A stretch of 64,000 nucleotides of DNA from positions 46,099 through 110,098 of the forward strand of contig CAZZNE010000009.1 of NCBI GenBank assembly GCA_964655525.1. The letters are read 5' to 3'. The stretch's first letter is position 1. The number at the start of each line of letters is the position of its first letter. The DNA comes from an uncultured Clostridium sp. (GTDB taxonomy: Bacteria; Bacillota; Clostridia; Lachnospirales; Lachnospiraceae). Made by a program: the position numbers and the translations under genes. This document shows, in pieces, positions 1 to 64,000 of this stretch. The notes beneath the pieces were generated by a model. That model had not been told where the DNA came from. It made no database searches and saw only the letters and a list, made by a program, of their open reading frames with translations.

Positions 1-710
1 CTCTCGAGGGATACAAGGCGGTTTTGGGCAATGATGAGCTTTTACGGGGCTTTGTAAATTCCGTAAAGTACACAGTGATCGGAACCCTTTATTCTGTGGT
101 GACGATTTATATAACAGCCTATCCTTTAAGCTGCAAAGAGCTTCCGGGACGCAAAGCGTTCAGTATCTTTTTTATCATCACCATGTATTTTGGCGGCGGA
201 CTCATTCCTACATATTTGGTGGTGCGGGATACGGGACTTCTCAACAATATGTGGGCGCTGTTCCTTCCCGGCGGTGTAGCGATGGGGAATGTGATCATCG
301 TCAGAAATTTCTTTGAAAATAATGTACCGAAGGAACTCATTGAAGCGGCGCAGATTGACGGTGCAAACCACATGACAGTATTTACGCGGGTGGTGGTTCC
401 GCTGAGCCGTTCCATCATGGCCGTGATGGTGGTATTTTCCATGGTGGCATATTGGAATGACTGGTTTACTGCGTTGATCTATCTGAATGACACGCAGGCG
501 CCGTTCCCTTTGGTGCTGCGTGGAATTTTGATCACAACCTCCGCCATGAGCAGTTTTACCAGCGGCGCCGGATACGCCGAGGCGAACCGGATAGCGGAGC
601 TTGTAAAATTTGCTGCCATGATCATCGCGGCAGCGCCGATGCTCATTGTCTATCCTTTTGTGCAGAAATATTTTGAGCAGGGCTTTATGAGCGGTGCTGT
701 CAAGGGATGA
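1..710 (+). CDS. Carbohydrate ABC transporter permease (binding-protein-dependent inner membrane component), 5' end cut by the window edge
   Basis: The reading frame is open from nt 3 (LEGYKAVLGNDELLRGF...). It is a multi-TM hydrophobic protein with the EAAxxDGA-type loop 'IEAAQIDGANHMTVFTRVVVPL' typical of sugar ABC permeases. A binding-protein gene follows. Confidence 0.85.
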   Translation, partial: LEGYKAVLGNDELLRGFVNSVKYTVIGTLYSVVTIYITAYPLSCKELPGRKAFSIFFIITMYFGGGLIPTYLVVRDTGLLNNMWALFLPGGVAMGNVIIVRNFFENNVPKELIEAAQIDGANHMTVFTRVVVPLSRSIMAVMVVFSMVAYWNDWFTALIYLNDTQAPFPLVLRGILITTSAMSSFTSGAGYAEANRIAELVKFAAMIIAAAPMLIVYPFVQKYFEQGFMSGAVKG

Positions 711-831
711 GAACAAAGAAGCAATATTTCGATCACAGGAATGATTCATTAATGAAAAAACTAAGATTTTTTAATCACGAGATTTGTGCTTACGCGCAAG
801 CTCGCAGGTTAAGTGAGAAAGGAGCATGAAA

Positions 832-2490
832 ATGAAAAATAAGTGGAAAAAAGTGCTGTGTCAAGGACTTGTGGTCTGCATGGCGGCTGCGTGCCTTTCA
901 GGGTGCGGCAAGGGCGCTGATAAGCGGGGCGACGAGAATCAGACGGACTTTCTGATCGTGGGAGGTATGTCTCCTCTGAGCGCCGGCAATGACAGTAATC
1001 CTGTTCTTTTAGAAATGGCTGAGAAAGTAGGCGTTGACATCGAGTGGGATTTGATGAGCGATTCTCTCGGTGAAAAAGTGGGCGTTCTGATCGGCGGCGA
1101 TCAGCTGCCGGATGCGTTCATTGCCGTGAACTTTAGCATGAATGATATCAATGAGTATGGTGAAGATGGTGTATTTATTGACTTGACGGAGTACATTACC
1201 CCTGAGATCATGCCAAACCTCAGTGCGATTTTGGAGGAGCATCCCGAAATTAAATCCGCTATCACCATGGCTGACGGTCATATTTATGGACTGCCGGCGG
1301 CAGACATGCTTCGAACCGGTGCGGTCAGTGATGAATATGATTACAGTATTTATTCCGTTCCGGAATTTTCTATGATAAACAAGAGATGGCTTGATGAGCT
1401 GGGGCTTGCTGTGCCGACGAACCTGACCGAACTCCATGATGCCCTTGTGGCTTTTCAGGAGAATGATATGGCGGCCAAGGTCTACGGCAACACACAGGGA
1501 ACAATTCCTCTCTCCACGGGTTTTGACCAGTGGTGCTGGGGACAGGAAATCTTTTATGCAGGTTTTGGTTTTACAAACTTTACCAGCGACATCTGCGCGG
1601 ACCTTCTTGTGGACGCGAACGGGAAAGTTTACTTTGCCTGCACAACGGACGCTTATCGGGATGCCGTGACATATTTGCATGACTGGTACGCGGAAGGGCT
1701 TATGGATCTTGAGATGTTCTCCCAGTCCACGAACCAACTGATCGCAAAGGCATCGCAGGGACGCGTGGGAGTTACCGTATGGTGGGAAAAGGAAGAGATT
1801 CTTGGCGAATATGCGGAAGATTATGTATTTCTGCCGCCGCTTGACGGACCGGTAGGTACGGTGTATGAAGGCAGCCACAATGTGAACATCCGTGCCGGTA
1901 CGGACGGCGTTACGTCCGGTCAGTTGAACATCACCAGCGCCTGCGGCAACCCGGAACTGCTCCTCAAATATTTCGATCAATGGTATGACGGAGAGACTGT
2001 CATGCAGCTGCAGTATGGTCCGATCGGTGTGTATTTTACAGAAAAGGATGAAAACGGCGTGTGGGGAATCATCACGGACGAAGAGGCTCAGGCACAGTTC
2101 GGTCATAGCGCCGGTGAGCTGAAGGGACTTTATGAGGTTTATGGACCCCGCCTTATTCTTCCTGAGTACTATAACAGTGTGTTCTATATGGAAGACAGGG
2201 CAACGCAGCGCTTGGAGTACCTTGTAAACGATTGGCTTCCGTATGTTGAAAATAAGCTGTTTTTCCCTTCCGATGCAACCTTTACCAATGATGAGCTTGA
2301 TGTGATTTCCCGTTACAAAGCCGACTTTGTAAGTCAGGTTGCCGAATACGAGGGCACTTGGATCAAGAATGGCGGACCTACGGATGACGAGTGGGCTGCT
2401 TACTTGCAGATGCTGACGGATAACTGCGGTATGGAGAGGCTTCTTTCGGTTTATCAGGATGCTTATGACCGTTATGTATCCGCAAATTAA
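832..2490 (+). CDS. Extracellular solute-binding lipoprotein of a sugar ABC transporter (large LplA-like type)
   Basis: Signal peptide with lipobox 'AACLSGCG'. About 550 aa and W/Y/D-rich, like the large Firmicute polysaccharide-uptake binding proteins. AAAGGAG lies 7 nt before the ATG at 832; the ATG at 826 is too close to the RBS. Confidence 0.8.
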   Translation: MKNKWKKVLCQGLVVCMAAACLSGCGKGADKRGDENQTDFLIVGGMSPLSAGNDSNPVLLEMAEKVGVDIEWDLMSDSLGEKVGVLIGGDQLPDAFIAVNFSMNDINEYGEDGVFIDLTEYITPEIMPNLSAILEEHPEIKSAITMADGHIYGLPAADMLRTGAVSDEYDYSIYSVPEFSMINKRWLDELGLAVPTNLTELHDALVAFQENDMAAKVYGNTQGTIPLSTGFDQWCWGQEIFYAGFGFTNFTSDICADLLVDANGKVYFACTTDAYRDAVTYLHDWYAEGLMDLEMFSQSTNQLIAKASQGRVGVTVWWEKEEILGEYAEDYVFLPPLDGPVGTVYEGSHNVNIRAGTDGVTSGQLNITSACGNPELLLKYFDQWYDGETVMQLQYGPIGVYFTEKDENGVWGIITDEEAQAQFGHSAGELKGLYEVYGPRLILPEYYNSVFYMEDRATQRLEYLVNDWLPYVENKLFFPSDATFTNDELDVISRYKADFVSQVAEYEGTWIKNGGPTDDEWAAYLQMLTDNCGMERLLSVYQDAYDRYVSAN

Positions 2491-2527
2491 GAACTGACTT
2501 ATAGAATGGATGGAAAAGGAGACATAT

Positions 2528-4696
2528 ATGAGAAGAAACATGAAAAGAACCATATCGGTTCTGCTGGCATCATGCATGGTACTGGGTCTTACGGCCTGCG
2601 GGGGAACAGACGGTAAAAGCGGTGGTGCGGCGGATGATATTGTCAACGGCGACTTCGAGGACGTAAGCGAGGGCGCATGGGTCGGCTGGACCCGTCAGGA
2701 TGCCGCGTTCAATTTTCGCGGCGTAGTGGATGCTGATGAAGTAAATGGTGTACCCATTGAGAAAAGCGGAACTTACTTTTTCAGCGGTACTGCCGGAGGA
2801 AACCCTGCAATGCGCGGGACATTGACATCGGATGTGTTTAAGCTGGGAGGAAATGGCTTCATCGTCTTCAAGATGGGTGCCGGAAAAAACACGGATAAGG
2901 TCTATGTGGAGTTTTTTGAAGAAGGGAATGACACACCTTTGATCAGGGTCACAAATTCTGAGTGCGACGGTGTATTTATTACCGATCACCTGATCACCAA
3001 AGTTGTCGATCTCTCTGCTTATATCGGTAAGAATATCTATATCGTAGTGACGGATAATGATGACGGCAACGATTTTTCCTATGTGAACCTTGACGCATTT
3101 CGGGTTTGTGCTTCCGATGATGAGGTGGCATCTGCTGAGGCGGAGTATGCGCGTCAGATTGCGACCTATGGAGAGAAGCCGTTTGAGGAAGATGAGACTG
3201 CCACTACGATTGAAAACGGGGGCTTCGAGACCGGCGATCTCACTGGTTGGAAGACACTTGAGGGCACGGCGCTCGTTCGTACCGGCGTAGTTTCCACCAG
3301 CCAGTATTACTGGGAGGACCGCAGCGTTTACGGAGAAGGTGAATACTATCTTGACGGCAGCAATAATGGCGCGATTGCAGAGAACCTGACCGGTGCGATC
3401 CGCTCTACCAAATTCACCCTTGCGGGCGATGGTTTTATCAGCTTTATGATCGGCGCAGGAAACGGCAACTGCTATGTGGCTCTTTGCGACGGCAATACGG
3501 ATGAAGAGCTTATCACGATGCGCAATGAGTATTTTAGCGATCCGGCGCTTGCACTTACACTCCTTCGCGTCTATATGGATGCAAGCCAGTATGTCGGGAA
3601 GGTTGTGTATATCAAAGTGGTGGATGCCAATGACGGAGGCGGATTTGCGTTTATGAACGTGGACGATTTCCGTGTATCCCTTACCGCTGACGAGGTTGCG
3701 GCGCTGGAGGTTGAGCAGATGGAGAAGGTTCAGGCGGAAACGTATACGTCTGCTTCCTACGACGATCTGGCGGCTCTCCGCAATTATTATAACAATTATC
3801 CTTACCCGATACCGTTAAATTCCCTGACGGTCACCTCCTATATATCGAACAAGGTGGTTGACTGCGGTACGGTTGATGTGACTGCATACTTGGAAGAAGC
3901 GGCAGCTTCCTTTGGAAGCGACGAGGTCAGCGATTTTGCAATATCAAGGATTGTGATCGATGACACTGAGATTACCGACGGCTTTGATGCTGTTGATATG
4001 AGCGCTCCCGGGTATTATCATGTAACCTATACGGCGAGCTATGAGGATGCAACGGCTGAAGCAACGTTCACCGTGATCGCACTGGCGGATCGTCAGACGA
4101 TTGCCAACGGTGGTTTCGAGTCGGGCAACCTTGCCGGATGGACGGTTCTTACCGATGGCTGGAGTGTTGTTGACGGGCAGGCAGCCGGTGTGATTTCCGC
4201 AGAGAATTACTGGGGTGAGGCGCTTCCTTATAATCAGGCGGGCAATTATCATTTGGACGGCTGGAATAACGGACTTGACGAGGGCGCAACATGGGCCGTT
4301 CAATCAACAAACTTTACGCTTGCTGGATCCGGTTATATCTCCGTCCGTATGGGCGGTCATGCGGCGGCGGTACATGTGTACCTTGCGGATGGCACAGAGG
4401 TTGGTTATTATAAACAGAATCGTTTTAATGATGCGAATTTCCCCAGCGTCGGAGCCGGCGGCTCTTGGGCGGATATGGGAACATACGTGATAGATCTCTC
4501 TGATTACCTCGGACAGGAACTGTATCTTGTTCTTGCTGATGAACAGGTTGAGGGCTGGGCGCACGCGTTCTTTGATGAGGTTGTTACCTATTATGAGAGT
4601 GTGCCTGATTATGCAGCTAACGCGGATGTAGTTCCGGATGGCGCTACTGCGGATCCGGTGAGCATTCCTTGGCAGCTTGCGGAGAACGACCTGTAA
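2528..4696 (+). CDS. Surface lipoprotein with three repeated NGxFE..GW beta-sandwich (CBM-like) modules and an Ig-like linker; no catalytic domain recognised
   Basis: Lipobox 'LGLTACGG'. Three paralogous modules of about 155 aa at nt 2645-3107, 3215-3676 and 4106-4583. Each starts N-G-(D/G)-F-E-x-G/V...GW and contains 'F(K/T)L(G/A)G(N/D/S)G(F/Y)I(V/S)(F/V)(K/M/R)(M/I)G(A/G)...' and 'DxFRV/FFDEV'. RBS GGAGA precedes the ATG at 2528. Confidence 0.75.
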   Translation: MRRNMKRTISVLLASCMVLGLTACGGTDGKSGGAADDIVNGDFEDVSEGAWVGWTRQDAAFNFRGVVDADEVNGVPIEKSGTYFFSGTAGGNPAMRGTLTSDVFKLGGNGFIVFKMGAGKNTDKVYVEFFEEGNDTPLIRVTNSECDGVFITDHLITKVVDLSAYIGKNIYIVVTDNDDGNDFSYVNLDAFRVCASDDEVASAEAEYARQIATYGEKPFEEDETATTIENGGFETGDLTGWKTLEGTALVRTGVVSTSQYYWEDRSVYGEGEYYLDGSNNGAIAENLTGAIRSTKFTLAGDGFISFMIGAGNGNCYVALCDGNTDEELITMRNEYFSDPALALTLLRVYMDASQYVGKVVYIKVVDANDGGGFAFMNVDDFRVSLTADEVAALEVEQMEKVQAETYTSASYDDLAALRNYYNNYPYPIPLNSLTVTSYISNKVVDCGTVDVTAYLEEAAASFGSDEVSDFAISRIVIDDTEITDGFDAVDMSAPGYYHVTYTASYEDATAEATFTVIALADRQTIANGGFESGNLAGWTVLTDGWSVVDGQAAGVISAENYWGEALPYNQAGNYHLDGWNNGLDEGATWAVQSTNFTLAGSGYISVRMGGHAAAVHVYLADGTEVGYYKQNRFNDANFPSVGAGGSWADMGTYVIDLSDYLGQELYLVLADEQVEGWAHAFFDEVVTYYESVPDYAANADVVPDGATADPVSIPWQLAENDL

Positions 4697-4708
4697 TCCC
4701 CCCCATTT

Positions 4709-4739
4709 ATATCCGGACAGGATACTCCTGTCCGGATAT
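4709..4739 (+). other. Intercistronic stem-loop (13-bp perfect stem, no U-tract)
   Basis: ATATCCGGACAGG-atact-CCTGTCCGGATAT lies between the lipoprotein gene and the GH32 gene. It could be an mRNA-stabilising or partial-termination element. Confidence 0.5.
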
Positions 4740-4759
4740 CTCCTTAAGGAGGAATTGAT

Positions 4760-7129
4760 ATGAAAAAAAGTAAAGTAATCAAAACCTTATTTATTTTGGC
4801 GCTCCTGTTGACTGCAATGCTTACCGGCTGTGGGGACGCGCATAAGGATGATTTATTGCTGTATCTGAAATTCGATGAAGGCAGCGGGCTTATTGTCAAG
4901 GATTCTTCCGGCAATCTGCCCGATACAGAAATGACATATGGTTTTGCCCATGCGGCATATATGGAAGACCAGGATCCTCAGTGGCGGGATAAGGGTATTA
5001 AAGGCGGCTGCCTTCTCTTTGACGGCAGCAATACCTATATTACATACAACAGGAAAGACATTACCGTGGAAGGCAGTGAGCTGACGGTCAGCGTCTGGAT
5101 TGCGCCCAGAACCTTTGAATGGGACGATCCCCATGCCGCTGACAATGGCAATGATGCGCCGACCGGTATCATCAGTCAGTCCGACAAGGCAAATAATAAG
5201 GGTTTCCTTTTAGGCTATGAGCGTTTTGGCAGACTGACCTTTCAGGTAGGTACCGGAGATGAATGGCTGAGCGTGTGGACGAACGGCGATAACCTTAAGA
5301 AATATGAGTGGAATCATGTGGCGGCGACCTTTGACGCGAAGGCAGGGGAAATGTGCCTTTATCTGAACGGCGAACTGGTCGCATCCCGGTCTGTTCCGCA
5401 GGGAGCTGAGATTGTCGGAGCCAGCGGAAAAACGCTGGCCATTGGCAGAAACATTGAGGGAGAGCGTTTAACGGCGGGATTTCTGAATGTTGCCAGTGGA
5501 TATATAGATGAAGTAAAAATGTACAGCGAGGGTCTTAGCGCGGAGGAGATTGCTAAGGAGTATCAATCCGTAACGGTACCGGAGATTGCTTTCTCCGAAA
5601 TCTGGCTGCAAAATCTTCTGACGGGTGATTACACCCGACCGCAGTTCCATGGCGGACCTTATCAGTTTTGGATGAACGAACCTCACGCACCCGTTTATTA
5701 TAACGGAATGTATCATCTTTTCTATCAGGCCAATATGACGGGGTCATACTGGAGAAATATCTGTTGGGGGCATTTGGTCAGCACGGATATGGTGAACTGG
5801 AAACCTGTGAAAGAGGCGATCACTCCGACCGAGGGAAGTGTGGTTCCGGATGGTGTGTGGTCCGGAGGCGCGGCGCTTGATGCCAATGGTGTGCCGCTTC
5901 TCTTCTTCACAGCGGGTAATGATGGTTTCCGGGATTATGACGGACTGATTTCCAACCAAAACATCGGCGTGGCATATCCCGCCGATCTTACGGACGCTGA
6001 GCTCACCGAATGGGTTATTTATGACAAGCTTGCCGTGATTCAGCAGAATGGACAGGGGCGCACCGGCGAGTTCCGCGATCCCCATATTTGGAAAGAGGGC
6101 GATGTCTGGTGTATGCTCATATGCTCGGGTAGCACTGCTTCTACCGGTGGTTCTGCGCTTTTGTATACAACGGATACTCTTGAGTTGAAGGCTGACGGAA
6201 CCATTGACATGGATTGGCAATATAAGGGACCGGTCTATGAGATGGAAAATCAGTCCGCCTTGTATGGCACCTCATGGGAGCTGCCCATCATCCTGCCGGT
6301 TACAAACGACGCCGGCACGATAACCAAATATTTCTTCTCCATCTCTCCGGCACCTGCAAGCATTGCCGACAATAAGGTATATTACTGGCTGGGAGATTTT
6401 GATCTGGCGACTGGAAAATTTACACCGGATGAGAGCTTTGAAGGAGAACCGCATCTGCTGGATTACGGCGCCAACGTATTTACCGGTCCCAGCTGTCTGG
6501 TGGATCCGGTCAGCGGAAATATTTATATGTTCAGCATCATGCAGGATCAACGTGGAGCGGCGGAACAGGGAGCGTCGGGATGGGCGCATACGGTAGGACT
6601 TGCCAGAAGAATCTGGCTGAATGATGAGGGCACCGACCTTATGATGGAGCCGATCGAGGCGCTGCAGGGACTGGAGAAAGAGGTGCTCATCAACGAGACA
6701 AATCTTACGCTGGAAGATGCGAACAGCCTGCTCGCCGGTCTGGACGAGGATATGCTGCATATAAAGCTTACCGTAGATATAAGCGGAGCCACGGAGTTTG
6801 GCATAAATCTCAAACAGGGCGGCAAGTGGGATGCCACTACCTATACCTATGATGTCGCCGGAGAAACGATCGTGGGACGTACCGAGAACAAGGGCGAGGG
6901 CGCCAGTGTCAGTACGGTCAGCGGCGCTCTGCCGAATGACGACGGTACGATTTCCATAGAAATCTATGTTGACCGCTCATTGGTTGAGGCGTTCTTTAAC
7001 GATTACAAAGCAATCAGCATTCGGGCCTATACCGATGATCCTGACTCACATGCCATGAATCTCTTTGCGGAAGGCAGTGTAAGGATCGAGAGTCTCTATG
7101 TGGCATCCATGGGGTCTATCTTTGAATAA
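4760..7129 (+). CDS. Cell-surface lipoprotein: N-terminal LamG/concanavalin-A-like domain fused to a GH32 fructan hydrolase-like domain
   Basis: Lipobox 'MLTGCGD'. LamG-like stretch 'GCLLFDGSNTYITY...YEWNHVAATFDAKAGEMCLYLNGELV...IDEVKMY'. GH32 blocks 'FWMNEPHAPVYYNGMYHLFYQ', 'VWSGGA', 'EFRDPHIW' and 'SWELP'. AAGGAGG lies 7 nt upstream of the ATG. Confidence 0.85.
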   Translation: MKKSKVIKTLFILALLLTAMLTGCGDAHKDDLLLYLKFDEGSGLIVKDSSGNLPDTEMTYGFAHAAYMEDQDPQWRDKGIKGGCLLFDGSNTYITYNRKDITVEGSELTVSVWIAPRTFEWDDPHAADNGNDAPTGIISQSDKANNKGFLLGYERFGRLTFQVGTGDEWLSVWTNGDNLKKYEWNHVAATFDAKAGEMCLYLNGELVASRSVPQGAEIVGASGKTLAIGRNIEGERLTAGFLNVASGYIDEVKMYSEGLSAEEIAKEYQSVTVPEIAFSEIWLQNLLTGDYTRPQFHGGPYQFWMNEPHAPVYYNGMYHLFYQANMTGSYWRNICWGHLVSTDMVNWKPVKEAITPTEGSVVPDGVWSGGAALDANGVPLLFFTAGNDGFRDYDGLISNQNIGVAYPADLTDAELTEWVIYDKLAVIQQNGQGRTGEFRDPHIWKEGDVWCMLICSGSTASTGGSALLYTTDTLELKADGTIDMDWQYKGPVYEMENQSALYGTSWELPIILPVTNDAGTITKYFFSISPAPASIADNKVYYWLGDFDLATGKFTPDESFEGEPHLLDYGANVFTGPSCLVDPVSGNIYMFSIMQDQRGAAEQGASGWAHTVGLARRIWLNDEGTDLMMEPIEALQGLEKEVLINETNLTLEDANSLLAGLDEDMLHIKLTVDISGATEFGINLKQGGKWDATTYTYDVAGETIVGRTENKGEGASVSTVSGALPNDDGTISIEIYVDRSLVEAFFNDYKAISIRAYTDDPDSHAMNLFAEGSVRIESLYVASMGSIFE

Positions 7130-7209
7130 TATACGGATTTTTATGTAACTACGAACGAGTTTATGGCCTGAGAGGGACCGGAGTGTCCCCTCAGGTCTTG
7201 GAGGTTAAA

Positions 7210-8703
7210 ATGACGAGTCAGACATTGCGAGAAGCAAGAAAATATGAAGAAATGATGGAAGTTCATATTGCTCCTGAGGATAGACCTGTCTTTCATCTTT
7301 CTCCCAGAGTGGGGTGGATGAATGATCCGAATGGATTCTCCTATTATAAGGGAGAGTATCATCTGTTTTACCAGTATCACCCTTACGACTCTTTCTGGGG
7401 ACCCATGCATTGGGGGCATGCGGTGAGCAAGGATCTTCTGCACTGGGAATATTTGCCTGCGGCGTTGGCTCCGGATATGCCTTATGACAAGGATGGCTGC
7501 TTCTCCGGAAGCGCGGTGACACTTCCTGATGGGTCTCAGATGCTTCTTTATACCGGTGTGATGAGAGAACCGCAGGCGGACGGAAGCTTTCAGGACGTCC
7601 AGACACAATGTATTGCAATCGGGGACGGCAGAGATTATGAAAAAATTTTAAATAATCCGGTGCTGACAGAAAAGGATCTGCCGGAGGGCGGCAGCAGATA
7701 TGATTTCCGCGATCCTAAGGTATGGCTGGGAGAAGATGGCGTTTACTATTGTGTGGTTGGCAACTGTACGGAGGATCATGACGGACAGATTTTGTTATAC
7801 AGCAGCGCAGACGGAATCTGCTGGAAGTATGAGAGTATCCTAGCAAAAAATAACGGAAGATTTGGAAGAATGTGGGAATGTCCGGATTTTTTTGAGATGG
7901 ATGGAAAACATATGATCATAACCAGTCCTCAGGATATGCTGCCCGAAGGTTTCGAGTATCATAATGGAAACGGAACGCTGTGCCTGATCGGAAACTATGA
8001 CCGGGAGACGAAGACGTTTCTGGAGGAACATGATCAGACGGTGGATTATGGAATTGATTTCTATGCACCGCAGACAATATTGACGCCCGACGGCAGACGG
8101 GTTATGATCGGATGGATGCAGAATTGGGATACCTGTAATATGCGCAGCCAGCCTAAGAACTGGTTTGGTCAAATGTCCCTTCCAAGAGAATTATCTTTCA
8201 GAAATGGGAGATTATATCAAAAACCTATCAGGGAGTTTGATGAACTCAGGTGTAATAGGGTGGAATACAAAGATGTGTTTGTAAACGGCCTTGTCAGACT
8301 GGATGGGATAGAAGGAAGACTGGTTGATATGGAGCTTCGGATCCGTCCTGCAGACGCGGCGCAGATATTCCGGAAGTTTGCCCTGCGCTTTGCACAGGAT
8401 AAAACGCATTACACCGCGATCAGTTTCCGTCCGATGGAATCCATATTGAAAGTGGACCGTAAATTCTCCGGTTCCAGAAGAGCGATCATTCATCAAAGAC
8501 GTAGTCAGGTAAACCATGAGGAGGGGAAGTTGAAGCTGCGGGTCATCTTAGACCGTCTCAGCGTGGAGGTTTTTATAAACGACGGAGAACAGGTGATGAC
8601 TGCCACAATTGATACCCCGCAGGATGCAAGAGAAATATCGTTTGTTGCGGAGGATGGAAATGTGATTGTTGATGTGGTAAAGTATGACATAAGCAGCAGG
8701 TAA
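7210..8703 (+). CDS. Cytoplasmic GH32 beta-fructofuranosidase / sucrose-6-phosphate hydrolase
   Basis: Canonical GH32 motifs 'GWMNDPNGFSYYKGEYHLFYQYHP', 'FRDPKVW' and 'WECPDFF'. No signal peptide. GGAGG lies 5 nt before the ATG at 7210. Confidence 0.9.
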   Translation: MTSQTLREARKYEEMMEVHIAPEDRPVFHLSPRVGWMNDPNGFSYYKGEYHLFYQYHPYDSFWGPMHWGHAVSKDLLHWEYLPAALAPDMPYDKDGCFSGSAVTLPDGSQMLLYTGVMREPQADGSFQDVQTQCIAIGDGRDYEKILNNPVLTEKDLPEGGSRYDFRDPKVWLGEDGVYYCVVGNCTEDHDGQILLYSSADGICWKYESILAKNNGRFGRMWECPDFFEMDGKHMIITSPQDMLPEGFEYHNGNGTLCLIGNYDRETKTFLEEHDQTVDYGIDFYAPQTILTPDGRRVMIGWMQNWDTCNMRSQPKNWFGQMSLPRELSFRNGRLYQKPIREFDELRCNRVEYKDVFVNGLVRLDGIEGRLVDMELRIRPADAAQIFRKFALRFAQDKTHYTAISFRPMESILKVDRKFSGSRRAIIHQRRSQVNHEEGKLKLRVILDRLSVEVFINDGEQVMTATIDTPQDAREISFVAEDGNVIVDVVKYDISSR

Positions 8704-8761
8704 CGATTTTGAGAGAGCAGTCTGATCGTGAGCATGGCAAAGGGAAATGAAAGGAGCAGGT

Positions 8762-9730
8762 ATGAAAACAGTAGACGTGACCGCATTAGGAGAATTACTG
8801 ATTGATTTTACGGAAAACGGAGTGAGTGGACAGGGAAATCCGCTGTTTGAGGCCAATCCCGGCGGCGCGCCTTGCAACGTGTTGGCGATGTTGTCACGGA
8901 TGGGGCATAAAACCGCTTTTATTGGAAAGGTTGGCAAAGACTTCTTCGGAGAACAGTTAAAAAACGCCATCCGGGAGGTGGGAATCAGCGCGGATTCCCT
9001 GCGGATGGACGAGAACGTTCATACGACATTGGCACTTGTGCATACCTTTCCGGATGGAGACAGGGACTTTTCTTTTTATCGGGAACCCGGCGCGGATATG
9101 ATGCTGACAGAGGAGGAAGTACCGGAGGAGCTCCTTGAAAATACGAAGATTTTTCACTTCGGAACGCTCTCGATGACCCATGAAGGGGTGCGTCAGGCAA
9201 CGAAAAAGGCAATAGCGCTTGCTGAACGGTCCGGTGCATGGATTTCCTTTGATCCAAATTTAAGACCGCCTCTGTGGAAGAGCATGGAGGAGGCAAGAGA
9301 GCAGGTGCTGTATGGGCTGGCGCACTGCCATATCTTAAAAATTTCCGACAATGAGATTCAGTGGCTGACGGGAGAAGAAGATTATACGGCGGGCGTGAAT
9401 TGGATTCGTGATCGGTTTGAAATTCCGCTGATCTTAGTGTCCATGGGCAAGGAAGGGAGCAGAGCTTACTATCAGGGCAGGATGGTGGAAGTAAAACCAT
9501 ATCTTCGGGAGAATACCATTGAGACCACGGGCGCGGGAGATACGTTCTGCGGGTGTGTTCTGCATTATATCGTGGAGCACGGACTGAACGGTCTGACGGA
9601 GGAAGATTTGACTGAAATGTTGGATTTTGCCAACTGCGCGGCTTCTATTATCACTACGAGGAAAGGCGCCCTGCGGGTGATGCCTACTCGGGAAGAGATT
9701 GAGTGTGAGAGAAAGCGAAAACTGTTATAG
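8762..9730 (+). CDS. Fructokinase (PfkB/ribokinase-family sugar kinase)
   Basis: 'ALGELLIDF' N-terminus and the C-terminal PfkB signature 'TTGAGDTFCGCVL'. It is positioned after the two GH32 genes. The RBS AAAGGAGCAGG precedes the ATG at 8762. Confidence 0.85.
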   Translation: MKTVDVTALGELLIDFTENGVSGQGNPLFEANPGGAPCNVLAMLSRMGHKTAFIGKVGKDFFGEQLKNAIREVGISADSLRMDENVHTTLALVHTFPDGDRDFSFYREPGADMMLTEEEVPEELLENTKIFHFGTLSMTHEGVRQATKKAIALAERSGAWISFDPNLRPPLWKSMEEAREQVLYGLAHCHILKISDNEIQWLTGEEDYTAGVNWIRDRFEIPLILVSMGKEGSRAYYQGRMVEVKPYLRENTIETTGAGDTFCGCVLHYIVEHGLNGLTEEDLTEMLDFANCAASIITTRKGALRVMPTREEIECERKRKLL

Positions 9731-9736
9731 ATGGAA

Positions 9737-9787
9737 GAAAAGAACCGCCATGACCGCACCGTGGGTACTGCTATGGTGGTTCTTTTC
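9737..9787. terminator. Bidirectional stem-loop between convergent genes
   Basis: A stem of about 15 bp, GAAAAGAACCGCCAT...ATGGTGGTTCTTTTC, lies between the fructokinase gene (+) and the small minus-strand gene. Confidence 0.6.
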
Positions 9788-9808
9788 CATACCTTGATGA
9801 AATGGTCG

Positions 9809-10027
9809 TTAAAACAGCTTTTTGATGCCGCCGAGCGCATCGGAAACTTTATCGACATTGATCTTGGATTTTACGCCGTCCACGATCTTTTTTACCGTAT
9901 CATCGGGGAGATCGACGCCCATCACGCTCTCCACGGTCTTGACAGGATCTTTTTGAAACTGCGCCATCAGCGTCTTGTCCTTTGTGATCTTTTCCACTGT
10001 GCTTGTAATTTGCTCTTTGATATCCAT
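9809..10027 (-). CDS. Small hypothetical protein (72 aa, K/D/V-rich, helical)
   Basis: ORF 'MDIKEQITSTVEKITKDKTLMAQFQKDPVKTVESVMGVDLPDDTVKK...'. An AAAGGAG RBS lies upstream of this ATG. No family recognised. Confidence 0.55.
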   Translation of the reverse strand: MDIKEQITSTVEKITKDKTLMAQFQKDPVKTVESVMGVDLPDDTVKKIVDGVKSKINVDKVSDALGGIKKLF

Positions 10028-10225
10028 ATGAATTCTGCTCCTTTTGAAAGAATTTGACATTGCTTGTGACAATTATACATCGAATTGGGTGCAATGACAA
10101 ATAAATTCCCTGATTTTCACAAAAATAGCTTCAAATTCGGGATGTTTTATAGTACAATGTAAAAATAGACAAGGACGCCAGGATGCGGAGCGTCAGAAAA
10201 AACCGCAAAGGGGGAAGGTGCCAAT

Positions 10226-11530
10226 ATGTTTAGTCAGTTGTTTGGCGCGTTTTTGCTCGAGCAAAACGTGATTACAAAGGATATGATGGATAGTGTATTA
10301 GCGGAGCAGACGGATGCGCGGGCAAAGCTGGGAACAATTGCCGTGGCAGCCGGTTATCTGACGAACGAGCAGGTGGAGGAAATTCACCTGCTGCAGGCGC
10401 AGCAGGATAAGCGCTTTGGTGATATTGCATTGGAGAAGGGTTATCTGACGATGAAGCAGCTCATGGAGCTCTTGGACCAGCAGGGCAATGCGTTCATGAA
10501 GTTCCTTCAGTTACTTGTGGAGAAGAATTGTGTTCCGGTTTCGGAGATCGACACCTATCTCTCGCAATTTCAGGAGACCAAAGGCTTTTCGGATCAGGAC
10601 ATGAAGGCGCTCAAGAAAGATGACATCGATGCGATCGTTCCGGTATTCGCGTTTGCGGCGAAGCCGTTTGTGACGGATGTGACGGCGCTGGTGCTGAGGA
10701 ATATCGCGCGTTTTATTACGATGGATTTTTATATTGACAGGATCCGCCGCGTGGAGGATTATGAGTATCATGCGCTCGCGGGGCAGAGGATTAACGGGGA
10801 TTATCAGGTTTGGCTTGCCTTTGTGGGAAAAGAAGATGACGAGGGGCTTTACACATTGGCGACGGGTTATGCAGGAGAGCAGGCGAGACGCAAAAAGGAC
10901 ATTGCGTATGACGTCATCGGCGAATTTACGAATATATGCAGCGGATTGTTTGCATCCAGTTTGAGCGAAAAAGGAATTTTTATCGATATGGAGTCGCCGT
11001 TTGCCTATGAATCGCAGCAGATGAAAGGCAAGGGCTATATCGTGCCGATCTATCTGAAAGGCAAATTGCTGGAATTGTTTATTTCGGTCAATGAGGAGGT
11101 CGTTCCGGGAACCGTACCGTATAAGAAAAAGGTTGCAAAGCAAGCGGGAAGCGCGGTGACGGAGAACAGTAAAGGCACGATCATTATCGTGGATGATTCC
11201 ATGCTGATCCGTCATGCGTTGCGCGTGCTGGTGGAGAAGGCGGGCTATACGGTCGTTTGCGAGGCAGAAAACGGGGAAGAAGCGATCGAAGTCTATCAGA
11301 AATACCATCCCGATATGATCTCGCTGGATATCACGATGCCTGTAATGGACGGCGTTGAGGCACTGCGCAGGATCAAAGAACTTGATCCTGCAGCCAATGT
11401 TGTGATGATCACGGCAGCGGGACAGCAGCAGAAGGTGATCGAGGCGATCAAGCTCGGCGCGTCGAAATTTATCGTAAAGCCGTTCAGCAGGGACGAGGTG
11501 CTTGATACCATTGCGGAAGTCATCCGATAG
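10226..11530 (+). CDS. Multidomain response regulator: N-terminal MshEN/T2SSE_N-like triple motif, CheX/CheC-like middle region and C-terminal CheY-like receiver
   Basis: Receiver residues 'IIIVDDS', 'MISLDITMP', 'VVMITAAG' and 'KFIVKPF'. Middle region 'DVIGEFTNICSGLFASSL...IDMESP' is CheX-like. The N-terminus holds three 24-aa units separated by 5-aa spacers (see findings). Confidence 0.8.
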   Translation: MFSQLFGAFLLEQNVITKDMMDSVLAEQTDARAKLGTIAVAAGYLTNEQVEEIHLLQAQQDKRFGDIALEKGYLTMKQLMELLDQQGNAFMKFLQLLVEKNCVPVSEIDTYLSQFQETKGFSDQDMKALKKDDIDAIVPVFAFAAKPFVTDVTALVLRNIARFITMDFYIDRIRRVEDYEYHALAGQRINGDYQVWLAFVGKEDDEGLYTLATGYAGEQARRKKDIAYDVIGEFTNICSGLFASSLSEKGIFIDMESPFAYESQQMKGKGYIVPIYLKGKLLELFISVNEEVVPGTVPYKKKVAKQAGSAVTENSKGTIIIVDDSMLIRHALRVLVEKAGYTVVCEAENGEEAIEVYQKYHPDMISLDITMPVMDGVEALRRIKELDPAANVVMITAAGQQQKVIEAIKLGASKFIVKPFSRDEVLDTIAEVIR

Positions 11531-11567
11531 GATTGCGGACAAAACGCTGCGGAGGGAAAAACATTCT

Positions 11568-12710
11568 ATGTGGCTTTTGGGCGGAAACGTATATATTGCG
11601 GAGCAGGGGTTTTGCAAACGGAACCTTCTGCTCCGAAATGGTATTATAGAGCGGATTGTACCGCAGGGAGAGACGGTGGAGGAAGCGCGCCTGCATGACG
11701 TGGAAACGGTGGATGTGCAGGGCGCTACTATTTTGCCGGGACTTGTGGATATCCATTTTCACGGTTGCGCGGGACATGATTTTTGTGAAGGGACAAAGGA
11801 GGCGTTTGAAGCCATTGAGCGGTATGAGCTCCGTCACGGGATCACGGTCATATCGCCCGCGACAATGACGTTACCGGAAGAACGGCTGTGTAAGATCTGT
11901 GCCGAGGCAGCGGCATATGCGAAGGAAAGTGAGTGCTTAAAAGGGATTTATCTGGAAGGTCCTTTTCTATCGGAAGCCAAAAAAGGAGCGCAGAACAGTG
12001 CATATCTGAGGCTCCCGGACATAGAGCTGCTGCGCGGACTGAATGCGAAGGCGGAAGGGCTGATCCGGATCGTAGCGATTGCGCCCGAGCGGGAGGGTGC
12101 GATCGCGTGTATGGAAGCATGCGCGGAGCAATTTCGTTTTTCCGTGGCGCATACGACGGCGGACTATGCGACATGCGCCCGGGCGATGCAAACGGGCGCA
12201 AAGCAGGTGACGCATCTGTATAACGCGATGCCGCCGTTTACGCACAGGGAGCCGGGAGTGATCGGCGCGGCGTTTGATCATGGCGTGGACGTGGAATTGA
12301 TCAGTGACGGCGTGCATGTGGAAGCGTGCGCGGTGCGTATGGCATTCCGGCTGTTTGGCGAGGAGCATGTCATCCTGATCAGCGACAGCATGATGGCGGC
12401 TGGAATGCCCGACGGCATGTATGAGCTTGGCGGGCAGGCGGTCACGGTGCGCGGAAAACGGGCGGTGCTTTCAGACGGTACGATCGCGGGAAGCGTGACC
12501 AATCTGTATGACTGCATGGTGACGGCGATCCGCATGGGGATTCCGGCAGAGGCGGCGGTGCGCGCTGCGACAAGCAATCCGGCGGCGGCGCTCGGCATTG
12601 ACACCGATTACGGAAGTATTGCGATCGGGAAAAGAGCGGATCTGCTTGTGGTGAATGATGACTGGGAACTGCAAAGGGTTTATAAGCACGGCAGGGAGGT
12701 GCGGCTGTGA
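11568..12710 (+). CDS. nagA: N-acetylglucosamine-6-phosphate deacetylase
   Basis: 'LPGLVDIHFHGCAGHDF', 'GIYLEGPFLS..KKGAQ', 'HLYNAMPPFTHREPGVIGAA' and 'ELISDGVHV' are classic NagA amidohydrolase motifs. GGAGGG lies upstream of the ATG at 11568. Confidence 0.9.
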   Translation: MWLLGGNVYIAEQGFCKRNLLLRNGIIERIVPQGETVEEARLHDVETVDVQGATILPGLVDIHFHGCAGHDFCEGTKEAFEAIERYELRHGITVISPATMTLPEERLCKICAEAAAYAKESECLKGIYLEGPFLSEAKKGAQNSAYLRLPDIELLRGLNAKAEGLIRIVAIAPEREGAIACMEACAEQFRFSVAHTTADYATCARAMQTGAKQVTHLYNAMPPFTHREPGVIGAAFDHGVDVELISDGVHVEACAVRMAFRLFGEEHVILISDSMMAAGMPDGMYELGGQAVTVRGKRAVLSDGTIAGSVTNLYDCMVTAIRMGIPAEAAVRAATSNPAAALGIDTDYGSIAIGKRADLLVVNDDWELQRVYKHGREVRL

Positions 12711-12752
12711 GGCATACCGCAGGGAAACGGCACGAAATAAGGAGGGGAACGA

Positions 12753-13649
12753 ATGGCAACCTATCTGGTTGACTTGGAAAATACGGGGCTGGCAGGGCTA
12801 TCGGGCTTGGAGGAGCTGTCCGCAAAGGATAAGGTCATTGTTTTTTACGGGACGCGGACAGGCTCGATTGCGTTTGACAAGCATGTGGAGCTGACAAAGG
12901 CAAAGGCGGATGTTACCTACACGAAGACGGAGCGCGTGGCAAAAAATTATCTGGATTTTCAGCTTGTGACCTATCTCGGATACCTGATCGGAAGCGGGCA
13001 GGAGCGCGTATATTATATTATCAGTAAGGATAAGGGATACGACAGCTGTATCGAATTTTGGAGAAAGACAAATAAGCAGATTGCGATCACGCGCTGCGAA
13101 TCGCTGCAAAAGCAAAAAACGGTGACGCAGACGGCGGCGCAGTCAGATGCGGGCAAAGGCGCACAGGCGGCAGCTGGCGAGCATGCGGATATGCAGAAGA
13201 ATCCGGCATCTGAACCGATGCAGGCAGATCCGTCCGTAAGCGGCGGCAAGCAGTCGAAGCAAAAGGCATCCGGCAAAACGTCATCAACCCCGAAAGCGTC
13301 CGGCAAGGAGGCGTCCGATCAGAAAGCATCCGATCAGAAAGCATCCGACAGGGAGGCATCCGATCAGAAGGCATCCGGGAAAAAGGCGCCTGATCAGAAA
13401 AAATCTGAGAAACCGTCCCTGCCCGAGAGCATGAGAAAGAAAATCCGCAAGGCGGTTAAGGAAGAAGGACTTGAGGCCGGAAGCTATAAGTTTATCTATG
13501 ATTATGTTGTGAAATCTTCGGATAAGCAAAAATTAAATATCGCACTAGTTAAGCATTTTCAACAGGAGAAAGGAAACCGGCTGTACAAGGAGATTCTGGA
13601 TGTATTTGCCGAATATCATAAGCAGATATCAGGCTGCGGTCAGGGATAG
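12753..13649 (+). CDS. NYN/LabA-like (PIN-like) domain protein with a low-complexity pentapeptide-repeat linker and a small C-terminal helical domain
   Basis: N-terminus 'YLVDLENTG...KNYLDFQLVTYLGYL...VYYIISKDKGYDSCIEFW' resembles the NYN pattern (DxEN ... KNaaDiaL ... SgDsDF). The middle is K/S/D/Q-rich repeats. Confidence 0.6.
   Translation: MATYLVDLENTGLAGLSGLEELSAKDKVIVFYGTRTGSIAFDKHVELTKAKADVTYTKTERVAKNYLDFQLVTYLGYLIGSGQERVYYIISKDKGYDSCIEFWRKTNKQIAITRCESLQKQKTVTQTAAQSDAGKGAQAAAGEHADMQKNPASEPMQADPSVSGGKQSKQKASGKTSSTPKASGKEASDQKASDQKASDREASDQKASGKKAPDQKKSEKPSLPESMRKKIRKAVKEEGLEAGSYKFIYDYVVKSSDKQKLNIALVKHFQQEKGNRLYKEILDVFAEYHKQISGCGQG
13266..13400 (+). repeat. About nine degenerate tandem 15-nt units (GCATCCGATCAGAAA-like) encoding AS(D/G)(Q/K)K pentapeptides
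   Basis: Read directly from the sequence: gcgtccgatcagaaa / gcatccgatcagaaa / gcatccgacagggag / gcatccgatcagaag / gcatccgggaaaaag / gcgcctgatcagaaa, with more degenerate units upstream. Confidence 0.85.
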
Positions 13650-14347
13650 CTGCGTTCGCCGAAAATGCCCGTGCCGACGCGCACCATCGTTGCGCCCTCC
13701 TCGATCGCGACTTCGTAGTCACCCGTCATGCCCATGGAGAGTGTATCAAAGCAGACCGGATTCCCGTCTGCAGCCTTTGGCGGGGATTCCTGTATGCTTG
13801 TAAAAAGAGCATGCAGACGGCGGAAGTGCATGCGGTTGCTTTCGGGCGTTTCCGTGTAGGGCGCGGAAGTCATGAATCCGCGCACGCGCACATGCGGACA
13901 ATCCGCGGCGATGCGTGCGACGGCATCCGGCGCTTCGGCGGCGGTAAAGCCCCACTTGGATTCCTCTTCCGCGATGTTGACTTCGAGCAGAATGTTCACA
14001 GTCAGTCCTTTTTTGGCTGCCTCAGATTCAATCTGCGCGGCAAGACGCAGGGAATCGACGGAATGAATGAGCGCGGTTTTGTCTATGATATATTTAACCT
14101 TGTTGCGCTGCAGATGCCCGATCATATGCCATGTGACACTGGCGTTGCATTGTGCATATTTCTCTGTCAGCTCCTGCACATAGTTTTCGCCGAAGATGCG
14201 TTCTCCCGCTGCGACGCATTCCTCGATCATGGAGAGCGGTTTTGTCTTGCTGACCGCAACGAGCGTTACCTCGGACGGCTCACGTCCGCACCGTGCACAG
14301 GCGGCGGCAATATGCGCATGTACCTGCATTACATTTTCTTTGATCAT
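13640..14347 (-). CDS. yggS: YggS-family pyridoxal-phosphate homeostasis protein
   Basis: 'LVAVSKTKP', 'FGENYVQEL', 'WHMIGHLQRNKVKYI', 'IHSVDSLRLA' and 'LSMGMTGDYEVAIEEGATMVRVGTGIFG'. RBS GGAGA precedes the ATG at 14347. The 3' end overlaps the convergent NYN gene by 10 nt. Confidence 0.9.
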   Translation of the reverse strand: MIKENVMQVHAHIAAACARCGREPSEVTLVAVSKTKPLSMIEECVAAGERIFGENYVQELTEKYAQCNASVTWHMIGHLQRNKVKYIIDKTALIHSVDSLRLAAQIESEAAKKGLTVNILLEVNIAEEESKWGFTAAEAPDAVARIAADCPHVRVRGFMTSAPYTETPESNRMHFRRLHALFTSIQESPPKAADGNPVCFDTLSMGMTGDYEVAIEEGATMVRVGTGIFGERSYP

Positions 14348-14562
14348 AAAAATTCTCCATTCTTGCTCAGCCTGCGAATTTGGGCGCAAGCACAATATTT
14401 GCAAAGCGAACTTGTTCGCTTTATCACCTCATCTGCGTTTGATTATAGCACATCCGAGTGACAGTGTGCGAAAAATGTGTTATACTTGTTTCATGCGGGG
14501 AGAAGGCTTATTTATGGAAATGTTGTGGCTCCGCAGGTTTTGAAAGGGGCAAGAGGTCGAAA

Positions 14563-15621
14563 ATGAAAAAAGAACGGGTGTTATATCTTGATCTGATCCG
14601 CATCGTCTGTTTTCTGATGGTGACATCATTTCATTTTTCGGTTGCGGTAAAAACGTTTGGGATCAACGCAGACGTGGAGTTTTATCAGGGGATCGTGCAT
14701 ATTGTGTGGGGACCGATTGCCGTGTCGTGCTTTTTTATGGTGTCCGGCGCAGCATTGATCTATCGTTACGGGGAAAACTTTTCATTGAAGGAATTTTACA
14801 AGAAGAGGTTTTTCGGGCTCTATCCGCTGTTTTGGCTTGCGTATCTGTTTGCGTTCCTTGATTTTTTTTATCGGGTGAAATCTATGCCGGGGGGACCGAA
14901 GATTCATTTTCTGCTGTCGGTGGTTGCGATGGACGGATATTTTAATGACTGGATCCCGACATTTTATATGATCGGCGAATGGTTTTTGGGTGTGATCGTG
15001 ATACTCTATATTCTGTTTCCGCTGTACCGGTTCGTAATGTGTAAGTGCAAATATATTTTACCCGTTGTATTCTTTGTGTTGAGCGTGGTACTGATATATC
15101 ATAATCCGTTTCCGATGGTGCCGGAGAAAAACCCGATCATGTGCAGCATGTATTTTGTGCTCGGCATGATGATCGAGATGTTGCGAAGGAGTCCGAAACA
15201 GCGGGCGGTAAAAATCGGCAGAAGGATCGCGGCGGCAGTCGGCGTTATACTTTTTATCGTCGTAGCTGCGGTGGAAAAGACCGGTTATCGGTTTAATGGT
15301 TATCATGTGATCTTTGTCATATCGCTGTCGGTCTATCTGATCCTGATGGAGGTTGCGGAGTGGATAAAGTCGGAGCGGGTAAGGAGTCTGATCAGCATGA
15401 TCGGCAGACACTCGTATGCGTATTTTTTACTGCATCATGTGTTTATGTATAAATATCTTCCGAATTTTTCGGGTGTTACAATGAGCGGTTCCAACACGCT
15501 GCTCCTGTTTGTAAGCTGCGTAGGGTATATTTATGCGCTGGCGGTCGGGCTGGATAAGATTTATGCGGCGCTCGTGCGCGCGCTTAGAAGATGGCGCGGA
15601 AAGGATGAGAGCACGGCATAA
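14563..15621 (+). CDS. Membrane acyltransferase (acyltransferase family 3, OatA/WecH-like)
   Basis: 'YLDLIRIVCFLMVTSFHF' N-terminus, about 10 predicted TM segments and roughly 350 aa. Confidence 0.75.
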   Translation: MKKERVLYLDLIRIVCFLMVTSFHFSVAVKTFGINADVEFYQGIVHIVWGPIAVSCFFMVSGAALIYRYGENFSLKEFYKKRFFGLYPLFWLAYLFAFLDFFYRVKSMPGGPKIHFLLSVVAMDGYFNDWIPTFYMIGEWFLGVIVILYILFPLYRFVMCKCKYILPVVFFVLSVVLIYHNPFPMVPEKNPIMCSMYFVLGMMIEMLRRSPKQRAVKIGRRIAAAVGVILFIVVAAVEKTGYRFNGYHVIFVISLSVYLILMEVAEWIKSERVRSLISMIGRHSYAYFLLHHVFMYKYLPNFSGVTMSGSNTLLLFVSCVGYIYALAVGLDKIYAALVRALRRWRGKDESTA

Positions 15622-15754
15622 GGTTTTTCCGGCTGTGCCGCATCCGAGCGCGGCATTTTGAACGGCAGCGATACAGATACAACATTTTGACAGGTTATCG
15701 TAACATTCATGTCTTGCAGAAAGCAAAAATCTTACGTTAAACTAGGAGGGAAAT

Positions 15755-16675
15755 ATGGAGAAACCAACATTGGTAATACTTGCAGCCGGAATGGGCAGCA
15801 GGTACGGAGGGCTAAAGCAGATCGATCCGATTGATAAGCATGGAAATAAGATCATTGACTTTTCAATCTACGATGCGGTCAGGGCGGGGTTCCGCAAGGT
15901 CATTTTCATTATCAAAAAAGAGAATGAGGCGGATTTTCGCTCCTGCATCGGCGATACGGTCAGCAAGTATATCGAGGTCGAATATGTATTTCAGGAGCTT
16001 AGCAATGTTCCCGCGGGCGTTGTCATTCCTGAGGGGCGTATGAAGCCTTGGGGAACCGCACATGCGATTCTATGCTGCAAGGATGTGATCGACGGACCGT
16101 TTGCGGTGATTAATTCGGATGATTATTATGGGCAGAGCGCATTCCAGACGCTGTACGATTTTCTGACGACGCATGAGGACGGCGAGAAGTACCGCTATGC
16201 GATGGTGGGCTATGAGCTTGGCAACACGCTGACGGATAACGGTTCCGTGGCGCGCGGCTGCTGCATCACGGATCAGAACGGATTTCTGGTCAACATCGCG
16301 GAACGCACGAAGATCGTCAAAATGCACGGCGGTGCGGCGTACACGGAGGACGACGGAGAGACTTATGTGCCGATTCCGATGGAAACGCTCGTATCCATGA
16401 ATATGTGGGGCTTTATGCCGAGCATCTTAGGCGAGCTGGAGCAGGCGCTTCAAAGGTTTTTTGCCGAGGAAGTGCCGGTCAATCCCTTAAAATCCGAGTG
16501 TTTTTTGCCGATCGAGGTAGACAGACTGCTTCAGGCGGGTAAAGCGACTGTGGAAGTGCTGCCCTCGAAGGACAAGTGGTTCGGCGTCACCTATAAGGAG
16601 GATAAACCCTTTGTTGTGGAATCCATACAGAATCTGAAAGATGAGGGCGTATATCCTGAAAAACTGTGGGAGTAA
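15755..16675 (+). CDS. Sugar-phosphate nucleotidyltransferase (NTP_transferase fold), specificity unknown
   Basis: 'LVILAAGMGSRYGGLKQ' is a glycine-rich nucleotide-binding loop, followed by 'VINSDDYYG'. It sits directly upstream of galE. Confidence 0.7.
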   Translation: MEKPTLVILAAGMGSRYGGLKQIDPIDKHGNKIIDFSIYDAVRAGFRKVIFIIKKENEADFRSCIGDTVSKYIEVEYVFQELSNVPAGVVIPEGRMKPWGTAHAILCCKDVIDGPFAVINSDDYYGQSAFQTLYDFLTTHEDGEKYRYAMVGYELGNTLTDNGSVARGCCITDQNGFLVNIAERTKIVKMHGGAAYTEDDGETYVPIPMETLVSMNMWGFMPSILGELEQALQRFFAEEVPVNPLKSECFLPIEVDRLLQAGKATVEVLPSKDKWFGVTYKEDKPFVVESIQNLKDEGVYPEKLWE

Positions 16676-16706
16676 CGCCTCTGATGAAAAATAAGGAGGA
16701 TGGGGT

Positions 16707-17723
16707 ATGTCGATTTTAGTAACGGGCGGTGCAGGTTATATCGGAAGCCATACGGTAGTGGAGCTGCAGAATGCGGGGTATGAGGTTGTTGTACTGGATA
16801 ATCTGAGTAATTCCAGTGAGAAGTCCTTAAAGCGTGTGGAAAAAATTACGGGAAAGGCAGTTCCTTTTTACAAGGCGGATATTTTAGACCGTGAGGCGTT
16901 GGAAGAAATTTTTGCAAAAGAAGCAATTGACTGCTGTATCCATTTCGCGGGCTTAAAGGCGGTCGGAGAATCCGTACAGAAGCCGTGGGAATATTACAAT
17001 AACAATATTGCCGGAACTCTCACGCTTGTGGACGTGATGAGAAAGCACGGCTGCAAAAACATCATTTTTTCGTCTTCGGCAACCGTGTACGGCAATCCGG
17101 CGGTGATTCCGATCACGGAACAGTGCCCGAAAGGACAATGTACCAATCCGTACGGCTGGACCAAATCCATGCTGGAGCAGATCTTAAGCGATATGCAGAA
17201 GGCGGATCCGGAGTGGAACGTCATCCTGCTTCGTTATTTTAATCCGATCGGCGCGCATAAGAGCGGAACGATCGGCGAGAATCCGAACGGCATCCCGAAC
17301 AATCTGATGCCTTACATCACGCAGGTTGCAGTCGGCAAGCTGAAGCAGCTCGGCGTGTTCGGAAATGATTACGATACGCCAGATGGAACCGGAGTGAGGG
17401 ATTATATTCATGTTGTCGATCTGGCGAAGGGACATGTGAAAGCGGTAAAGAAGGTCGAGGAAAAAGCGGGCTTAAAGATTTACAATCTCGGTACAGGCGT
17501 CGGTTACAGCGTTCTGGATATTGTAAAGAATTTTGAGGAAGCGAACGGCGTGAAGATCCCTTATGAGATTAAGCCGAGGCGTGCGGGAGACATTGCCACC
17601 TGCTACGCCGATGCATCGCTTGCGAAAGAAGAACTTGGCTGGACCGCGGAGTATGGTATTCGCGAGATGTGCGAGGACTCCTGGAGATGGCAGAGCAATA
17701 ACCCGAACGGGTATGAGGAGTAA
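16707..17723 (+). CDS. galE: UDP-glucose 4-epimerase
   Basis: '[18 protein letters not shown]', 'SSSATVYG', '[13 protein letters not shown]' (YxxxK) and '[10 protein letters not shown]'. Confidence 0.95.
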
Positions 17724-17749
17724 AAAAGAAATGCTGGAAGCATTACGTA

Positions 17750-17781
17750 AAAAAGAATGGCGCGAAGCGCCATTCTTTTTT
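17750..17781. terminator. Bidirectional rho-independent terminator (galE / hemolysin III)
   Basis: AAAAAGAATGGCGC-gaa-GCGCCATTCTTTTTT, flanked by A- and T-runs. A second weaker hairpin lies just upstream at 17727-17747. Confidence 0.8.
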
Positions 17782-18430
17782 ACGCCACATATCCATACAT
17801 AAAGATAAAATGGCAGACGCTTCCCGCCATGACAAACAGATGGAATACCTCGTGGGAACCGAAATATGCATGTTTTGCGTTAAATACGGAAAGCTTCAGT
17901 GCGTAAATAACGCCCCCGGCTGTATAGATCAGTCCGCCTGCGAGCAGCCATAAAAAAGCGGCTAGCGGAAGCGTATGGATGAGCTGTCCAAATACAAAGA
18001 GGCATACCCAGCCCATGGAAATATACAGGATGGAAGAAAACCATTTCGGGCAGGTGATCCAGCAAGCCTTGACGATCATACCGGCGAGCGCGATGCCCCA
18101 CACAACGGCAAGGAGCAGGTACCCGAGCTGTCCGCCAAGAACGATCAGACATACAGGCGTATAGGAGCCGGCGATCAGCACAAAGATCATCATATGATCC
18201 AGCTTGCGGAATATGCGGAGCAGTTTGCCGCCTACGTTGACGGAATGATATAGCGTGCTTGCGCCGTACAGAAGCACCATGCTGAGTATAAAGACCGTCA
18301 TCGCCAAAAGATGACGGGAGTCCGCGGACATACTTGCTTTGATCAGGAGCGGTGTTGCTGCAATGGAAGCGAAGACCATAGCGATCAGATGAGTGATGGC
18401 ACTTCCGGGTTCACGGATCGTAATTGTCAT
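17780..18430 (-). CDS. Hemolysin III / PAQR-family membrane protein
   Basis: Seven TM segments, 'GSAITHLIA', 'LYGASTLYHS', 'LDHMMIFVLIAGSYTP' and 'GSHEVFHLFVMAGSVCHF'. Confidence 0.9.
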   Translation of the reverse strand: MTITIREPGSAITHLIAMVFASIAATPLLIKASMSADSRHLLAMTVFILSMVLLYGASTLYHSVNVGGKLLRIFRKLDHMMIFVLIAGSYTPVCLIVLGGQLGYLLLAVVWGIALAGMIVKACWITCPKWFSSILYISMGWVCLFVFGQLIHTLPLAAFLWLLAGGLIYTAGGVIYALKLSVFNAKHAYFGSHEVFHLFVMAGSVCHFIFMYGYVA

Positions 18431-18664
18431 AAAAAATCCCTTCTTTCCTAAAATAGATTTAGAATCCGCATGTCAGCCGGAAAGGCATACGTGCAGATAT
18501 GAAAAAACAAATGGAACTGCTCATAGTATAAACCGCTTTGCGAAACTTTATGACATAGTAAACAAAACTATGTTGTGGTATACATATATTACAACACGCG
18601 ACGGATAGTGTCAACAGAAAAATGAACAATCAATACGATGCTTTATGCGTTTTCTGTTGCTATG

Positions 18665-18695
18665 CATAAAAAACGCAGGCTTTTTGCCTGCGTTT
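18665..18695 (-). terminator. Rho-independent terminator of the 88-aa gene
   Basis: On the minus strand AAACGCAGGC-aaaaa-GCCTGCGTTTTTT. A second copy of the arm sequence (GCCTGCGTTTT on the + strand, 18708-18718) lies between the gene and the hairpin and could form an alternative pairing. Confidence 0.65.
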
Positions 18696-18767
18696 GCGGA
18701 ATTTTTTGCCTGCGTTTTGGAATGTTTTTTGGTGGTTCTGCGTAAATTAATAATTGTGTGGGCGATA

Positions 18768-19034
18768 TCAGTCTTCTTCGATGATTTGGAACTCCAAATA
18801 ATCGAACGGAATCTGCTCAATAAAACTGTCCTGCCGGAAGCGGGTCTTGGCATGCTGCTGAAATTCCCGGATGTTGCTGTCGAGCCAGATCGGTTTGCCG
18901 AGGTCAAAACGGATGCAGACTTCGTCAAGCGCGCGAAAGACTTTGTGTGTCCGCGTATCCTCGCGATCGTCAATGATCACGGTATCGCGGAGCATGTGAT
19001 TTTCTTTCCATATTTTTGCCCATAAACGAAACAT
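18768..19034 (-). CDS. Hypothetical protein (88 aa)
   Basis: AAAGGAA lies 6 nt before the ATG. The composition is protein-like ('...DDREDTRTHKVFRALDEVCIRFDLGKPIWLDSNIREFQQHAKTRF...'). No family recognised. It is transcribed divergently from the alarmone synthetase gene. Confidence 0.55.
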   Translation of the reverse strand: MFRLWAKIWKENHMLRDTVIIDDREDTRTHKVFRALDEVCIRFDLGKPIWLDSNIREFQQHAKTRFRQDSFIEQIPFDYLEFQIIEED

Positions 19035-19229
19035 CGCGAGTTCCTTTCAACTTTGTTTGATCAAGATACGTCTGATAAATATAAAGTATAGCGATAAAAT
19101 GTAGTATTTGTAAATAAACCATTAAATATTTGTGAAAAATGTACATTTTTTCCGAAATATGGTATAATGATTACAGAATTTAGCACAAAAACGACAGCCT
19201 GAGTGTATGCTTGGATTGGGGGAGTGGAA

Positions 19230-19868
19230 ATGGAATTTTGGCCTAGTGCAAACAGTGAGGTGGATAAGTGGAAGGAAGTGCAGCTTGTCTATCAATCGGC
19301 ATTGAAAGAAATCGGAACAAAGCTTGAGATCCTGAATGATGAATTTCAGCATGTACATAAGTATAATCCGATTGAGCATATCAAGTCGAGGATCAAGACA
19401 TCGGAGAGCATCGTTAAGAAATTGAAGCGTAACGGATATGATTCGACGATTGAAAATATGATCGAGCATGTGAATGACATTGCGGGAATCCGCGTAATCT
19501 GTTCCTTTACGTCGGATATTGAACAGATCGCGAAAATGATCGAGCGCCAGAGCGACTTAAAGGTCATTGGGATCAAGGATTACTTTACAAATCCGAAGCC
19601 GAACGGCTATCAGAGCTATCACATGCTTGTTACCGTGCCGATCAATCTGTCGGACAGAATCGTCGATACGAAAGTGGAGATTCAGATCCGAACGGTTGCG
19701 ATGGATTTTTGGGCGAGCCTGGAGCATAAGATTCATTACAAATTCGAAGGGGAGACACCGGAAACGATCGAGCGTGAGCTGATGGAATGCGCGCGCATGG
19801 TTTCCGAGCTGGATGCGAAGATGCTTTCCCTTAACAATGAAGTCAGAAAAATCGAAGAGCAGGATTAG
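19230..19868 (+). CDS. Small alarmone synthetase (RelA/SpoT-domain GTP pyrophosphokinase, RelQ/RelP type)
   Basis: 'DIAGIRVICSF', 'KPNGYQSYHMLV' and 'VEIQIRTVAMDFWASLEHKIHYK'. About 212 aa with a single domain. The promoter TGTACA-17-TATAAT (TATAAT at 19163-19168) lies upstream. Confidence 0.9.
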   Translation: MEFWPSANSEVDKWKEVQLVYQSALKEIGTKLEILNDEFQHVHKYNPIEHIKSRIKTSESIVKKLKRNGYDSTIENMIEHVNDIAGIRVICSFTSDIEQIAKMIERQSDLKVIGIKDYFTNPKPNGYQSYHMLVTVPINLSDRIVDTKVEIQIRTVAMDFWASLEHKIHYKFEGETPETIERELMECARMVSELDAKMLSLNNEVRKIEEQD

Positions 19869-19871
19869 TAA

Positions 19872-19906
19872 CGAAGGAAGCGCCGATACGATCGGCGCTT
19901 CCTTCG
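19872..19906 (+). terminator. Stem-loop after the alarmone synthetase gene (16-bp stem, weak U-tract)
   Basis: CGAAGGAAGCGCCGAT-acg-ATCGGCGCTTCCTTCG. Confidence 0.6.
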
Positions 19907-20179
19907 GACTTTCTGCGGCGCACGCGGATAGGAAAAGAATATGCCGCTTTGCGTTCTTTTTACCCCCTAAAATGAGGAGTGCCTGAGTACCTTTCGGCAC
20001 TCAGGCTTATTATGAAAAAAATAATGAAAATCATGATGAAAACAATAACTTGAATTAAGTTAAGTATAACGATAGATTATGAACAAATCATGAACGAACC
20101 GTGAATGATTGGTTAATATTTATAAACAATCCAAAAAATGGAAATAAATGTAGTGCAGATTGCACAAAAACGAAAGAGC

Positions 20180-20208
20180 TTGAGAGAATCAAAACTGTAT
20201 GTTATAAT
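20180..20208 (+). promoter_or_regulatory. Sigma-A-type promoter with extended -10
   Basis: TTGAGA (20180-20185), a 17-nt spacer, then TGtTATAAT (TATAAT at 20203-20208). Confidence 0.6.
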
Positions 20209-20223
20209 AGGCACATAAGAAAA

Positions 20224-20250
20224 ACAAGCGACCGCGCAGCGGGCATTTGT
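20224..20250 (+). repeat. Copy 1 of an exact 27-nt direct repeat, ACAAGCGACCGCGCAGCGGGCATTTGT
   Basis: Read directly. It is identical to 20344-20370, with an offset of exactly 120 nt. Confidence 0.95.
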
Positions 20251-20343
20251 TTTTCTTGTGCCTATACCGAGCAAACGCCCGGCGAAGCCGGGTAAAAAGT
20301 GCGGAGCACGAGTTTGCGAGGAAAAAGGAAAATAAAGGACAGT

Positions 20344-20370
20344 ACAAGCGACCGCGCAGCGGGCATTTGT
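20344..20370 (+). repeat. Copy 2 of the exact 27-nt direct repeat
   Basis: Read directly. It is identical to 20224-20250. Confidence 0.95.
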
Positions 20371-20402
20371 GGGGTACATGAAAAGAGGAAGAAAGGGTCT
20401 GG

Positions 20403-21332
20403 GTGGAAAACATGGATAGCTTTATGGATAAAATTGCACACAAATTTACGGCACAGGATATGATCAAGGCGAATGCGGCGGCGGAGGAAAAGGAACTGGA
20501 GCGTCTGCGCGTGCAGGTTGCCGAATATGATACAAGAATACAGGAGATCCGTAAGCTGAATCTCAAGAATTTGGAGCTGGCGGATAATCTGCAGGCAATG
20601 ATTGATGCCGGAAACGCTAAGATAAAAGCGTATGCGGACGCACAGGAGCAGAGCGAGCAGGCGGAAGGGGCAGCGGCGCAGGCTGTGACCGGCGAGCAGC
20701 TGGAAGACCTGTCTCAGAAGTTGATCACACAGACGAAGCAGCTTACCATGGCAAAGCTTGAGACGATGGAGCGGCTGGATACGTTAGAGAACAGATTAAA
20801 CACACGTTCAGAGCTGGAACAGATCGCGGAGAAGTTGGAGAAGTCTTCGGTATCCGAGGAATTGATCGCAAGGCTTGACACCAGTGAGAAGCTGAATGAG
20901 ATTGCAGCAAAGCTGGAGCAGCAGCCGACGACGGACGAAATCGCGGAGAAGCTGAATTACCGCACGGCATTTGAAGGAATCGTATCAAAATTAGACAGAT
21001 TTCCGACGCTGGATGAGATTGCAGAGCGGCTCGTCAGCGAAAAGCCGGAGGGACTTGAGGAACGGCTGAATGCGGTCAAGGAAGAGCTGACCGACCATGT
21101 ACATAAAGAGAACGTTAAAGTATACCGTAACGTGCAGGCAGCGATCATAGATGAAAATAAGAAGCTGGCGGAGGCGATCGCCGCATCTCAGATAGAGATG
21201 AAGGAGCAGCTTGCAAGAACCGAAAAGAACGTATCGGGACTAAAGACGCTCGCAATCGTGACATTGATCGCGGCACTTGCCAATATCGGGATCTGGGCTG
21301 CGTCAATCTTCAATCTTCTGCCTACGTTCTGA
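20403..21332 (+). CDS. Coiled-coil protein with internal (T/S)x(D/E)EIAEKL repeats and a C-terminal TM anchor
   Basis: E/K/L/A/Q-rich with heptad-like periodicity. Repeats 'SELEQIAEKLEK', 'SEKLNEIAAKLEQ', 'TTDEIAEKLNY' and 'TLDEIAERLVS'. C-terminus 'LKTLAIVTLIAALANIGIWAASIFNLL'. The start could be GTG 20403 or ATG 20412. Confidence 0.7.
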   Translation: MENMDSFMDKIAHKFTAQDMIKANAAAEEKELERLRVQVAEYDTRIQEIRKLNLKNLELADNLQAMIDAGNAKIKAYADAQEQSEQAEGAAAQAVTGEQLEDLSQKLITQTKQLTMAKLETMERLDTLENRLNTRSELEQIAEKLEKSSVSEELIARLDTSEKLNEIAAKLEQQPTTDEIAEKLNYRTAFEGIVSKLDRFPTLDEIAERLVSEKPEGLEERLNAVKEELTDHVHKENVKVYRNVQAAIIDENKKLAEAIAASQIEMKEQLARTEKNVSGLKTLAIVTLIAALANIGIWAASIFNLLPTF

Positions 21333-21383
21333 TGGAAATATTGTGCTAATGAGTTATTCAGACAGAAAGGAGCCGCGAAGATC

Positions 21384-21950
21384 GTGGGGAAACAATTATG
21401 GAAGCCGGGCAACATGCTCTATCCGATTCCAGCCGTGCTGATTAGCGTTGCGGATAAGGACGGAAAGCCCAATTTGTTTACAGCGAGCTGGGTAGGGACG
21501 GTCTGCTCCGATCCGCCCATGGTATCCGTTTCTGTACGACCTGAGCGCTATTCCTACCATATGATAGAGGAGACGGGAGAATTTGTCGTCAATCTGACGA
21601 CGAAGCAGCTGGCCCGCGCGGCGGATTATTGCGGCGTGCGGAGCGGCCGGGATGAGAATAAATGGGAGGGTGCGGGCTTAACGCCTGTAACAGGCACGAA
21701 GGTGCGTGCGCCCTATGTGAAGGAAAGTCCCGTCAACATTGAGTGCAAGGTGACAAATAAGCTTGCGCTCGGAACGCACGACATGTTCATCGGTACGGTG
21801 GTGGCGGTGCTCGTGGACGACGCGTATATGGATGAAAAAAACGCGTTTCATTTAGAGCAGGCAGAACCAATCGTCTATTCGCACGGCACCTATCATGAGC
21901 TTGGAGCGGCACTTGGTAAATTTGGGTTCAGCGTAAAAAAGAGTGTTTGA
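21384..21950 (+). CDS. Flavin reductase-like (flavoredoxin) protein
   Basis: 'LYPIPAVLISV.DKDGKPNLFTASWVGTVCSDPPMVSVSVRPERYSYHMIEETGEFVVNL' fits the flavin reductase-like FMN-binding domain. GGAG lies about 9 nt before the GTG. Confidence 0.75.
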   Translation: MGKQLWKPGNMLYPIPAVLISVADKDGKPNLFTASWVGTVCSDPPMVSVSVRPERYSYHMIEETGEFVVNLTTKQLARAADYCGVRSGRDENKWEGAGLTPVTGTKVRAPYVKESPVNIECKVTNKLALGTHDMFIGTVVAVLVDDAYMDEKNAFHLEQAEPIVYSHGTYHELGAALGKFGFSVKKSV

Positions 21951-21964
21951 AAATTTCCATACAT

Positions 21965-21997
21965 AAAAAAAGAATTGTGTTCACAATTCTTTTTTTT
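21965..21997. terminator. Bidirectional rho-independent terminator
   Basis: AAAAAAAGAATTGTG-tt-CACAATTCTTTTTTT. It overlaps the last codons of the minus-strand polymerase gene. Confidence 0.8.
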
Positions 21998-23339
21998 GTT
22001 CAGAGGAAGTCCGATGCTGCTGCGGCTGATAAAGAGAACCGCGCACAACGGAAGCGTTTCCGTAGCGGCTTCGGATGCTGTCAAGCGCCTTGTCGAGCTT
22101 TTGGTATTTTTCCGCCCGTGCACCGGAAAGGGGCTTGTCCGTCTGCGTGAGAGCGGCGGAAGCATCCGCCCGTGCGGGAGGGTGCGCCTGCGTGAGAGCG
22201 GATGCGGGATCGCGGTGCCCGCTTGTACGAAGGGAGCTGCCGGTATCCATGGCAAGGTCGGACAGGCTGAGCTGTACGGGATCGTCCGCTGCGCCCAGCT
22301 TGGCGGTGCGGATACCGAGCAGACGTATCGGTTCCCTGTTCCATAGCTCGCGAAAAAGCCGGCAGGCAGTTTCGTAGATGAAATTTGTGCTGTCGGTAGG
22401 AGTATCGAGCATGGTCTGGTGCGACACGGATAAAAAAGAAGCATATTTGATCTCGACGGTCACACAGAGCGCGCGTTTTTGTGCCTCGCGCAGTCTTGCG
22501 GCAACGGATTCCGCGAGCGATAACAAAACGCGGCGCGCTGCGGCTTCGTCGGTAACATCCGCAGAGAGCGTTATCGAATTTCCGATCCCCTTTGCCTCCG
22601 CTTCCTGCGTGACGACTTCGGAATCGTCGATGCCGTTCGCGTAGTTCCAGAGCGTCTGCCCGTGGCTTTTTAAGTGCGCGGTCACAATAGCAGGGTCCGC
22701 GGCGGCGAGATCGCCGATCGTGACGATGCCGAGCTTTTTAAGCGTTTCCGTACTGGAACGCCCGCAGAGGAACAGGCGGGATATGGGGAGCGGCCATAGT
22801 TTCCCGGCAAGCTCGGAGCAAAACAGTGTGTGGACAAGATTGGGCTTGCGAAAATCGGATGCCATTTTGGCCAGCACTTTGCGGTCGGAAATCCCGATAT
22901 TAACGGTAAAGCCGAATGTTTCGTACACGGAATCCTTGATCAGGGTGGCGGCGGCGACAGGGGATGCATAATGGGAGGCGATCGGTGTATAATCCATATA
23001 GCATTCGTCAATGCTGACCTGCTCCAAATCCGGACAAAAAGAAGAAAGATGTGCCATCAGCGCCTGGGAATAGCGGTGATACATGGCGTGGTCCGGCGGA
23101 GCGATCACGAGCGAAGGACACTTTTTTAAGGCGCTGCCGATCGGTTCCGCTGTTTGGATGTGGTATTTTTTTGCGGGAATGGATTTGGCAAGGACGATGC
23201 CGTGGCGCTTAGAGGAATCGCCGCCGATAATGGCGGGGATTTCGCGCAGATCAATGCCGGCACCTGTTTTTAGATTTTCAACCGAAGTCCAGCTTAAATA
23301 GGCTGAATTGACATCAATATGGAAAAAAATGCTGTCCAT
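21981..23339 (-). CDS. dinB: Y-family DNA polymerase (DinB/Pol IV-like) with an extended low-complexity C-terminal region
   Basis: 'FFHIDVNSAYLSW', 'VSIDECYMD' and 'GISDRKVLAKMASDFRKP' are Y-family motifs. 'VQLSLSDL' resembles a clamp-binding motif. The ATG at 23339 has an upstream GGAAAGGAAAG. Confidence 0.85.
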   Translation of the reverse strand: MDSIFFHIDVNSAYLSWTSVENLKTGAGIDLREIPAIIGGDSSKRHGIVLAKSIPAKKYHIQTAEPIGSALKKCPSLVIAPPDHAMYHRYSQALMAHLSSFCPDLEQVSIDECYMDYTPIASHYASPVAAATLIKDSVYETFGFTVNIGISDRKVLAKMASDFRKPNLVHTLFCSELAGKLWPLPISRLFLCGRSSTETLKKLGIVTIGDLAAADPAIVTAHLKSHGQTLWNYANGIDDSEVVTQEAEAKGIGNSITLSADVTDEAAARRVLLSLAESVAARLREAQKRALCVTVEIKYASFLSVSHQTMLDTPTDSTNFIYETACRLFRELWNREPIRLLGIRTAKLGAADDPVQLSLSDLAMDTGSSLRTSGHRDPASALTQAHPPARADASAALTQTDKPLSGARAEKYQKLDKALDSIRSRYGNASVVRGSLYQPQQHRTSSEQKKEL

Positions 23340-23467
23340 GTCTTTCCTTTCCACCGCATTTTACTTTACAAGCGGGCAAAATATTGTTAGAATGTTTTTG
23401 TTACAAAATTGTTACAATTAAAAACGAAAGATGATGAAGACTGCGCCATCCGGGTGCAGCGTTATCT

Positions 23468-25090
23468 TTGGAAAACAGAATGAGACTGATTACAAAATAT
23501 TATAAAAGACTGCGCTTTACCTATCTCAAGACGATTTGGTTTGCACTTGCCGTGAATGCGCTGTTCTTACCCTATTATACCAAATTGCAGAGCACAGGGA
23601 ATAATTTTTTTACCGTAACCGTAAACGGGGAGCTGGTCGGTACGGTGGACGCCGAAGAAAAGGTGGACCGCTTTATCCGGGATGCGCGCCGTTCTATTGT
23701 TATGTCCGAGAACGCCTCGAATTCGTCCGAGCTGGTTTTTATGAACGCGGATGTGGAGATCGTCGGTGAAGAAGTTTACATCGGCATGGTGGACGACGAG
23801 GGAACCGTCCGTGCGAGGATTTACGACGCGCTGAAAAGTACAATGCAGGAGACCATGCAGCGTTCCTATACCGTGAAGGTCAATGAGACGACCGTCAATC
23901 TGGCAAGCACGGAAGAGGTACGCGATCTGCTGGATGCGGCGTTGCGCAAATATGATGCGGAGAATGCCTATGAACTAGAGCTTGTCTTAGACCCGGAGCG
24001 TGAGCTGAATGTGCTGACGCCCGTGATCACAAGTACGGCGAAGCAGGACGAGACAGCCGGTGAAGAGCAGGAGGAGGAAGAGTTCCCGACTGTGGCCGGT
24101 GTGGAATGGTTTCTTGAGGAAGCGATGAACCGTGAGGAGGAGCATGAGGAGCAGACATTTGAAGATTTTGATCTCGGTATTTCCAGTATGACATATAACG
24201 AGGATATTGAGGTCGTGGAAGCATATCTGCCGCAGGACGAACTCACCGATCTTAATACGGCGATCGCGCTGATCACGGAGAATCAGGAGGTGCAGCAGAT
24301 TTACTCGATCCAGCCGGGGGATACTCTTTCGGAAATATCCATGAAATTTGATCTTCCGATGGAAGAATTGATCGCGATGAATCCGGACAAGCTCAGAGAT
24401 CAAAACTCGATCCTTCATATTGACGACGAGTTGATCATTACCGTGCCGGAGCCGTCGCTGTCCGTTCTTTGGAGCGAGCAGAGGTATTACGAGGAAGATT
24501 ATGACGCGGATATTATTTATATTGATAACGACAGCTGGTATACGACCCAGCGGGTGACGCTGCAGGAGCCTTCGCAGGGACACCGTAAGGTCGTGGCGAG
24601 TATCAGCTATAAGAATACCGAGGAACTTGGCAGGGAGATTCTCATGCAGGAGGTGACGCTCGAAGCGGTGCCGAAGATTGTTGAGCGCGGAACGATCATT
24701 CCGCCGTCCTATATCAAGCCGATCTACGGCGGACGTCTTACCTCCGGCTTCGGCGGACGCACCGCGCCGACAAAGGGCGCTTCGACAAATCATAAAGGCG
24801 TTGATTGGGCGGTGCCGATTGGGACCACGGTCATGGCGTCCTCATCGGGAACGGTTGCGAGGGCAGGCTGGGCAAGCGGCTACGGTTATGTGGTTTATAT
24901 CAATCATCCGGACGGCAGGCAGACAAGATACGGGCATTGCAGCAGGGTGCTTGTCACTCCGGGGCAGTATGTCGTGCAGGGACAGGCGATCGCTTACTCG
25001 GGCAATACGGGAAGAAGTACGGGACCCCACCTGCATTTTGAGATGCTGATCAACGGAACCCAGGTCGATCCGCGGCCATATTTGGACTAA
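23468..25090 (+). CDS. Membrane-anchored LysM-domain M23 metallopeptidase
   Basis: N-terminal TM segment, an acidic linker, LysM 'YSIQPGDTLSEISMKFDLPMEELIAMNP', and M23 'HKGVDWAVPIGTTVMASSSG...GNTGRSTGPHLHFEM'. The start could be TTG 23468 or ATG 23480. Confidence 0.9.
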   Translation: MENRMRLITKYYKRLRFTYLKTIWFALAVNALFLPYYTKLQSTGNNFFTVTVNGELVGTVDAEEKVDRFIRDARRSIVMSENASNSSELVFMNADVEIVGEEVYIGMVDDEGTVRARIYDALKSTMQETMQRSYTVKVNETTVNLASTEEVRDLLDAALRKYDAENAYELELVLDPERELNVLTPVITSTAKQDETAGEEQEEEEFPTVAGVEWFLEEAMNREEEHEEQTFEDFDLGISSMTYNEDIEVVEAYLPQDELTDLNTAIALITENQEVQQIYSIQPGDTLSEISMKFDLPMEELIAMNPDKLRDQNSILHIDDELIITVPEPSLSVLWSEQRYYEEDYDADIIYIDNDSWYTTQRVTLQEPSQGHRKVVASISYKNTEELGREILMQEVTLEAVPKIVERGTIIPPSYIKPIYGGRLTSGFGGRTAPTKGASTNHKGVDWAVPIGTTVMASSSGTVARAGWASGYGYVVYINHPDGRQTRYGHCSRVLVTPGQYVVQGQAIAYSGNTGRSTGPHLHFEMLINGTQVDPRPYLD

Positions 25091-25140
25091 CTGTGCATAA
25101 AATTGGGAAACTTCGTTCTGACTTTGTTCAAAAGTTATGA

Positions 25141-25169
25141 TTTACACGAGAGAACATCTGCGCTATAAT
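25141..25169 (+). promoter_or_regulatory. Sigma-A-type promoter about 200 nt upstream of murA
   Basis: TTTACA (25141-25146), a 17-nt spacer, then TATAAT (25164-25169). The -10 box sits inside the palindrome TGCGCTataataAGCGCA. Confidence 0.5.
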
Positions 25170-25377
25170 AAGCGCATAGGTGAACGGACAGTAACAATAT
25201 ATGGTATGCTTGTACCATATGTTGTATGCAGAGCTCTGCGATGTGTCGCCTTGCCGTTGTTGTGCCGACACCCGCATGCGAGGGCTGTTGTCAACATGGT
25301 TGATTAGAGTGTAGGATGAGTCGTTTCCTGCATATAATAATGATATGCATAGATTAGAAATATAGATGAGGTGCGTT

Positions 25378-26670
25378 ATGGATCAATACGCAGTAAAAGG
25401 CGGCACACCCCTTGTGGGCGAAGTCGAGATCGGAGGAGCCAAAAATGCGGCGCTTGCGATTTTGGCTGCATCCATCATGACGGACGAAACAGTTTTGATA
25501 GAGAATGTACCGGATGTCAGGGATACGAATGTACTGATGCAGGCAATGTCGAGCGTCGGGGCTGTCATTACCCGGATCGACAGACACACTGTTAAGATAA
25601 ACGGTTCACAGATTCACAATTTAGTAATAGAAGACGAGTATATGAAGAAGATTCGCGCCTCCTACTATTTGATCGGCGCGCTTCTCGGCAAATACAAGCA
25701 TGCGGAGGTCCCGCTTCCGGGCGGATGCAATATCGGTGTCCGCGCGATCGATCAGCATATCAAGGGATTTAAGGCGCTGGGCGCAGATGTGCGTATTGTT
25801 CACGGCGCGATCGTGGCGGAGGCAAAGCATTTGACCGGAAACCATATCTTCATGGATAAAGTATCGGTCGGCGCGACCATCAATGTGATGATGGCAGCGA
25901 GCATGGCGGAAGGCAAGACCATCATCGAGAATGCGGCGAAGGAACCGCATGTGGTCGATCTTGCGAACTTTTTGAATTCTATGGGCGCCAATATCAAGGG
26001 CGCAGGAACGGACGTTATCCGGATCAAGGGCGTGACAAAGCTACATAAGACCGAGTACATGATCATTCCCGATCAAATAGAGGCGGGAACGTTCATGATG
26101 GCGGCCGCGGCGACCAAGGGTGACGTAACAGTAAAAAATGTGATTCCGAAGCATTTGGAATCTATCACGGCAAAGCTGATAGAGATTGGCTGTGAGGTCG
26201 AGGAATCGGACGATGCAGTCAGAGTTGTGGCGGCAAAACGACTGCACAACACACAGGTGAAAACGCTTCCGTATCCAGGCTTTCCGACGGATATGCAGCC
26301 GCAGATCGTGGCGGTGCTCGGTTTGGCAAAGGGAACGAGCATCGTATCGGAGAGTATTTTTGAGAACCGATTCAAGTACGTTGACGAGCTCACAAAGATG
26401 GGAGCGGAGATCAAGGTAGAGAGTACGATGGCGATCATTGACGGCGTTTCCAAATATCTTGGGGCAGGAATGACGGTTCCCGATCTTCGGGCAGGGGCGG
26501 CGCTTGTTATTGCAGCGCTTGCTGCGGACGGATTTTCGACACTCGACGAGATTCAATATATTGAGCGCGGATATGAGGATCTGGAATATAAGCTTCAGGC
26601 GCTCGGCGCGCAGATTGAGCGTGTGTCCGATGAAACACAGCTCAAAAAATTTCAATTAAAAGTGGGATAA
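25378..26670 (+). CDS. murA: UDP-N-acetylglucosamine 1-carboxyvinyltransferase
   Basis: 'GEVEIGGAKNAALAILAA', 'LPGGCNIGVRAIDQHIKG' and 'YPGFPTDMQPQ'. GAGGTG RBS. Confidence 0.95.
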   Translation: MDQYAVKGGTPLVGEVEIGGAKNAALAILAASIMTDETVLIENVPDVRDTNVLMQAMSSVGAVITRIDRHTVKINGSQIHNLVIEDEYMKKIRASYYLIGALLGKYKHAEVPLPGGCNIGVRAIDQHIKGFKALGADVRIVHGAIVAEAKHLTGNHIFMDKVSVGATINVMMAASMAEGKTIIENAAKEPHVVDLANFLNSMGANIKGAGTDVIRIKGVTKLHKTEYMIIPDQIEAGTFMMAAAATKGDVTVKNVIPKHLESITAKLIEIGCEVEESDDAVRVVAAKRLHNTQVKTLPYPGFPTDMQPQIVAVLGLAKGTSIVSESIFENRFKYVDELTKMGAEIKVESTMAIIDGVSKYLGAGMTVPDLRAGAALVIAALAADGFSTLDEIQYIERGYEDLEYKLQALGAQIERVSDETQLKKFQLKVG

Positions 26671-26682
26671 AAGGGGACGTCC

Positions 26683-28035
26683 ATGCCAAATCCATATCTG
26701 CCGCGCTGGGAATATATTCCGGATGGCGAGCCGAGAGTGTTCGGTGACAGAATTTATATCTATGGTTCGCACGACAATGCGGGATCAGTGAAGTTCTGCG
26801 ATTATGTGTTGAAATGCTGGAGCGCACCGCTTGATCATTTGGATCAGTGGGTATGCCATGGCGACATCTTTCGCACACAGCAGACCTTTGATCATGAGTC
26901 TGACACGGATTGGACAGATCGTTCTCATTATCTCTATGCGCCGGATGTTGTGGAAAAGGACGGAAAATATTATCTTTACGCTTATATCATAGGTTCCATA
27001 GGCTGTGTTGCGGTGAGCGACAAACCGGAGGGACCGTTTCGGCTGTTGAATAAGTATCAATATACGATTTCTGACGAAATCTGTTGCAACGGCTGGTTTA
27101 TCGATCCGGGAGTACTGGTGGATGACGATGGCAGAACGTACATATACTGCGGATTTGAACGTTCTTTTGTGGCGCAGATCGACAGTGGTAGTATGTATGA
27201 GGTTATTGACGGGAGCTGCATCGAGCATATCATTCCCTGCGAAAAACAGGAGGACGGGGGATTCACGGAGACGGACGCGCTGTTTTATGAAGCGTGCTCG
27301 CCAAGAAAGATCGGGAATACCTACTATCTTATCTATTCGCCCAAGCGTGGCAGCAGGCTTGCGTATGCTACTTCGGACAGTCCGACGGGACCGTTTACCT
27401 ATCGGGGATATATCATAGATAATGGCGTGGAATATCCGGGCGGCAACAATCATGGCTCTGTTGCGCAGATTAACGGGCAGTGGTATGTTTTTTACCATCG
27501 GATGACCAACGGTACCATTATGTCCCGGCGTGCCTGTGTCGAGAAGATTGAGATTCTTCCGGACGGAACGATTCCCGCGGTGGAAATGACATCTTTGGGA
27601 TTTGAGGATGCCCTAAATCCTTATGAGATCACTCCGGCAGAAATCGCCTGTGTGTTGGAGGGCGGTGCGTTCGTGACCGAGAAAAATGTATTTGAGCGCG
27701 TTGTGACGAATGTGACGGAAGGATGCGTGATTGGATATAAATACTTTGATTTCGGAGACGATTTCGGCAGCAGGACGATGGAACTTTCCGCAAACATCCA
27801 TGGTATGGGCTGTGACAGTATTTTGCAGGTGTTGCTCGACGGAAAGGATGGAGAGGAGATCGGGCGGCTTAAGATCGGCAGAGAAAATAGTGTGGTCACG
27901 GAAAGGGTGAAGGCAGTAACCGGAAGACACAGTTTATTCTTTCGGATTTCCACAGAGTATCCGTCTGACTGGACGGGAGAACCCTTTAGGAACCGATGCC
28001 TGTTTGAGTTGAAAGAGTTTGTCTTTACAAAGTAA
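26683..28035 (+). CDS. GH43-family glycoside hydrolase (beta-xylosidase / alpha-L-arabinofuranosidase-like) with a C-terminal beta-sandwich
   Basis: 'NPYLPRWEYIPDGEPRVFGDRIYIYGSHD', 'YAPDVVEKDGKYYLY', 'FIDPGVLVDDDGRTYIY' and 'GNNHGSVAQINGQWYVFYHR'. No signal peptide. Confidence 0.8.
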   Translation: MPNPYLPRWEYIPDGEPRVFGDRIYIYGSHDNAGSVKFCDYVLKCWSAPLDHLDQWVCHGDIFRTQQTFDHESDTDWTDRSHYLYAPDVVEKDGKYYLYAYIIGSIGCVAVSDKPEGPFRLLNKYQYTISDEICCNGWFIDPGVLVDDDGRTYIYCGFERSFVAQIDSGSMYEVIDGSCIEHIIPCEKQEDGGFTETDALFYEACSPRKIGNTYYLIYSPKRGSRLAYATSDSPTGPFTYRGYIIDNGVEYPGGNNHGSVAQINGQWYVFYHRMTNGTIMSRRACVEKIEILPDGTIPAVEMTSLGFEDALNPYEITPAEIACVLEGGAFVTEKNVFERVVTNVTEGCVIGYKYFDFGDDFGSRTMELSANIHGMGCDSILQVLLDGKDGEEIGRLKIGRENSVVTERVKAVTGRHSLFFRISTEYPSDWTGEPFRNRCLFELKEFVFTK

Positions 28036-28194
28036 AAAAGAGTGCTATGCACTCTTTTTTACGAAATTGGAATTATCTCAGTACGGAAAGAACGCTGCGC
28101 GTTCTTTTTTAACTTATAGGAAATTCCTCAATCCCGGAAAGAATTTGCGAATGCAAATTCTTTGAAAGATTTGCGCCACGCGCAAATCTTTTTT
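28034..28194. repeat. Four consecutive terminator-like hairpins sharing an AAAGA...TCTTT frame in a convergent intergenic region
   Basis: H1 28034-28060 (AAAAGAGTGC/GCACTCTTTT), H2 28087-28110 (AAAGAACGC/GCGTTCTTT), H3 28138-28163 (AAAGAATTTGC/GCAAATTCTTT) and H4 28165-28194 (AAAGATTTGCGC/GCGCAAATCTTT). Confidence 0.8.
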
Positions 28195-29266
28195 ATAAAA
28201 TCTTTACAATGGACAGCTCCGTTTCTTTGAAGAGATCAACAAAGGTATCCCCCACGCGTACGGTCGGCCGTGCAGGGTTGTTCGGATTGATGAAGACGAC
28301 CTCACCCTCCCTGCCGTCGCTTAGGCGGACGCGGTTTAACAGGTAGGTTGTTACGACATTATTCATAAAAGTCATATAATAGCCGGGGTCATATTTCTGC
28401 AGTCCCTCGGAAACGAGAATATCGATCACTTCAAACGGGCAGAGAGGACCGCGATAGATACGCGCGCTTGTCATGGCATCATATACGTCGGCGATGGAAA
28501 CAATCTTTGCGAATTTGTCGATCTTATTGCCGACAAGTCCGAGCGGATAACCGGTGCCGTCACAGCGTTCGTGATGCATCAATGCGGCGTTGCAGACATG
28601 CTCGTTCACGTTCTGCGCGCGCAGGATCTTATAGCCCTCATACGGATGCGTTTTAATGACGGAAAACTCTTCCTCGGTCAGTTTCGCAGGCTTTTTAATG
28701 ATAAAATCGGGAATGACGAGCTTGCCGATGTCATGCAGCATGCCGCACAGCGTCGCCAGCTCAATATCCTCCTGCGAAAAAAGGAGCCATCGGGCAAAAA
28801 TATTACAGATCAGGGCGACGTTCATCGAATGTGCATAGGTCTGATCATCATAGGAACGCATACTCTGCAGCATGGTAAATACGTTGAAGGAAGCCTTTTT
28901 GGTCTGAACAAGAGATAATGCCTGCTCCAGCATAGCATCCGTATCGATCGGCGCATTGTTCTCAACAATATCGTTCAGACTGCTTTTAAAGCCAACCAAA
29001 GATTCATCAAAATAGCGCTTGAATGCCTGAAATTCCGGGCTGCTCTGCACATGCTCGGAAACGGAAAGGCTGGGAGAAGGGCTTCCTAATGACTCATTCC
29101 GATCGTCCTCAACACGAATAGAGAGGATGGAATAAAATTCAAGCTTTGTAATGGTTTTGTCTGTTAAGGTAAGTCCTTTGGGAAGGATCAGTTGATCGCT
29201 GTAGCTATAGACGTCCTCCGCCGTGACCATTCCCGGAACCAATTCTTGCGTGCTCAGTCTTTTCAT
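28193..29266 (-). CDS. HD-GYP domain protein (putative c-di-GMP phosphodiesterase) with an uncharacterised N-terminal region of about 150 aa
   Basis: 'HSMNVALICNIFA', 'LCGMLHDIGKLVIP' and 'HHERCDGTGYPLGL'. GGGAGG lies 6 nt before the ATG at 29266. Confidence 0.9.
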   Translation of the reverse strand: MKRLSTQELVPGMVTAEDVYSYSDQLILPKGLTLTDKTITKLEFYSILSIRVEDDRNESLGSPSPSLSVSEHVQSSPEFQAFKRYFDESLVGFKSSLNDIVENNAPIDTDAMLEQALSLVQTKKASFNVFTMLQSMRSYDDQTYAHSMNVALICNIFARWLLFSQEDIELATLCGMLHDIGKLVIPDFIIKKPAKLTEEEFSVIKTHPYEGYKILRAQNVNEHVCNAALMHHERCDGTGYPLGLVGNKIDKFAKIVSIADVYDAMTSARIYRGPLCPFEVIDILVSEGLQKYDPGYYMTFMNNVVTTYLLNRVRLSDGREGEVVFINPNNPARPTVRVGDTFVDLFKETELSIVKIL

Positions 29267-29347
29267 AGCGTACCTCCCTTCAGTCAAAAGTAACAATAGT
29301 GATAGTAAAATTATAAAATTTTTTTACTATATTGTCAATCAAATCCA

Positions 29348-29376
29348 TTGACATAGCCAAACGTTTGATGTATGTT
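29348..29376 (+). promoter_or_regulatory. Sigma-A-type promoter of the S-box/metK transcript
   Basis: TTGACA (29348-29353), a 17-nt spacer, then TATGTT (29371-29376). Confidence 0.55.
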
Positions 29377-29428
29377 AGTAGCAGATAGGAAAATTCCATA
29401 TTGAACCCCTTGTTTTACGGGGAATATT

Positions 29429-29603
29429 CTCTTATTCGGAGTGGTGGAGATACATAGGATCTGTGAAGCCACGGCAACCCCATAACCGGAAGGTGCCAAC
29501 CTGAGCGAATATTGTTGACCGCATATCATCTGCGGTTGATCGAACAATAAGAGGATTTGATTATCTGTGATGTCAGGTCCGCTTAGCTGCGGACTTATTT
29601 TTT
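29429..29603 (+). promoter_or_regulatory. SAM-I (S-box) riboswitch with intrinsic terminator
   Basis: P1 CTCTTATT/AATAAGAG. Conserved blocks 'GGTGGAGA', 'GTGAAGCCACGGCAACC' and 'GGAAGGTGCCAACCTGAGCG'. Terminator GTCCGC-ttagct-GCGGAC followed by TTATTTTTTT (about 29576-29603). It sits directly upstream of metK. Confidence 0.9.
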
Positions 29604-29628
29604 TGTGATAAAGAAGGAGGAACCAATC

Positions 29629-30816
29629 ATGGAAAAACACTTATTTACGTCTGAATCCGTTACGGAGGGGCATCCTGACAAAGTCTGCGATGCGGTTTCC
29701 GACGCCATCTTAGACGCCTGCATGGAGCAGGATCCGATGAGCCGCGTTGCCTGTGAGACAGCCGCATGTACGGGGTTTGTGCTTGTCACGGGTGAGATTA
29801 CAACAAAGGCGAATCTGGATATTCCGGCAATCGTCAGAAAAACGGTGAACGAGATCGGTTATGATGATGCAAAGACAGGATTTGACGGGAATACCTGCGC
29901 GGTCATGGTCGCATTGGACAAGCAGTCTCCCGATATTGCAATGGGTGTAGACAAAGCGCTGGAGGCAAGAGAGGCGAAAATGTCCGACGAGCAGCTTGCC
30001 GCGATCGGTGCGGGCGATCAGGGTATGATGTTCGGCTATGCGACAAACGAAACCGAAGAATATATGCCGTACCCGATCTCGCTTGCGCACAAGCTGGCAT
30101 TACAGCTTACCAAAGTGAGAAAGGACGGTACGCTTTCTTATTTAAGACCGGACGGCAAGAGTCAGGTCTCTGTGGAATATGATGAAAATAATAAGCCGAT
30201 CCGCTTAGAGGCGGTTGTGTTGTCCACACAGCACGACGAGGATGTCACGCAGGAGCAGATTCATGAGGACATCAAAAAATATGTGTTTGATCCGGTGCTT
30301 CCGAAGGAACTGATCGATGAGAATACGAAATACTTTATCAACCCGACGGGACGCTTTGTGATCGGCGGACCGCACGGCGATGCGGGTCTGACGGGACGTA
30401 AGATCATTGTGGATACCTACGGAGGCTACGCCAGACACGGCGGCGGCGCATTTTCGGGGAAGGACTGCACGAAGGTCGATCGTTCCGCGGCGTACGCGGC
30501 GCGCTATGTCGCAAAAAATATCGTGGCGGCGGGACTTGCCGATAAATGTGAGATTCAGTTATCCTACGCGATCGGCGTAGCGGAGCCGACCTCCGTCATG
30601 ATCGATACGTTCGGCACGGGAAAATTAAGCTCAGAGAAGCTGGTTGGCATCATCCGTGACAATTTTGATTTAAGACCTGCGGGCATTATCAAAATGCTCG
30701 ATCTGCGCAGACCGATCTACAAGCAGACCGCAGCATACGGGCACTTCGGACGCAACGACTTGAATCTGCCGTGGGAGCAGCTTGATAAGGTCGATGTGTT
30801 AAAGAAATATTTATAA
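29629..30816 (+). CDS. metK: S-adenosylmethionine synthase
   Basis: '[16 protein letters not shown]', '[12 protein letters not shown]', '[21 protein letters not shown]' and 'GGGAFSGKD'. AAGGAGG RBS. Confidence 0.97.
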
Positions 30817-30849
30817 TTTTATAAAAAGTATTTGTAAAAAGGGCTTTCA

Positions 30850-30949
30850 CGGGGCTGCTGCACTAAGTGTTGAGAATACAGGATATTGAAGGAAGTACAA
30901 ACAAATTCTACAATATCGTGTATTTGATTTCCTTGGTGTGGCAGCCCCG
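30850..30949 (+). other. Extended imperfect hairpin of about 100 nt downstream of metK
   Basis: Outer stem CGGGGCTGCTGCAC / GTGTGGCAGCCCCG (two G-U pairs). Inner stem AATACAGGATATTG / CAATATCGTGTATT (one mismatch). A 22-nt apical loop and no U-tract. Confidence 0.6.
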
Positions 30950-31071
30950 CCTATTATTTTATGGGCAATTTCTGATTGTATAGTGTGTGAATTTAGGGTA
31001 AAATATTTTATGGCTAGCTCTAGGTTGCCCTTGATATATGTAATGGAATAATGACGAGGGAGTGATCATAT

Positions 31072-31365
31072 ATGCGTTATACTATTAATGAAATAAAGAA
31101 AAAAACAACGCCCATTGCAAAAGAATATGGAATTGGACGAATGAGTTTGTTTGGCTCTTATGCCAGAGGAGAGGCGACAGATGATAGTGATGTTGATTTG
31201 TATATAGAGAGGGGAAGGCTGAAAAGTTTGCTTCAATATTTTGCTTTTATTGATGAACTGGAAAATGTTTTGAATTGCCATGTTGATGTTGTGACCACAG
31301 GGATTGAGGACAAACAATTTCTTGCTGAGATAATGCAAGAGGGGGTACTTTTATATGAAGAATGA
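31072..31365 (+). CDS. mntA: MntA-type minimal nucleotidyltransferase antitoxin
   Basis: 'LFGSYARGEATDDSDVDLYI' fits the GSxxRGxxxxxSDxDL nucleotidyltransferase motif. 97 aa, overlapping the downstream HEPN gene by 11 nt. Confidence 0.85.
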   Translation: MRYTINEIKKKTTPIAKEYGIGRMSLFGSYARGEATDDSDVDLYIERGRLKSLLQYFAFIDELENVLNCHVDVVTTGIEDKQFLAEIMQEGVLLYEE

Positions 31366-31690
31366 GGACAACCTGATTATTAAGAAAATGATCAAATATT
31401 GTAACGATGTAAATATTCTTTTAACAAGATTTGATATGGACTTTGAAAAATATAAAACGGATATTTCGTTTCAATATGCATGTAATATGTGTATTATCCA
31501 AATCGGTGAACTTGCCAATAGGTTATCAGATGAAAAAAAAGAAAGAAATAAAAATATTCCATGGCGTGCAATTAGAGGAATGAGAAATTTGCATGCGCAT
31601 GATTATGAAAACGTTGATTTGGAAATTGTTTGGAATACATTATTGGAGGACATTCCGGTGCTAAAGCAAAGTTTGGAAAAATTATTGTAG
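31355..31690 (+). CDS. hepT: HepT-type HEPN (DUF86) toxin
   Basis: 'IRGMRNLHAHDYENVD' contains the Rx4-6H HEPN motif. 111 aa, paired with the nucleotidyltransferase gene upstream. Confidence 0.85.
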   Translation: MKNEDNLIIKKMIKYCNDVNILLTRFDMDFEKYKTDISFQYACNMCIIQIGELANRLSDEKKERNKNIPWRAIRGMRNLHAHDYENVDLEIVWNTLLEDIPVLKQSLEKLL

Positions 31691-31745
31691 GTTTTTTTAC
31701 ATATCGTAATCACATGGTACTGTCATCATACAAAAGGAGGCGCGC

Positions 31746-34700
31746 ATGTCGTTTGTACATCTTCATGTCCATACCGAGTATAGTCTTTTGGACGGTTCAA
31801 ATAAGATCAAGGAATACGTGAAGCGTGTGAAAGAGCTTGGCATGAACGCGGCGGCGATCACGGATCACGGCGTCATGTACGGCGTGATCGATTTTTACCG
31901 TGAGGCGACGGAGGCGGGCATCAAGCCGATTCTTGGCTGCGAGGTCTATGTTGCGCCGGGGTCGCGTTTTGAGAAAGAGACACATGTTTCCGACGACCGT
32001 TATTACCATTTGGTACTGCTTGCAGAAAATAACACTGGTTATGCAAACTTGATGAAGATCGTATCCCGCGGTTTTACGGAAGGGTACTATTATAAACCCC
32101 GCGTGGATATGGAGCTGCTTGAGGAATTTCATGAGGGCATCATCGCGCTTTCCGCCTGTCTTGCAGGAGAGGTGCAGCGCAACATAGCCAAGGGGTTGAT
32201 CGAGGAAGCAAAAAAGACAGCGCTGCGCTATGAGGCAATCTTCGGCAAAGGAAATTATTTTCTTGAGCTGCAGGATCACGGGATTCCGACGCAGCAGACC
32301 GTCAATATGGCGCTGATGGCGATGTCGAAGGAGCTGGACATTCCGCTTGTGGCCACGAACGATGTGCATTATACCTACGCGGACGATGTAAAGCCGCATG
32401 ACATCCTGCTCTGCCTGCAGACGGGCAAGAAGCTTGCGGACGAGGACCGCATGCGCTATGAGGGCGGACAGTATTACGTGAAGAGCGAGGACGAGATGAA
32501 AATCGTGTTCCCTTACGCGGTCGAGGCGCTTGAGAACACGCAGCGCATCGCGGATCGCTGTGACGTGACGATCGAGTTCGGCGTGACGAAGCTGCCTCAT
32601 TTTGACGTGCCGGAGGGGTATGATTCCTGGAGCTACTTAAACGAACTCTGTAACAGGGGCATGAAGGAGCGTTACCCGCAGGGTGGGGAAGGGCTTTCCG
32701 AGCGGCTTTCCTATGAGCTGGACGTCATACGGAACATGGGCTATGTCGATTATTTTTTGATCGTGTGGGACTATATCAACTATGCCAGAGAGCACGGGAT
32801 TGCAGTCGGACCGGGAAGAGGCTCCGCGGCGGGCTCTATTGTATCGTACTGTCTGCATATCACAGACATTGATCCAATTAAATATCAACTGCTATTTGAA
32901 CGGTTCTTAAATCCGGAACGTGTGTCCATGCCGGATATTGACGTGGATTTCTGTTATGAGCGCCGGCAGGAGGTCATTGATTATGTGACCGCCAAATACG
33001 GTGCGGATAAGGTTGTTCAGATCGTGACGTTCGGTACGCTGGCGGCGAAGGGTGTCATCCGCGACGTGGGGCGTGTGATGGATCTGCCGTATGCATTTGT
33101 GGACAATATTGCCAAAATGATACCGTATGAGCTGAACATTACGCTTTCCCGCGCGCTTGAGGTCAATCCTGAGCTTCGCGCGATCTATGAGAGCGACGGG
33201 CAGGTGCATGAGCTGATCGATATGGCGAAGCGCTTAGAGGGATTGCCGCGCCATACTTCCATTCATGCGGCGGGCGTTGTGATCTGTCAGCGTCCCGCGG
33301 AGGAGTTTGTGCCGCTTTCGAGGGGGGCCGAGGGAGAGATCACGACACAGTTCACGATGACGACCATCGAGCAGCTTGGCCTTTTGAAAATGGACTTCTT
33401 AGGACTGCGGACGCTGACGGTCATTCAGGATGCGGTGCGCAATGTCGAACAGACGCGGGGCGTCACACTTTCGATGAATGAGCTGGATTATGATGATAAA
33501 ACGGTATTTGAAGAAATCGGAACGGGAAAGACGGACGGTATTTTTCAGATAGAGAGCGGGGGCATGAAAAGCTTTATGAAGGAGTTAAAGCCGCGCAGCT
33601 TAGAGGATATTATCGCGGGAATCTCCCTCTATCGCCCGGGGCCGATGGACTTTATCCCAAAGTATATTTACGGAAAAGATCATGTGGATGAGATCACCTA
33701 CGCCTGTCCGCAGTTAAAGCCGATCTTAGAGGCGACATACGGCTGTATTGTCTATCAGGAGCAGGTTATGCAGATCGTGCGCGATCTGGGCGGCTATACG
33801 CTCGGGCGGAGTGATCTTGTGCGCCGTGCCATGAGTAAAAAGAAGCAATATGTGATGGAGCAGGAGCGCAAAAACTTTGTTTACGGTAACAAGGAGGAAG
33901 GCGTGCCCGGCTGTGAGGCGGCGGGCATCGCGCCGGAGGTTGCCAGTCACATTTACGATACCATGATGGATTTCGCGAAATATGCGTTTAACAAATCACA
34001 TGCGGCATGCTATGCGGTCGTCGCGTATCAGACCGCATACTTAAAGCATTATTATCCGATCGAGTTCATGGCGGCGCTCCTTACTTCCGTGATCGATAAT
34101 CCGGGCAAAGCGTGTGAGTATATTCTGGTGTCGCGCAGTATGGGCATTGAGATCCTGCCCCCCGATATCAATGAGGGGAGCGGCGGCTTCTCCGTTTCCG
34201 AGAACAAGATCCGTTATGCGCTGACGGCGATCAAGAGCGTCGGCAGACCGGTCATTGAGGCGGTTGTGAAGGAGCGGGAGCGCGGCGGGAAGTTCAAAAG
34301 TATCAAGGATTTTCTGACACGAATGAGCGACGTCGGATGCGAGATGAACAAGCGCACCATCGAAAATTTCATTAAGGCGGGCGCGCTGGACGGTCTGGGC
34401 GGCACGCGCAAGCAGTTCATGTGCGTGTATGTGCAGATTTTGGACTCCCTGCATCAGGACAAAAAAAATCATATGGCGGGACAGATGTCTTTATTTGACC
34501 TTGTCGGTGAGGAAAGCCGCGAGGCGCTTGAGATTACTCTGCCGGACGTGGGCGAGTATGGACAGGATATGCTGCTTGCTTTTGAGAAAGAAGTGCTCGG
34601 CGTCTACGTCAGCGGGCATCCGTTAGAGCAGGATAAGACACTGTGGGAGCGCTACAGTTCGGTCAAAACATCGGATTTTTATTTGGATGAGGAGACGGGA

Positions 34701-35231
34701 GAAGCCGCGCTGAAGGATGGTCAGAAGGTTACGGCGGGCGGCATGATCGCAGATAAGAAGATCAAATACACGAAAAACGATAAGGTGATGGCGTTCATTA
34801 CGCTGGAGGATTTGGTCGGTACGATCGAAGTTGTCATTTTTCCGCGTGACTATGAGCAAAATTCCGCAAAGCTGATCGAGGACGCAAAGGTGTTCGTCAC
34901 GGGGCGGGTTTCCGCGGAGGAGGATAAGGACGCCAAGCTCATCTGCGAGCGCATCGTGTTTTTTGAGGATATTCCGCGGAATGTGTGGATCAAGTTTCCG
35001 ACAAAGGAGGCTTATCAAACTTCCGAGGACACGTTAAAGTCGCTGCTGTGGGAGCAGGAGGGGAAGGACGGCGTTATTATTTATATAGAAGATATTCGCG
35101 CAAAAAAAGAACTGGACGCAAACTGGAAGGTTCGTGCCGATGCGGATTTGCTGAAACGGCTTGCGGATGCGTTCGGGGAGGAGAATGTGAAGCTCAGCTA
35201 TAGTCAGAAGGCGGACTTAAGTCGGTTATAA
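31746..35231 (+). CDS. dnaE: DNA polymerase III alpha subunit
   Basis: PHP-domain start 'FVHLHVHTEYSLLDGS', 'PDIDVDF', 'HAAGVVI' and 'YQEQVMQI'. 1161 aa. Confidence 0.97.
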   Translation: MSFVHLHVHTEYSLLDGSNKIKEYVKRVKELGMNAAAITDHGVMYGVIDFYREATEAGIKPILGCEVYVAPGSRFEKETHVSDDRYYHLVLLAENNTGYANLMKIVSRGFTEGYYYKPRVDMELLEEFHEGIIALSACLAGEVQRNIAKGLIEEAKKTALRYEAIFGKGNYFLELQDHGIPTQQTVNMALMAMSKELDIPLVATNDVHYTYADDVKPHDILLCLQTGKKLADEDRMRYEGGQYYVKSEDEMKIVFPYAVEALENTQRIADRCDVTIEFGVTKLPHFDVPEGYDSWSYLNELCNRGMKERYPQGGEGLSERLSYELDVIRNMGYVDYFLIVWDYINYAREHGIAVGPGRGSAAGSIVSYCLHITDIDPIKYQLLFERFLNPERVSMPDIDVDFCYERRQEVIDYVTAKYGADKVVQIVTFGTLAAKGVIRDVGRVMDLPYAFVDNIAKMIPYELNITLSRALEVNPELRAIYESDGQVHELIDMAKRLEGLPRHTSIHAAGVVICQRPAEEFVPLSRGAEGEITTQFTMTTIEQLGLLKMDFLGLRTLTVIQDAVRNVEQTRGVTLSMNELDYDDKTVFEEIGTGKTDGIFQIESGGMKSFMKELKPRSLEDIIAGISLYRPGPMDFIPKYIYGKDHVDEITYACPQLKPILEATYGCIVYQEQVMQIVRDLGGYTLGRSDLVRRAMSKKKQYVMEQERKNFVYGNKEEGVPGCEAAGIAPEVASHIYDTMMDFAKYAFNKSHAACYAVVAYQTAYLKHYYPIEFMAALLTSVIDNPGKACEYILVSRSMGIEILPPDINEGSGGFSVSENKIRYALTAIKSVGRPVIEAVVKERERGGKFKSIKDFLTRMSDVGCEMNKRTIENFIKAGALDGLGGTRKQFMCVYVQILDSLHQDKKNHMAGQMSLFDLVGEESREALEITLPDVGEYGQDMLLAFEKEVLGVYVSGHPLEQDKTLWERYSSVKTSDFYLDEETGEAALKDGQKVTAGGMIADKKIKYTKNDKVMAFITLEDLVGTIEVVIFPRDYEQNSAKLIEDAKVFVTGRVSAEEDKDAKLICERIVFFEDIPRNVWIKFPTKEAYQTSEDTLKSLLWEQEGKDGVIIYIEDIRAKKELDANWKVRADADLLKRLADAFGEENVKLSYSQKADLSRL

Positions 35232-35255
35232 AAAAGAGTGCTTCGCACTATTATT

Positions 35256-35280
35256 AAGAATCCGCATAGCGGATTCTTCT
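35256..35280 (+). terminator. Stem-loop terminator after dnaE
   Basis: AAGAATCCGC-ata-GCGGATTCTT. It is preceded by a weaker AGTGC/GCACT hairpin at 35235-35251. Confidence 0.6.
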
Positions 35281-35340
35281 GGGGGTGAGAAGTTTCCTAA
35301 TAGATAAAGATTCCTCGCACATTTTTGTGTCCGCCTGTAT

Positions 35341-35354
35341 TGAAAAATGTTTCA
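35341..35354 (+). promoter_or_regulatory. cre-like palindrome TGAAAAATGTTTCA upstream of pfkA (lacks the central CG)
   Basis: TGAAA-nnnn-TTTCA symmetry compared with the cre consensus TGWAANCGNTNWCA. A weak match. Confidence 0.25.
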
Positions 35355-35421
35355 AAATAGATTAAAATGACTTCAATAGATAAAAGATAAAAATAGACAA
35401 CGGAAAGGGCATGGTAGAACG

Positions 35422-36396
35422 ATGGCGAATCAGATCAAGACAATCGGTGTATTGACGAGCGGCGGGGATGCGCCCGGCATGAATGCGGCAATCCGTTCCG
35501 TTGTAAGAAAAGCGCTTGCAAACGGCGTTTCGGTAAAGGGGATCAAGAAAGGCTATCAGGGGCTTTTGAACGAAGAGATCATCGACATGGATCGGCATTC
35601 TGTCTCGGATATCATCCAACGCGGCGGAACGATTCTCGGAACAGCGCGCTGCTCTGAGTTCCGAACGGAGGAGGGACAGGCGAAAGGTGCGGAGATATGC
35701 CGCAAACACGGGATTGACGGGCTCGTCGTGATCGGAGGGGACGGTTCTTATCGGGGAGCGCAGCAGATTGCGCGTCACGGGATCAATACTGTAGGACTTC
35801 CCGGAACGATCGACTTGGATATTGCCTGCACGGATTATACGATCGGTTTTGATACGGCGGTCAATACGGCAATGAGCGCGATCGATAAGGTGCGTGATAC
35901 TTCGTCCTCCCATGAGCGGTGCAGCATCATTGAGGTCATGGGACGCAATGCGGGTTATATTGCGTTATGGTGCGGTGTTGCAAACGGCGCGGAGGATATT
36001 CTTCTTCCGGAGAAATACGATTATAACGAGCAAAGTATCATCAATAATATCATTGCGAACAGAAAGCGCGGGAAGACGCATCACATTATCATCAATGCCG
36101 AGGGTATCGGGCATTCCACGTCCATGGCAAGGCGCATTGAGGCGGCGACGGGCATTGAGACGAGAGCGACAATCTTAGGCTACATGCAGCGCGGTGGTAA
36201 TCCGACCTGTAAGGATCGTTTCTACGCATCGGTTATGGGCGCTTATGCGGCGGATATTCTCTGTCAGGGTAAGAGCAACCGTGTTGTCGGCTATAAGAAC
36301 GGGGAATTTCGGGATTTCGATATTGAGGAAGCGCTGGCGATGAAAAAGGATATTTCTGAGTATCAGTATGAGGTGAGCCGCGTACTTGCGCAGTAA
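35422..36396 (+). CDS. pfkA: ATP-dependent 6-phosphofructokinase
   Basis: 'IGVLTSGGDAPGMNAAIR', 'GLPGTIDLDI' and 'VIEVMGRNAGYIAL'. Confidence 0.95.
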   Translation: MANQIKTIGVLTSGGDAPGMNAAIRSVVRKALANGVSVKGIKKGYQGLLNEEIIDMDRHSVSDIIQRGGTILGTARCSEFRTEEGQAKGAEICRKHGIDGLVVIGGDGSYRGAQQIARHGINTVGLPGTIDLDIACTDYTIGFDTAVNTAMSAIDKVRDTSSSHERCSIIEVMGRNAGYIALWCGVANGAEDILLPEKYDYNEQSIINNIIANRKRGKTHHIIINAEGIGHSTSMARRIEAATGIETRATILGYMQRGGNPTCKDRFYASVMGAYAADILCQGKSNRVVGYKNGEFRDFDIEEALAMKKDISEYQYEVSRVLAQ

Positions 36397-36499
36397 CAGG
36401 ATGATCCGGCTTGCGCGTCTCAATTTTTGGTGGATGGGAACATCACGGAAAGGGTTTGCCGGGCGCAAACCCTTTTTTATCCTATAGGAAAGGGTTTAT

Positions 36500-37294
36500 A
36501 TGATCACCAGTACGGCGAATAAAAAAGTAAAGGAGCTTGCGGAGCTTTCTGCAAAGGCGAAGGCGCGTGCCGAGGCGGATGTGTTTCTGGCGGAGGGGCG
36601 AAAGCTGTTTATGGAGGCGCCGGATGACCGGATTGTGGCGGTTTATGTGGAGGAATCCTGTTATCATACGGCGGATGCCGTCATGCGGGAAAAGCTGGAT
36701 GCGCTTTCCTGCGAGCTTGTGAGCAGCGAGGTGTTCCGCAAGATCAGCGATACAAAAACGCCGCAGGGCATTTTGACGGTGGTAAAACAGTCTCATGATC
36801 AATTACATGCGTTATTAAAAAGGACGAGCAGCAGGGCACCGTTGTTTCTTGTGCTGGAACAGATACAGGATCCGGGAAATCTCGGCACGATGCTCAGAAC
36901 GGCGGAAGGTGCGGGCGTATCCGGAGTGATCATGACGCGGGATACGGCGGATATTTACAGCCCGAAGACGATCCGCTCCACGATGGGCTCCGTGTACCGG
37001 GTGCCGTTTGCTGTGACGGATGATCTGAGGGAGGCGCTGGAACAGCTTGCGGCAGCGGGGGTGTGTACCTATGCGGCTTGTCCGGCATCCGGCGCGTGTG
37101 TCTATGATGAACCGGACTACCGGGAACCGTGTGCTTTTTTGATCGGAAATGAGGGAAACGGATTACGGGAGGAGACCGTGAAGCGGGCAAATCGCTGTGT
37201 TACGATTCCGATGGCGGGTCATGTGGAATCCTTAAATGCGGCGATGGCGGCGGGAATCCTGCTGTATGAGGCGGCTCGCCAAAGGCGCGCATAA
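36500..37294 (+). CDS. TrmH/SpoU-family RNA 2'-O-methyltransferase
   Basis: 'DPGNLGTMLRTAEGAG', 'FLIGNEGNGL' and 'IPMAGHVESLNAAMAAGILLYE'. Confidence 0.85.
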   Translation: MITSTANKKVKELAELSAKAKARAEADVFLAEGRKLFMEAPDDRIVAVYVEESCYHTADAVMREKLDALSCELVSSEVFRKISDTKTPQGILTVVKQSHDQLHALLKRTSSRAPLFLVLEQIQDPGNLGTMLRTAEGAGVSGVIMTRDTADIYSPKTIRSTMGSVYRVPFAVTDDLREALEQLAAAGVCTYAACPASGACVYDEPDYREPCAFLIGNEGNGLREETVKRANRCVTIPMAGHVESLNAAMAAGILLYEAARQRRA

Positions 37295-37328
37295 GATACG
37301 GAATGCAAAACGGAAAGGAAGAAAATGT

Positions 37329-38123
37329 ATGAAAATCGGTTTTATCGGACTTGGCAATATGGCGAAAGCGATCATCGGCGGCATGCTGGAAAAACAGGTG
37401 GTTGAGCCGGGTGAGCTGATCGGTTCGGCGGCGACCGCAAAAACGCTTGAGGCGGTATCGGAACGATTTGGAATCGAGACGACGCAGGACAACTGTCGTG
37501 TGGCACAGGAGTCGGATATTCTTTTTTTAGCGGTCAAACCCCAGATGTTTCCGCAGGTGATCGCGCAGGTGAAGGATTTTGTTGATGAAAGAACACTTGT
37601 TATTTCCATCGCGGCAGGGAAAACGACCGCTTATATCGAGCAGGAATTCGGGAAAACGCTACGTCTGGTAAGGTGTATGCCAAATACGCCGGCGCTCGTT
37701 GGCGAGGGCTGCACGGGTGTCTGCTATAACCTGCAGGTGACGGATGAGGATAAAACACTGGCAGAAAAGCTGCTTTCCTCGTTCGGAAGGGCAGTTGAGG
37801 TGCCGGAGCGCCTGATGGATACGGTCGGTGCGGTAGCGGGAAGCGCGCCTGCTTATGTGTGTATGTTTGTGGAGGCAATGGCGGATGCGGCGGTGCTCGG
37901 CGGCATGCCGAGGGCGCAGGCATACGAATTTGCGGCGCAGACGGTCTTAGGAACGGCAAAGCTGATCTTGGAGACAGGGAAGCATCCCGCAGAGCTGAAG
38001 GATATGGTCTGCTCGCCTGCGGGGACAACGATCGAGGGCGTGCGTGTGCTGGAACGTCAGGGAATGCGCAGCGCGGTTGTGGAGGCGTTGACGGCCTGTG
38101 TGGAAAAGTCAAAACGGCTGTAG
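37329..38123 (+). CDS. proC: Pyrroline-5-carboxylate reductase
   Basis: 'MKIGFIGLGNMAKAI', 'LAVKPQ', 'RCMPNTPALVGEG' and 'CSPAGTTIEGVRVLE'. Confidence 0.92.
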   Translation: MKIGFIGLGNMAKAIIGGMLEKQVVEPGELIGSAATAKTLEAVSERFGIETTQDNCRVAQESDILFLAVKPQMFPQVIAQVKDFVDERTLVISIAAGKTTAYIEQEFGKTLRLVRCMPNTPALVGEGCTGVCYNLQVTDEDKTLAEKLLSSFGRAVEVPERLMDTVGAVAGSAPAYVCMFVEAMADAAVLGGMPRAQAYEFAAQTVLGTAKLILETGKHPAELKDMVCSPAGTTIEGVRVLERQGMRSAVVEALTACVEKSKRL

Positions 38124-38272
38124 AAGGGGCGGAGAACGGATGGCTCGGCAGGTTGGCTGAGAGATATGAAAATCATTTTTGGTCATATTCTCGAGTTGAC
38201 TTCTGTATAAGTTGTATGAAATAGCCATAAAGTAAATGGAAATTGTGTGAAATTTTAACGAAGGCAGGGAAC

Positions 38273-38301
38273 TTGACAAAAGTTTCCTGCTTTGTTATTA
38301 T
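38273..38301 (+). promoter_or_regulatory. Sigma-A-type promoter embedded in a hairpin, upstream of the cell-wall hydrolase gene
   Basis: TTGACA (38273-38278), a 17-nt spacer, then TATTAT (38296-38301). It overlaps the stem GCAGGGAAC/GTTTCCTGC. Confidence 0.5.
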
Positions 38302-38427
38302 AAGTGCCGTAACATTATTTAATAAAATCGTAATATTTGAAACAAGAAAGCAATAAACTTGTAAGGGAAAGTAAAAGAGCGCACGAAGATTTCGATAAGG
38401 AAAACACAAATCACACGGAGGTTTCAT

Positions 38428-39657
38428 ATGAAGGGAGCAACAGGCGGAAGACTGTCCCGCGCGGCTGTGATGATCATGGCGGTTGTTGTGATTTTAGCGT
38501 ATGTAGCCGCTTCAACGAGTACAGTCAGGGCGGGCGGAACCGAACATGTGGATGCGCTGCAGGCGGGAGCTGAGCTGATGCTGGATGCGGATGCGCTGAG
38601 CGCCGGTGTGGCATTGATCCTGGATACGGAGCTCGCGTTAAACAACGGGGCAGGAGGAGCGCAGGAGGCACCGTCCAGCGTAGAGACAAGGGGGACGCAG
38701 GCGTCTTCAGGAGCAGCGCAGGAACAGGCACAGACAGGTGAGCCGGAGGCGGCGGGCACTGCAGAGAGGCAAACTGCGTTTGTTATGACAAATGTGCAGA
38801 GCACACTGAATGTCCGGGCATCGGCTAGCGAGGATGCACCAATCATCGGCAGACTTTATGCGGACTGTTACGGTGAGATTTTAGAGGTGGGCGACGGATG
38901 GACGCTTCTGCGTTCGGGCAGCGTTGTTGGATGGGCGAAGAACGATTATCTGTTATTTGATGAGGAAGCGCAGGAAGCGTTGGCGCAGGTAGGAAGATGG
39001 ACGGCAACGGTAAATGAGAGCGGACTGCGCATCCGCAAGCAGGCGTCCACGGATGCGGGTATCTACGCGCTGCTTGCCGAGGGAGATATTGTCGATATTT
39101 ACGAAGATATGGGCGAATGGCTCAAGGTCGCTTATGACGGGAGTGAAGGCTATGTGTCCGCCCAATATGTAACGGTAGACCTGTTATGCGCGACGGGAGA
39201 GACGCTGCAGGAGATCACGGAGCGCGAAGCAGCTGAGGCGGAAGCAAGGCGCAGGGCACAGGAAGAGTCGGCAGCCCGCAGGGCGGCGCTCAGCGAGGAG
39301 CAGGCTAATGTCGAGGCCAACTACAGTGATCTGCAGCTTTTAGCGGCGTTGATCTGGTGTGAGGCCGGCAACCAGACGTATGAGGGACAGCTTGCGGTCG
39401 GTGCGGTCGTGATGAATCGGGTGAAACATCCGGCATATCCCAATACAATATCAGGTGTTATTTATGCGCCGGGTCAGTTTACGCCTGCCATGACGGGCAG
39501 AGTGGCGAAAGCGTTGCAGCGCGGCGTGCCGGATTCGTGTACCCAGGCGGCGATCGAGGCGATGAACGGCGTCAGCAATGTCGGCGATGTGCTTCATTTT
39601 AATGTGAAGACTATCCGCAGCAGCGATCTGATCATCGGCGATCATGCGTTTTGGTAA
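38428..39657 (+). CDS. Secreted cell-wall hydrolase: two SH3-like domains plus a C-terminal SleB/CwlJ-type (Hydrolase_2) domain
   Basis: Signal/TM 'AAVMIMAVVVILAYVAA'. SH3-like 'LNVRASASEDAPIIGRL...GWAKNDYL' and 'LRIRKQASTDAGIYALL...GYVSAQYV'. Hydrolase_2 'LLAALIWCEAGNQTYEGQLAVGAVVMNRV'. Confidence 0.85.
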   Translation: MKGATGGRLSRAAVMIMAVVVILAYVAASTSTVRAGGTEHVDALQAGAELMLDADALSAGVALILDTELALNNGAGGAQEAPSSVETRGTQASSGAAQEQAQTGEPEAAGTAERQTAFVMTNVQSTLNVRASASEDAPIIGRLYADCYGEILEVGDGWTLLRSGSVVGWAKNDYLLFDEEAQEALAQVGRWTATVNESGLRIRKQASTDAGIYALLAEGDIVDIYEDMGEWLKVAYDGSEGYVSAQYVTVDLLCATGETLQEITEREAAEAEARRRAQEESAARRAALSEEQANVEANYSDLQLLAALIWCEAGNQTYEGQLAVGAVVMNRVKHPAYPNTISGVIYAPGQFTPAMTGRVAKALQRGVPDSCTQAAIEAMNGVSNVGDVLHFNVKTIRSSDLIIGDHAFW

Positions 39658-39660
39658 AGA

Positions 39661-39762
39661 GTTCAGCCATGAATTTGTCAGAGAGCGAAAAACATGCTTG
39701 CATGTTTTTGCGAGCGGGCAAATTCATGAACGGAGGCGCCTTTGCGAATGGCGCGGCTGAAC
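39661..39762 (+). other. Y-shaped nested stem structure of about 100 nt in the 3' region of the hydrolase gene
   Basis: P1 GTTCAGCC/GGCTGAAC, P2 ATGAATTTG/CAAATTCAT enclosing AAAAACATGC-tt-GCATGTTTTT, and P3 GCGCC/GGCGC. Confidence 0.5.
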
Positions 39763-39780
39763 GATGTGAAGATGTGAAAA

Positions 39781-39820
39781 AAGAAAGAAACTCTCAACAG
39801 GAGGGTTTCTTTTTTTTTCA
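39781..39820 (+). terminator. Rho-independent terminator
   Basis: AAGAAACTC-tcaacagga-GGGTTTCTT followed by TTTTTTT. Confidence 0.7.
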
Positions 39821-39861
39821 AAATGGTGTAAGATAATACACACAGAACAGAAGAAAGGGGA

Positions 39862-40299
39862 ATGGTTATGAATATGACTGTCATATGGCTGATAGCGCTC
39901 GCTGTATTTATCGTGGTTGAGCTTGTGTCGATGGCGTTGACGACGATCTGGTTTGCGGGCGGAAGTCTGATCGCAGCGGTCGCAGCTGCCTTTTCGGCAC
40001 CCCTGTGGCTTCAGATCATCCTGTTTTTTGTGGTCTCTCTGGTGCTTTTGTGGTTTACAAGGCCGCTTGCTGTCCGCTATTTCAATAAGGACAGGGTACG
40101 GACGAACGTGGAGAGTATGATCGGCATGCAGGCGATCGTGACAAGTGAGATCAATAATCTTGAAGGGATCGGCGAGGTTAAGGTCGGCGGACAGGAATGG
40201 TCAGCCCGTACACTCTACGAGGGCATGAGACTTCCGGTTGGCATGGTGGTCGTTGTCAGACAGGTAAGCGGCGTGAAGCTGATCGTGGAGCCGAAATAG
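39862..40299 (+). CDS. NfeD-family membrane protein
   Basis: Two or three N-terminal TM helices plus a C-terminal OB-like 'G.IGEVKVGGQEWSARTLYEGMRLPVGMVVVVRQVSGVKLIVEP'. It is paired with the downstream SPFH gene. Confidence 0.85.
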   Translation: MVMNMTVIWLIALAVFIVVELVSMALTTIWFAGGSLIAAVAAAFSAPLWLQIILFFVVSLVLLWFTRPLAVRYFNKDRVRTNVESMIGMQAIVTSEINNLEGIGEVKVGGQEWSARTLYEGMRLPVGMVVVVRQVSGVKLIVEPK

Positions 40300-40409
40300 G
40301 AAGCAGACAGGTTTTTCGTACGTCAGCACTACAAAAAGCCGGGGGGCTTACATGGAATCAAAATCGAAAATGACTTACCCGAAAGCGGGTAAGCGGAAAG
40401 GGAACAGTT

Positions 40410-41339
40410 ATGAATAATCCTGGAATTATCGCACTTCTTGTTGTACTTGTATTACTCATTATGATCCTTGCATCCTGCGTAAAGATCGTTCCGCAGGCAC
40501 AGGCGTTTGTTGTGGAACGTCTCGGCGCTTATCAGGGAACATGGCCCGTGGGCATTCACTTCAAAATGCCGCTGATCGATAAGGTTGCAAAGAGAGTCCT
40601 GTTAAAAGAGCAGGTTGTGGATTTTGCACCGCAGCCCGTTATCACCAAGGATAACGTTACGATGCGAATTGATACGGTCGTGTTTTTCATGATCACTGAT
40701 CCGAGACTGTTCGCATACGGCGTGGAAAACCCGATCATGGCGATCGAGAATCTGACGGCGACGACGCTGCGTAACATCATCGGTGACTTAGAGCTTGACC
40801 AGACACTGACATCGCGTGAGACGATCAACACGAAAATGCGTGCGTCTTTGGATGTGGCGACTGACCCCTGGGGCATTAAGGTTACGCGTGTCGAGTTAAA
40901 GAACATCATTCCTCCTGCAGAGATTCAGAATGCGATGGAGAGACAGATGAAGGCGGAGCGTGAGCGCCGTGAAGCGGTTACGAGAGCAGAAGGTGAGAAA
41001 AAAGCAAGCGTGACCGTTGCGGAAGGTAAGAAAGAGGCAGCGATCCTTGAGGCGGAAGCAGAGAAGCAGGCAGCCATCCTCCGTGCAGAGGCACAGAAAG
41101 AGAAGATGATCCGTGAGGCAGAAGGTCAGGCGGAGGCAATCTTAAGAGTGCAGCAGGCAACGGCGGACGGTATCCGTTTCTTAAAGGAATCCGGCATGGA
41201 TGATAAGGTGCTGCAGTTAAAGAGCTTAGAGGCGTTTGAGAAAGCGGCGAACGGGCAGGCGACCAAGATCATCATTCCGTCTGATTTACAGGGAATCGCA
41301 GGGCTTGCTACGACCTTTAAGGAGGTCATTACGAAATAA
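40410..41339 (+). CDS. SPFH/band-7 (stomatin-like) protein
   Basis: N-terminal TM, 'VKIVPQAQAFVVERLG', 'TKDNVTMRIDTVVFF' and a 'KAEREREA...' coiled-coil tail. Confidence 0.9.
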   Translation: MNNPGIIALLVVLVLLIMILASCVKIVPQAQAFVVERLGAYQGTWPVGIHFKMPLIDKVAKRVLLKEQVVDFAPQPVITKDNVTMRIDTVVFFMITDPRLFAYGVENPIMAIENLTATTLRNIIGDLELDQTLTSRETINTKMRASLDVATDPWGIKVTRVELKNIIPPAEIQNAMERQMKAERERREAVTRAEGEKKASVTVAEGKKEAAILEAEAEKQAAILRAEAQKEKMIREAEGQAEAILRVQQATADGIRFLKESGMDDKVLQLKSLEAFEKAANGQATKIIIPSDLQGIAGLATTFKEVITK

Positions 41340-41419
41340 GTCTACGGGAGCGTTTGGCGATACGTTGTGCATCTGATAGGAAATTTTCATCCTGAAAGAA
41401 TCACGTAAGTGATACTTCG

Positions 41420-41449
41420 AAAGAGCTGCGCGCAGCGCAGCTCTTTTTT
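41420..41449 (+). terminator. Rho-independent terminator
   Basis: AAGAGCTGCGC-gca-GCGCAGCTCTT followed by TTTT. Confidence 0.8.
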
Positions 41450-41542
41450 CTGCACAATTATTTTTCAAAAGCGAACAAGTATGATTTGCAAATTTGTGCC
41501 GGCACCCAAATTCGCGGGCTGTTGGCGGCATGGAGGATTGGC

Positions 41543-42556
41543 ATGGGTGAAACAATCAGCTTAAAAGGACGTCATTTTTTGACATTAAAGGATTTTACGC
41601 CGCAGGAGATCACTTATCTGCTGGATTTGGCGGCGGAATTAAAGGAAAAAAAGAAAAAAGGAATCCCGGTCGATGTGCTGCGCGGAAAAAACGTGGCGCT
41701 CATTTTTGAGAAGACCAGTACGCGGACGCGCTGCTCGTTTGAGGTGGCGGCGCATGACCTCGGCATGGGAACGACTTATTTAGATCCGTCAGGATCGCAG
41801 ATCGGAAAAAAGGAAAGCATTAAGGATACGGCGCGCGTGCTCGGTTCCATGTATGAGGGGATTGAGTACCGGGGCTTTGAGCAGACGATCGTGGAGGAGC
41901 TTGCCGCTCATGCGGGTGTTCCGGTCTGGAACGGACTGACGAACGAGTATCATCCGACACAGATGCTTGCCGATATGCTGACGGTCCGTGAACTGTTCGG
42001 GCGTCTTGCGGGCTTAAAACTGGTGTATATGGGTGACGCCCGCTATAATATGGGAAATTCGCTGATGATCGTATGCGCAAAGCTTGGACTGCATTTTACG
42101 GCGTGCGCGCCCGAGAAGTATTTTCCGGACGAGGCGCTTGTGGCGCAGTGCAGGGAATACGCGAAGGAGAGCGGCGGAACGGTCACGCTGACCTCGGATG
42201 TGAAAGAAGGAACAAAAGGTGCGGATGTCATCTGTACCGATGTGTGGGTGTCCATGGGCGAGCCGGACAGCGTATGGGAGGAGCGTATCCGCGATTTAAC
42301 GCCGTACCGCGTGACAAGTGAGGTCATGGATCATGCGGGCGAGAAAGCGGTATTTTTACATTGCCTTCCTGCGTTTCATGATCTGGACACGAAGATTGGG
42401 AAGGAAATCCATGAAAAATACGGTCTGACCGAAATGGAAGTGACGGACGAGGTGTTTGAGTCTGCGCGCTCCCATGTGTTTGAGGAGGCGGAAAACCGCA
42501 TGCACACGATCAAGGCGGTCATGGCGGCGACACTCGGTGCGTTTGAGAAGGTTTGA
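41543..42556 (+). CDS. argF: Ornithine carbamoyltransferase
   Basis: '[13 protein letters not shown]', 'HPTQMLAD' and 'HCLPAFH'. GGAGGA RBS. Confidence 0.9.
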
Positions 42557-42559
42557 GAA

Positions 42560-43555
42560 ATGGAAGAGACAAAAAAGACGCAGATTCTGAAGCTCCTGCG
42601 CGGCGGGAACTATGTGTCCGGGCAGGAGCTGTGCGAACGCTTCGGCGTATCGCGCACGGCGGTCTGGAAGATCATCAATCAACTGAAAGCGGAAGGCTAT
42701 GAGATCGAGGCGGTCCCGAATCGAGGCTACTGCTTAAAAAGCACGCCCGACGTCATCTCCGCAGAGGAGATCACAAGCCGGCTTACGACCGTGTGGGCGG
42801 GCAGGACGGTGTATTCCTATGGGAAAACAGGCTCTACGAATATTGACGCGAAGCGCCTTGCGGAGGAGGGTGCGCCGCACGGCGCGCTTGTGGTTGCCGA
42901 TACGCAGACGATGGGGCGCGGCAGGCGGGGAAAAGGATGGGAGTCGGAGGACAGCGGGCAGGCAATCTATATGACGCTGCTGCTGAAGCCCCGGATCTCG
43001 CCGGAATATGCTTCCCGTGTGACGCTGTTAATGGCATTGGCTGTCGCGGCGGCATTGGAGGAGGTCTGTGAAGAGCAGTCGGTACAGATCAAATGGCCGA
43101 ACGATGTTGTATTAAACGGGCATAAGGTATGCGGGATTCTGACAGAAATGAGTGCAGAGCCGGGATATATCCATCATGTCGTCATCGGCACGGGCATTAA
43201 TGTGAATCAAAAGGAATTTCCGAAGGAAGTGGGTGAGATCGCCACTTCCGTGCTGCGTGAGACGGGACGGACAAATTCGCGAGCACAGCTTATCGCGCGC
43301 GTGATGTTCTTTTTTGAACAATATTATGAACAGTTCTTACAGACGCATGATCTGTCCGCCGTCAGGGAACAATACGAGGCGCATCTTGCGGGCATGGGAA
43401 AAGAGGTGCGCGTGTTAGACCCCAAGGGCGAGTATGTGGGTATTTCAAAGGGAATCACAAAGAACGGGGAACTGATCGTCGAAAATGCGGACGGAACACG
43501 CTGCGAGGTCTATGCGGGTGAGGTTTCCGTGCGCGGGCTGTATGGCTATGTATAA
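42560..43555 (+). CDS. birA: Bifunctional biotin-protein ligase / biotin operon repressor
   Basis: N-terminal HTH 'ILKLLRGGNYVSGQELCERFGVSRTAVWKIINQLKAEG', then 'GRGRRGKGWES' and 'KWPNDV'. Confidence 0.9.
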   Translation: MEETKKTQILKLLRGGNYVSGQELCERFGVSRTAVWKIINQLKAEGYEIEAVPNRGYCLKSTPDVISAEEITSRLTTVWAGRTVYSYGKTGSTNIDAKRLAEEGAPHGALVVADTQTMGRGRRGKGWESEDSGQAIYMTLLLKPRISPEYASRVTLLMALAVAAALEEVCEEQSVQIKWPNDVVLNGHKVCGILTEMSAEPGYIHHVVIGTGINVNQKEFPKEVGEIATSVLRETGRTNSRAQLIARVMFFFEQYYEQFLQTHDLSAVREQYEAHLAGMGKEVRVLDPKGEYVGISKGITKNGELIVENADGTRCEVYAGEVSVRGLYGYV

Positions 43556-43570
43556 AAGGAAAGGGAAGAT

Positions 43571-43927
43571 ATGAGCGAGTCGCGAACAGTTTTATGCGGG
43601 GCGAACGCCTATGATAAAAAATATTATTTTAACAAACAGTTTGAAAAGCTGCCGCAATCCATACAGGAGGAGCTGCACATTATCTGTGTTCTGTTTACGG
43701 AGGAGGTCGGCGGGATTTTCACGATCGGCTTCGAAGAGGACGGCAGTGTGACGATGAAGACCGAGGCGGCGGAGGAAGATTATCTTTACGATGACATCGG
43801 GAGCGGACTGTTAGTCAGCGAGGTGCGGCGCAAGCGCAAGGAGCTGTTTGAGTCACTCAGCCTGTATTACAGGGCGGCCGTGCTGCATGAGGACATTACG
43901 GCGGAGCTGAATGTGCAGGGGGAATGA
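43571..43927 (+). CDS. Conserved hypothetical protein (118 aa, acidic)
   Basis: ORF packed tightly between birA and dusB. No family recognised with confidence. Confidence 0.6.
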   Translation: MSESRTVLCGANAYDKKYYFNKQFEKLPQSIQEELHIICVLFTEEVGGIFTIGFEEDGSVTMKTEAAEEDYLYDDIGSGLLVSEVRRKRKELFESLSLYYRAAVLHEDITAELNVQGE

Positions 43928-43931
43928 AGCC

Positions 43932-44888
43932 ATGCAGTTAAAGATCGGGAATGTAACGCTTCCGAACAATATTATACTTGCACCGATGGCGGGCGTGACG
44001 GACTTACCGTTCCGTGTTCTGTGCGCGGAGCAGGGGGCGGGCATGGTGTGTATGGAAATGATCTCCGCAAAGGCGCTTTCCTATCACAATAAGAATACCG
44101 AGGAGCTGCTGCACATCTCTCCCAAGGAGGGGCTTGTATCCCTGCAATTATTCGGTTCGGAGCCGGAGCTGATGGGCGAAATGGCAAAACAGATTGAGGA
44201 GCGTCCGTTTGCGGTGCTCGATATCAACATGGGCTGTCCCGTGCCGAAGATCGTCAATAACGGCGAGGGGAGCGCATTGATGAAAAATCCTCTTTTGGTG
44301 GGAAAGATCATTGAGGCGGTGGCGCGTTCGACAAGTAAGCCGGTCACGGTAAAAATCCGGCGCGGTTTTGACGATGCGCATGAAAACGCGGCAGAGATCG
44401 CGCGGATTGCACAGGAGTCCGGCGCGGTGGCAGTCACAGTGCATGGCAGGACGAGAGAACAATATTATGCGGGAGAGGCGGACCTCACATGCATCCGTGC
44501 CGTGAAGCAGGCTCTGCGCATTCCGGTCATCGGAAATGGCGATGTGACGGATGCGGCGTCTGCGAAAAGAATGTTGGAAGAGACGGGCTGTGACGGCGTG
44601 ATGGTCGGCCGGGCTGCGCGGGGGAATCCGTGGATTTTTACGCAGATCGCGCGGGGGCTTGCGGAGGAACACTTTGAAAAGCCTGACCGCGATGAAGTCA
44701 AACGCATGATGCTGCGCCATGCTGGTATGCTTCTTGAAGAAAAGGGAGAATATATCGGTGTGCGCGAAATGCGTAAGCATGTGGCGTGGTACACGGCAGG
44801 ATACCCGAATTCCGCCGCGATGCGGCGCGCGGTCAACGAAGTCACGAGTTACGCGACGCTTGAAAAGCTTCTTGACACAATATGGTAA
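43932..44888 (+). CDS. dusB: tRNA-dihydrouridine synthase
   Basis: 'ILAPMAGVTDLPFR', 'DINMGCPVPK' and 'AVTVHGRTREQ'. Confidence 0.9.
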   Translation: MQLKIGNVTLPNNIILAPMAGVTDLPFRVLCAEQGAGMVCMEMISAKALSYHNKNTEELLHISPKEGLVSLQLFGSEPELMGEMAKQIEERPFAVLDINMGCPVPKIVNNGEGSALMKNPLLVGKIIEAVARSTSKPVTVKIRRGFDDAHENAAEIARIAQESGAVAVTVHGRTREQYYAGEADLTCIRAVKQALRIPVIGNGDVTDAASAKRMLEETGCDGVMVGRAARGNPWIFTQIARGLAEEHFEKPDRDEVKRMMLRHAGMLLEEKGEYIGVREMRKHVAWYTAGYPNSAAMRRAVNEVTSYATLEKLLDTIW

Positions 44889-44975
44889 ATGTGATATGAT
44901 ACACGCGCTTTTATGATACGGCGATATGACCGACGCCGGATTTATTATTTTGGAAAAGGGAAGAAGGATATCGGA

Positions 44976-45461
44976 ATGGAAGGGAAAAAGAACATTTTAA
45001 CGTATGAGGGGCTGCGTAAGTACGAAGATGAGCTTCACAATCTGAAAGTGGTAAGAAGAAAGGAAGTAGCGCAGAAGATCAAGGAAGCGCGCGAGCAGGG
45101 AGATCTGTCCGAGAATGCGGAATATGATGCGGCGAAAGATGAGCAGCGCGACATTGAGGCAAGAATCGAAGAACTCGAAAAAATCCTGAAAAACGCCGAG
45201 GTCGTGATCGAGGACGAGGTGGATTTAGACAAGGTCAGCATCGGATGTAAGGTGCGCATTCTGGATTTGGAATATAATGAGGAACTGGAATACAAGATTG
45301 TCGGCTCGAGCGAAGCCAACAGCTTAAAGGGGAAGATTTCCAACGAATCACCGGTCGGGAAAGCGCTTTTGGGTGCAAAAATAGGCGACAATGTCAGCGT
45401 TGACACTCAGATGGGCGTGGTAAATTATAAGATACTGGACATTGATAAGTCCAAGGAATAA
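44976..45461 (+). CDS. greA: Transcription elongation factor GreA
   Basis: '[17 protein letters not shown]...[19 protein letters not shown]' and the C-terminal '[18 protein letters not shown]'. Confidence 0.93.
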
Positions 45462-45516
45462 AAAAGAATGGCGTAAAGCGCCATTCTTTCGAAGAAATGC
45501 GGGAGGCATTTCTTCG
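45462..45516 (+). terminator. Two adjacent stem-loops after greA
   Basis: AAAGAATGGCG-taaa-CGCCATTCTTT, then CGAAGAAATGC-gggag-GCATTTCTTCG. The first is nearly identical to the terminator at 17750-17781. Confidence 0.7.
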
Positions 45517-45605
45517 AAAGACAAGAAAATTCCTACAGGTTTTCAGGTTAAGAAAAGACATGACGGACGTGAATACACATAAATCAGGGCAGGAGATTTT
45601 AGAAT

Positions 45606-47618
45606 ATGCATTGGTCAGATTTGATTGCAGAGGAAATCATAAAAAGAAACCCCAATAAAGAAGAATATGTATGTGCTGCCGGAATCAGTCCTTCCGGGTC
45701 TATTCATATTGGTAACTTCCGAGATATTGCAACAAGCTTGTTTGTTGTAAGAGCGTTGGAAAGAAAAGGGAAAAAAGCAAGACTGCTTTTTTCATGGGAT
45801 GAATACGATCGGATGCGTAAGGTGCCTGTAAATGTGGCAAAGGTTGCGGAGGATTTTGAAAAATATATCGGATATCCGTATGTAGATGTTCCCAACCCTT
45901 TTGGGACAGAGCATGCCACTTATGCGGAATATTTCGAGAAAGAATTTGAAGCGTCCATTGATAAATTCGGTATCAGCTTGGATTACCGCCATCAGGCAAG
46001 CATGTATCGTTCCGGCTGCTATCGCGAAAGCATTATAAAGGCTCTGGATAAAAGAGCAGAAATCTTTGACATTCTGGACAGCTTTCGCACACAGGATGCG
46101 GTAGAGGGGGAAAAGGAAGCATATTATCCTGTAAGCATCTACTGCAGCGAGTGTCATAGAGATACAACAAAGATCGTATCATACTCTGACGCGGAGAAGA
46201 AAGCGGAATATGAGTGTAAATGCGGCCACCATGGTACATTTGATTTTCATACGGACACCGACTGTAAGCTGGCATGGAAAATCGACTGGCCGATGAGATG
46301 GATGTATGAGAATGTGGATTTTGAGCCCGGCGGAAAAGATCATGCTGCACCGGGAGGTTCTTTTGATACAAGCAGAGTCATTGCCGAAAAGATTTTCGGC
46401 TTTCAGGCTCCGATTTTCAGGGGTTATGAGTTTATCGGCATCAGAGGAACGACAGGAAAAATGTCCGGTTCTTCGGGACTGAATATGACGCCTGAAACCC
46501 TTCTGAAGATTTACCAGCCGGAAATCCTGCTATGGTTATATGCGAGAGTCGAAACAAACAAGGCATTTGACCTGTGTTTTGACGATGGAATCCTGCGCCA
46601 GTATTTCGAATTTGATAAACAGTATGATCAGTATGTCAAGGGAGAAGCGGATGAGCATGTGAAATCTATCATGGAGAGCTGCCTGCTGACGGACAAACCG
46701 ATCAAGACGGTTCCGATGTCTCTTCTGGTTCAGCTGGGGTCCATTGTTGATTTCAATGTTCCGATGCTTGAGACCGTGTTTGAAAAGATCGGACAGCCAT
46801 TCAAATATGCTGATTTTGAGGAAAGACTGGAACTGGCAAAATACTGGCTGGAAAACTGCGCTCCTGAGAATGCCAACAAACTGGTTCCGTACCGTAACTG
46901 GGAAGTCTATGATCCGTTAAACGAAGAACAGAAGAAGGAGATTACACTGCTGCATGATTATCTGGTGGATGAGAACTATACACTGGATGAGCTGAACTTC
47001 CAGTTATATGAGATCACCAAAATGGTATACGGAGCAGACACGCCTGAATTGAGAAAGCTTCAGGGAGAATTCTTCAAAACGGTGTATAAGTTATTGCTGA
47101 ACAAAGAGAAGGGACCAAGACTGTATCTGTTCCTGTATGCAATTGATAAAGATCGCTTTGTCCATCTGCTTGATTTTTCTACGGATAAGACGGAAGAAGA
47201 AAAGGTTCCTTTGTCAGAATTAAATAAAGAACCTGAAAAAGAAGAGAAGAAGATCGAATACGGCGATCCTGACCCGGTAGAGCCTGTTAAGGAGCAGATC
47301 AGTCTGGATGTGTTTCAACAGATGGATCTGAGAGTATGTAAGGTCTTAAAATGCCAGGAGATCCGAAAATCGCACAGCTGTTACAGATTGACTTTATTTG
47401 ACGGAATCAAAGAACGTACCATTGTTTCTTCCATAAAGGCGTATTATACACCGGAGGAACTGGTTGGTAAGAAGATCATTGTGATAGCAAATCTTGAGCC
47501 CGCCAGAATCACAGGCGTAACCAGTGAAGGAATGCTGATGGCAGCAACAAATAACGCATGCGGATGTCAGGTGATCTTTGTGGATGATATTGTACCGGAA
47601 GGAACCATGATCCGCTGA
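45606..47618 (+). CDS. lysK: Class I lysyl-tRNA synthetase fused to a C-terminal Trbp111/EMAP-type tRNA-binding domain
   Basis: Class I signatures 'SPSGSIHIGNFRD' (HIGH-like) and 'GKMSGSSG' (KMSKS-like). C-terminus 'FQQMDLRVCKVLKCQEI...YTPEELVGKKIIVIANLEPARITGVTSEGMLMA' resembles the MetRS C-terminal domain. Confidence 0.85.
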   Translation: MHWSDLIAEEIIKRNPNKEEYVCAAGISPSGSIHIGNFRDIATSLFVVRALERKGKKARLLFSWDEYDRMRKVPVNVAKVAEDFEKYIGYPYVDVPNPFGTEHATYAEYFEKEFEASIDKFGISLDYRHQASMYRSGCYRESIIKALDKRAEIFDILDSFRTQDAVEGEKEAYYPVSIYCSECHRDTTKIVSYSDAEKKAEYECKCGHHGTFDFHTDTDCKLAWKIDWPMRWMYENVDFEPGGKDHAAPGGSFDTSRVIAEKIFGFQAPIFRGYEFIGIRGTTGKMSGSSGLNMTPETLLKIYQPEILLWLYARVETNKAFDLCFDDGILRQYFEFDKQYDQYVKGEADEHVKSIMESCLLTDKPIKTVPMSLLVQLGSIVDFNVPMLETVFEKIGQPFKYADFEERLELAKYWLENCAPENANKLVPYRNWEVYDPLNEEQKKEITLLHDYLVDENYTLDELNFQLYEITKMVYGADTPELRKLQGEFFKTVYKLLLNKEKGPRLYLFLYAIDKDRFVHLLDFSTDKTEEEKVPLSELNKEPEKEEKKIEYGDPDPVEPVKEQISLDVFQQMDLRVCKVLKCQEIRKSHSCYRLTLFDGIKERTIVSSIKAYYTPEELVGKKIIVIANLEPARITGVTSEGMLMAATNNACGCQVIFVDDIVPEGTMIR

Positions 47619-47670
47619 TTTGCCGAACTGTTATAGTGCACATCTGACAGATATAAGAAGAATAGCATCG

Positions 47671-47711
47671 AAAAACCATTTTCCGGGATCGGTCTTGGAG
47701 AATGGTTTTTT
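47671..47711 (+). terminator. Rho-independent terminator after lysK
   Basis: AAAAACCATT...AATGGTTTTTT. Confidence 0.65.
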
Positions 47712-47899
47712 GATATCGATTCCATCATAGAACCGGTCAAAGGACACGGAAAAGGAAAATATAAGTTTAGAATGAGGTAGCATAACCTAACAAAAAAGCA
47801 CGAATCTGCCGATATAAAATAAAACATACCGAGGTAGGTTCTCGGTTCTATTTAAGCGGGGAGCGCTTAATGACAAGACATCACGGAGGATACATATGG

Positions 47900-49132
47900 A
47901 TGAAACGTAAGGCGGTCAACGGAATCAAATATTGGGGACAATTACTTCTCCTTCCGGTATATTGGCTGTCTTTTTTGATGCCCAGAGATAAGAACATTTG
48001 GCTGTTCGGAAGCACCTTTGGAAGAAGATTTTCGGAAAACCCCAGATATTTGTATTTATATGCATGTCAGCATCGAACGGAAAACGGGCTGCGGCCAATC
48101 TGGATCAGCCACAATAAAGAGGTGATACGCTTCCTGAATGCCAATGGCTATGAGGCGTATGAGTACCATTCCTTGAAGGGAATCTGGTATGCGCTGCGGG
48201 CAAAAGTTTATATTTTTGACAATTATTCCAAGGATATTAACTTTTGGCAGTCCGGCGGCGCAGTCAAGATCAATTTGTGGCATGGATCCGGCAATAAGCG
48301 CACGAACTATGATAACCGCTTTGATACTGTGCGACACCCCAAGAATTTGTGGGAGAGATGGAAGACATTTCCGAGGCGTCTGTCGGATGAAAAGCCGGAT
48401 CACTATACGCTGGCGACCTCACCGGCCATGAAGGAAATCTTTATATCAGCGTTTCACACGGATGAAAAACACATTATCGTGGAGGGATATCCGAGAAATG
48501 ATATTCTGTTTCCTTTTGAGGAGTGTCAGATCCGTAATCTTTATACAAAAGAAGAACGTGAGCTTTTGAAGCTCATCTCTGCCCGGCGAAAGAGCGGCTG
48601 GCAGATTCTCACCTATATGCCGACGTTCCGGGAGTCGGAGACAAAGCTGCTTACCGTGCTGGACCCGGCGGCGCTGGATCGTTTTTTAGAAAAAGAGAAA
48701 TTGTTCCTTGTCATGAAGCTGCACCCGAAGTCGAAAATAAAGAAGGAACTGGAGAAGCTTCATTATCGGAATATCGTGAATGCGGATGCGGAGATCGACG
48801 TGTATTCGTTTCTGGGCGAGAGCGATCTGCTCATCACGGATTACTCCTCCGTATATACGGACTTCATGCTGTTAGACCGTCCGGTTCTGGCTTTTTGTTA
48901 TGACTGGGAGGAATATACGGAGCATACGAGAGAATGCTATATTGATCAGGACGAATATATGCCGGAGCGGAAAGCGACGACGATGGAGGAACTCATGGAG
49001 GGAATCTGCGAGGTGCTGAAAGAGGATACACATAAAGAGCAGCGCCGTGTCTCGCGCAGACGGATGTTTGCGAAGACGGACGGCAGATCGTGTGAGCGGT
49101 TGATCCGAAAGATCAAGAATATTAGGAAGTAA
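47900..49132 (+). CDS. CDP-glycerol/CDP-ribitol polyol-phosphate transferase (TagB/TagF family)
   Basis: 'KINLWHGSGNKR' and 'ITDYSSVYTDFMLLDRPVLAFCYDWEEY' fit the TagF-family pattern. GGAGGA lies 9 nt before the ATG at 47900. Confidence 0.8.
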   Translation: MKRKAVNGIKYWGQLLLLPVYWLSFLMPRDKNIWLFGSTFGRRFSENPRYLYLYACQHRTENGLRPIWISHNKEVIRFLNANGYEAYEYHSLKGIWYALRAKVYIFDNYSKDINFWQSGGAVKINLWHGSGNKRTNYDNRFDTVRHPKNLWERWKTFPRRLSDEKPDHYTLATSPAMKEIFISAFHTDEKHIIVEGYPRNDILFPFEECQIRNLYTKEERELLKLISARRKSGWQILTYMPTFRESETKLLTVLDPAALDRFLEKEKLFLVMKLHPKSKIKKELEKLHYRNIVNADAEIDVYSFLGESDLLITDYSSVYTDFMLLDRPVLAFCYDWEEYTEHTRECYIDQDEYMPERKATTMEELMEGICEVLKEDTHKEQRRVSRRRMFAKTDGRSCERLIRKIKNIRK

Positions 49133-49174
49133 GGTACCGGAAATGCCCCAAAAAGCGGGCGGATAGGAGCGGTT

Positions 49175-49885
49175 ATGAATGTTGCAATGCTGATCGCCGG
49201 CGGAAGCGGGCAGAGAATGAAGCAGGATATACCGAAGCAGTTTATCAACGTAAATGACAGACCTGTCATCGTGTATACGCTGGAAGCGTTTCAGAAACAT
49301 CCGAATGTGGATGCGATCGCGGTCGTATGTCTGCAGGGCTGGGAGGAGATCTTAAGGGCATACGCAAAGCAGTTTAATATCACGAAGCTGCAATGGATTT
49401 TCCCAGGTGGAGAAAACGGGCAGGAATCCCTTCGGAACGGCGTGATGGGATTAAAAGAAGTCTGTGACGGTGAAGATCTGGTGATCATTCATGATGCGAT
49501 CCGTCCGATGGTATCGCAGGAGATCATTTCGGAGAATATCAGCTGCTGCATGCGTCACGGTTCCGCGATTACGGTGATTCCGTGCGCGGAGGCGATGCTT
49601 TTGACGGATGATAAAAACAGCTCCACAGAAATGATACCGAGAGACCGCCTTGCAAGAACGCAGACGCCGCAGGCGTTTCCGCTGAAAAAACTGGTGTGGG
49701 CGCACGAGGAGGCGGCAAAGCGGGGAATTAAGGAATCCATTGCCACCTGTACGCTCATGATCGAGCTTGGAGAGCAGATTTATTTTTCAACCGGTTCGGA
49801 GAAAAATTTGAAATTGACAACGGCGGAGGACATTGAGATATTTAAGGCGCTGCTACACTCAAAAAAGGATGACTGGATGAAGTAG
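49175..49885 (+). CDS. IspD/TarI-family cytidylyltransferase (probably ribitol-5-phosphate cytidylyltransferase)
   Basis: 'MLIAGGSGQRM...PKQF' and 'RTQTPQAF'. The context is a teichoic-acid-like locus rather than isoprenoid genes. Confidence 0.75.
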   Translation: MNVAMLIAGGSGQRMKQDIPKQFINVNDRPVIVYTLEAFQKHPNVDAIAVVCLQGWEEILRAYAKQFNITKLQWIFPGGENGQESLRNGVMGLKEVCDGEDLVIIHDAIRPMVSQEIISENISCCMRHGSAITVIPCAEAMLLTDDKNSSTEMIPRDRLARTQTPQAFPLKKLVWAHEEAAKRGIKESIATCTLMIELGEQIYFSTGSEKNLKLTTAEDIEIFKALLHSKKDDWMK

Positions 49886-49899
49886 ATCACACTGCACGA

Positions 49900-51009
49900 A
49901 TGGAGGACATGATGCTGGAAAGCGCCCTGTATCAAGAGGATCTAAAAAAAATAAATGACACTGTCTTTTCGGGGGAGGAACTCGAACAGAAAAATATTTT
50001 GATCACGGGAGGAACCGGCTTAATCGGTTCCTGTCTTGTCGATGCGTTACTTTTCAGAAACGAGCATCTGGGAGCGCATGTCGGTATCTGGGTGCTGTGC
50101 CGCAATGAGGCGCGGGCGAAAGAGGTATTCGGAGGATATTTGGAAAAGGAATACTTTCACCTGATCGTTCAGGACATTTCCGAACCGCTACCGTCGGATG
50201 CGCCGGGATCCATGGACTTTATTATCCACGCCGCAAGCAAGGGAGACCCGAACAGTTTTGTCACGGATCCGCTCGGCGTGATGAATGCGAATGTATTAGG
50301 GATGCATTGGCTCTTAGAATATGCAAAGCGCACAAATACCACAAAGATTCTATACCTGTCCAGCGGGGAGGCATACGGAAAGGTGGATCTGCCGGAGGAT
50401 ATTCCGATTTCAGAGACAATGACGGGGCTGCTTGACAGCCTGAATGTCAGAAACTGTTATGGCATTTCGAAACGGGCAGCGGAGACGATGTGCGTCAGTG
50501 CGGCATCTGAATATCAGGTTCCGGTATGCATCGCAAGATTGTGCCATATCTATGGACCGACCATGACAACGGGTGAAAACAGAGTGATTTTTCAGTTCCT
50601 CCGGAAAGCTTTGGATCAGGAGGAAATTGTATTAAAAAGCGAAGGGCTTCAAAAGCGGTCTTACTGCTATGTGGCGGATGCGGCGGCGGCACTGTTTACG
50701 ATTCTGTTCCGGGGCGAGCCGGGGGAAGCGTATAATGTATCAAACGAGAAATCCGTCGTGACGATCCGCGGACTCGCGGAAATCCTCGGCAACTATGTAG
50801 GAAACGGCGTAAAATATGAACAGCAGACAGAGTCAGAGCGCAGAGGAAATTCCGGCATTATGCACGCGGTGCTTGATAATCACAAGCTCTTAGAACTTGG
50901 CGTTCGTATGGAATATGATATGGAGGCAGGATTAAAACAGACGTTGGAGATCATGAAGGAGAAAGAGGATGGGAAAAGAAATCGGGATTGTCATATGCAA
51001 TTACAATAA
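49900..51009 (+). CDS. NAD(P)-dependent SDR epimerase/dehydratase-fold reductase
   Basis: 'ILITGGTGLIGSCL' and 'YGISKRAAE' (YxxxK). It follows the cytidylyltransferase gene. Confidence 0.75.
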   Translation: MEDMMLESALYQEDLKKINDTVFSGEELEQKNILITGGTGLIGSCLVDALLFRNEHLGAHVGIWVLCRNEARAKEVFGGYLEKEYFHLIVQDISEPLPSDAPGSMDFIIHAASKGDPNSFVTDPLGVMNANVLGMHWLLEYAKRTNTTKILYLSSGEAYGKVDLPEDIPISETMTGLLDSLNVRNCYGISKRAAETMCVSAASEYQVPVCIARLCHIYGPTMTTGENRVIFQFLRKALDQEEIVLKSEGLQKRSYCYVADAAAALFTILFRGEPGEAYNVSNEKSVVTIRGLAEILGNYVGNGVKYEQQTESERRGNSGIMHAVLDNHKLLELGVRMEYDMEAGLKQTLEIMKEKEDGKRNRDCHMQLQ

Positions 51010-52294
51010 ACAGGACTATGTGCTTAAGTGTCTGGATTCCTTATTTGCTTCTGATACGGACGATTTTGACGTCTACGTCGTGGACAACGCATCGCAGGAT
51101 GATTCCGTAAAACGGATCAAAGAACAATTCGGGGATCGCGTAACGCTGTTGGTAAATCAGGAAAATCTGGGCGGCTCCGGCGGATTCAATACAGGACTCA
51201 GAAAAGTGCTGGAAGGCGATTACCAATACTTGATGTGCGTGGATAACGATATTGTCTTTGCGCCCGATGCAGTCAGCGCGCTGCGCCGCTTTTTGGAGGA
51301 GCACGAGGATACGGCGGTGGTGGGCAGCAAAGCGTACTTTATGGACGAGCCGGATAAAATCTGGAATTTTGGCGGGATCATCCGCTTTGATACCTTTATT
51401 CAGCAGGATCAACATAAAAATTGTATAGATGCGGGACAACTCCCGGAGGTGGTATACGGCGATTATGTTCCAGCCTGTTCTCTGATGGCACGGGTGGATG
51501 CGGTCAGGAAAGTCGGTATCATGCCGGAGGACAACTTTATTTATTGGGACGATATGGAATGGGGGTATCGCTTCCGGCAGGCAGGCTATAGGGTCGCGTC
51601 CTACGGAAAGTCGAAGGTGTGGCACAAGGCCGGGGGCAGGAATGCGGGAAACACCTTTATTCATTACTATATGTGGCGGAATCGGATTCATTTTTTCAGA
51701 CAGTTTCTTCCGCCGGAGGACAGAGAACGTTTTGCGGAAAGTCTGCTGACAGAAATGTTTCGGATGATCTATAGCGTCAACTTAAAGGGAGAGACGAATA
51801 TCATACGGACGCTCATGTATGCCTTTGATGATGCCGTACACGGAGTAAGGGGAAAAGCAAAAGAGGGAAGAATTCTGCCGAGACCCGCCGTGGCGAACCG
51901 ATTGGAGCAGGCATTATCGGGAAAAGAAAGCGTGTTGATCCGATTTAACGGAAGCTTTGAGGGAATTGGAAATATCGTCAAAAATATACGAAAGACGCTG
52001 CCGCATATGCAGATCGCGATTTCCACAGCGGACTGTCCGGAGCAGGCGGGAGAACTGATAACGCAGTATCCGGATTGTGAGGTCACGGAGTGCTATGAGC
52101 CGGAGAAGTTTGCGGCACATCTGGTCATGTGCGAGCATATTTTTAAGCTGTCGCCGGACATGGAAAAGGACAGTTATATCGATCCGTGGTGTAACCTAAT
52201 CTACACGGCAAAAGATTTTATCTATGCCAGCAGCTTCGAGCAGACCAAGCAATTGTTTGTACTGTGTAAAAAAGAGCTTTTGTGCGGTGATTGA
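50969..52294 (+). CDS. GT2-family glycosyltransferase with a C-terminal domain of about 170 aa (paralogue A)
   Basis: 'IGIVICNYNK', 'VYVVDNASQDDS', 'NLGGSGGFNTGL' and 'CVDNDI'. It overlaps the upstream SDR gene by 41 nt. Confidence 0.85.
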   Translation: MGKEIGIVICNYNKQDYVLKCLDSLFASDTDDFDVYVVDNASQDDSVKRIKEQFGDRVTLLVNQENLGGSGGFNTGLRKVLEGDYQYLMCVDNDIVFAPDAVSALRRFLEEHEDTAVVGSKAYFMDEPDKIWNFGGIIRFDTFIQQDQHKNCIDAGQLPEVVYGDYVPACSLMARVDAVRKVGIMPEDNFIYWDDMEWGYRFRQAGYRVASYGKSKVWHKAGGRNAGNTFIHYYMWRNRIHFFRQFLPPEDRERFAESLLTEMFRMIYSVNLKGETNIIRTLMYAFDDAVHGVRGKAKEGRILPRPAVANRLEQALSGKESVLIRFNGSFEGIGNIVKNIRKTLPHMQIAISTADCPEQAGELITQYPDCEVTECYEPEKFAAHLVMCEHIFKLSPDMEKDSYIDPWCNLIYTAKDFIYASSFEQTKQLFVLCKKELLCGD

Positions 52295-52325
52295 TGGCGG
52301 ACAGGAAGCATGGAGGAGGAAAGCG

Positions 52326-53750
52326 ATGGATCCGGTTATAGTATTCGGCGCAGGAATCGGCGGGAAGATCGTAAAGTGGATGCTGGAAGATTTTGGCATA
52401 CCGGTCAAGGCATTTACAGATAACGGCAGGGATAAGTGGGGCACAATGCAGGACGGGATTCCTGTGATTCCTCCGGATTCCTTACATGACGGCGAAAGCA
52501 GGATTGTGATCGCAAGCACCTGGGAGAGCGAGATCAGGGAGCAGTTGACCGAAATGGGACTGATAGACCGTGTGATCGGCAAGGAAGTCTTCATGTATCA
52601 ATATCTGGAACAAAGCGCAGGAATATATTCCGACCTTTCCGGGTATCCGATCGACAGCGGTAAAAAGACGACGTTTTTATTCGGCACGGATCTCGGGTTA
52701 TACCAGGGCGGCGTGGAGAGCTGGACCTATACGGTAGCGGACGAGTTAAGAAAAAGGGGATACGGGATCAAGATTTTGACAAATCAGACCTCGCAGCCTG
52801 CACCGGAACGGTTTCAGAAAGACACCTATTATCTGAATATGCGGGGGCGGGAATATTGCAGCGGTTTGCGGGATACGGTCAATGCGATCATGGAAAATGC
52901 GCCCTGCGTGGTCATTGATTCCTGGCAGAGCATGACGATGCTTGCGGCGGCAATCGTGAAAAGGCAGAATGGGGCTGCTGTTCGTAAGCTCGTAGAGATC
53001 ATACATAGTGATCTGCCGCGGTTGTGCGGCATCGTGACGAAATTTGAAAACGAAATTGATATCTGCATGGGAGTGAGCAGGGATATTAATCGGAGTCTGG
53101 TCGAAGATTATAAAATGACGCCGGAGAAAGTGCATTATAAAGAGAGTCCCGTAAAATATGATGCAGACCTGGAGCGGGACTATGCGCTTGACGAGAGTCA
53201 GCCGCTTCGCATCGGGTATGCGGGAAGATTAACGAAAAGTCAGAAAAGAGCGGATTTATTGCCGGAGTTGATGGACAGGCTGATGGAACGCAAGGTTCAT
53301 TTTCGCATGCAGATTGCCGGGAGCGGCGTTCTGCAGGATATGATCCAAAACCATATCACCGAAAAGGGGTATGCACAGTTTGCATCCCTGATGGGATATA
53401 TTCCGAGGGAAGAGATGAATCGTTTTTGGAGCGGGCAGGATATTTTTATCAATTTGTCCGAATCCGAGGGCGTTTGCTTGTCTATGCTAGAGGCGATGGG
53501 GAACGGATGTGTTCCGGTCGTGCCTAACATTACGGGGAGTGGAGAGTTCGTCACGGAAGACATGGGGTATATCTGCGAAATCGGGAATCCGGATGCCATG
53601 GCGGAAAAAATTGCATACATTGACCGGCATAGGGAAAAGCTTGGGCAGATGGGACAGAAAGCATGTGAATCCGCCAGAAAAAAATGCAGTGTGGAAGCCT
53701 ATGTAGATCATCTGCTGGGGCTGACGGCTGAGAGCGGGGAAAAGGGATAA
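52326..53750 (+). CDS. GT4-type (GT-B) glycosyltransferase with an N-terminal Rossmann-like extension
   Basis: 'LSESEGVCLSMLEAMGNGCVPVV' fits the GT4 EX7E region. N-terminus 'VIVFGAGIGGKIV'. GGAGGAGG RBS. Confidence 0.8.
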   Translation: MDPVIVFGAGIGGKIVKWMLEDFGIPVKAFTDNGRDKWGTMQDGIPVIPPDSLHDGESRIVIASTWESEIREQLTEMGLIDRVIGKEVFMYQYLEQSAGIYSDLSGYPIDSGKKTTFLFGTDLGLYQGGVESWTYTVADELRKRGYGIKILTNQTSQPAPERFQKDTYYLNMRGREYCSGLRDTVNAIMENAPCVVIDSWQSMTMLAAAIVKRQNGAAVRKLVEIIHSDLPRLCGIVTKFENEIDICMGVSRDINRSLVEDYKMTPEKVHYKESPVKYDADLERDYALDESQPLRIGYAGRLTKSQKRADLLPELMDRLMERKVHFRMQIAGSGVLQDMIQNHITEKGYAQFASLMGYIPREEMNRFWSGQDIFINLSESEGVCLSMLEAMGNGCVPVVPNITGSGEFVTEDMGYICEIGNPDAMAEKIAYIDRHREKLGQMGQKACESARKKCSVEAYVDHLLGLTAESGEKG

Positions 53751-53788
53751 GTTCATACTGCCATAGGCGGTAGGAGTAGGGGGCTCGC

Positions 53789-55111
53789 ATGGATAAAAAA
53801 ATCGGTATTGTTATTTGTAATTATAATAAAAAGCAATTTGTGTTATCGTGCATCCGGTCCGTACTGGATTCAAGCAGGAAGGACTTTGACGTCTATGTGG
53901 TGGATAACGCCTCGACGGACGGCAGTGCGGACGCGGTGAAAGCGGCATATGGAGATCAGGTCATTCTGATTCAGAACGAGCAAAACCTCGGCGGCAGCGG
54001 GGGATTCAATACGGGACTCCGCGCGGCAAGGCAGAAGGGATACCCCTATTACATGTGCGTGGATAATGATATTGTGATGGATGAGCATAATATCGAAAAG
54101 CTGTATTGTTTTTTAGAAGATCATCATGATGTGGGAATCGTCGGTTCTAAAATCTGCCGCATGCAGCATCCGGAGCGGCTTCAGGAGCTTGGAGCGAGAC
54201 TGGATTTTGAAAAATGCACACATGTGCCTTATTATAAAGACCATTTAGACAATGAGGATATCCCGGAGGTGCAGGATTGCGATTATGTTCCCGCCTGTTC
54301 GCTGATGGTTCGGGATGAGGTGATCGATAAGATCGGGGTGCTCCCGGAAGAAAATTTTATTTATTGGGACGACATGGAATGGTGCTATAAGGCAAAGCTC
54401 GCGGGGTATCGGGTTGCGGCGTACCGGCAGGCGAAGGTGCTGCATGATATGGGGACCAATTCAGGGGATACCTATTTTTCTACTTACTATTTCTGGCGAA
54501 ACAGAATTCGTTTTTTTGCAAGATATACGCCGCAGGATCAAAGAGAAGCGGCGATGGGAACCTTGCTTGAAAATGTTTTTCAGACAATGTACGGCTGCTA
54601 TTACAAGGGGAAGGCAAATCAGATTTCCATTATGATGCATGCGCTTGACGATGCGATTCATCATCTCACAGGGAAGGCGGCTGAGGGAAAAATCCTGCCG
54701 AAGGATACGATAGGAGACCGAGTGGCAGGATTGTTTGAGAACTATCATAATGTTATCGTTGAATTTAACGGGGATTACAAGCTGCTTCAGGATATTGTGA
54801 AAAAGATACAAAAGGCAGAGGCGGAAGTTTCCCTGCGGATCGTCAGTGACGATGCGGAGGAAGTGCAAAGACAATATCCGGAATATTCCGTCATAAAGAG
54901 AGAACAGGTGCCAATCGAAACGGTCGAGGACTTAAGCGTATTGTGGCTTGCGATGTGTGAGCATGTATCTAAAGTGGAGGATCACAGTCTGAAAAAGGTT
55001 TATATTGACCCGTACAGTAATCTTTTGGAGAATGAGCGGGATCTGCAGCATTTTGCAGGGTATCAATATAATAAGGATCTGTTTGTGCGCATGTGGAAAG
55101 TGCTGTTGTAA
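53789..55111 (+). CDS. GT2-family glycosyltransferase (paralogue B of 50969-52294)
   Basis: 'IGIVICNYNK', 'VYVVDNASTDGS', 'NLGGSGGFNTGL' and 'CVDNDI'. Same length and same C-terminal domain as paralogue A. Confidence 0.85.
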   Translation: MDKKIGIVICNYNKKQFVLSCIRSVLDSSRKDFDVYVVDNASTDGSADAVKAAYGDQVILIQNEQNLGGSGGFNTGLRAARQKGYPYYMCVDNDIVMDEHNIEKLYCFLEDHHDVGIVGSKICRMQHPERLQELGARLDFEKCTHVPYYKDHLDNEDIPEVQDCDYVPACSLMVRDEVIDKIGVLPEENFIYWDDMEWCYKAKLAGYRVAAYRQAKVLHDMGTNSGDTYFSTYYFWRNRIRFFARYTPQDQREAAMGTLLENVFQTMYGCYYKGKANQISIMMHALDDAIHHLTGKAAEGKILPKDTIGDRVAGLFENYHNVIVEFNGDYKLLQDIVKKIQKAEAEVSLRIVSDDAEEVQRQYPEYSVIKREQVPIETVEDLSVLWLAMCEHVSKVEDHSLKKVYIDPYSNLLENERDLQHFAGYQYNKDLFVRMWKVLL

Positions 55112-55292
55112 GGGAACGGTACGCATGGGGAAAACGAGAAAATTCCCGAGTGAAAATAAAGTAGTGCAAACGGGATAAAGTGTAGTGCAAAATAAAATAA
55201 AGTATGGTATGATACAAGATAGGTAAAATCTGTCGGACGCGTCCGAAGAGGGCGCAAAAAATATCACGTTCATCATTAGGAGGAAAGAAAAC

Positions 55293-55769
55293 ATGAAAAA
55301 AGGCGGCGTAGCAGTATTTTCCACATTGATCGGAGCGATTGCGGGATTTGCGGGAAGCTCCTATCTGGGCAACAAGCAGGTTGCACAGAAGGCAGAGAAG
55401 GTTGACAAGTTTAAGGGCTATTACAACATGCTTAACCAGTGGCTTGTATTAAAGCAGGAGGGTAAATCCTTAGAGAAGTACTTCACGGACAACGGTTATA
55501 AGACGGTTGCTATCTACGGTATGGGAGAGATGGGAAATCGTCTGTATGACGAGCTGAAGGGTACTTCCGTAACCGTAAAATACGCGGTTGACAAAAATGC
55601 GGCAAGCACATACTCCGAGCTGGATGTCATTGATCCCGAGGACGATTTTGAAGAGGTTGACGCGATCGTTGTGAGCGCGATCTTTGCTTTTGATGAGATT
55701 GAGGAGATGCTGAGCGACAAGGTTGACTTCCCAATCGTATCCTTAGAGGATGTTGTGTACGAGGCATAA
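55293..55769 (+). CDS. Small membrane-anchored protein with a Rossmann-like domain
   Basis: N-terminal TM 'VAVFSTLIGAIAGFAGSSYL', then 'VAIYGMGEMGNRLYDEL'. AGGAGG RBS. It resembles the N-terminus of the GT4 gene product. Confidence 0.65.
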   Translation: MKKGGVAVFSTLIGAIAGFAGSSYLGNKQVAQKAEKVDKFKGYYNMLNQWLVLKQEGKSLEKYFTDNGYKTVAIYGMGEMGNRLYDELKGTSVTVKYAVDKNAASTYSELDVIDPEDDFEEVDAIVVSAIFAFDEIEEMLSDKVDFPIVSLEDVVYEA

Positions 55770-55837
55770 GCGCGAGCAGCGTTTGCCGGGATGATCGCAG
55801 AAGATGTGATAGAACGGTTTAGATTGCGATTAGTGGG

Positions 55838-55873
55838 ACAGCCGCCCAAGTCATATTTGACTTGGGCGGCTGT
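55838..55873 (+). terminator. Strong stem-loop ending the glycopolymer locus
   Basis: ACAGCCGCCCAAGTC-atattt-GACTTGGGCGGCTGT, a 15-bp stem with a weak U-tract. Confidence 0.65.
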
Positions 55874-56055
55874 TAATAATTGCAAACTTTCGTGGGTCTT
55901 AAGATTTATCAAATAATTCTTAAATTCCGATGAAATAATTCAACCATCAGGTGAATTTTTACATCAAATTCTCCTCCTGCGTTATTGCATTGAGTGTTCG
56001 ACGATACTAAGATAAGGGTAACGATAGAGCTTGCAGAGAGGAGAACGGCAGTAAT

Positions 56056-56889
56056 ATGGATCATAGGAAGACTGGGGAAGTGATCAGTAAACGACGCAGG
56101 GAATTGGGATTGACACAGAATCAGCTTGCGGGACTGCTCAATATCTCATTTCAGGCGGTATCAAAGTGGGAGAACAGTACGGCATATCCCGATATTGAAA
56201 TGCTTCCGAAACTGGCGGCAGCGCTTCACACAACGGTGGATGCGCTGCTCGGCTACAGCAGTGTCGTGACGGATTATGACAGGCGGTATAATACGGAGGA
56301 ATATTACTGGGGACTGAAACCGAATCGTATCTGCTATGACATCATGAAGCTTCTCCCGCCGATCAAACCTTACCGCGTGCTGGATATTGGCTGCGGCGAG
56401 GGAAAGGACGCCGTGTTTTTTGCAAAGTGCGGATATGTGGTGACGGCTTTTGACATATCGGAGCAGGGGATAGAAAAGGCAAAAAAGCTTGCGGAGTACA
56501 ATCAGGTCGAGACCCGATTTTTTAAGGCGGATCTCTATGATTATCGCCCCGATGCGGAGTATGACATTATATTCAGCAGCGGAGTACTTCATTTCCTTCC
56601 GAAAACGGATCGGGAAGAGATTTGTGACAGCTTAAAATCGCATACTGCGGATGGCGGCATCAACGCTTTGAATGTATTTGTCCAAAAACCGTTTATCTCC
56701 CGAGCGCCGGATCCTACACGGGATGAAGAGAAAAGGCACCCGTGGCATTCCGGAGAACTGTTCGGATATTATCATGACTGGTTGTTCCATACCTGCAGGG
56801 AAGAAGTATTTGACTGCAACAGCGGCGGTACGCCTCATAAGCATTGTATGGATACCCTGATCGCGCAAAAACTGACGGAGGCGGTTTGA
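56056..56889 (+). CDS. XRE-type HTH domain fused to a class I SAM-dependent (TehB-like) methyltransferase
   Basis: HTH 'RRRELGLTQNQLAGLLNISFQAVSKWENSTAYPDIEML'. Methyltransferase 'VLDIGCGEGKDAVFFAKCGYVVTAFDIS'. Confidence 0.8.
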   Translation: MDHRKTGEVISKRRRELGLTQNQLAGLLNISFQAVSKWENSTAYPDIEMLPKLAAALHTTVDALLGYSSVVTDYDRRYNTEEYYWGLKPNRICYDIMKLLPPIKPYRVLDIGCGEGKDAVFFAKCGYVVTAFDISEQGIEKAKKLAEYNQVETRFFKADLYDYRPDAEYDIIFSSGVLHFLPKTDREEICDSLKSHTADGGINALNVFVQKPFISRAPDPTRDEEKRHPWHSGELFGYYHDWLFHTCREEVFDCNSGGTPHKHCMDTLIAQKLTEAV

Positions 56890-56893
56890 GTAT

Positions 56894-57736
56894 ATGGAAC
56901 CGATCTATAGCGGAAAAGTAAGAGAGATTTATGATATTTCAGATCAACATCTGGTCATTGTAACGACCGACAGAATTTCTGCCTTTGACAATATATTACC
57001 TGTCCCGGTCAAGGGGAAAGGAATCGTGTTAAATAAAATATCTAACTTTTGGTTTGAAAGAACCCGGAATATTGTGCCGAATCATATGGTGACTGACAGG
57101 GTGGAACATATGCCGTCGGTTTTTCGGAAAGAGCATTTTAGGGAACGCACGGTTATGGTTCAAAAACTAAAAATGCTTCCCTTTGAGTTTGTGGTGCGCG
57201 GTTATTTGTTTGGAAGTATGTGGAGCGCTTATGAAAACGGGGAGAGCTTTTGCGGAATTACACTGTCCGGACATTATGAGCAGGCGCAAAAGCTGGAACG
57301 GCCGGTTCTCACGCCGGCGCGCAAGCATGATGTCGGACATGATGAATATGTTAGCATTAAAGAAGTAGAAACCGAGTTGGGTACGGAGATGACAGATCGG
57401 ATTTTGCAAAGCTGTTTTAAGTTATATGAGGTGTGCAGTGAATTTGCACTATCTAAAGGACTGATCATTGCTGATACCAAGTTTGAATTCGGTCAGAATG
57501 AGCGGGGGGAACTGGTTCTGGCAGATGAAATCTTTACACCGGATTCCAGCAGATATTGGGATGTCCAAAGTTACAAAACGGGAAGCACGCCGGATTCATT
57601 TGATAAACAATACCTGCGCGACTGGCTGATCGATCATAGAAGTAACGACGGGTTTCCTTTCGACAAAGTACCGGAGAGTGTCATTATTCAGACGGAAAAG
57701 CTGTATCAGGAATGTCTCGGCAGGCTGACAGATTGA
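56894..57736 (+). CDS. purC: Phosphoribosylaminoimidazole-succinocarboxamide (SAICAR) synthase, long form
   Basis: 'IYSGKVREIYDISDQHLVIVTTDRISAFD' and 'LADEIFTPDSSRYW'. It starts 5 nt after the upstream gene ends. Confidence 0.85.
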   Translation: MEPIYSGKVREIYDISDQHLVIVTTDRISAFDNILPVPVKGKGIVLNKISNFWFERTRNIVPNHMVTDRVEHMPSVFRKEHFRERTVMVQKLKMLPFEFVVRGYLFGSMWSAYENGESFCGITLSGHYEQAQKLERPVLTPARKHDVGHDEYVSIKEVETELGTEMTDRILQSCFKLYEVCSEFALSKGLIIADTKFEFGQNERGELVLADEIFTPDSSRYWDVQSYKTGSTPDSFDKQYLRDWLIDHRSNDGFPFDKVPESVIIQTEKLYQECLGRLTD

Positions 57737-57775
57737 TTTTGCAGATCAATTAGTCAGCCTGCTCTTGCTTTTTTG
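57720..57775 (+). terminator. Rho-independent terminator overlapping the purC stop codon
   Basis: GCAGGCTGAC...GTCAGCCTGC followed by TCTTGCTTTTTT. Confidence 0.75.
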
Positions 57776-57875
57776 ACGCTCAGGATTCATAATATTTGAT
57801 AAGAAGCGATCATGAATCGCAGATACATTACGTGCGCAATTTTGTTTGTGGGATAAGAGATAAGGAGGGATGCAC

Positions 57876-57962
57876 ATGCTGTGCCATATGCGGATTGATT
57901 TGGGCACGGATCTCTGTACAAGGTCTGATTGTTGGGCAATCCTTGTGCAGAGGGAAAACTAA
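57876..57962 (+). CDS. Candidate 28-aa leader peptide upstream of the MFS gene (speculative)
   Basis: AAGGAGGG lies 7 nt before the ATG. Peptide MLCHMRIDLGTDLCTRSDCWAILVQREN. Alternative pairings overlap the ORF. Confidence 0.25.
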   Translation: MLCHMRIDLGTDLCTRSDCWAILVQREN

Positions 57963-58043
57963 GAGATATTCATTGCCCGCATCGGATTTTGTACTTATAG
58001 GGAACCGGAAACATGAGAAAATAACTATAAGGAGAGAAATTCG

Positions 58044-59318
58044 ATGAATCAAAATTTTAAAAAATATATTGTTTTTTGGTTAAGTCAGGCGGTATCGCAG
58101 CTTGGAAGTCAGCTCACGGGGTTTGCGTTGATTCTGTGGGCGTATTCACAGAGCCATTCTGCGATGACGGTTTCTTTGATGACCTTTTTTAACTATGTAC
58201 CATACATTTTAGTGAGTCTGGCAGCGGGAGCGTTTGTAGACAGCCATAGCAAAAAAGGGATCATGCTGGTATCGGATACGATCGCGGCAATCTGTTCCGT
58301 GGTTGTACTCATTTTAAGCATGTCAGGAGGGCTGCGGATCTATCATATCTATATGGTCAATCTTGTGATCGGGCTGATGAGCGCGTTTCAAGGTCCCGCG
58401 TCCGCAGTGGCGGTCGGAAAAATGGTGCCGGAGGAGAAGCTTGCGCAGGTGAGCGGGATGAACTCTTTTTCCGGTAACCTGATCATGGTGTTAGCGCCGG
58501 TGCTTTCCGCGTCGTTATTTGCGTTTGGCGGATTAACGATGGTATTAGTGGTTGATCTGTCAAGCTTTGTGTTCGCGTTTGTGGTGCTGCTGTTCTATAT
58601 TCAAATTCCGGAAGATGGGCATGCAAAGGGCGACAGAAAAGCAGTATGGGAAGGATGCGCGGAAGGGTTTCGCTATCTGGCGCGGCAGAAGGCGATTTCC
58701 ACGATCATCATTACAATGGCGCTGCTCAATTTTTTCTCAAGGCTTACCTATGAGAATATTTTGTCGCCCATGATTCTGGCAAGGAGCGGAAATGATTCTT
58801 TGACGCTCGGGATCGTAAATGCGGTGATGGGGATCGGCGGTATTGCAGGGGGAATTTTGGTCGCCGCAGGGAAGTTTTCAAAGAATAGCGTGAAGATGAT
58901 TTATTTTTCCGCGATGTTGTCTTTTTTGTTGGGTGATCTGCTGATGGGTATGGGGCGCGGCGTTGTCCTGTGGTCGTTTGCGGGACTGATGGCGAGTCTG
59001 CCGATTCCGTTTATCAATGCGGGTCAGAATGTCATTTTTTATCGCACGGTGCCGACGGAAATGCAGGGCCGGGTATTTGCGGTGAGAAACGCCATTCAGT
59101 TCTGTACGGTTCCGGTTGGCATCTTATTGGGAGGATTTTTGGCCGACTATATCTTCGAACCGTTTATGGCGGAGGAATACGGTGTGGTTTCGGTGCTTCA
59201 ATCACTCGTTGGAAAAGGCGCGGGAAGCGGCATGGCGGTGATGTTTTTGTGCACGGGGCTGTTGGGAAGCTTTTTCAGTTATGTGTGCTACAGAATCTAT
59301 AAGGGTCATGCGGAATAA
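58044..59318 (+). CDS. MFS transporter (EntS / macrolide-efflux-like subfamily)
   Basis: About 12 TM segments, N-terminus 'FKKYIVFWLSQAVSQLGSQLTGFAL', 424 aa. AAGGAGAG RBS. Confidence 0.85.
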   Translation: MNQNFKKYIVFWLSQAVSQLGSQLTGFALILWAYSQSHSAMTVSLMTFFNYVPYILVSLAAGAFVDSHSKKGIMLVSDTIAAICSVVVLILSMSGGLRIYHIYMVNLVIGLMSAFQGPASAVAVGKMVPEEKLAQVSGMNSFSGNLIMVLAPVLSASLFAFGGLTMVLVVDLSSFVFAFVVLLFYIQIPEDGHAKGDRKAVWEGCAEGFRYLARQKAISTIIITMALLNFFSRLTYENILSPMILARSGNDSLTLGIVNAVMGIGGIAGGILVAAGKFSKNSVKMIYFSAMLSFLLGDLLMGMGRGVVLWSFAGLMASLPIPFINAGQNVIFYRTVPTEMQGRVFAVRNAIQFCTVPVGILLGGFLADYIFEPFMAEEYGVVSVLQSLVGKGAGSGMAVMFLCTGLLGSFFSYVCYRIYKGHAE

Positions 59319-59387
59319 AAAAGAAGAATCTAATGTAAGAGAATGTATTACAGCAGAGCGGCAGATAGGGACTGAAAGGGGAAACGA

Positions 59388-60233
59388 TTGGACAGACTGT
59401 TACTCATCGACGGAAGCAACCTGTTGTTTCAAATGTTTTTTGGCATGCCGGCAAGAATCGTAAACGAGCAGGGAAAAGCGATTTGGGGGACGCTCGGCTT
59501 TGTGGGCGCTATGTTAAAAATCATCCGCATGGCGGAGCCCACGCATATGGCGGTCATATTTGACGGCGAGCATGAAAATCCCCGATGTGAGCTGGACTCC
59601 GCTTACAAAGCGAACAGACCGGATTATAGCATGGTAAGTGAGGAAGAAAATCCGTTTTCCCAACTGCCGGATGTATATAAAGCGCTGGATTTCCTTGGCA
59701 TCAGGTACATAGAAACGGTGGATTGTGAGGCGGACGATCTGATCGCCGGTTATGCGCTGTCGTTCGGTCGGAATGAGGAGGTCGTAATCTCATCGTTTGA
59801 CAGTGATTTTTTTCAGCTTATCACGGACAGGGTATCCGTGCTTCGTTATCGCGGTGAAAAAACAATGATCTGCACGCCGGAATATATCAAGGAGAAATTC
59901 GATATTATGCCGGAGCAATATGCGGATTGGAAATCGCTTGTGGGTGATACGGCGGACAATATTAAAGGTGCGGAAAAGGTTGGTGCAAAGACGGCGGCTT
60001 TGCTGCTTCATGAGTTTGGCACGCTGGAACAGGTTCTTTTGGATGCGGAAAAGATTGCAAAACCGTCCGTGAGACAATCCATCCTACGGAATGCAGACAG
60101 GCTTCGGGTCAATTATCAAGTGATCAAGCTTGCGGGCGGGGCGGCGCTGCCGTTTAGCGGCCAGGAATTAGCGTACCGCTATGACGGAAAGACGACCAAT
60201 GAGGTGTTGACGGGGATCGGATTGCGGAGATGA
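59388..60233 (+). CDS. Stand-alone 5'-3' exonuclease / flap endonuclease (Pol I N-terminal domain-like)
   Basis: 'LLLIDGSNLLFQMFFG', 'EADDLIA' and 'VGDTADNIKGAEKVGAKTAALLL' (H3TH). TTG start preceded by GAAAGGGGA. Confidence 0.85.
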   Translation: MDRLLLIDGSNLLFQMFFGMPARIVNEQGKAIWGTLGFVGAMLKIIRMAEPTHMAVIFDGEHENPRCELDSAYKANRPDYSMVSEEENPFSQLPDVYKALDFLGIRYIETVDCEADDLIAGYALSFGRNEEVVISSFDSDFFQLITDRVSVLRYRGEKTMICTPEYIKEKFDIMPEQYADWKSLVGDTADNIKGAEKVGAKTAALLLHEFGTLEQVLLDAEKIAKPSVRQSILRNADRLRVNYQVIKLAGGAALPFSGQELAYRYDGKTTNEVLTGIGLRR

Positions 60234-60356
60234 GGAGATTGGGGCAGTCATGGATAGCCATGAAGCAGCGTAGAGCTACGAAGATAAGGCTTGCACGGGA
60301 AAGACGAGATCAGGCAGGTTCCGGAGGATTGTGGAACTGTGGGGAGCAATGGGCGT

Positions 60357-61130
60357 ATGGAGAATAATGAGATTATTGAAAGTAATAAGGCGTACTGGAA
60401 TGAACATGCCGATTTGTGGTTTGGGACAACTGCGCTCCCCGTGTATGGAGTCCGGTTTCCGACAGAAGATGAGTTACATCTGTTCGGGGACGTTACGGGC
60501 AAGAGGATGTTGGAAATATGCTGCGGCAGCGGGCATTCTTTGAAGTATCATGCCGAGAGGGGCGCGGGCGAGTTATGGGGTGTTGATCTGTCGCAGAAGC
60601 AGCTTGATAACGCCACGAGGCTGTTAACGGAGAGCGGATATTCGGCAAGGCTGATCTGCTCCAAAATGGAAGCGGAACTCGATGTGCCGAAGGAATATTT
60701 TGATTATGTTTATTCCATCTATGGAATCGGATGGACAACGGATCTGCAGGGGACGTTTGATCATATCGCCTCTTATCTGAAAAAGGATGGTATCTTCATC
60801 TTCAGCTGGCATCATACATTGAATTATTGCGTGGGATGGTCGTGCGACGAGAGGAAGGACGTATTGGAAGATGATAAGCTGGTGATGACAAAAAGCTATT
60901 ATGATGAGTCCTGGTTCAAAATGCCGGTGCATGACAGTGAGGTCATTCTTTGCAACAGAAAAATGTCAACCTATATCAATGCGCTGGCGAAAGCGGGTTT
61001 TGCGATTGAACGGCTGGTGGAGGAAACGGATAACGAATCCCTGCACGCCGCAGAGGACGCGGATGCAAAAACGAAAAAAGCACAAATGCTGCCGATCTCA
61101 TTTTGCATTAAGGCGAGGAAAATCGATTGA
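60357..61130 (+). CDS. Class I SAM-dependent methyltransferase
   Basis: 'MLEICCGSGHSLKYHAERGAGELWGVDLSQKQL' is motif I. Confidence 0.8.
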   Translation: MENNEIIESNKAYWNEHADLWFGTTALPVYGVRFPTEDELHLFGDVTGKRMLEICCGSGHSLKYHAERGAGELWGVDLSQKQLDNATRLLTESGYSARLICSKMEAELDVPKEYFDYVYSIYGIGWTTDLQGTFDHIASYLKKDGIFIFSWHHTLNYCVGWSCDERKDVLEDDKLVMTKSYYDESWFKMPVHDSEVILCNRKMSTYINALAKAGFAIERLVEETDNESLHAAEDADAKTKKAQMLPISFCIKARKID

Positions 61131-61167
61131 ATTCGTCAAGTGACTGTGGTAGGATGTAGGGCAATCA

Positions 61168-61944
61168 ATGGAGATGCGGAGGTTTATGAATAGAGATCAC
61201 TTAAAAACCATCTGGAAACAGGAAGAGGAAATAGCGCACATTCACGGTTGGGATTTTTCGCATATTAATGGGAGATACGAAGAAGAAAATGATTTGCCGT
61301 GGGATTATGAAAAGATCGTCAGGAGTCACTTAAAAAGCCACTTGGATATACTGGATTATGATACGGGCGGCGGCGAGTTTTTACTAACCTTACATCATCC
61401 ATATAACAAAACGTCCGCAACGGAAGGGTATCCGCCCAATGTGGATTTGTGTAAGGAAACATTACTTCCGCTGGGAATAAACTTCAAGGAATGCAATGAT
61501 CCGGCGAACATTCCATTTGCCGATGAAGCATTTGACCTGATGATCAATCGGCATGGTGATTTTGACGCAAGAGAAATATTCCGGTTACTGCGGCAGGATG
61601 GTGTGTTTATCACAGAACAGGTGGGCGAAGATAACGATAGGGATTTAGTGGAAATGGTATTGCCCGGAACAGGCAAGCCATTTCCCGGTCTAAATCTTGC
61701 AAAGCAGCGGAAGAATTTTGAAGAGGCAGGTTTTCAGATTATGCAGGCGGAAGAAGCCCGCCGTCCGATCACGTTTTATGACGTAGGCGCATTTGTTTGG
61801 TTTGCGCATATCATTGAATGGGAATTTCCTGATTTTTCGGTGGATCGGTGTTTTGAGCGGCTGTTGAAAATGCAGGAGATGATTGAAAAAGACGGAAAAG
61901 TGGAGGGAACCATTCATCGTTATTTGATCGTCGCGAAAAAATAG
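61168..61944 (+). CDS. Class I SAM-dependent methyltransferase-like protein
   Basis: 'ILDYDTGGGEFLL' and 'FDLMINRHG'. The exact start is uncertain, 61168 or 61186. Confidence 0.7.
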   Translation: MEMRRFMNRDHLKTIWKQEEEIAHIHGWDFSHINGRYEEENDLPWDYEKIVRSHLKSHLDILDYDTGGGEFLLTLHHPYNKTSATEGYPPNVDLCKETLLPLGINFKECNDPANIPFADEAFDLMINRHGDFDAREIFRLLRQDGVFITEQVGEDNDRDLVEMVLPGTGKPFPGLNLAKQRKNFEEAGFQIMQAEEARRPITFYDVGAFVWFAHIIEWEFPDFSVDRCFERLLKMQEMIEKDGKVEGTIHRYLIVAKK

Positions 61945-61947
61945 GTT

Positions 61948-61984
61948 ATGAGCCGTTACCCGCTGCGGGTGACGGCTCATTTTG
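61948..61984. terminator. Stem-loop terminator between convergent genes
   Basis: ATGAGCCGTTACCC...GGGTGACGGCTCAT followed by TTT. Confidence 0.7.
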
Positions 61985-62058
61985 GTAGTTATTGCTCATC
62001 AAGGGATATTGTATAACAGCAAGTCACGGCGAGCATGAGTACAAATGTACCAATAATT

Positions 62059-63231
62059 TCACCATCTTACCTTCCAGCGTTCATTCAGTAAATTCTCATT
62101 ACCGGAATATTCGGAATTAGGCCTTTTAATAGTTTCTTTTTTGCAAAGCGCTGCAAGATAACGCTCAAATAGCTTTTCATCTGTGGGTATCTCTGCCCAT
62201 TTATCCGTCCAGGCGGACAGATATGCGGCGTTTGAAATAGACAGGGAATGAAGTCCCTCGCGTCCGTCAGCGATCAGATCCGCTCCGTCTAAAATTGCCT
62301 CCGCAAAATTTTCAAGTATCATTGAGTGTCCGTCGGAATCCTCTTCTGAAAATTCCTCATACTCCATATCGGGACACAAAAACCCCTCCTTTGATGTAAA
62401 GCAGAATTCTCTTTCGGGAACAAGAAGTTTCCACCATTTCAACTTTCCGCCTTCAATGACAAGCTTGCCAAGGTCGCCCGAAATTTCAAGGCGATTTGTA
62501 CCCGGTGCTTCTCCTGTGGTAGAAATAAACGTCGCCGTCGCACTGTTTTCGTATTCACCGTAAATCGTTACATCATCCTCAACATCAATATTATGATATT
62601 TTCCCACAGCACAGAACGCCCTGACTTTTTTTGGCATACCGAAAATCCATTGCCACAAATCAAGGTTGTGAGGAGCCTGATTTAAAAGCACTCCGCCGCC
62701 TTCGCCGTTCCATGTTGCACGCCAGCTTCCCGAATCGTAATAAGCCTGTGTGCGGTACCAGTTTGTGATTATCCAAACCAGTCTTTTAGGTTTTCCAAGA
62801 GCGCCGCTCTGCACAATATGGCGGGCTTTTTTGTAAATCGGATTTGTCCGCTGATTGAACATGATCCCGAATTTTACGCCCGCTTTTTCGGCAGCCTCAT
62901 TCATTTCATGAACCTGACTTGTGTATACTCCGGCAGGCTTTTCGGTCATGACATGAATGCCCCGCTTAAAGCACTCTATTGCATACTTCGGGTGATCGTA
63001 ATGGGGTACCGCGATAAGCGCAGCGTCAATAAGACCGCTGTCCAGCATTTTTTCCGTACTGTCAAAGCAAGTCAATGTTGGAAGCTTTTTCTGTGCATTT
63101 TCAAGCTTTTTAGAATCAACGTCCGAGGCGGCGGTTACTTCAATTTTGGGACACTTACCGTCTATGACATTCTGTAAATGTCCGCTTCCCATATTTCCGA
63201 CACCGATTATTCCAAGATGAATTTTCTCCAT
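62059..63231 (-). CDS. Gfo/Idh/MocA-family NAD(P)-dependent oxidoreductase
   Basis: 'IHLGIIGVGNMGSGH' and 'EKPAGV'. AAGGAG lies 9 nt before the ATG at 63231. Confidence 0.85.
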   Translation of the reverse strand: MEKIHLGIIGVGNMGSGHLQNVIDGKCPKIEVTAASDVDSKKLENAQKKLPTLTCFDSTEKMLDSGLIDAALIAVPHYDHPKYAIECFKRGIHVMTEKPAGVYTSQVHEMNEAAEKAGVKFGIMFNQRTNPIYKKARHIVQSGALGKPKRLVWIITNWYRTQAYYDSGSWRATWNGEGGGVLLNQAPHNLDLWQWIFGMPKKVRAFCAVGKYHNIDVEDDVTIYGEYENSATATFISTTGEAPGTNRLEISGDLGKLVIEGGKLKWWKLLVPEREFCFTSKEGFLCPDMEYEEFSEEDSDGHSMILENFAEAILDGADLIADGREGLHSLSISNAAYLSAWTDKWAEIPTDEKLFERYLAALCKKETIKRPNSEYSGNENLLNERWKVRW

Positions 63232-63244
63232 AAATAAACACTCC

Positions 63245-64000
63245 TTATCCAATCAATTTTTTTAATGCTGAAATTGCAGCGTCAAAGGCTTCTTCCGACG
63301 AGGGGTAACAATATTTACTGCGTAGATCACTTTCATGTTCAAGCTTTTCAAATCCGGAAAACACCGACAAATGCGGCTCAACGGTCAATACCTTTCCGCG
63401 GTATTTTTCGAGTATGTACGGTATATTCCCAATGCCGTTCCCTGCGGGAACAACCGTGCCGTCGGAAAGTGCGTCCTTAATATGGATGTATTCAACATAT
63501 GGGGAAAGGATTTCCCAAGCTGCCTTTGTGTCCTGACCGCATTGAATAAAGTTAGCAGGGTCAAAAACGGCCTTTATTTGGGGAAAGTTTTTGTGTATTT
63601 CCTCGCATCGATTTGCGGTGCAGCCGTAGATACCCTTTTCATTTTCGTGACACAAAACAACGCCGCTGCCCTTTGTCGCAGACTGAAAATGTTCCAAGCG
63701 TGACATTACCTCTTCCGAATAAATTCCCGCATTTTCCGGCGGCACATAAAAGCTGAAAATTCGCATGTATTTTGCACTGAGAATTTCCGCAAGCTCAATA
63801 CCATGCTTGAATTTTTCAAGGTGGGGAGCAAAGTCATCGCCTATTCCGATTTTCCCAAACGGCGACCCGACAGACCATACCGCCAAGTTGAAGTGTTCCA
63901 GCTTTTTGCGTATTTCACGGGCTTTTTCTGTGGAAATATCCGAGACATTTTCATCGTCAACTCCTCGTATCTCAAGGTACTCAACGCCGTTTCTTACCAT
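63245..64000 (-). CDS. Sugar-phosphate isomerase/epimerase (xylose isomerase-like TIM barrel), 5' end probably cut by the window edge
   Basis: 'VEYLEIRG', 'MRIFSF', 'VLCHENEKGIYG' and 'YIHIKDA'. The frame is open to nt 64000. Confidence 0.75.
   Translation of the reverse strand: MVRNGVEYLEIRGVDDENVSDISTEKAREIRKKLEHFNLAVWSVGSPFGKIGIGDDFAPHLEKFKHGIELAEILSAKYMRIFSFYVPPENAGIYSEEVMSRLEHFQSATKGSGVVLCHENEKGIYGCTANRCEEIHKNFPQIKAVFDPANFIQCGQDTKAAWEILSPYVEYIHIKDALSDGTVVPAGNGIGNIPYILEKYRGKVLTVEPHLSVFSGFEKLEHESDLRSKYCYPSSEEAFDAAISALKKLIG

Follow-up and report, generated by a model that had tools for sequence, protein, structure and literature searches.

The gene at 10226..11530 (+) of the window, the whole 64,000-nt stretch of DNA analysed, is read as encoding a CheX-type phosphatase that is regulated by c-di-GMP and joined to a CheY-like receiver of its own, a function that we infer with moderate confidence. 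All three modules are real and their functional residues are kept across the family, and therefore a c-di-GMP sensor, a CheX-type phosphatase and a receiver in a single polypeptide, the combination suggested in a first-pass annotation of this DNA, is the best reading. Unless marked otherwise, all features described below lie on the (+) strand.

Gene and domain organization

The ATG-initiated open reading frame (10226..11530, stop codon included) encodes 434 aa and has its own strong ribosome binding site (RBS), AAAGGGGGAAGG (10207..10218), read from the sequence 7 nt before the ATG, in agreement with the gene first called at these positions. Upstream, a weak sigma-70-like promoter candidate, TTCAAA-17-TACAAT (10130..10158), matches the consensus at 9 of 12 positions in a consensus scan only. 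The ORF, its homologs (at least 120 among the matches listed, at 48–97% identity and 98–100% coverage) and a full-length AF2 model (pLDDT 89.1, pTM 0.83) show a domain order of four MshEN_N-type helical hairpins, a CheX-like domain and a receiver. An antisense ORF of 368 aa (10511-11617, −) lies wholly within this strongly conserved coding frame, is without support and was rejected.

Hairpin array and predicted c-di-GMP module

The N-terminus consists of four 24-residue hairpins, which form eight helices in the AF2 model. The periodicity already recognised in the first-pass annotation, three 24-residue units with exact 5-residue spacers, is as described there, with unit 1 (aa 5–28; 10238..10309) followed by TDARA, unit 2 (aa 34–57; 10325..10396) by AQQDK, and then unit 3 (aa 63–86; 10412..10483). 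Overlooked in that count was a fourth, degenerate hairpin (aa 92–115/116; 10499..10573 for aa 92–116), which comes after the 5-residue spacer GNAFM. Unit 1 is also degenerate; it spans model helices 2–12 and 18–28 and keeps F6, G7 and Q28, but its position 1 is not basic and its position 10 is not Gly. Unit 2 corresponds to MshE motif I in phmmer and profile alignments to 5HTL (motif residues K34, L35, G36, G43, V50, Q57 and H54, the last Asn/His in the family), and unit 3 to MshE motif II (R63, F64, G65, D66, G72, L79, L83 and Q86). Unit 4, with model helices 89–99 and 105–119, has no Gly at position 3 and conserves F93, Q95, F115 and Q116; it is the counterpart of the fourth motif in the alignment of Glov_2742 by Wang et al. 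Taking the relaxed motif of Wang et al. 2016 as the yardstick for units 1–3, unit 3 is a full match, unit 2 has one mismatch (H54, motif position 21) and unit 1 has two (L5 at position 1 and N14 at position 10). The three motif matches claimed at first were generous, because unit 3 alone fits the relaxed motif fully. The hairpins are followed by two short linker helices (aa 120–146; 10583..10663; conserved GFSD..M.ALK..DID) that connect the sensor array to the CheX-like domain, and the MshEN_C (T2SSE_N1) subdomain is absent. Weak sub-cutoff Pfam matches at the N-terminus (DUF4388, FumaraseC_C and CARD) were dismissed as helical-hairpin noise.

The NCBIfam model NF053729 ('c-di-GMP_motif, MshE-related'), which has 53 positions (24+5+24) and a cutoff of 38 bits, matched the 434-aa protein at 69.4 bits (E=1.6e-19) with three matched stretches, and matched the split relatives described below at 45–54 bits. 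Judged by this score, the 24+5 repeat is far beyond chance. Pfam T2SSE_N (PF05157), the profile proposed in the first-pass annotation, gave no match in the protein even at E<=10, and the MshE-related model matched instead. The T2SSE_N null is uninformative because the protein has the MshEN_N subdomain only, for which NF053729 is the apt model; on sequence grounds it belongs to the MshEN_N-only category as used by Wang et al. (PMC5013675). In other proteins, MshEN_N alone suffices for c-di-GMP binding, with values of 0.35 µM for VcMshEN_N 1–65 and 2.6 µM for the Aeromonas veronii CheA insert, which is an MshEN_N alone (Wang et al. 2016, PMC5013675).

Units 2 and 3 together comprise 53 residues (aa 34–86) that align to MshE 4–62 or 6–63. 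The family profile searched against the PDB found MshE 5HTL at 5e-7, with profile positions 29–87 on MshE 4–62, and PilF at 3.5e-7. The predicted model superposed on c-di-GMP-bound 5HTL and on the PilF GSPII-B chains that fitted best over 53–57 columns at ~0.7–1.1 Å, with probability 1.00 and 28–33% identity. When the registers were compared, units 2+3 gave 17/53 identities against 11/53 for units 1+2 and 13/53 for units 3+4, and the superposition identity likewise fits units 2+3 better. In these alignments and models, only units 2 and 3 are shown to form the canonical 53-residue predicted c-di-GMP module, reproducing the MshE site.

Conservation was assessed in an alignment of fused homologs (A1) and a broad alignment of the wider family (A2). 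Unit 2 keeps G36, A39 and Q57 without exception in A1 and at a level of 90% or more in A2; in unit 3, R63, F64, G65, D66, A68, L83 and Q86 are invariant in A1, with F64, A68 and Q86 invariant also in A2. The ligand-contact set of each motif consists of Arg at position 1, Leu at position 2, Gly at positions 3 and 10, Leu at positions 17 and 21, and Gln at position 24. This set is complete in unit 3, with Phe for Leu at position 2, while unit 2 has Lys for Arg, Val for Leu at position 17 and the polar H54 (Asn/His in the family) for Leu at position 21. Relative to MshE, the conserved departures are therefore Leu29 to His54 (family Asn/His), Leu25 to Val/Ala and Arg9 to Lys in motif I, and Leu39 to an invariant Phe in motif II. 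The positions found to be indispensable in PilF are both Gln and the Arg and Gly of motif II (PMC12002112), and their counterparts Q57, Q86, R63 and G65 are all invariant in A1.

Such departures bear on an alternative that we regard as unlikely, namely that the protein is a plain CheX–CheY fusion with its activity under phosphorylation control alone. Motif I departs at a ligand-contact position (His/Asn54 for Leu29), units 1 and 4 are degenerate, and Wang et al. (PMC5013675) note that some of their listed proteins are without a recognisable binding motif. PilF GSPII-A illustrates that a perfect motif may still be non-binding, owing to flanking helices and interdomain contacts, and restoring its consensus does not confer binding (PMC12002112); extra hairpins flank units 2 and 3 here. 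The module is no prerequisite for the core pair, as Lachnospira multipara (L052) has a CheX+REC gene pair without any hairpins. Against control by phosphorylation alone, the best-conserved N-terminal columns are exactly the ligand-contact positions of units 2 and 3 (G36, Q57, R/K63, F64, G65, L83 and Q86), the curated c-di-GMP_motif model is passed by a wide margin, and genes for c-di-GMP enzymes recur as immediate neighbours.

CheX-like domain and receiver

The putative phosphatase of the preferred reading is the CheX-like domain (aa 147–290; 10664..11095). Receiver structures, several hundred in number, dominated the fold search when the full-length model was used, and residues 1–310 were therefore predicted separately. 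With this re-predicted model, the top 13 PDB matches in Foldseek were CheX or CheX-like members of the CheC superfamily, with TM scores of 0.66–0.77 over ~150 columns, and the profile search against the PDB found Thermotoga maritima CheX (1XKO) at 3e-7. The CheX/CheC profile check proposed earlier gave a divided result, since Pfam CheC (PF04509) scored 23.3 bits, just over its cutoff of 22, and Pfam CheX (PF13690) 17.2 bits, under its cutoff of 27; in the split relatives Pfam CheX reaches 34–35 bits and exceeds that cutoff. The pattern D/S-x3-E-x2-N-x(~22)-P was found in a single copy as the CheC/CheX catalytic motif D229-x3-E233-x2-N236 ... P258 (10910..10999). No sequence in A1 departs from D229, E233 or N236, and the broader A2 keeps E233 throughout and N236 at a level of at least 90%. 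By eye, the catalytic segment aligns without gaps and with the same spacing to T. maritima CheX (...GELGN...DITPP). The CheX/CheC-like region named in the first-pass annotation was borne out, both in its CheX fold and in the retention of catalytic Glu233 and Asn236.

The C-terminal receiver (aa 318–434; 11177..11527) was matched by Pfam Response_reg (PF00072) at E=2.9e-32 and 111.5 bits, against a cutoff of 30.2, and in Foldseek by T. maritima CheY at TM 0.93–0.96 and 44–46% identity. Its key residues are D323, D324, D368, T396, F415 and K418; for D323, D324, D368, T396 and K418 there is no variation, either within A1 or across the full set of receivers sampled. With all phospho-acceptor residues kept, its initial description as a complete CheY-like receiver holds. 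The NF041367 model (CheY_Halo) scored 117 bits on the receiver, under its cutoff of 200, and the clade to which the receiver belongs does not include the CheY encoded in Lachnospiraceae fla operons. By score, by clade and by having no che or fla genes nearby, it does not qualify as a canonical motor-binding CheY.

These results also weigh on a second alternative, which we hold to be decidedly unlikely, in which the protein acts at the flagellar motor or another complex and its CheC/CheX/FliM-type fold is a docking module, not a phosphatase. Such a protein would depend on c-di-GMP and on phosphorylation and would serve as a brake or switch regulator, functionally like the YcgR and MotI brakes or Caulobacter Cle, which is CheY-like. 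The fold is common to the FliM middle domain and FliY, which appear among the lower-ranked Foldseek matches, Pfam CheX stays under threshold for this protein, the receiver resembles T. maritima CheY at the identity given above, and an aromatic residue, F415, is kept at the position of Escherichia coli CheY Y106. However, even in homologs at only 27% identity the catalytic Glu and Asn are kept with little or no variation, which is unexpected for a purely structural module, the structural matches are best for CheX proper (TM 0.66–0.77, against 0.26–0.46 for FliM), and the receiver clade is distinct from canonical fla-operon CheY.

Origin by gene fusion

The family is widespread, with 133 clusters (50% identity) at E<=1e-30; its members, sampled from gut and rumen, belong to Lachnospira, Butyrivibrio, Acetatifactor and their relatives. 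The MshEN_N–CheX part is a gene of its own, of ~295 aa, in 30 relatives at a greater distance. Lachnospiraceae bacterium P6A3 (L041) and Butyrivibrio loci are examples of this split pair, and the complete genome of [Lactobacillus] rogosae CLA-AA-H255 (L011) carries the fused form. The family match extends through the receiver in 30/30 of these split loci, and in 26/30 a separate REC ORF of ~120 aa lies a few to ~75 nt downstream of the MshEN_N–CheX gene. In the fused protein, the linker between CheX and REC (aa 291–317; 11096..11176) lies where the split relatives have a stop codon, a short intergenic gap and a start codon. A tree of the MshEN–CheX part places the fused forms as a monophyletic group inside the split forms. 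The receivers of fused proteins resemble those of split loci a little more (49%) than they resemble canonical fla-operon CheY (46%). These comparisons show that the protein arose by fusion of an MshEN_N–CheX gene with a cheY-like gene directly downstream.

As all fused proteins belong to a single derived clade, the CheX-type phosphatase most likely has the receiver as its cognate partner, and probably as its substrate. The phosphorylation input of the first-pass annotation is better read in this way than as an independent one, as the receiver was ancestrally a separate gene directly downstream. Because the phosphatase and receiver genes neighbour each other in most relatives and are joined in this protein, the predicted substrate is effectively labelled.

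Proposed mechanism and precedents

In the proposed mechanism, c-di-GMP would bind at aa 34–86 and shift the packing of the helical array on the catalytic helix (aa 224–247), switching phosphatase activity. The CheX domain would remove the phosphoryl group from Asp368 of the fused receiver, either in cis or between the subunits of a CheX-type dimer; free CheY-P may also be a substrate. The phosphatase–receiver pair, presumably drawing on a chemotaxis-type kinase encoded elsewhere, would then act as a c-di-GMP-tunable phosphate sink or as a short-lived signalling receiver, and the level of c-di-GMP would thereby be coupled to that of CheY-P and to swimming in flagellated Lachnospiraceae. In its strongest form, which is possible and offered tentatively, the covalent link of receiver and phosphatase would let c-di-GMP set the phospho-half-life of the receiver, and the protein would function as a self-contained, c-di-GMP-gated phosphate sink that drains a chemotaxis-type kinase, making swimming directly c-di-GMP-dependent. 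If so, this would operate in flagellated Lachnospiraceae of gut and rumen by a mechanism distinct from PilZ brakes and riboswitches. The split and fused forms would then be a natural experiment on the effect that tethering of phosphatase and substrate has on signalling, and the conserved remodelling at Asn/His54 and Phe64 would represent a variant MshEN_N binding mode.

The architecture, which had not been recognised at first, is partly on record. The arrangement '(MshEN_N)2 - CheX' was catalogued in 2016 for Geobacter lovleyi Glov_2742 ('Deltaproteobacteria, Firmicutes') in Supplementary Table 4 of Wang et al. (PMC5013675); the sensor–phosphatase pairing is thus known, and the receiver fusion alone appears undescribed. 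A literature search, with Galperin's 2006 response-regulator census outside it, found no natural CheX–receiver fusion described, nor a test of any MshEN_N–CheX protein, and Glov_2742 and its CheX-linked family are absent from the ITC binding table of Wang et al. (PMC5013675). Glov_2742 (ACD96455) has the same four-hairpin N-terminus, alignable without gaps over 116 residues (31% identity, pairwise E=1e-20), and shares with the window protein a His at motif I position 21 and a CheX domain after the hairpins, whereas the C-terminal receiver is present only in the window protein. Wang et al. parsed the Glov_2742 hairpins as (1+2)(3+4), while alignment and model here point to 2+3 as the best MshE-like site.

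MshEN_N also occurs within chemotaxis or two-component proteins, as here, in the A. veronii CheA insert (EKB11881) and in the Bdellovibrio REC–MshEN_N protein Bd2402, for which c-di-GMP binding is given as 0.04 µM (table) or 0.4 µM (footnote) (Wang et al. 2016, PMC5013675). The partner domains in these two proteins are a kinase and a receiver then an unknown domain, respectively, with no phosphatase, unlike the window protein. In Vibrio cholerae, the c-di-GMP effector PlzC regulates the CheX phosphatase in trans and so links c-di-GMP and chemotaxis (PMC12799141). PlzC differs in being a separate PilZ-domain protein whose inhibition of CheX is reported to be c-di-GMP-independent (PMC12799141), whereas the sensor of the window protein is of the MshEN_N type and fused. 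Among structural relatives, V. cholerae MshE (5HTL) and Thermus PilF GSPII-B/C have the same two 24-residue motifs with a 5-residue spacer in a four-helix module, and their contact residues Arg/Lys, Gly and Gln are conserved in the window protein, which differs in having no MshEN_C/T2SSE_N1, no ATPase and two more, degenerate hairpins flanking the site. T. maritima CheX (1XKO/1SQU) and Borrelia burgdorferi CheX–CheY3 (3HZH) share the fold and the single E-x2-N on a long helix; these CheX proteins act on a CheY-type receiver, and the predicted partner in the window protein is of the same type. Canonical CheX is a stand-alone protein of ~155 aa, whereas the CheX of the window protein, at 12–19% identity, sits between a nucleotide sensor and a receiver. 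The Caulobacter Cle proteins are CheY-like c-di-GMP effectors that, as reported by Nesper et al. in 2017, act on the motor and bind c-di-GMP by means of an Arg-rich C-terminal extension. They are likewise CheY-like receivers with a function gated by c-di-GMP, as is proposed here, but have no MshEN_N and no CheX domain.

The c-di-GMP receptors of Clostridia are still largely unknown, and the family offers a promising, not unprecedented, link of c-di-GMP to chemotaxis-type signalling. It would tie c-di-GMP directly to CheY-type phosphosignalling by way of a regulated phosphatase, a node for which the trans-acting PlzC–CheX system of V. cholerae is the sole experimental precedent found. The family would also be informative on the extent to which the MshEN motif may drift (Leu to Asn/His and Leu to Phe) before ligand binding is lost.

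Genomic neighbourhood

When ±5 genes were clustered in 41 family loci, no conserved neighbour was found besides the adjacent receiver; the neighbours are housekeeping genes, e.g. ArgRS, ABC transporters, PFK and nagA. A GGDEF, HD-GYP or HAMP-GGDEF-EAL gene lies directly upstream (position −1) in 6/41 loci, two further loci have c-di-GMP enzyme genes at −2 or −3, and locus L090 has one at −2, with at least three c-di-GMP enzyme types among the neighbours. The presence of GGDEF, EAL and HD-GYP enzymes, together with retention of the conserved Gly (G36 and G65) after which backbone amides confer guanine specificity in MshE, makes it very improbable that the module binds another cyclic dinucleotide (3'3'-cGAMP or c-di-AMP) through a first guanine pocket remodelled at Asn/His54 and Phe64, even though the substitutions at these two Gua1-contacting positions are family-specific, conserved and found also in Glov_2742 ('ETAHSAQ'), and VcMshEN is reported to bind cGAMP, more weakly but detectably.

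Close to the gene, the scanned ORFs of the window and the gene calls for its near-identical relatives include no kinase, chemotaxis or flagellar gene, consistent with the first-pass observation that no kinase or chemotaxis gene is adjacent, and none of the family loci examined has a CheA, CheW, MCP or flagellar gene nearby. Rfam gave no c-di-GMP riboswitch in the window, its sole match being a SAM riboswitch. The HD-GYP gene noted ~17 kb away was located at 28193-29296 (−), with a Pfam HD_5 match and the motif HHERCDGTGYP. The overlap with nagA reported at first proved to be an ORF-extension artefact, present only with the maximal TTG ORF (11502). In the gene calls of 97%-identical relatives nagA starts 38 nt past the stop codon, which corresponds here to ATG 11568, and this start has its own RBS, GGAGGG.

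The response-regulator gene

The 434-aa ORF at 10226–11530 (+) is a genuine gene, with an ATG start behind a strong RBS and a TAG stop. An overlap with nagA, reported in the first-pass annotation, was an artefact of extending nagA to its maximal ORF, which opens with TTG; nagA is called 38 nt downstream in relatives, and a candidate nagA start (ATG 11568) has its own RBS. An antisense ORF lying almost wholly within the gene (10511–11617 (-), 368 aa) had no homology support and was rejected as a non-coding shadow ORF.

The N-terminal hairpins resemble the c-di-GMP site of MshE

Three 24-residue units joined by 5-residue spacers (aa 5–28, 34–57 and 63–86) are present as annotated, and a fourth, degenerate hairpin (aa 92–116, behind the spacer GNAFM) had been missed; with it, the array in the AF2 model has eight helices. 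The claim that all three units match the MshEN motif held for unit 3, which fits the motif in the relaxed form given by Wang et al., but unit 2 has one mismatch (H54) and unit 1 has two. The Pfam T2SSE_N model, to which the annotation had pointed, found no match in the protein. The NCBIfam model NF053729 (‘c-di-GMP_motif, MshE-related’), whose 53 positions equal 24+5+24, matched three stretches (69.4 bits against a cutoff of 38, E=1.6e-19). Two alignments, one of 34 full-length homologs at 48–90% identity and one of 41 sequences that takes in relatives at 27–38%, agreed on the best-conserved N-terminal columns: G36, A39 and Q57 of unit 2, D61 of the spacer, and R/K63, F64, G65, D/E66, A68, G72, L83 and Q86 of unit 3.

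As a single query, aa 31–88 aligned to MshE residues 6–63 (5HTL), and all four matches were MshEN-type domains. Searched against the PDB, the family profile matched T. maritima CheX (3e-7), PilF (3.5e-7) and MshE (5HTL, 5e-7), with profile positions 29–87 aligned to MshE 4–62; the remaining matches were CheX/CheC proteins or MshEN-bearing ATPases, barring two designed helical proteins (E>0.2). The ligand contacts of the published MshE structure were transferred by alignment. In motif I, R9, L10, G11, G18, L25, L29 and Q32 of MshE correspond to K34, L35, G36, G43, V50, H54 (Asn/His in the family) and Q57, and in motif II, R38, L39, G40, G47, L54, L58 and Q61 correspond to R63, F64, G65, G72, L79, L83 and Q86. 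A segment of 53–57 columns of the receiver-free model superimposed on c-di-GMP-bound MshE and PilF GSPII-B at ~0.7–1.1 Å with 28–33% identity. This figure agrees best with the register of units 2+3 (17/53 identities; 11/53 for 1+2, 13/53 for 3+4). c-di-GMP would be bound at aa 34–86.

Reconstruction of binding in PilF GSPII-A showed four positions to be indispensable (PMC12002112), namely the Gln of each motif and, in motif II, Arg and Gly as well; all four are kept in the window protein and invariant among the 34 aligned full-length homologs. The same domain shows that a good motif is insufficient for binding (PMC12002112), as would suit hairpins that act as a scaffold without ligand binding; we regard such a scaffold as rather unlikely.

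The CheX-like domain and receiver

The AF2 models were of high confidence for the full-length protein (pLDDT 89.1, pTM 0.83) and for aa 1–310 (pLDDT 87.2). The region annotated as CheX/CheC scored below threshold for Pfam CheX (17.2, cutoff 27) and marginally for CheC (23.3 bits, cutoff 22), but fold search, profile and catalytic motif identify it as CheX-like. The top 13 PDB matches of the receiver-free model were CheX or CheX-like members of the CheC superfamily (TM 0.66–0.77 over ~150 columns), with CheC, FliY and FliM ranked below the CheX structures. The single catalytic motif, D229-x3-E233-x2-N236...P258, shares its spacing with T. maritima CheX, and its E233 and N236 persist in relatives down to 27% identity; that the fold serves instead for docking at the motor or another complex is improbable. 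The predicted receiver was recovered by its Pfam profile (E=2.9e-32), is closest to T. maritima CheY (44–46% identity, TM ~0.95), and has invariant D323, D324, D368, T396, F415 and K418.

The first-pass annotation did not recognise this architecture as characterised. ‘(MshEN_N)2 - CheX’ had been catalogued in Deltaproteobacteria and Firmicutes, including Geobacter lovleyi Glov_2742, and REC and CheX were named among MshEN partners (Wang et al. 2016, PMC5013675). Binding was measured there for MshEN_N-only modules, one within a CheA, with Glov_2742 outside the measured set (PMC5013675). The N-termini of the window protein and Glov_2742 align without gaps, and both carry His at motif I position 21. 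Our literature search found no paper testing the MshEN_N-CheX family or describing the receiver fusion. The architecture is thus real and well supported, and the fused form is a new variation on catalogued proteins.

Fusion of adjacent genes

When a single genome per species was scanned, full-length relatives were nearly confined to Lachnospiraceae and other Clostridia. Eleven loci at ~44% identity or more carry a fused gene (433–443 aa). A further 30 loci are more distant, and there too the tblastn match extends across the receiver; 26 of these have a ~290–300-aa MshEN_N-CheX ORF followed a few to ~75 nt on by a separate ~120-aa receiver ORF, and at the other four crude ORF picking took an antisense ORF instead. 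An exhaustive search with aa 1–310 gave 133 clusters at E<=1e-30, and most complete sequences among the matches listed were of 285–300 aa, a minority of 420–440 aa. The split proteins exceed the cutoffs of Pfam CheX (34–35 bits) and NF053729 (45–54 bits).

In NJ trees the fused forms make up a single clade that lies within the split forms. Their receivers form one clade, slightly nearer to split-locus receivers (49% identity) than to canonical CheY (46%), which in Roseburia lies within a fliM-fliY-cheY-fliP-flhA operon. The fused protein arose by fusion of adjacent MshEN_N-CheX and receiver genes, and by this Rosetta-stone argument the receiver is most likely the cognate partner of the CheX domain. 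The fusion points to the phosphatase's partner and so makes a link from c-di-GMP to CheY-P directly testable, which is its main interest.

In the cultured type strain Lachnospira multipara ATCC 19207 (locus L052, 9998–10968), a 196-aa CheX-like ORF lacking MshEN_N hairpins precedes a 120-aa receiver, with 17 nt between them. The phosphatase–receiver pair therefore looks like the core, with the predicted c-di-GMP module as an add-on.

Neighbouring genes and proposed mechanism

No chemotaxis gene was found among the neighbours in the window, as first annotated, or in the family loci examined, and no conserved neighbour apart from the receiver. The HD-GYP-type phosphodiesterase gene noted ~17 kb away (28193–29296 (-); Pfam HD_5 5e-28, HHERCDGTGYP motif) confirms, as judged from its sequence, c-di-GMP turnover enzymes in the source organism. 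Among relatives' loci, a c-di-GMP enzyme lies at position -1 in L005 (GGDEF), L012 (HD-GYP) and L017, L018, L031 and L034 (divergently transcribed HAMP-GGDEF-EAL), at -2 in L033 and L090, and at -3 in L038; elsewhere in the family loci only three such genes occur among ~700 ORFs. The L033 gene, also an upstream, divergent HAMP-GGDEF-EAL, groups with L017, L018, L031 and L034 in one split-locus clade. Because the four HAMP-GGDEF-EAL cases at -1 share this clade, independent associations were put at three or more; this is suggestive evidence, though short of decisive. Through local signalling, the divergent gene may serve the module as its dedicated source or sink of c-di-GMP. An Rfam search found no c-di-GMP riboswitch in the 64-kb window.

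On balance, we lean towards a c-di-GMP-gated CheX domain that dephosphorylates its fused receiver. The CheX domain would remove phosphate from Asp368~P in cis or across a dimer, and ligand binding would change this activity. The pair would then serve as a phosphate sink tunable by c-di-GMP, or as a short-lived receiver, and its phosphate would come from a kinase encoded at another locus. Both Lachnospira and Butyrivibrio are motile, and in these flagellated genera the kinase would probably be CheA. As a functional precedent, PlzC of V. cholerae comes closest: this PilZ protein exerts its regulation of CheX in trans (PMC12799141). An altered nucleotide specificity, through remodelling by the conserved Asn/His54 and Phe64, is very unlikely.

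Other features of the window

Upstream of the response-regulator gene the window carries a GH32-like sucrose hydrolase and a fructokinase-like gene (7183–9730), where the 97%-identical relatives L001–L004 (1–9800) have CdiA_C and acetyltransferase genes; nagA, PIN7 and YggS-like genes downstream are common to all. Given differing upstream and shared downstream genes at 97% identity, a recent rearrangement or insertion boundary directly upstream is suggested.

A SAM riboswitch (29429–29553 (+); RF00162, 63.4 bits against 44.4) sits between the divergent HD-GYP gene and ORF 29605–30816, ~50 nt upstream of the latter, whose product resembles S-adenosylmethionine synthetase at its N-terminus. The PIN7-domain protein (12753–13649 (+)) has low-complexity KASD/KASG repeats (SDQKASDQKASDREASDQKASGKKAPDQK) in its C-terminal half. 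A small alarmone synthetase-like gene (19203–19868 (+), 221 aa) encodes a RelA_SpoT domain only, and its relative position is conserved in the 97%-identical relatives.

Follow-up and report, generated by a model that had tools for sequence, protein, structure and literature searches.

The coiled-coil gene considered here is preceded by a structured leader in which one 27-nt sequence is found twice. The question raised by this locus is whether the leader is a control device dedicated to that gene, as supposed in an earlier note made from the sequence, or belongs to something of wider distribution. We searched for the 27-mer ACAAGCGACCGCGCAGCGGGCATTTGT in the window, which means here the whole 64,000-nucleotide stretch of DNA under analysis. 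Two exact copies were found on the + strand, at 20224-20250 and 20344-20370, and these remained the only two sites when up to three mismatches were allowed. No match was obtained in any of 100 shuffles, confirming the exact repeat. The promoter in front of the leader, TTGAGA-17-(TG)TATAAT, scored 11/12 against the consensus and carries the TG extension, in agreement with its previous description as near-consensus (Table 1). From the canonical spacing, we infer that transcription starts at about A20215, approximately 7 nt after the -10 box.

Table 1. Positions of the features at the coiled-coil locus in the window.
Feature	Position	Strand	Basis or detail
Locus-specific upstream control region	20010-20170	+	Sequence read; outside the repeat family
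Sigma-70-type promoter	20180-20208	+	-35 TTGAGA 20180-20185, 17-nt spacer with TG, -10 TATAAT 20203-20208
Full unit of the dispersed repeat	20208-20328	+	Covariance model, 126.4 bits, E 1e-27
P1 hairpin, including 27-mer copy 1 (20224-20250)	20210-20262	+	Fold and covariation
Three-way junction	20267-20321	+	Fold and covariation
Partial second unit (remnant)	20322-20377	+	120-nt offset, equal to one unit length; orthologue comparison
Purine-rich ribosome-binding region and ATG (20412)	20378-20414	+	Conserved in 8 species
ORF for coiled-coil protein, 306 aa, C-terminal membrane anchor	20412-21332	+	ORF listing

Folding of the region 20208-20415 gave a minimum free energy of -69.1 kcal/mol (z = -3.97), a stability reached by none of 200 shuffles, and reproduced exactly the two hairpins and the closed three-way junction proposed before. 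In the first hairpin, P1, the lower stem GGCAC/GTGCC is followed by an A-rich/U-rich middle stem (GAAAAACAA/UUGUUUUUC), an internal loop GCGA/GCA and, in this leader, the tip CCGC-GCA-GCGG. The junction is formed by P2 (here CCGAGCAAAC/GUUUGCGAGG, carrying a tandem G.A/A.G pair), P3 (20277-20293, with a GAA loop) and P4 (20299-20309, with a GGA loop). The second hairpin lies in a remnant that consists of a degenerate 5' arm (20322-20343), the second copy of the 27-mer with its exact tip, and a GGGGTAC flank, which pairs with GTAC and closes the hairpin; the covariance model described below gave a partial match at 20344-20370. With a start at A20215, the lower-stem strand GGCAC is presumably untranscribed and would be left out of the transcript. 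RNA beginning at A20215 is predicted to fold as a 5'-terminal hairpin with zero 5' overhang.

No terminator-like site was detected on the + strand between 19800 and 20500. The ribosome-binding region (AGGAAGAAAGG...GGGTGGA..ATGGATAG) is conserved in 8 species, and in the minimum free energy fold it stays free of pairing with the element. P1 itself was considered as a terminator or attenuator and rejected, since the same scan gave no G+C-rich stem followed by a U run, and since a unit stands directly upstream of tmRNA; as the 3' arm of P1, the U-rich run is itself base-paired. When the region 19900-20500 was scanned with the covariance models of Rfam 15, nothing relevant was obtained, either at the gathering score or at E<=10. 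Likewise, no Rfam family fell on any copy in 20 loci holding other copies of the element. The Clostridiales-1 RNA motif (RF01699), like the present family an orphan structured motif of gut Clostridiales, matched neither this locus (E<=10) nor the 20 copy-bearing loci (gathering score). The only Rfam match in the window was an ordinary SAM-I riboswitch (RF00162) at 29429-29553, with 63.4 bits. For the coiled-coil protein with its C-terminal membrane helix no Pfam family was found above the cut-off; its gene is present in all eight species of the genus at 72-94% DNA identity.

The first lead to a repeat family came from a search of the own genome with the 27-mer at three mismatches, by which variants were found at two other loci. 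At these loci a matching architecture of about 120 nt lies directly 3' of a TATAAT box. The exact 27-mer is confined to this leader, but variants of it with compensatory changes (ACTGCGAAGCAGG, GCCGCGAAGCGGA and others) head the unit elsewhere in the genome. The order within the unit is P1 as a long hairpin, a linker of 2-4 nt, and P2 with the tandem G.A/A.G, leading into the three-way junction with P3 and P4. A first covariance model was built from three copies and used to search the own genome (G000) and 201 Lachnospiraceae genomes, one per genus. G000 gave 12-13 matches, to which are added no fewer than six solo promoters with the pattern TATAAT-(A/G)(A/G)GCGCAAAGGAAAAACAAGCG. The family was found in 27 of the 201 genera with up to 18 copies per genome, and inside the genus the copy number ranges from 0 to 13. 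Tandem arrays with a period of 113-121 nt are frequent, and many copies lie at contig ends. A second model, built from 54 copies and run on 400 Clostridia genomes, gave matches solely in the Lachnospiraceae and one sister family, this class-wide result being a floor because few candidates were scored per genome; both the family-wide and the class-wide searches used strict filters, by which copies are undercounted. The leader is therefore not dedicated to the coiled-coil gene: the unit stands before unrelated genes and tmRNA, in substance a dispersed repeat, also in other Lachnospiraceae. Text searches of the literature, including searches with core sequences, yielded no description of the family. 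It is apparently an undescribed family of promoter-leader cassettes, absent from Rfam.

We next consider which part of the unit is conserved. In an alignment of 54 distinct copies from about 20 genera, 95.8% of the pair cells are standard pairs and 34 of the 39 pairs have changed on both sides. The observed covariation values were matched by none of 500 shuffles, and sliding of the pairing partners lowered the paired fraction to 36-54%. Pairing amounts to 90.5% in helix 1 and 97.5% in helix 3 of P1 among the 54 copies, while every pair of P2, P3 and P4 shows changes on both sides and the G.A positions are 96-98% conserved. The upper stem and loop of P1, on the other hand, are free in sequence, vary in length from 7 to more than 30 nt and change in a compensatory manner; what is conserved in P1 is the A-rich/U-rich stem and the internal loop GAAAAACAAGCG...CAUUUGUUUUUC (CAAGCG...CAUUUG). 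Since the tip varies across copies, the particular 27-mer is not the conserved item, and the idea that the apex is recognised, which had been drawn from identical apices on divergent stems, fails. The nearly invariant unpaired nucleotides are the C of AAG-C-G, the A of C-A-UUUG and the G after P4, along with the G.A pairs. A K-turn in the P1 loop or at the P2 G.A pairs was ruled out by inspection, the 2x2 loop being symmetric and no 3-nt bulge being present. As to selection at the RNA or the DNA level, G.U pairs outnumber A.C pairs (42 vs 27), an asymmetry that is not decisive in an alignment that was itself fitted to an RNA model. These data support the presence of a real, conserved and strongly covarying structure right behind a real promoter.

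Association with a promoter is a property of the family. In 44 of 93 copies (47%) the last base of an exact TATAAT lies 0-7 nt ahead of P1, in most cases with TG in front of the box, as against 4 of 460 control windows (0.9%); internal copies of tandem arrays have no abutting TATAAT. For about 85% of the copies a co-oriented ORF, as defined by crude ORF calling, begins 10-150 nt downstream. The genes downstream of G000 copies encode a GT2 glycosyltransferase, a DEDDh exonuclease, a LytTR response regulator, an AraC regulator, a SEC-C protein, cardiolipin synthase, a DUF5104 lipoprotein, a DUF436 protein, the coiled-coil protein of the window, and tmRNA. In other genera they include cmk, dnaK, dnaG, radA, pheS, holA, hprK and the genes for DHFR, a sigma factor and a tRNA. 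No functional theme was found among the downstream genes of the own genome and other genera, such as the related genes expected downstream of a riboswitch. In G000 the unit at C3:92593-92712, with its -10 box, ends 9 nt before the mature 5' end of tmRNA (C3:92722-93075), and the same arrangement is seen at L098 of the congener G203. At this distance the element would form a leader on the tmRNA precursor, which RNase P would have to cut off. In another genome a co-oriented tRNA gene follows one copy (L012, G009:C1, 1251-1333) at a distance of about 170 nt, and a copy at L008 (G099:C47, 1692-1790) stands back to back with a TPP riboswitch.

The position of P1 relative to the promoter was then compared among copies. 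Of the 54 aligned copies, 37 allowed a -10 box to be assigned. Among these 37, 16 have a covarying P1 lower stem that starts just 2 nt downstream of the box and so ahead of the predicted transcription start; in 13 copies the distance is 5-7 nt, which places the stem at that start. The P1 palindrome extends through the discriminator into the TAAT of the -10 box. These positions point to selection that acts in part on the DNA, or on read-through RNA, and a model of DNA-level cassettes and recombination stays alive.

To follow the history of the leader, we extracted the orthologous interval, bounded by the small alarmone synthetase gene and the coiled-coil gene, from the eight species that make up the genus; every one of them has kept the promoter. 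The full unit with a second tip is present in G000 and G202. In G202 both tips read CGACTGCGCAGCAGGCATTT, with CTGC/GCAG in place of the CCGC/GCGG of G000, a compensatory change by which the two tips remain mutually identical; further compensatory differences between the two orthologous copies are found in P1, P2, P3 and P4. In G207 the full unit is followed by AAGAAAAACAAGCG-GGTATTTTTGGGGTAC, so that of the second unit the 5' arm survives without the tip. The leader of G204 consists of the promoter, the 5' arm and one tip joined straight to GGGGTACATG, a deletion exactly between the 27-mers. In G203 this tip, too, has gone, only TATAAT-A-GGAAAAACAAGC remains before the ribosome-binding region in G205 and G206, and the interval is rearranged in G201. 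From these states of the eight species, the ancestral leader consisted of one unit and part of a second, made up of the 5' arm, the tip and the initial 7 nt of the 3' arm. It is dispensable, and it decays via recombination between its own repeats. The identity of the tips within a lineage is best explained by duplication and short-patch gene conversion, and selection for alternative pairing between both tip copies may also contribute.

Turnover is likewise seen at other loci, as the flanks of the copies in G203, G204 and G207 were compared with the G000 genome. At C12:94916 and C2:15853, G000 has a solo -10 box and 5' arm, while a full unit is present in G207 and G204, respectively. At C7:51376 the 5' arm and tip of G000 correspond to a unit with a second tip in G207, and at the C29 locus the tandem number differs between G000 and its relatives. 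At C14:86538 the P1/three-way-junction unit is present in G204 and G207, and its place is taken in G000 by two other structured modules that lie between ATGATATAAT boxes. In G070 the copies are 86-95% identical. Behind each unit stands a second -10 box (ATGATAYAAT), often continued by an incomplete 5' arm and in some cases by another kind of hairpin module. Other dispersed modules were noted on the way. One of them, GGGCAGAG-UCAAGUG-hairpin-CAUUUGA-CGAGCGAAGCGA-hairpin-CUCUGCCC, occurs in G000 at C14:86545-86690 and C7:~51250-51376, and at C14 it fills the -10-bounded slot in which G204 and G207 have the P1/three-way-junction unit. A second repeat, TTATTCCCGCGAGCAATGAG-CCAAGCGGCTGCGCAGCAGACATTTGG-CGAATGCCGCGAGGG..., is about 95 nt long and likewise dispersed, being found in G000 at C10:15732, C15:76882, C21:56564 and C27:30008 and beside C10:20379; its tip hairpin (AAGCGG...GACAUUUG) is of the same type as that of the unit, and it ends in a terminator-like G+C-rich hairpin.

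We consider it probable, at about 0.6, that the locus contains an interspersed repeat specific to the Lachnospiraceae, present as one full unit followed by the beginning (5' arm and tip) of another, and that this repeat acts as a generic promoter-leader cassette. The unit comprises an extended -10 box (TGnTATAAT) abutting the element, P1 with its A-rich/U-rich arms and variable tip, and a three-way junction stiffened by the tandem G.A pairs. Copy number shifts by recombination between the direct repeats (-10 box and 5' arm), giving rise to tandem arrays, '1.x' copies and solo promoter remnants. With RNA polymerase presumably starting about 7 nt after the -10 box, the 5' terminus of the mRNA would be a very stable stem-loop, with the compact junction behind it. 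The likeliest effect would be constitutive promoter supply together with protection or insulation of the mRNA 5' end, like that afforded in Firmicutes by 5' stabiliser hairpins against RNase J/Y, and no ligand- or gene-specific control would be exerted. The cassette is read as selfish or domesticated and not as a sensor on account of its promoter association, orientation, structural selection and repeat turnover, together with the predicted stable 5' hairpin. The element is compatible with high expression because a unit immediately precedes tmRNA. As a counterpoint, the nearly invariant unpaired nucleotides and the reuse of the tip module in the second repeat family hint at specific recognition by a factor.

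Such recognition is central to a quite unlikely alternative, a global cis-regulatory leader in which the P1 internal loop and the tandem-G.A junction bind one protein or small molecule, the downstream genes form its regulon, and the two tips provide two binding sites or an alternative pairing. The very strong covariation with nearly invariant unpaired nucleotides, the compensatory changes in P1-P4 between the G000 and G202 orthologues, the joint change of both G202 tip copies, the recurrence of the tip module in the second repeat family, and the constant position in a 5' leader all agree with a regulon. The downstream genes, however, lack a theme and include tmRNA and a tRNA gene, no expression platform is seen (no terminator is present and the ribosome-binding site is free in the fold), and sister species have lost the element or its tip while keeping promoter and gene. 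The spread of 0-13 copies inside one genus, the restriction to 27 of 201 genera, and the near-identical copies in G070, which look like a recent burst, also argue against it. A self-cleaving, catalytic or processing RNA, or an antiterminator hairpin of the BglG/LicT (RAT) type, is highly improbable. Tandem arrays in many gene contexts and a tandem G.A motif beside a junction would fit such an RNA, and the tip (ACUGC...GCAGGCA) has what we take to be a resemblance to the RAT hairpin. These resemblances to RAT/BglG, hammerhead and twister were rejected, since no Rfam ribozyme or other family was matched even at E<=10, no hammerhead, twister or pistol core is present, no terminator overlaps the hairpin, and the downstream genes are not sugar-PTS operons.

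The other alternative, which we regard as unlikely, places the selected property in the DNA. Units and other modules bounded by the junction of (T)GATATAAT with GAGCGC would enter, or replace one another at, -10 boxes through recombination, as by integration of a one-unit circle, with P1 recognised as a DNA hairpin; the target gene would stay expressed because each cassette brings a replacement -10 box. In favor of this are the reach of the P1 palindrome into the untranscribed discriminator and the TAAT of the -10 box, the second -10 box and partial 5' arm that follow many units in G070 and in this genus, the enrichment of a 3' TATAAT (15 of 93 copies vs 14 of 460 controls), the module swap at C14:86538 between G000 and G204/G207, and a four-cassette chain with the same boundaries in the sequence MT835743. 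A purely RNA-level role, starting from the abutting promoter, leaves the lower stem at 2 nt after the box (16/37) unexplained. Against DNA cassettes, no recombinase or transposase is linked to the copies, the two -10 boxes that flank a copy on the left and right resemble each other no more than the consensus would predict, the 3' box is missing in many genomes, and all polymorphisms can be explained by homologous recombination between repeats. It is doubtful that the units are either exchangeable cassettes integrating at -10 boxes, a gene-free, integron-like shuffling of promoters in gut Lachnospiraceae, each with a replacement extended -10 box and a folded RNA, or a new class of structured RNA that docks a cellular factor at the conserved P1 internal loop and G.A junction, so tying dozens of housekeeping genes and tmRNA to one signal.

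Several routes of mobilisation were tested with regard to the generic cassette. PF01797 (Y1/RAYT) had no match in G000 and was absent from the genomes G070, G099, G132, G009 and G019, which hold 6-17 copies; it was found in 14 of the 27 element-positive genomes and in 118 of the 201 overall, indicating no association with the family. Mobilisation by RAYT/IS200 was therefore rejected. The unit ends, ATGATATAAT... and ...GCGAGTTTAGATG, are not inverted repeats of the kind that marks MITEs and Correia elements, and the flanking -10 boxes are not fresh target duplications, because they are no more alike than the consensus demands. Every 'empty' site found among relatives keeps a piece of the element, either a solo 5' arm or a 5' arm with tip; the sole congener of G070, compared for empty sites, is 74-79% identical and rearranged. 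A search for carriage by plasmids gave no plasmid match. Carriage by phage was also rejected, as the three matches named 'Bacteriophage sp.' are unannotated faecal virome contigs, of which the one examined, MT835743, is bacterial. This sequence (L118, MT835743.1 13513-18626) comes from human faeces and bears the title 'UNVERIFIED: Bacteriophage sp.'; its genes for the ATPase, permease and lipoprotein of a methionine-type (metNIQ-like) ABC transporter show it to be evidently Lachnospiraceae chromosomal DNA. Its four cassettes, each bounded by GATATAAT joined to GAGCGC, form a chain downstream of the transporter genes and about 300 nt before the next large ORF.

As a multi-copy, intergenic and modular element with a variable number of modules in tandem, the family resembles known interspersed mosaic repeats, and on the sequence level it has the promoter box and co-orientation expected of the BOX/Correia-like class (47% vs 0.9%, ~85%). 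BOX elements of Streptococcus pneumoniae, mosaics of boxA, boxB and boxC, are short, non-coding, multi-copy and modular, with an internal module that varies in tandem number. They form stable stem-loops, lie mostly just upstream of genes in this Firmicute, and can affect expression; to our knowledge no enzyme that mobilises them has been described. The Lachnospiraceae family is likewise multi-copy, modular, folded and upstream of genes, but has no sequence relation to BOX and another host family, and BOX lacks the defining extended -10 box and tandem-G.A three-way junction. Correia elements (CREE/NEMIS) of Neisseria are interspersed, carry promoter boxes at their ends, and are co-transcribed with their neighbours to give a long RNA hairpin. 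They possess terminal inverted repeats and a TA target duplication, neither of which was found in the Lachnospiraceae family, and the two are unrelated in sequence. REP/BIME/REPIN sequences are palindromic, multi-copy and arranged in mosaic clusters, as in the Lachnospiraceae family, but REPs lie mainly 3' of genes and depend on RAYT, whereas the Lachnospiraceae units lie in 5' leaders and PF01797 is absent from the high-copy genomes. In the ermC and aprE leaders, 5'-terminal stem-loops protect Firmicute mRNA from 5'-dependent decay. The transcript predicted here, from A20215, would likewise open with a stable hairpin; those stabilisers are single-gene features, and stabilisation by the Lachnospiraceae cassette would be of the same kind. 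Putative mobile promoters, highly similar promoters upstream of non-homologous genes within and between genomes, have been surveyed (PMC3575422). That survey is similarity-based and describes neither a folded leader nor tandem units nor the present family. In function the family resembles BOX elements, Correia elements and mobile promoters; in sequence it is a member of none. By the tests applied here it is not a REP/RAYT element, a MITE, a member of an Rfam family including Clostridiales-1, a riboswitch or a terminator.

If the reading as a generic cassette is correct, about twenty promoters of this genome, including that of tmRNA, stem from one repeat family, with comparable numbers in other gut Lachnospiraceae, which would matter for the wiring and rewiring of gene expression in a group that is prominent among human gut bacteria. 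The units would also offer natural promoter-plus-leader parts for Lachnospiraceae genetics. For motif searches they are a warning against reading strong covariation in a 5' leader, taken alone, as evidence of a riboswitch.

Control specific to the coiled-coil gene might reside upstream of the promoter. The region there contains (A/G)TGAA direct repeats in two clusters of three, at 20012, 20024 and 20036 with 12-nt spacing and at 20079, 20090 and 20101 with 11-nt spacing, and the palindrome GTGCAGATTGCAC at 20152-20164. The ATGAA repeats and palindrome reported before are thus present, and both are conserved in all eight species of the genus. Judging from their arrangement, the clusters and palindrome look like helical-phase sites for a putative activator of the coiled-coil gene of the response-regulator type. 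They are retained even in those congeners that have lost the repeat element.
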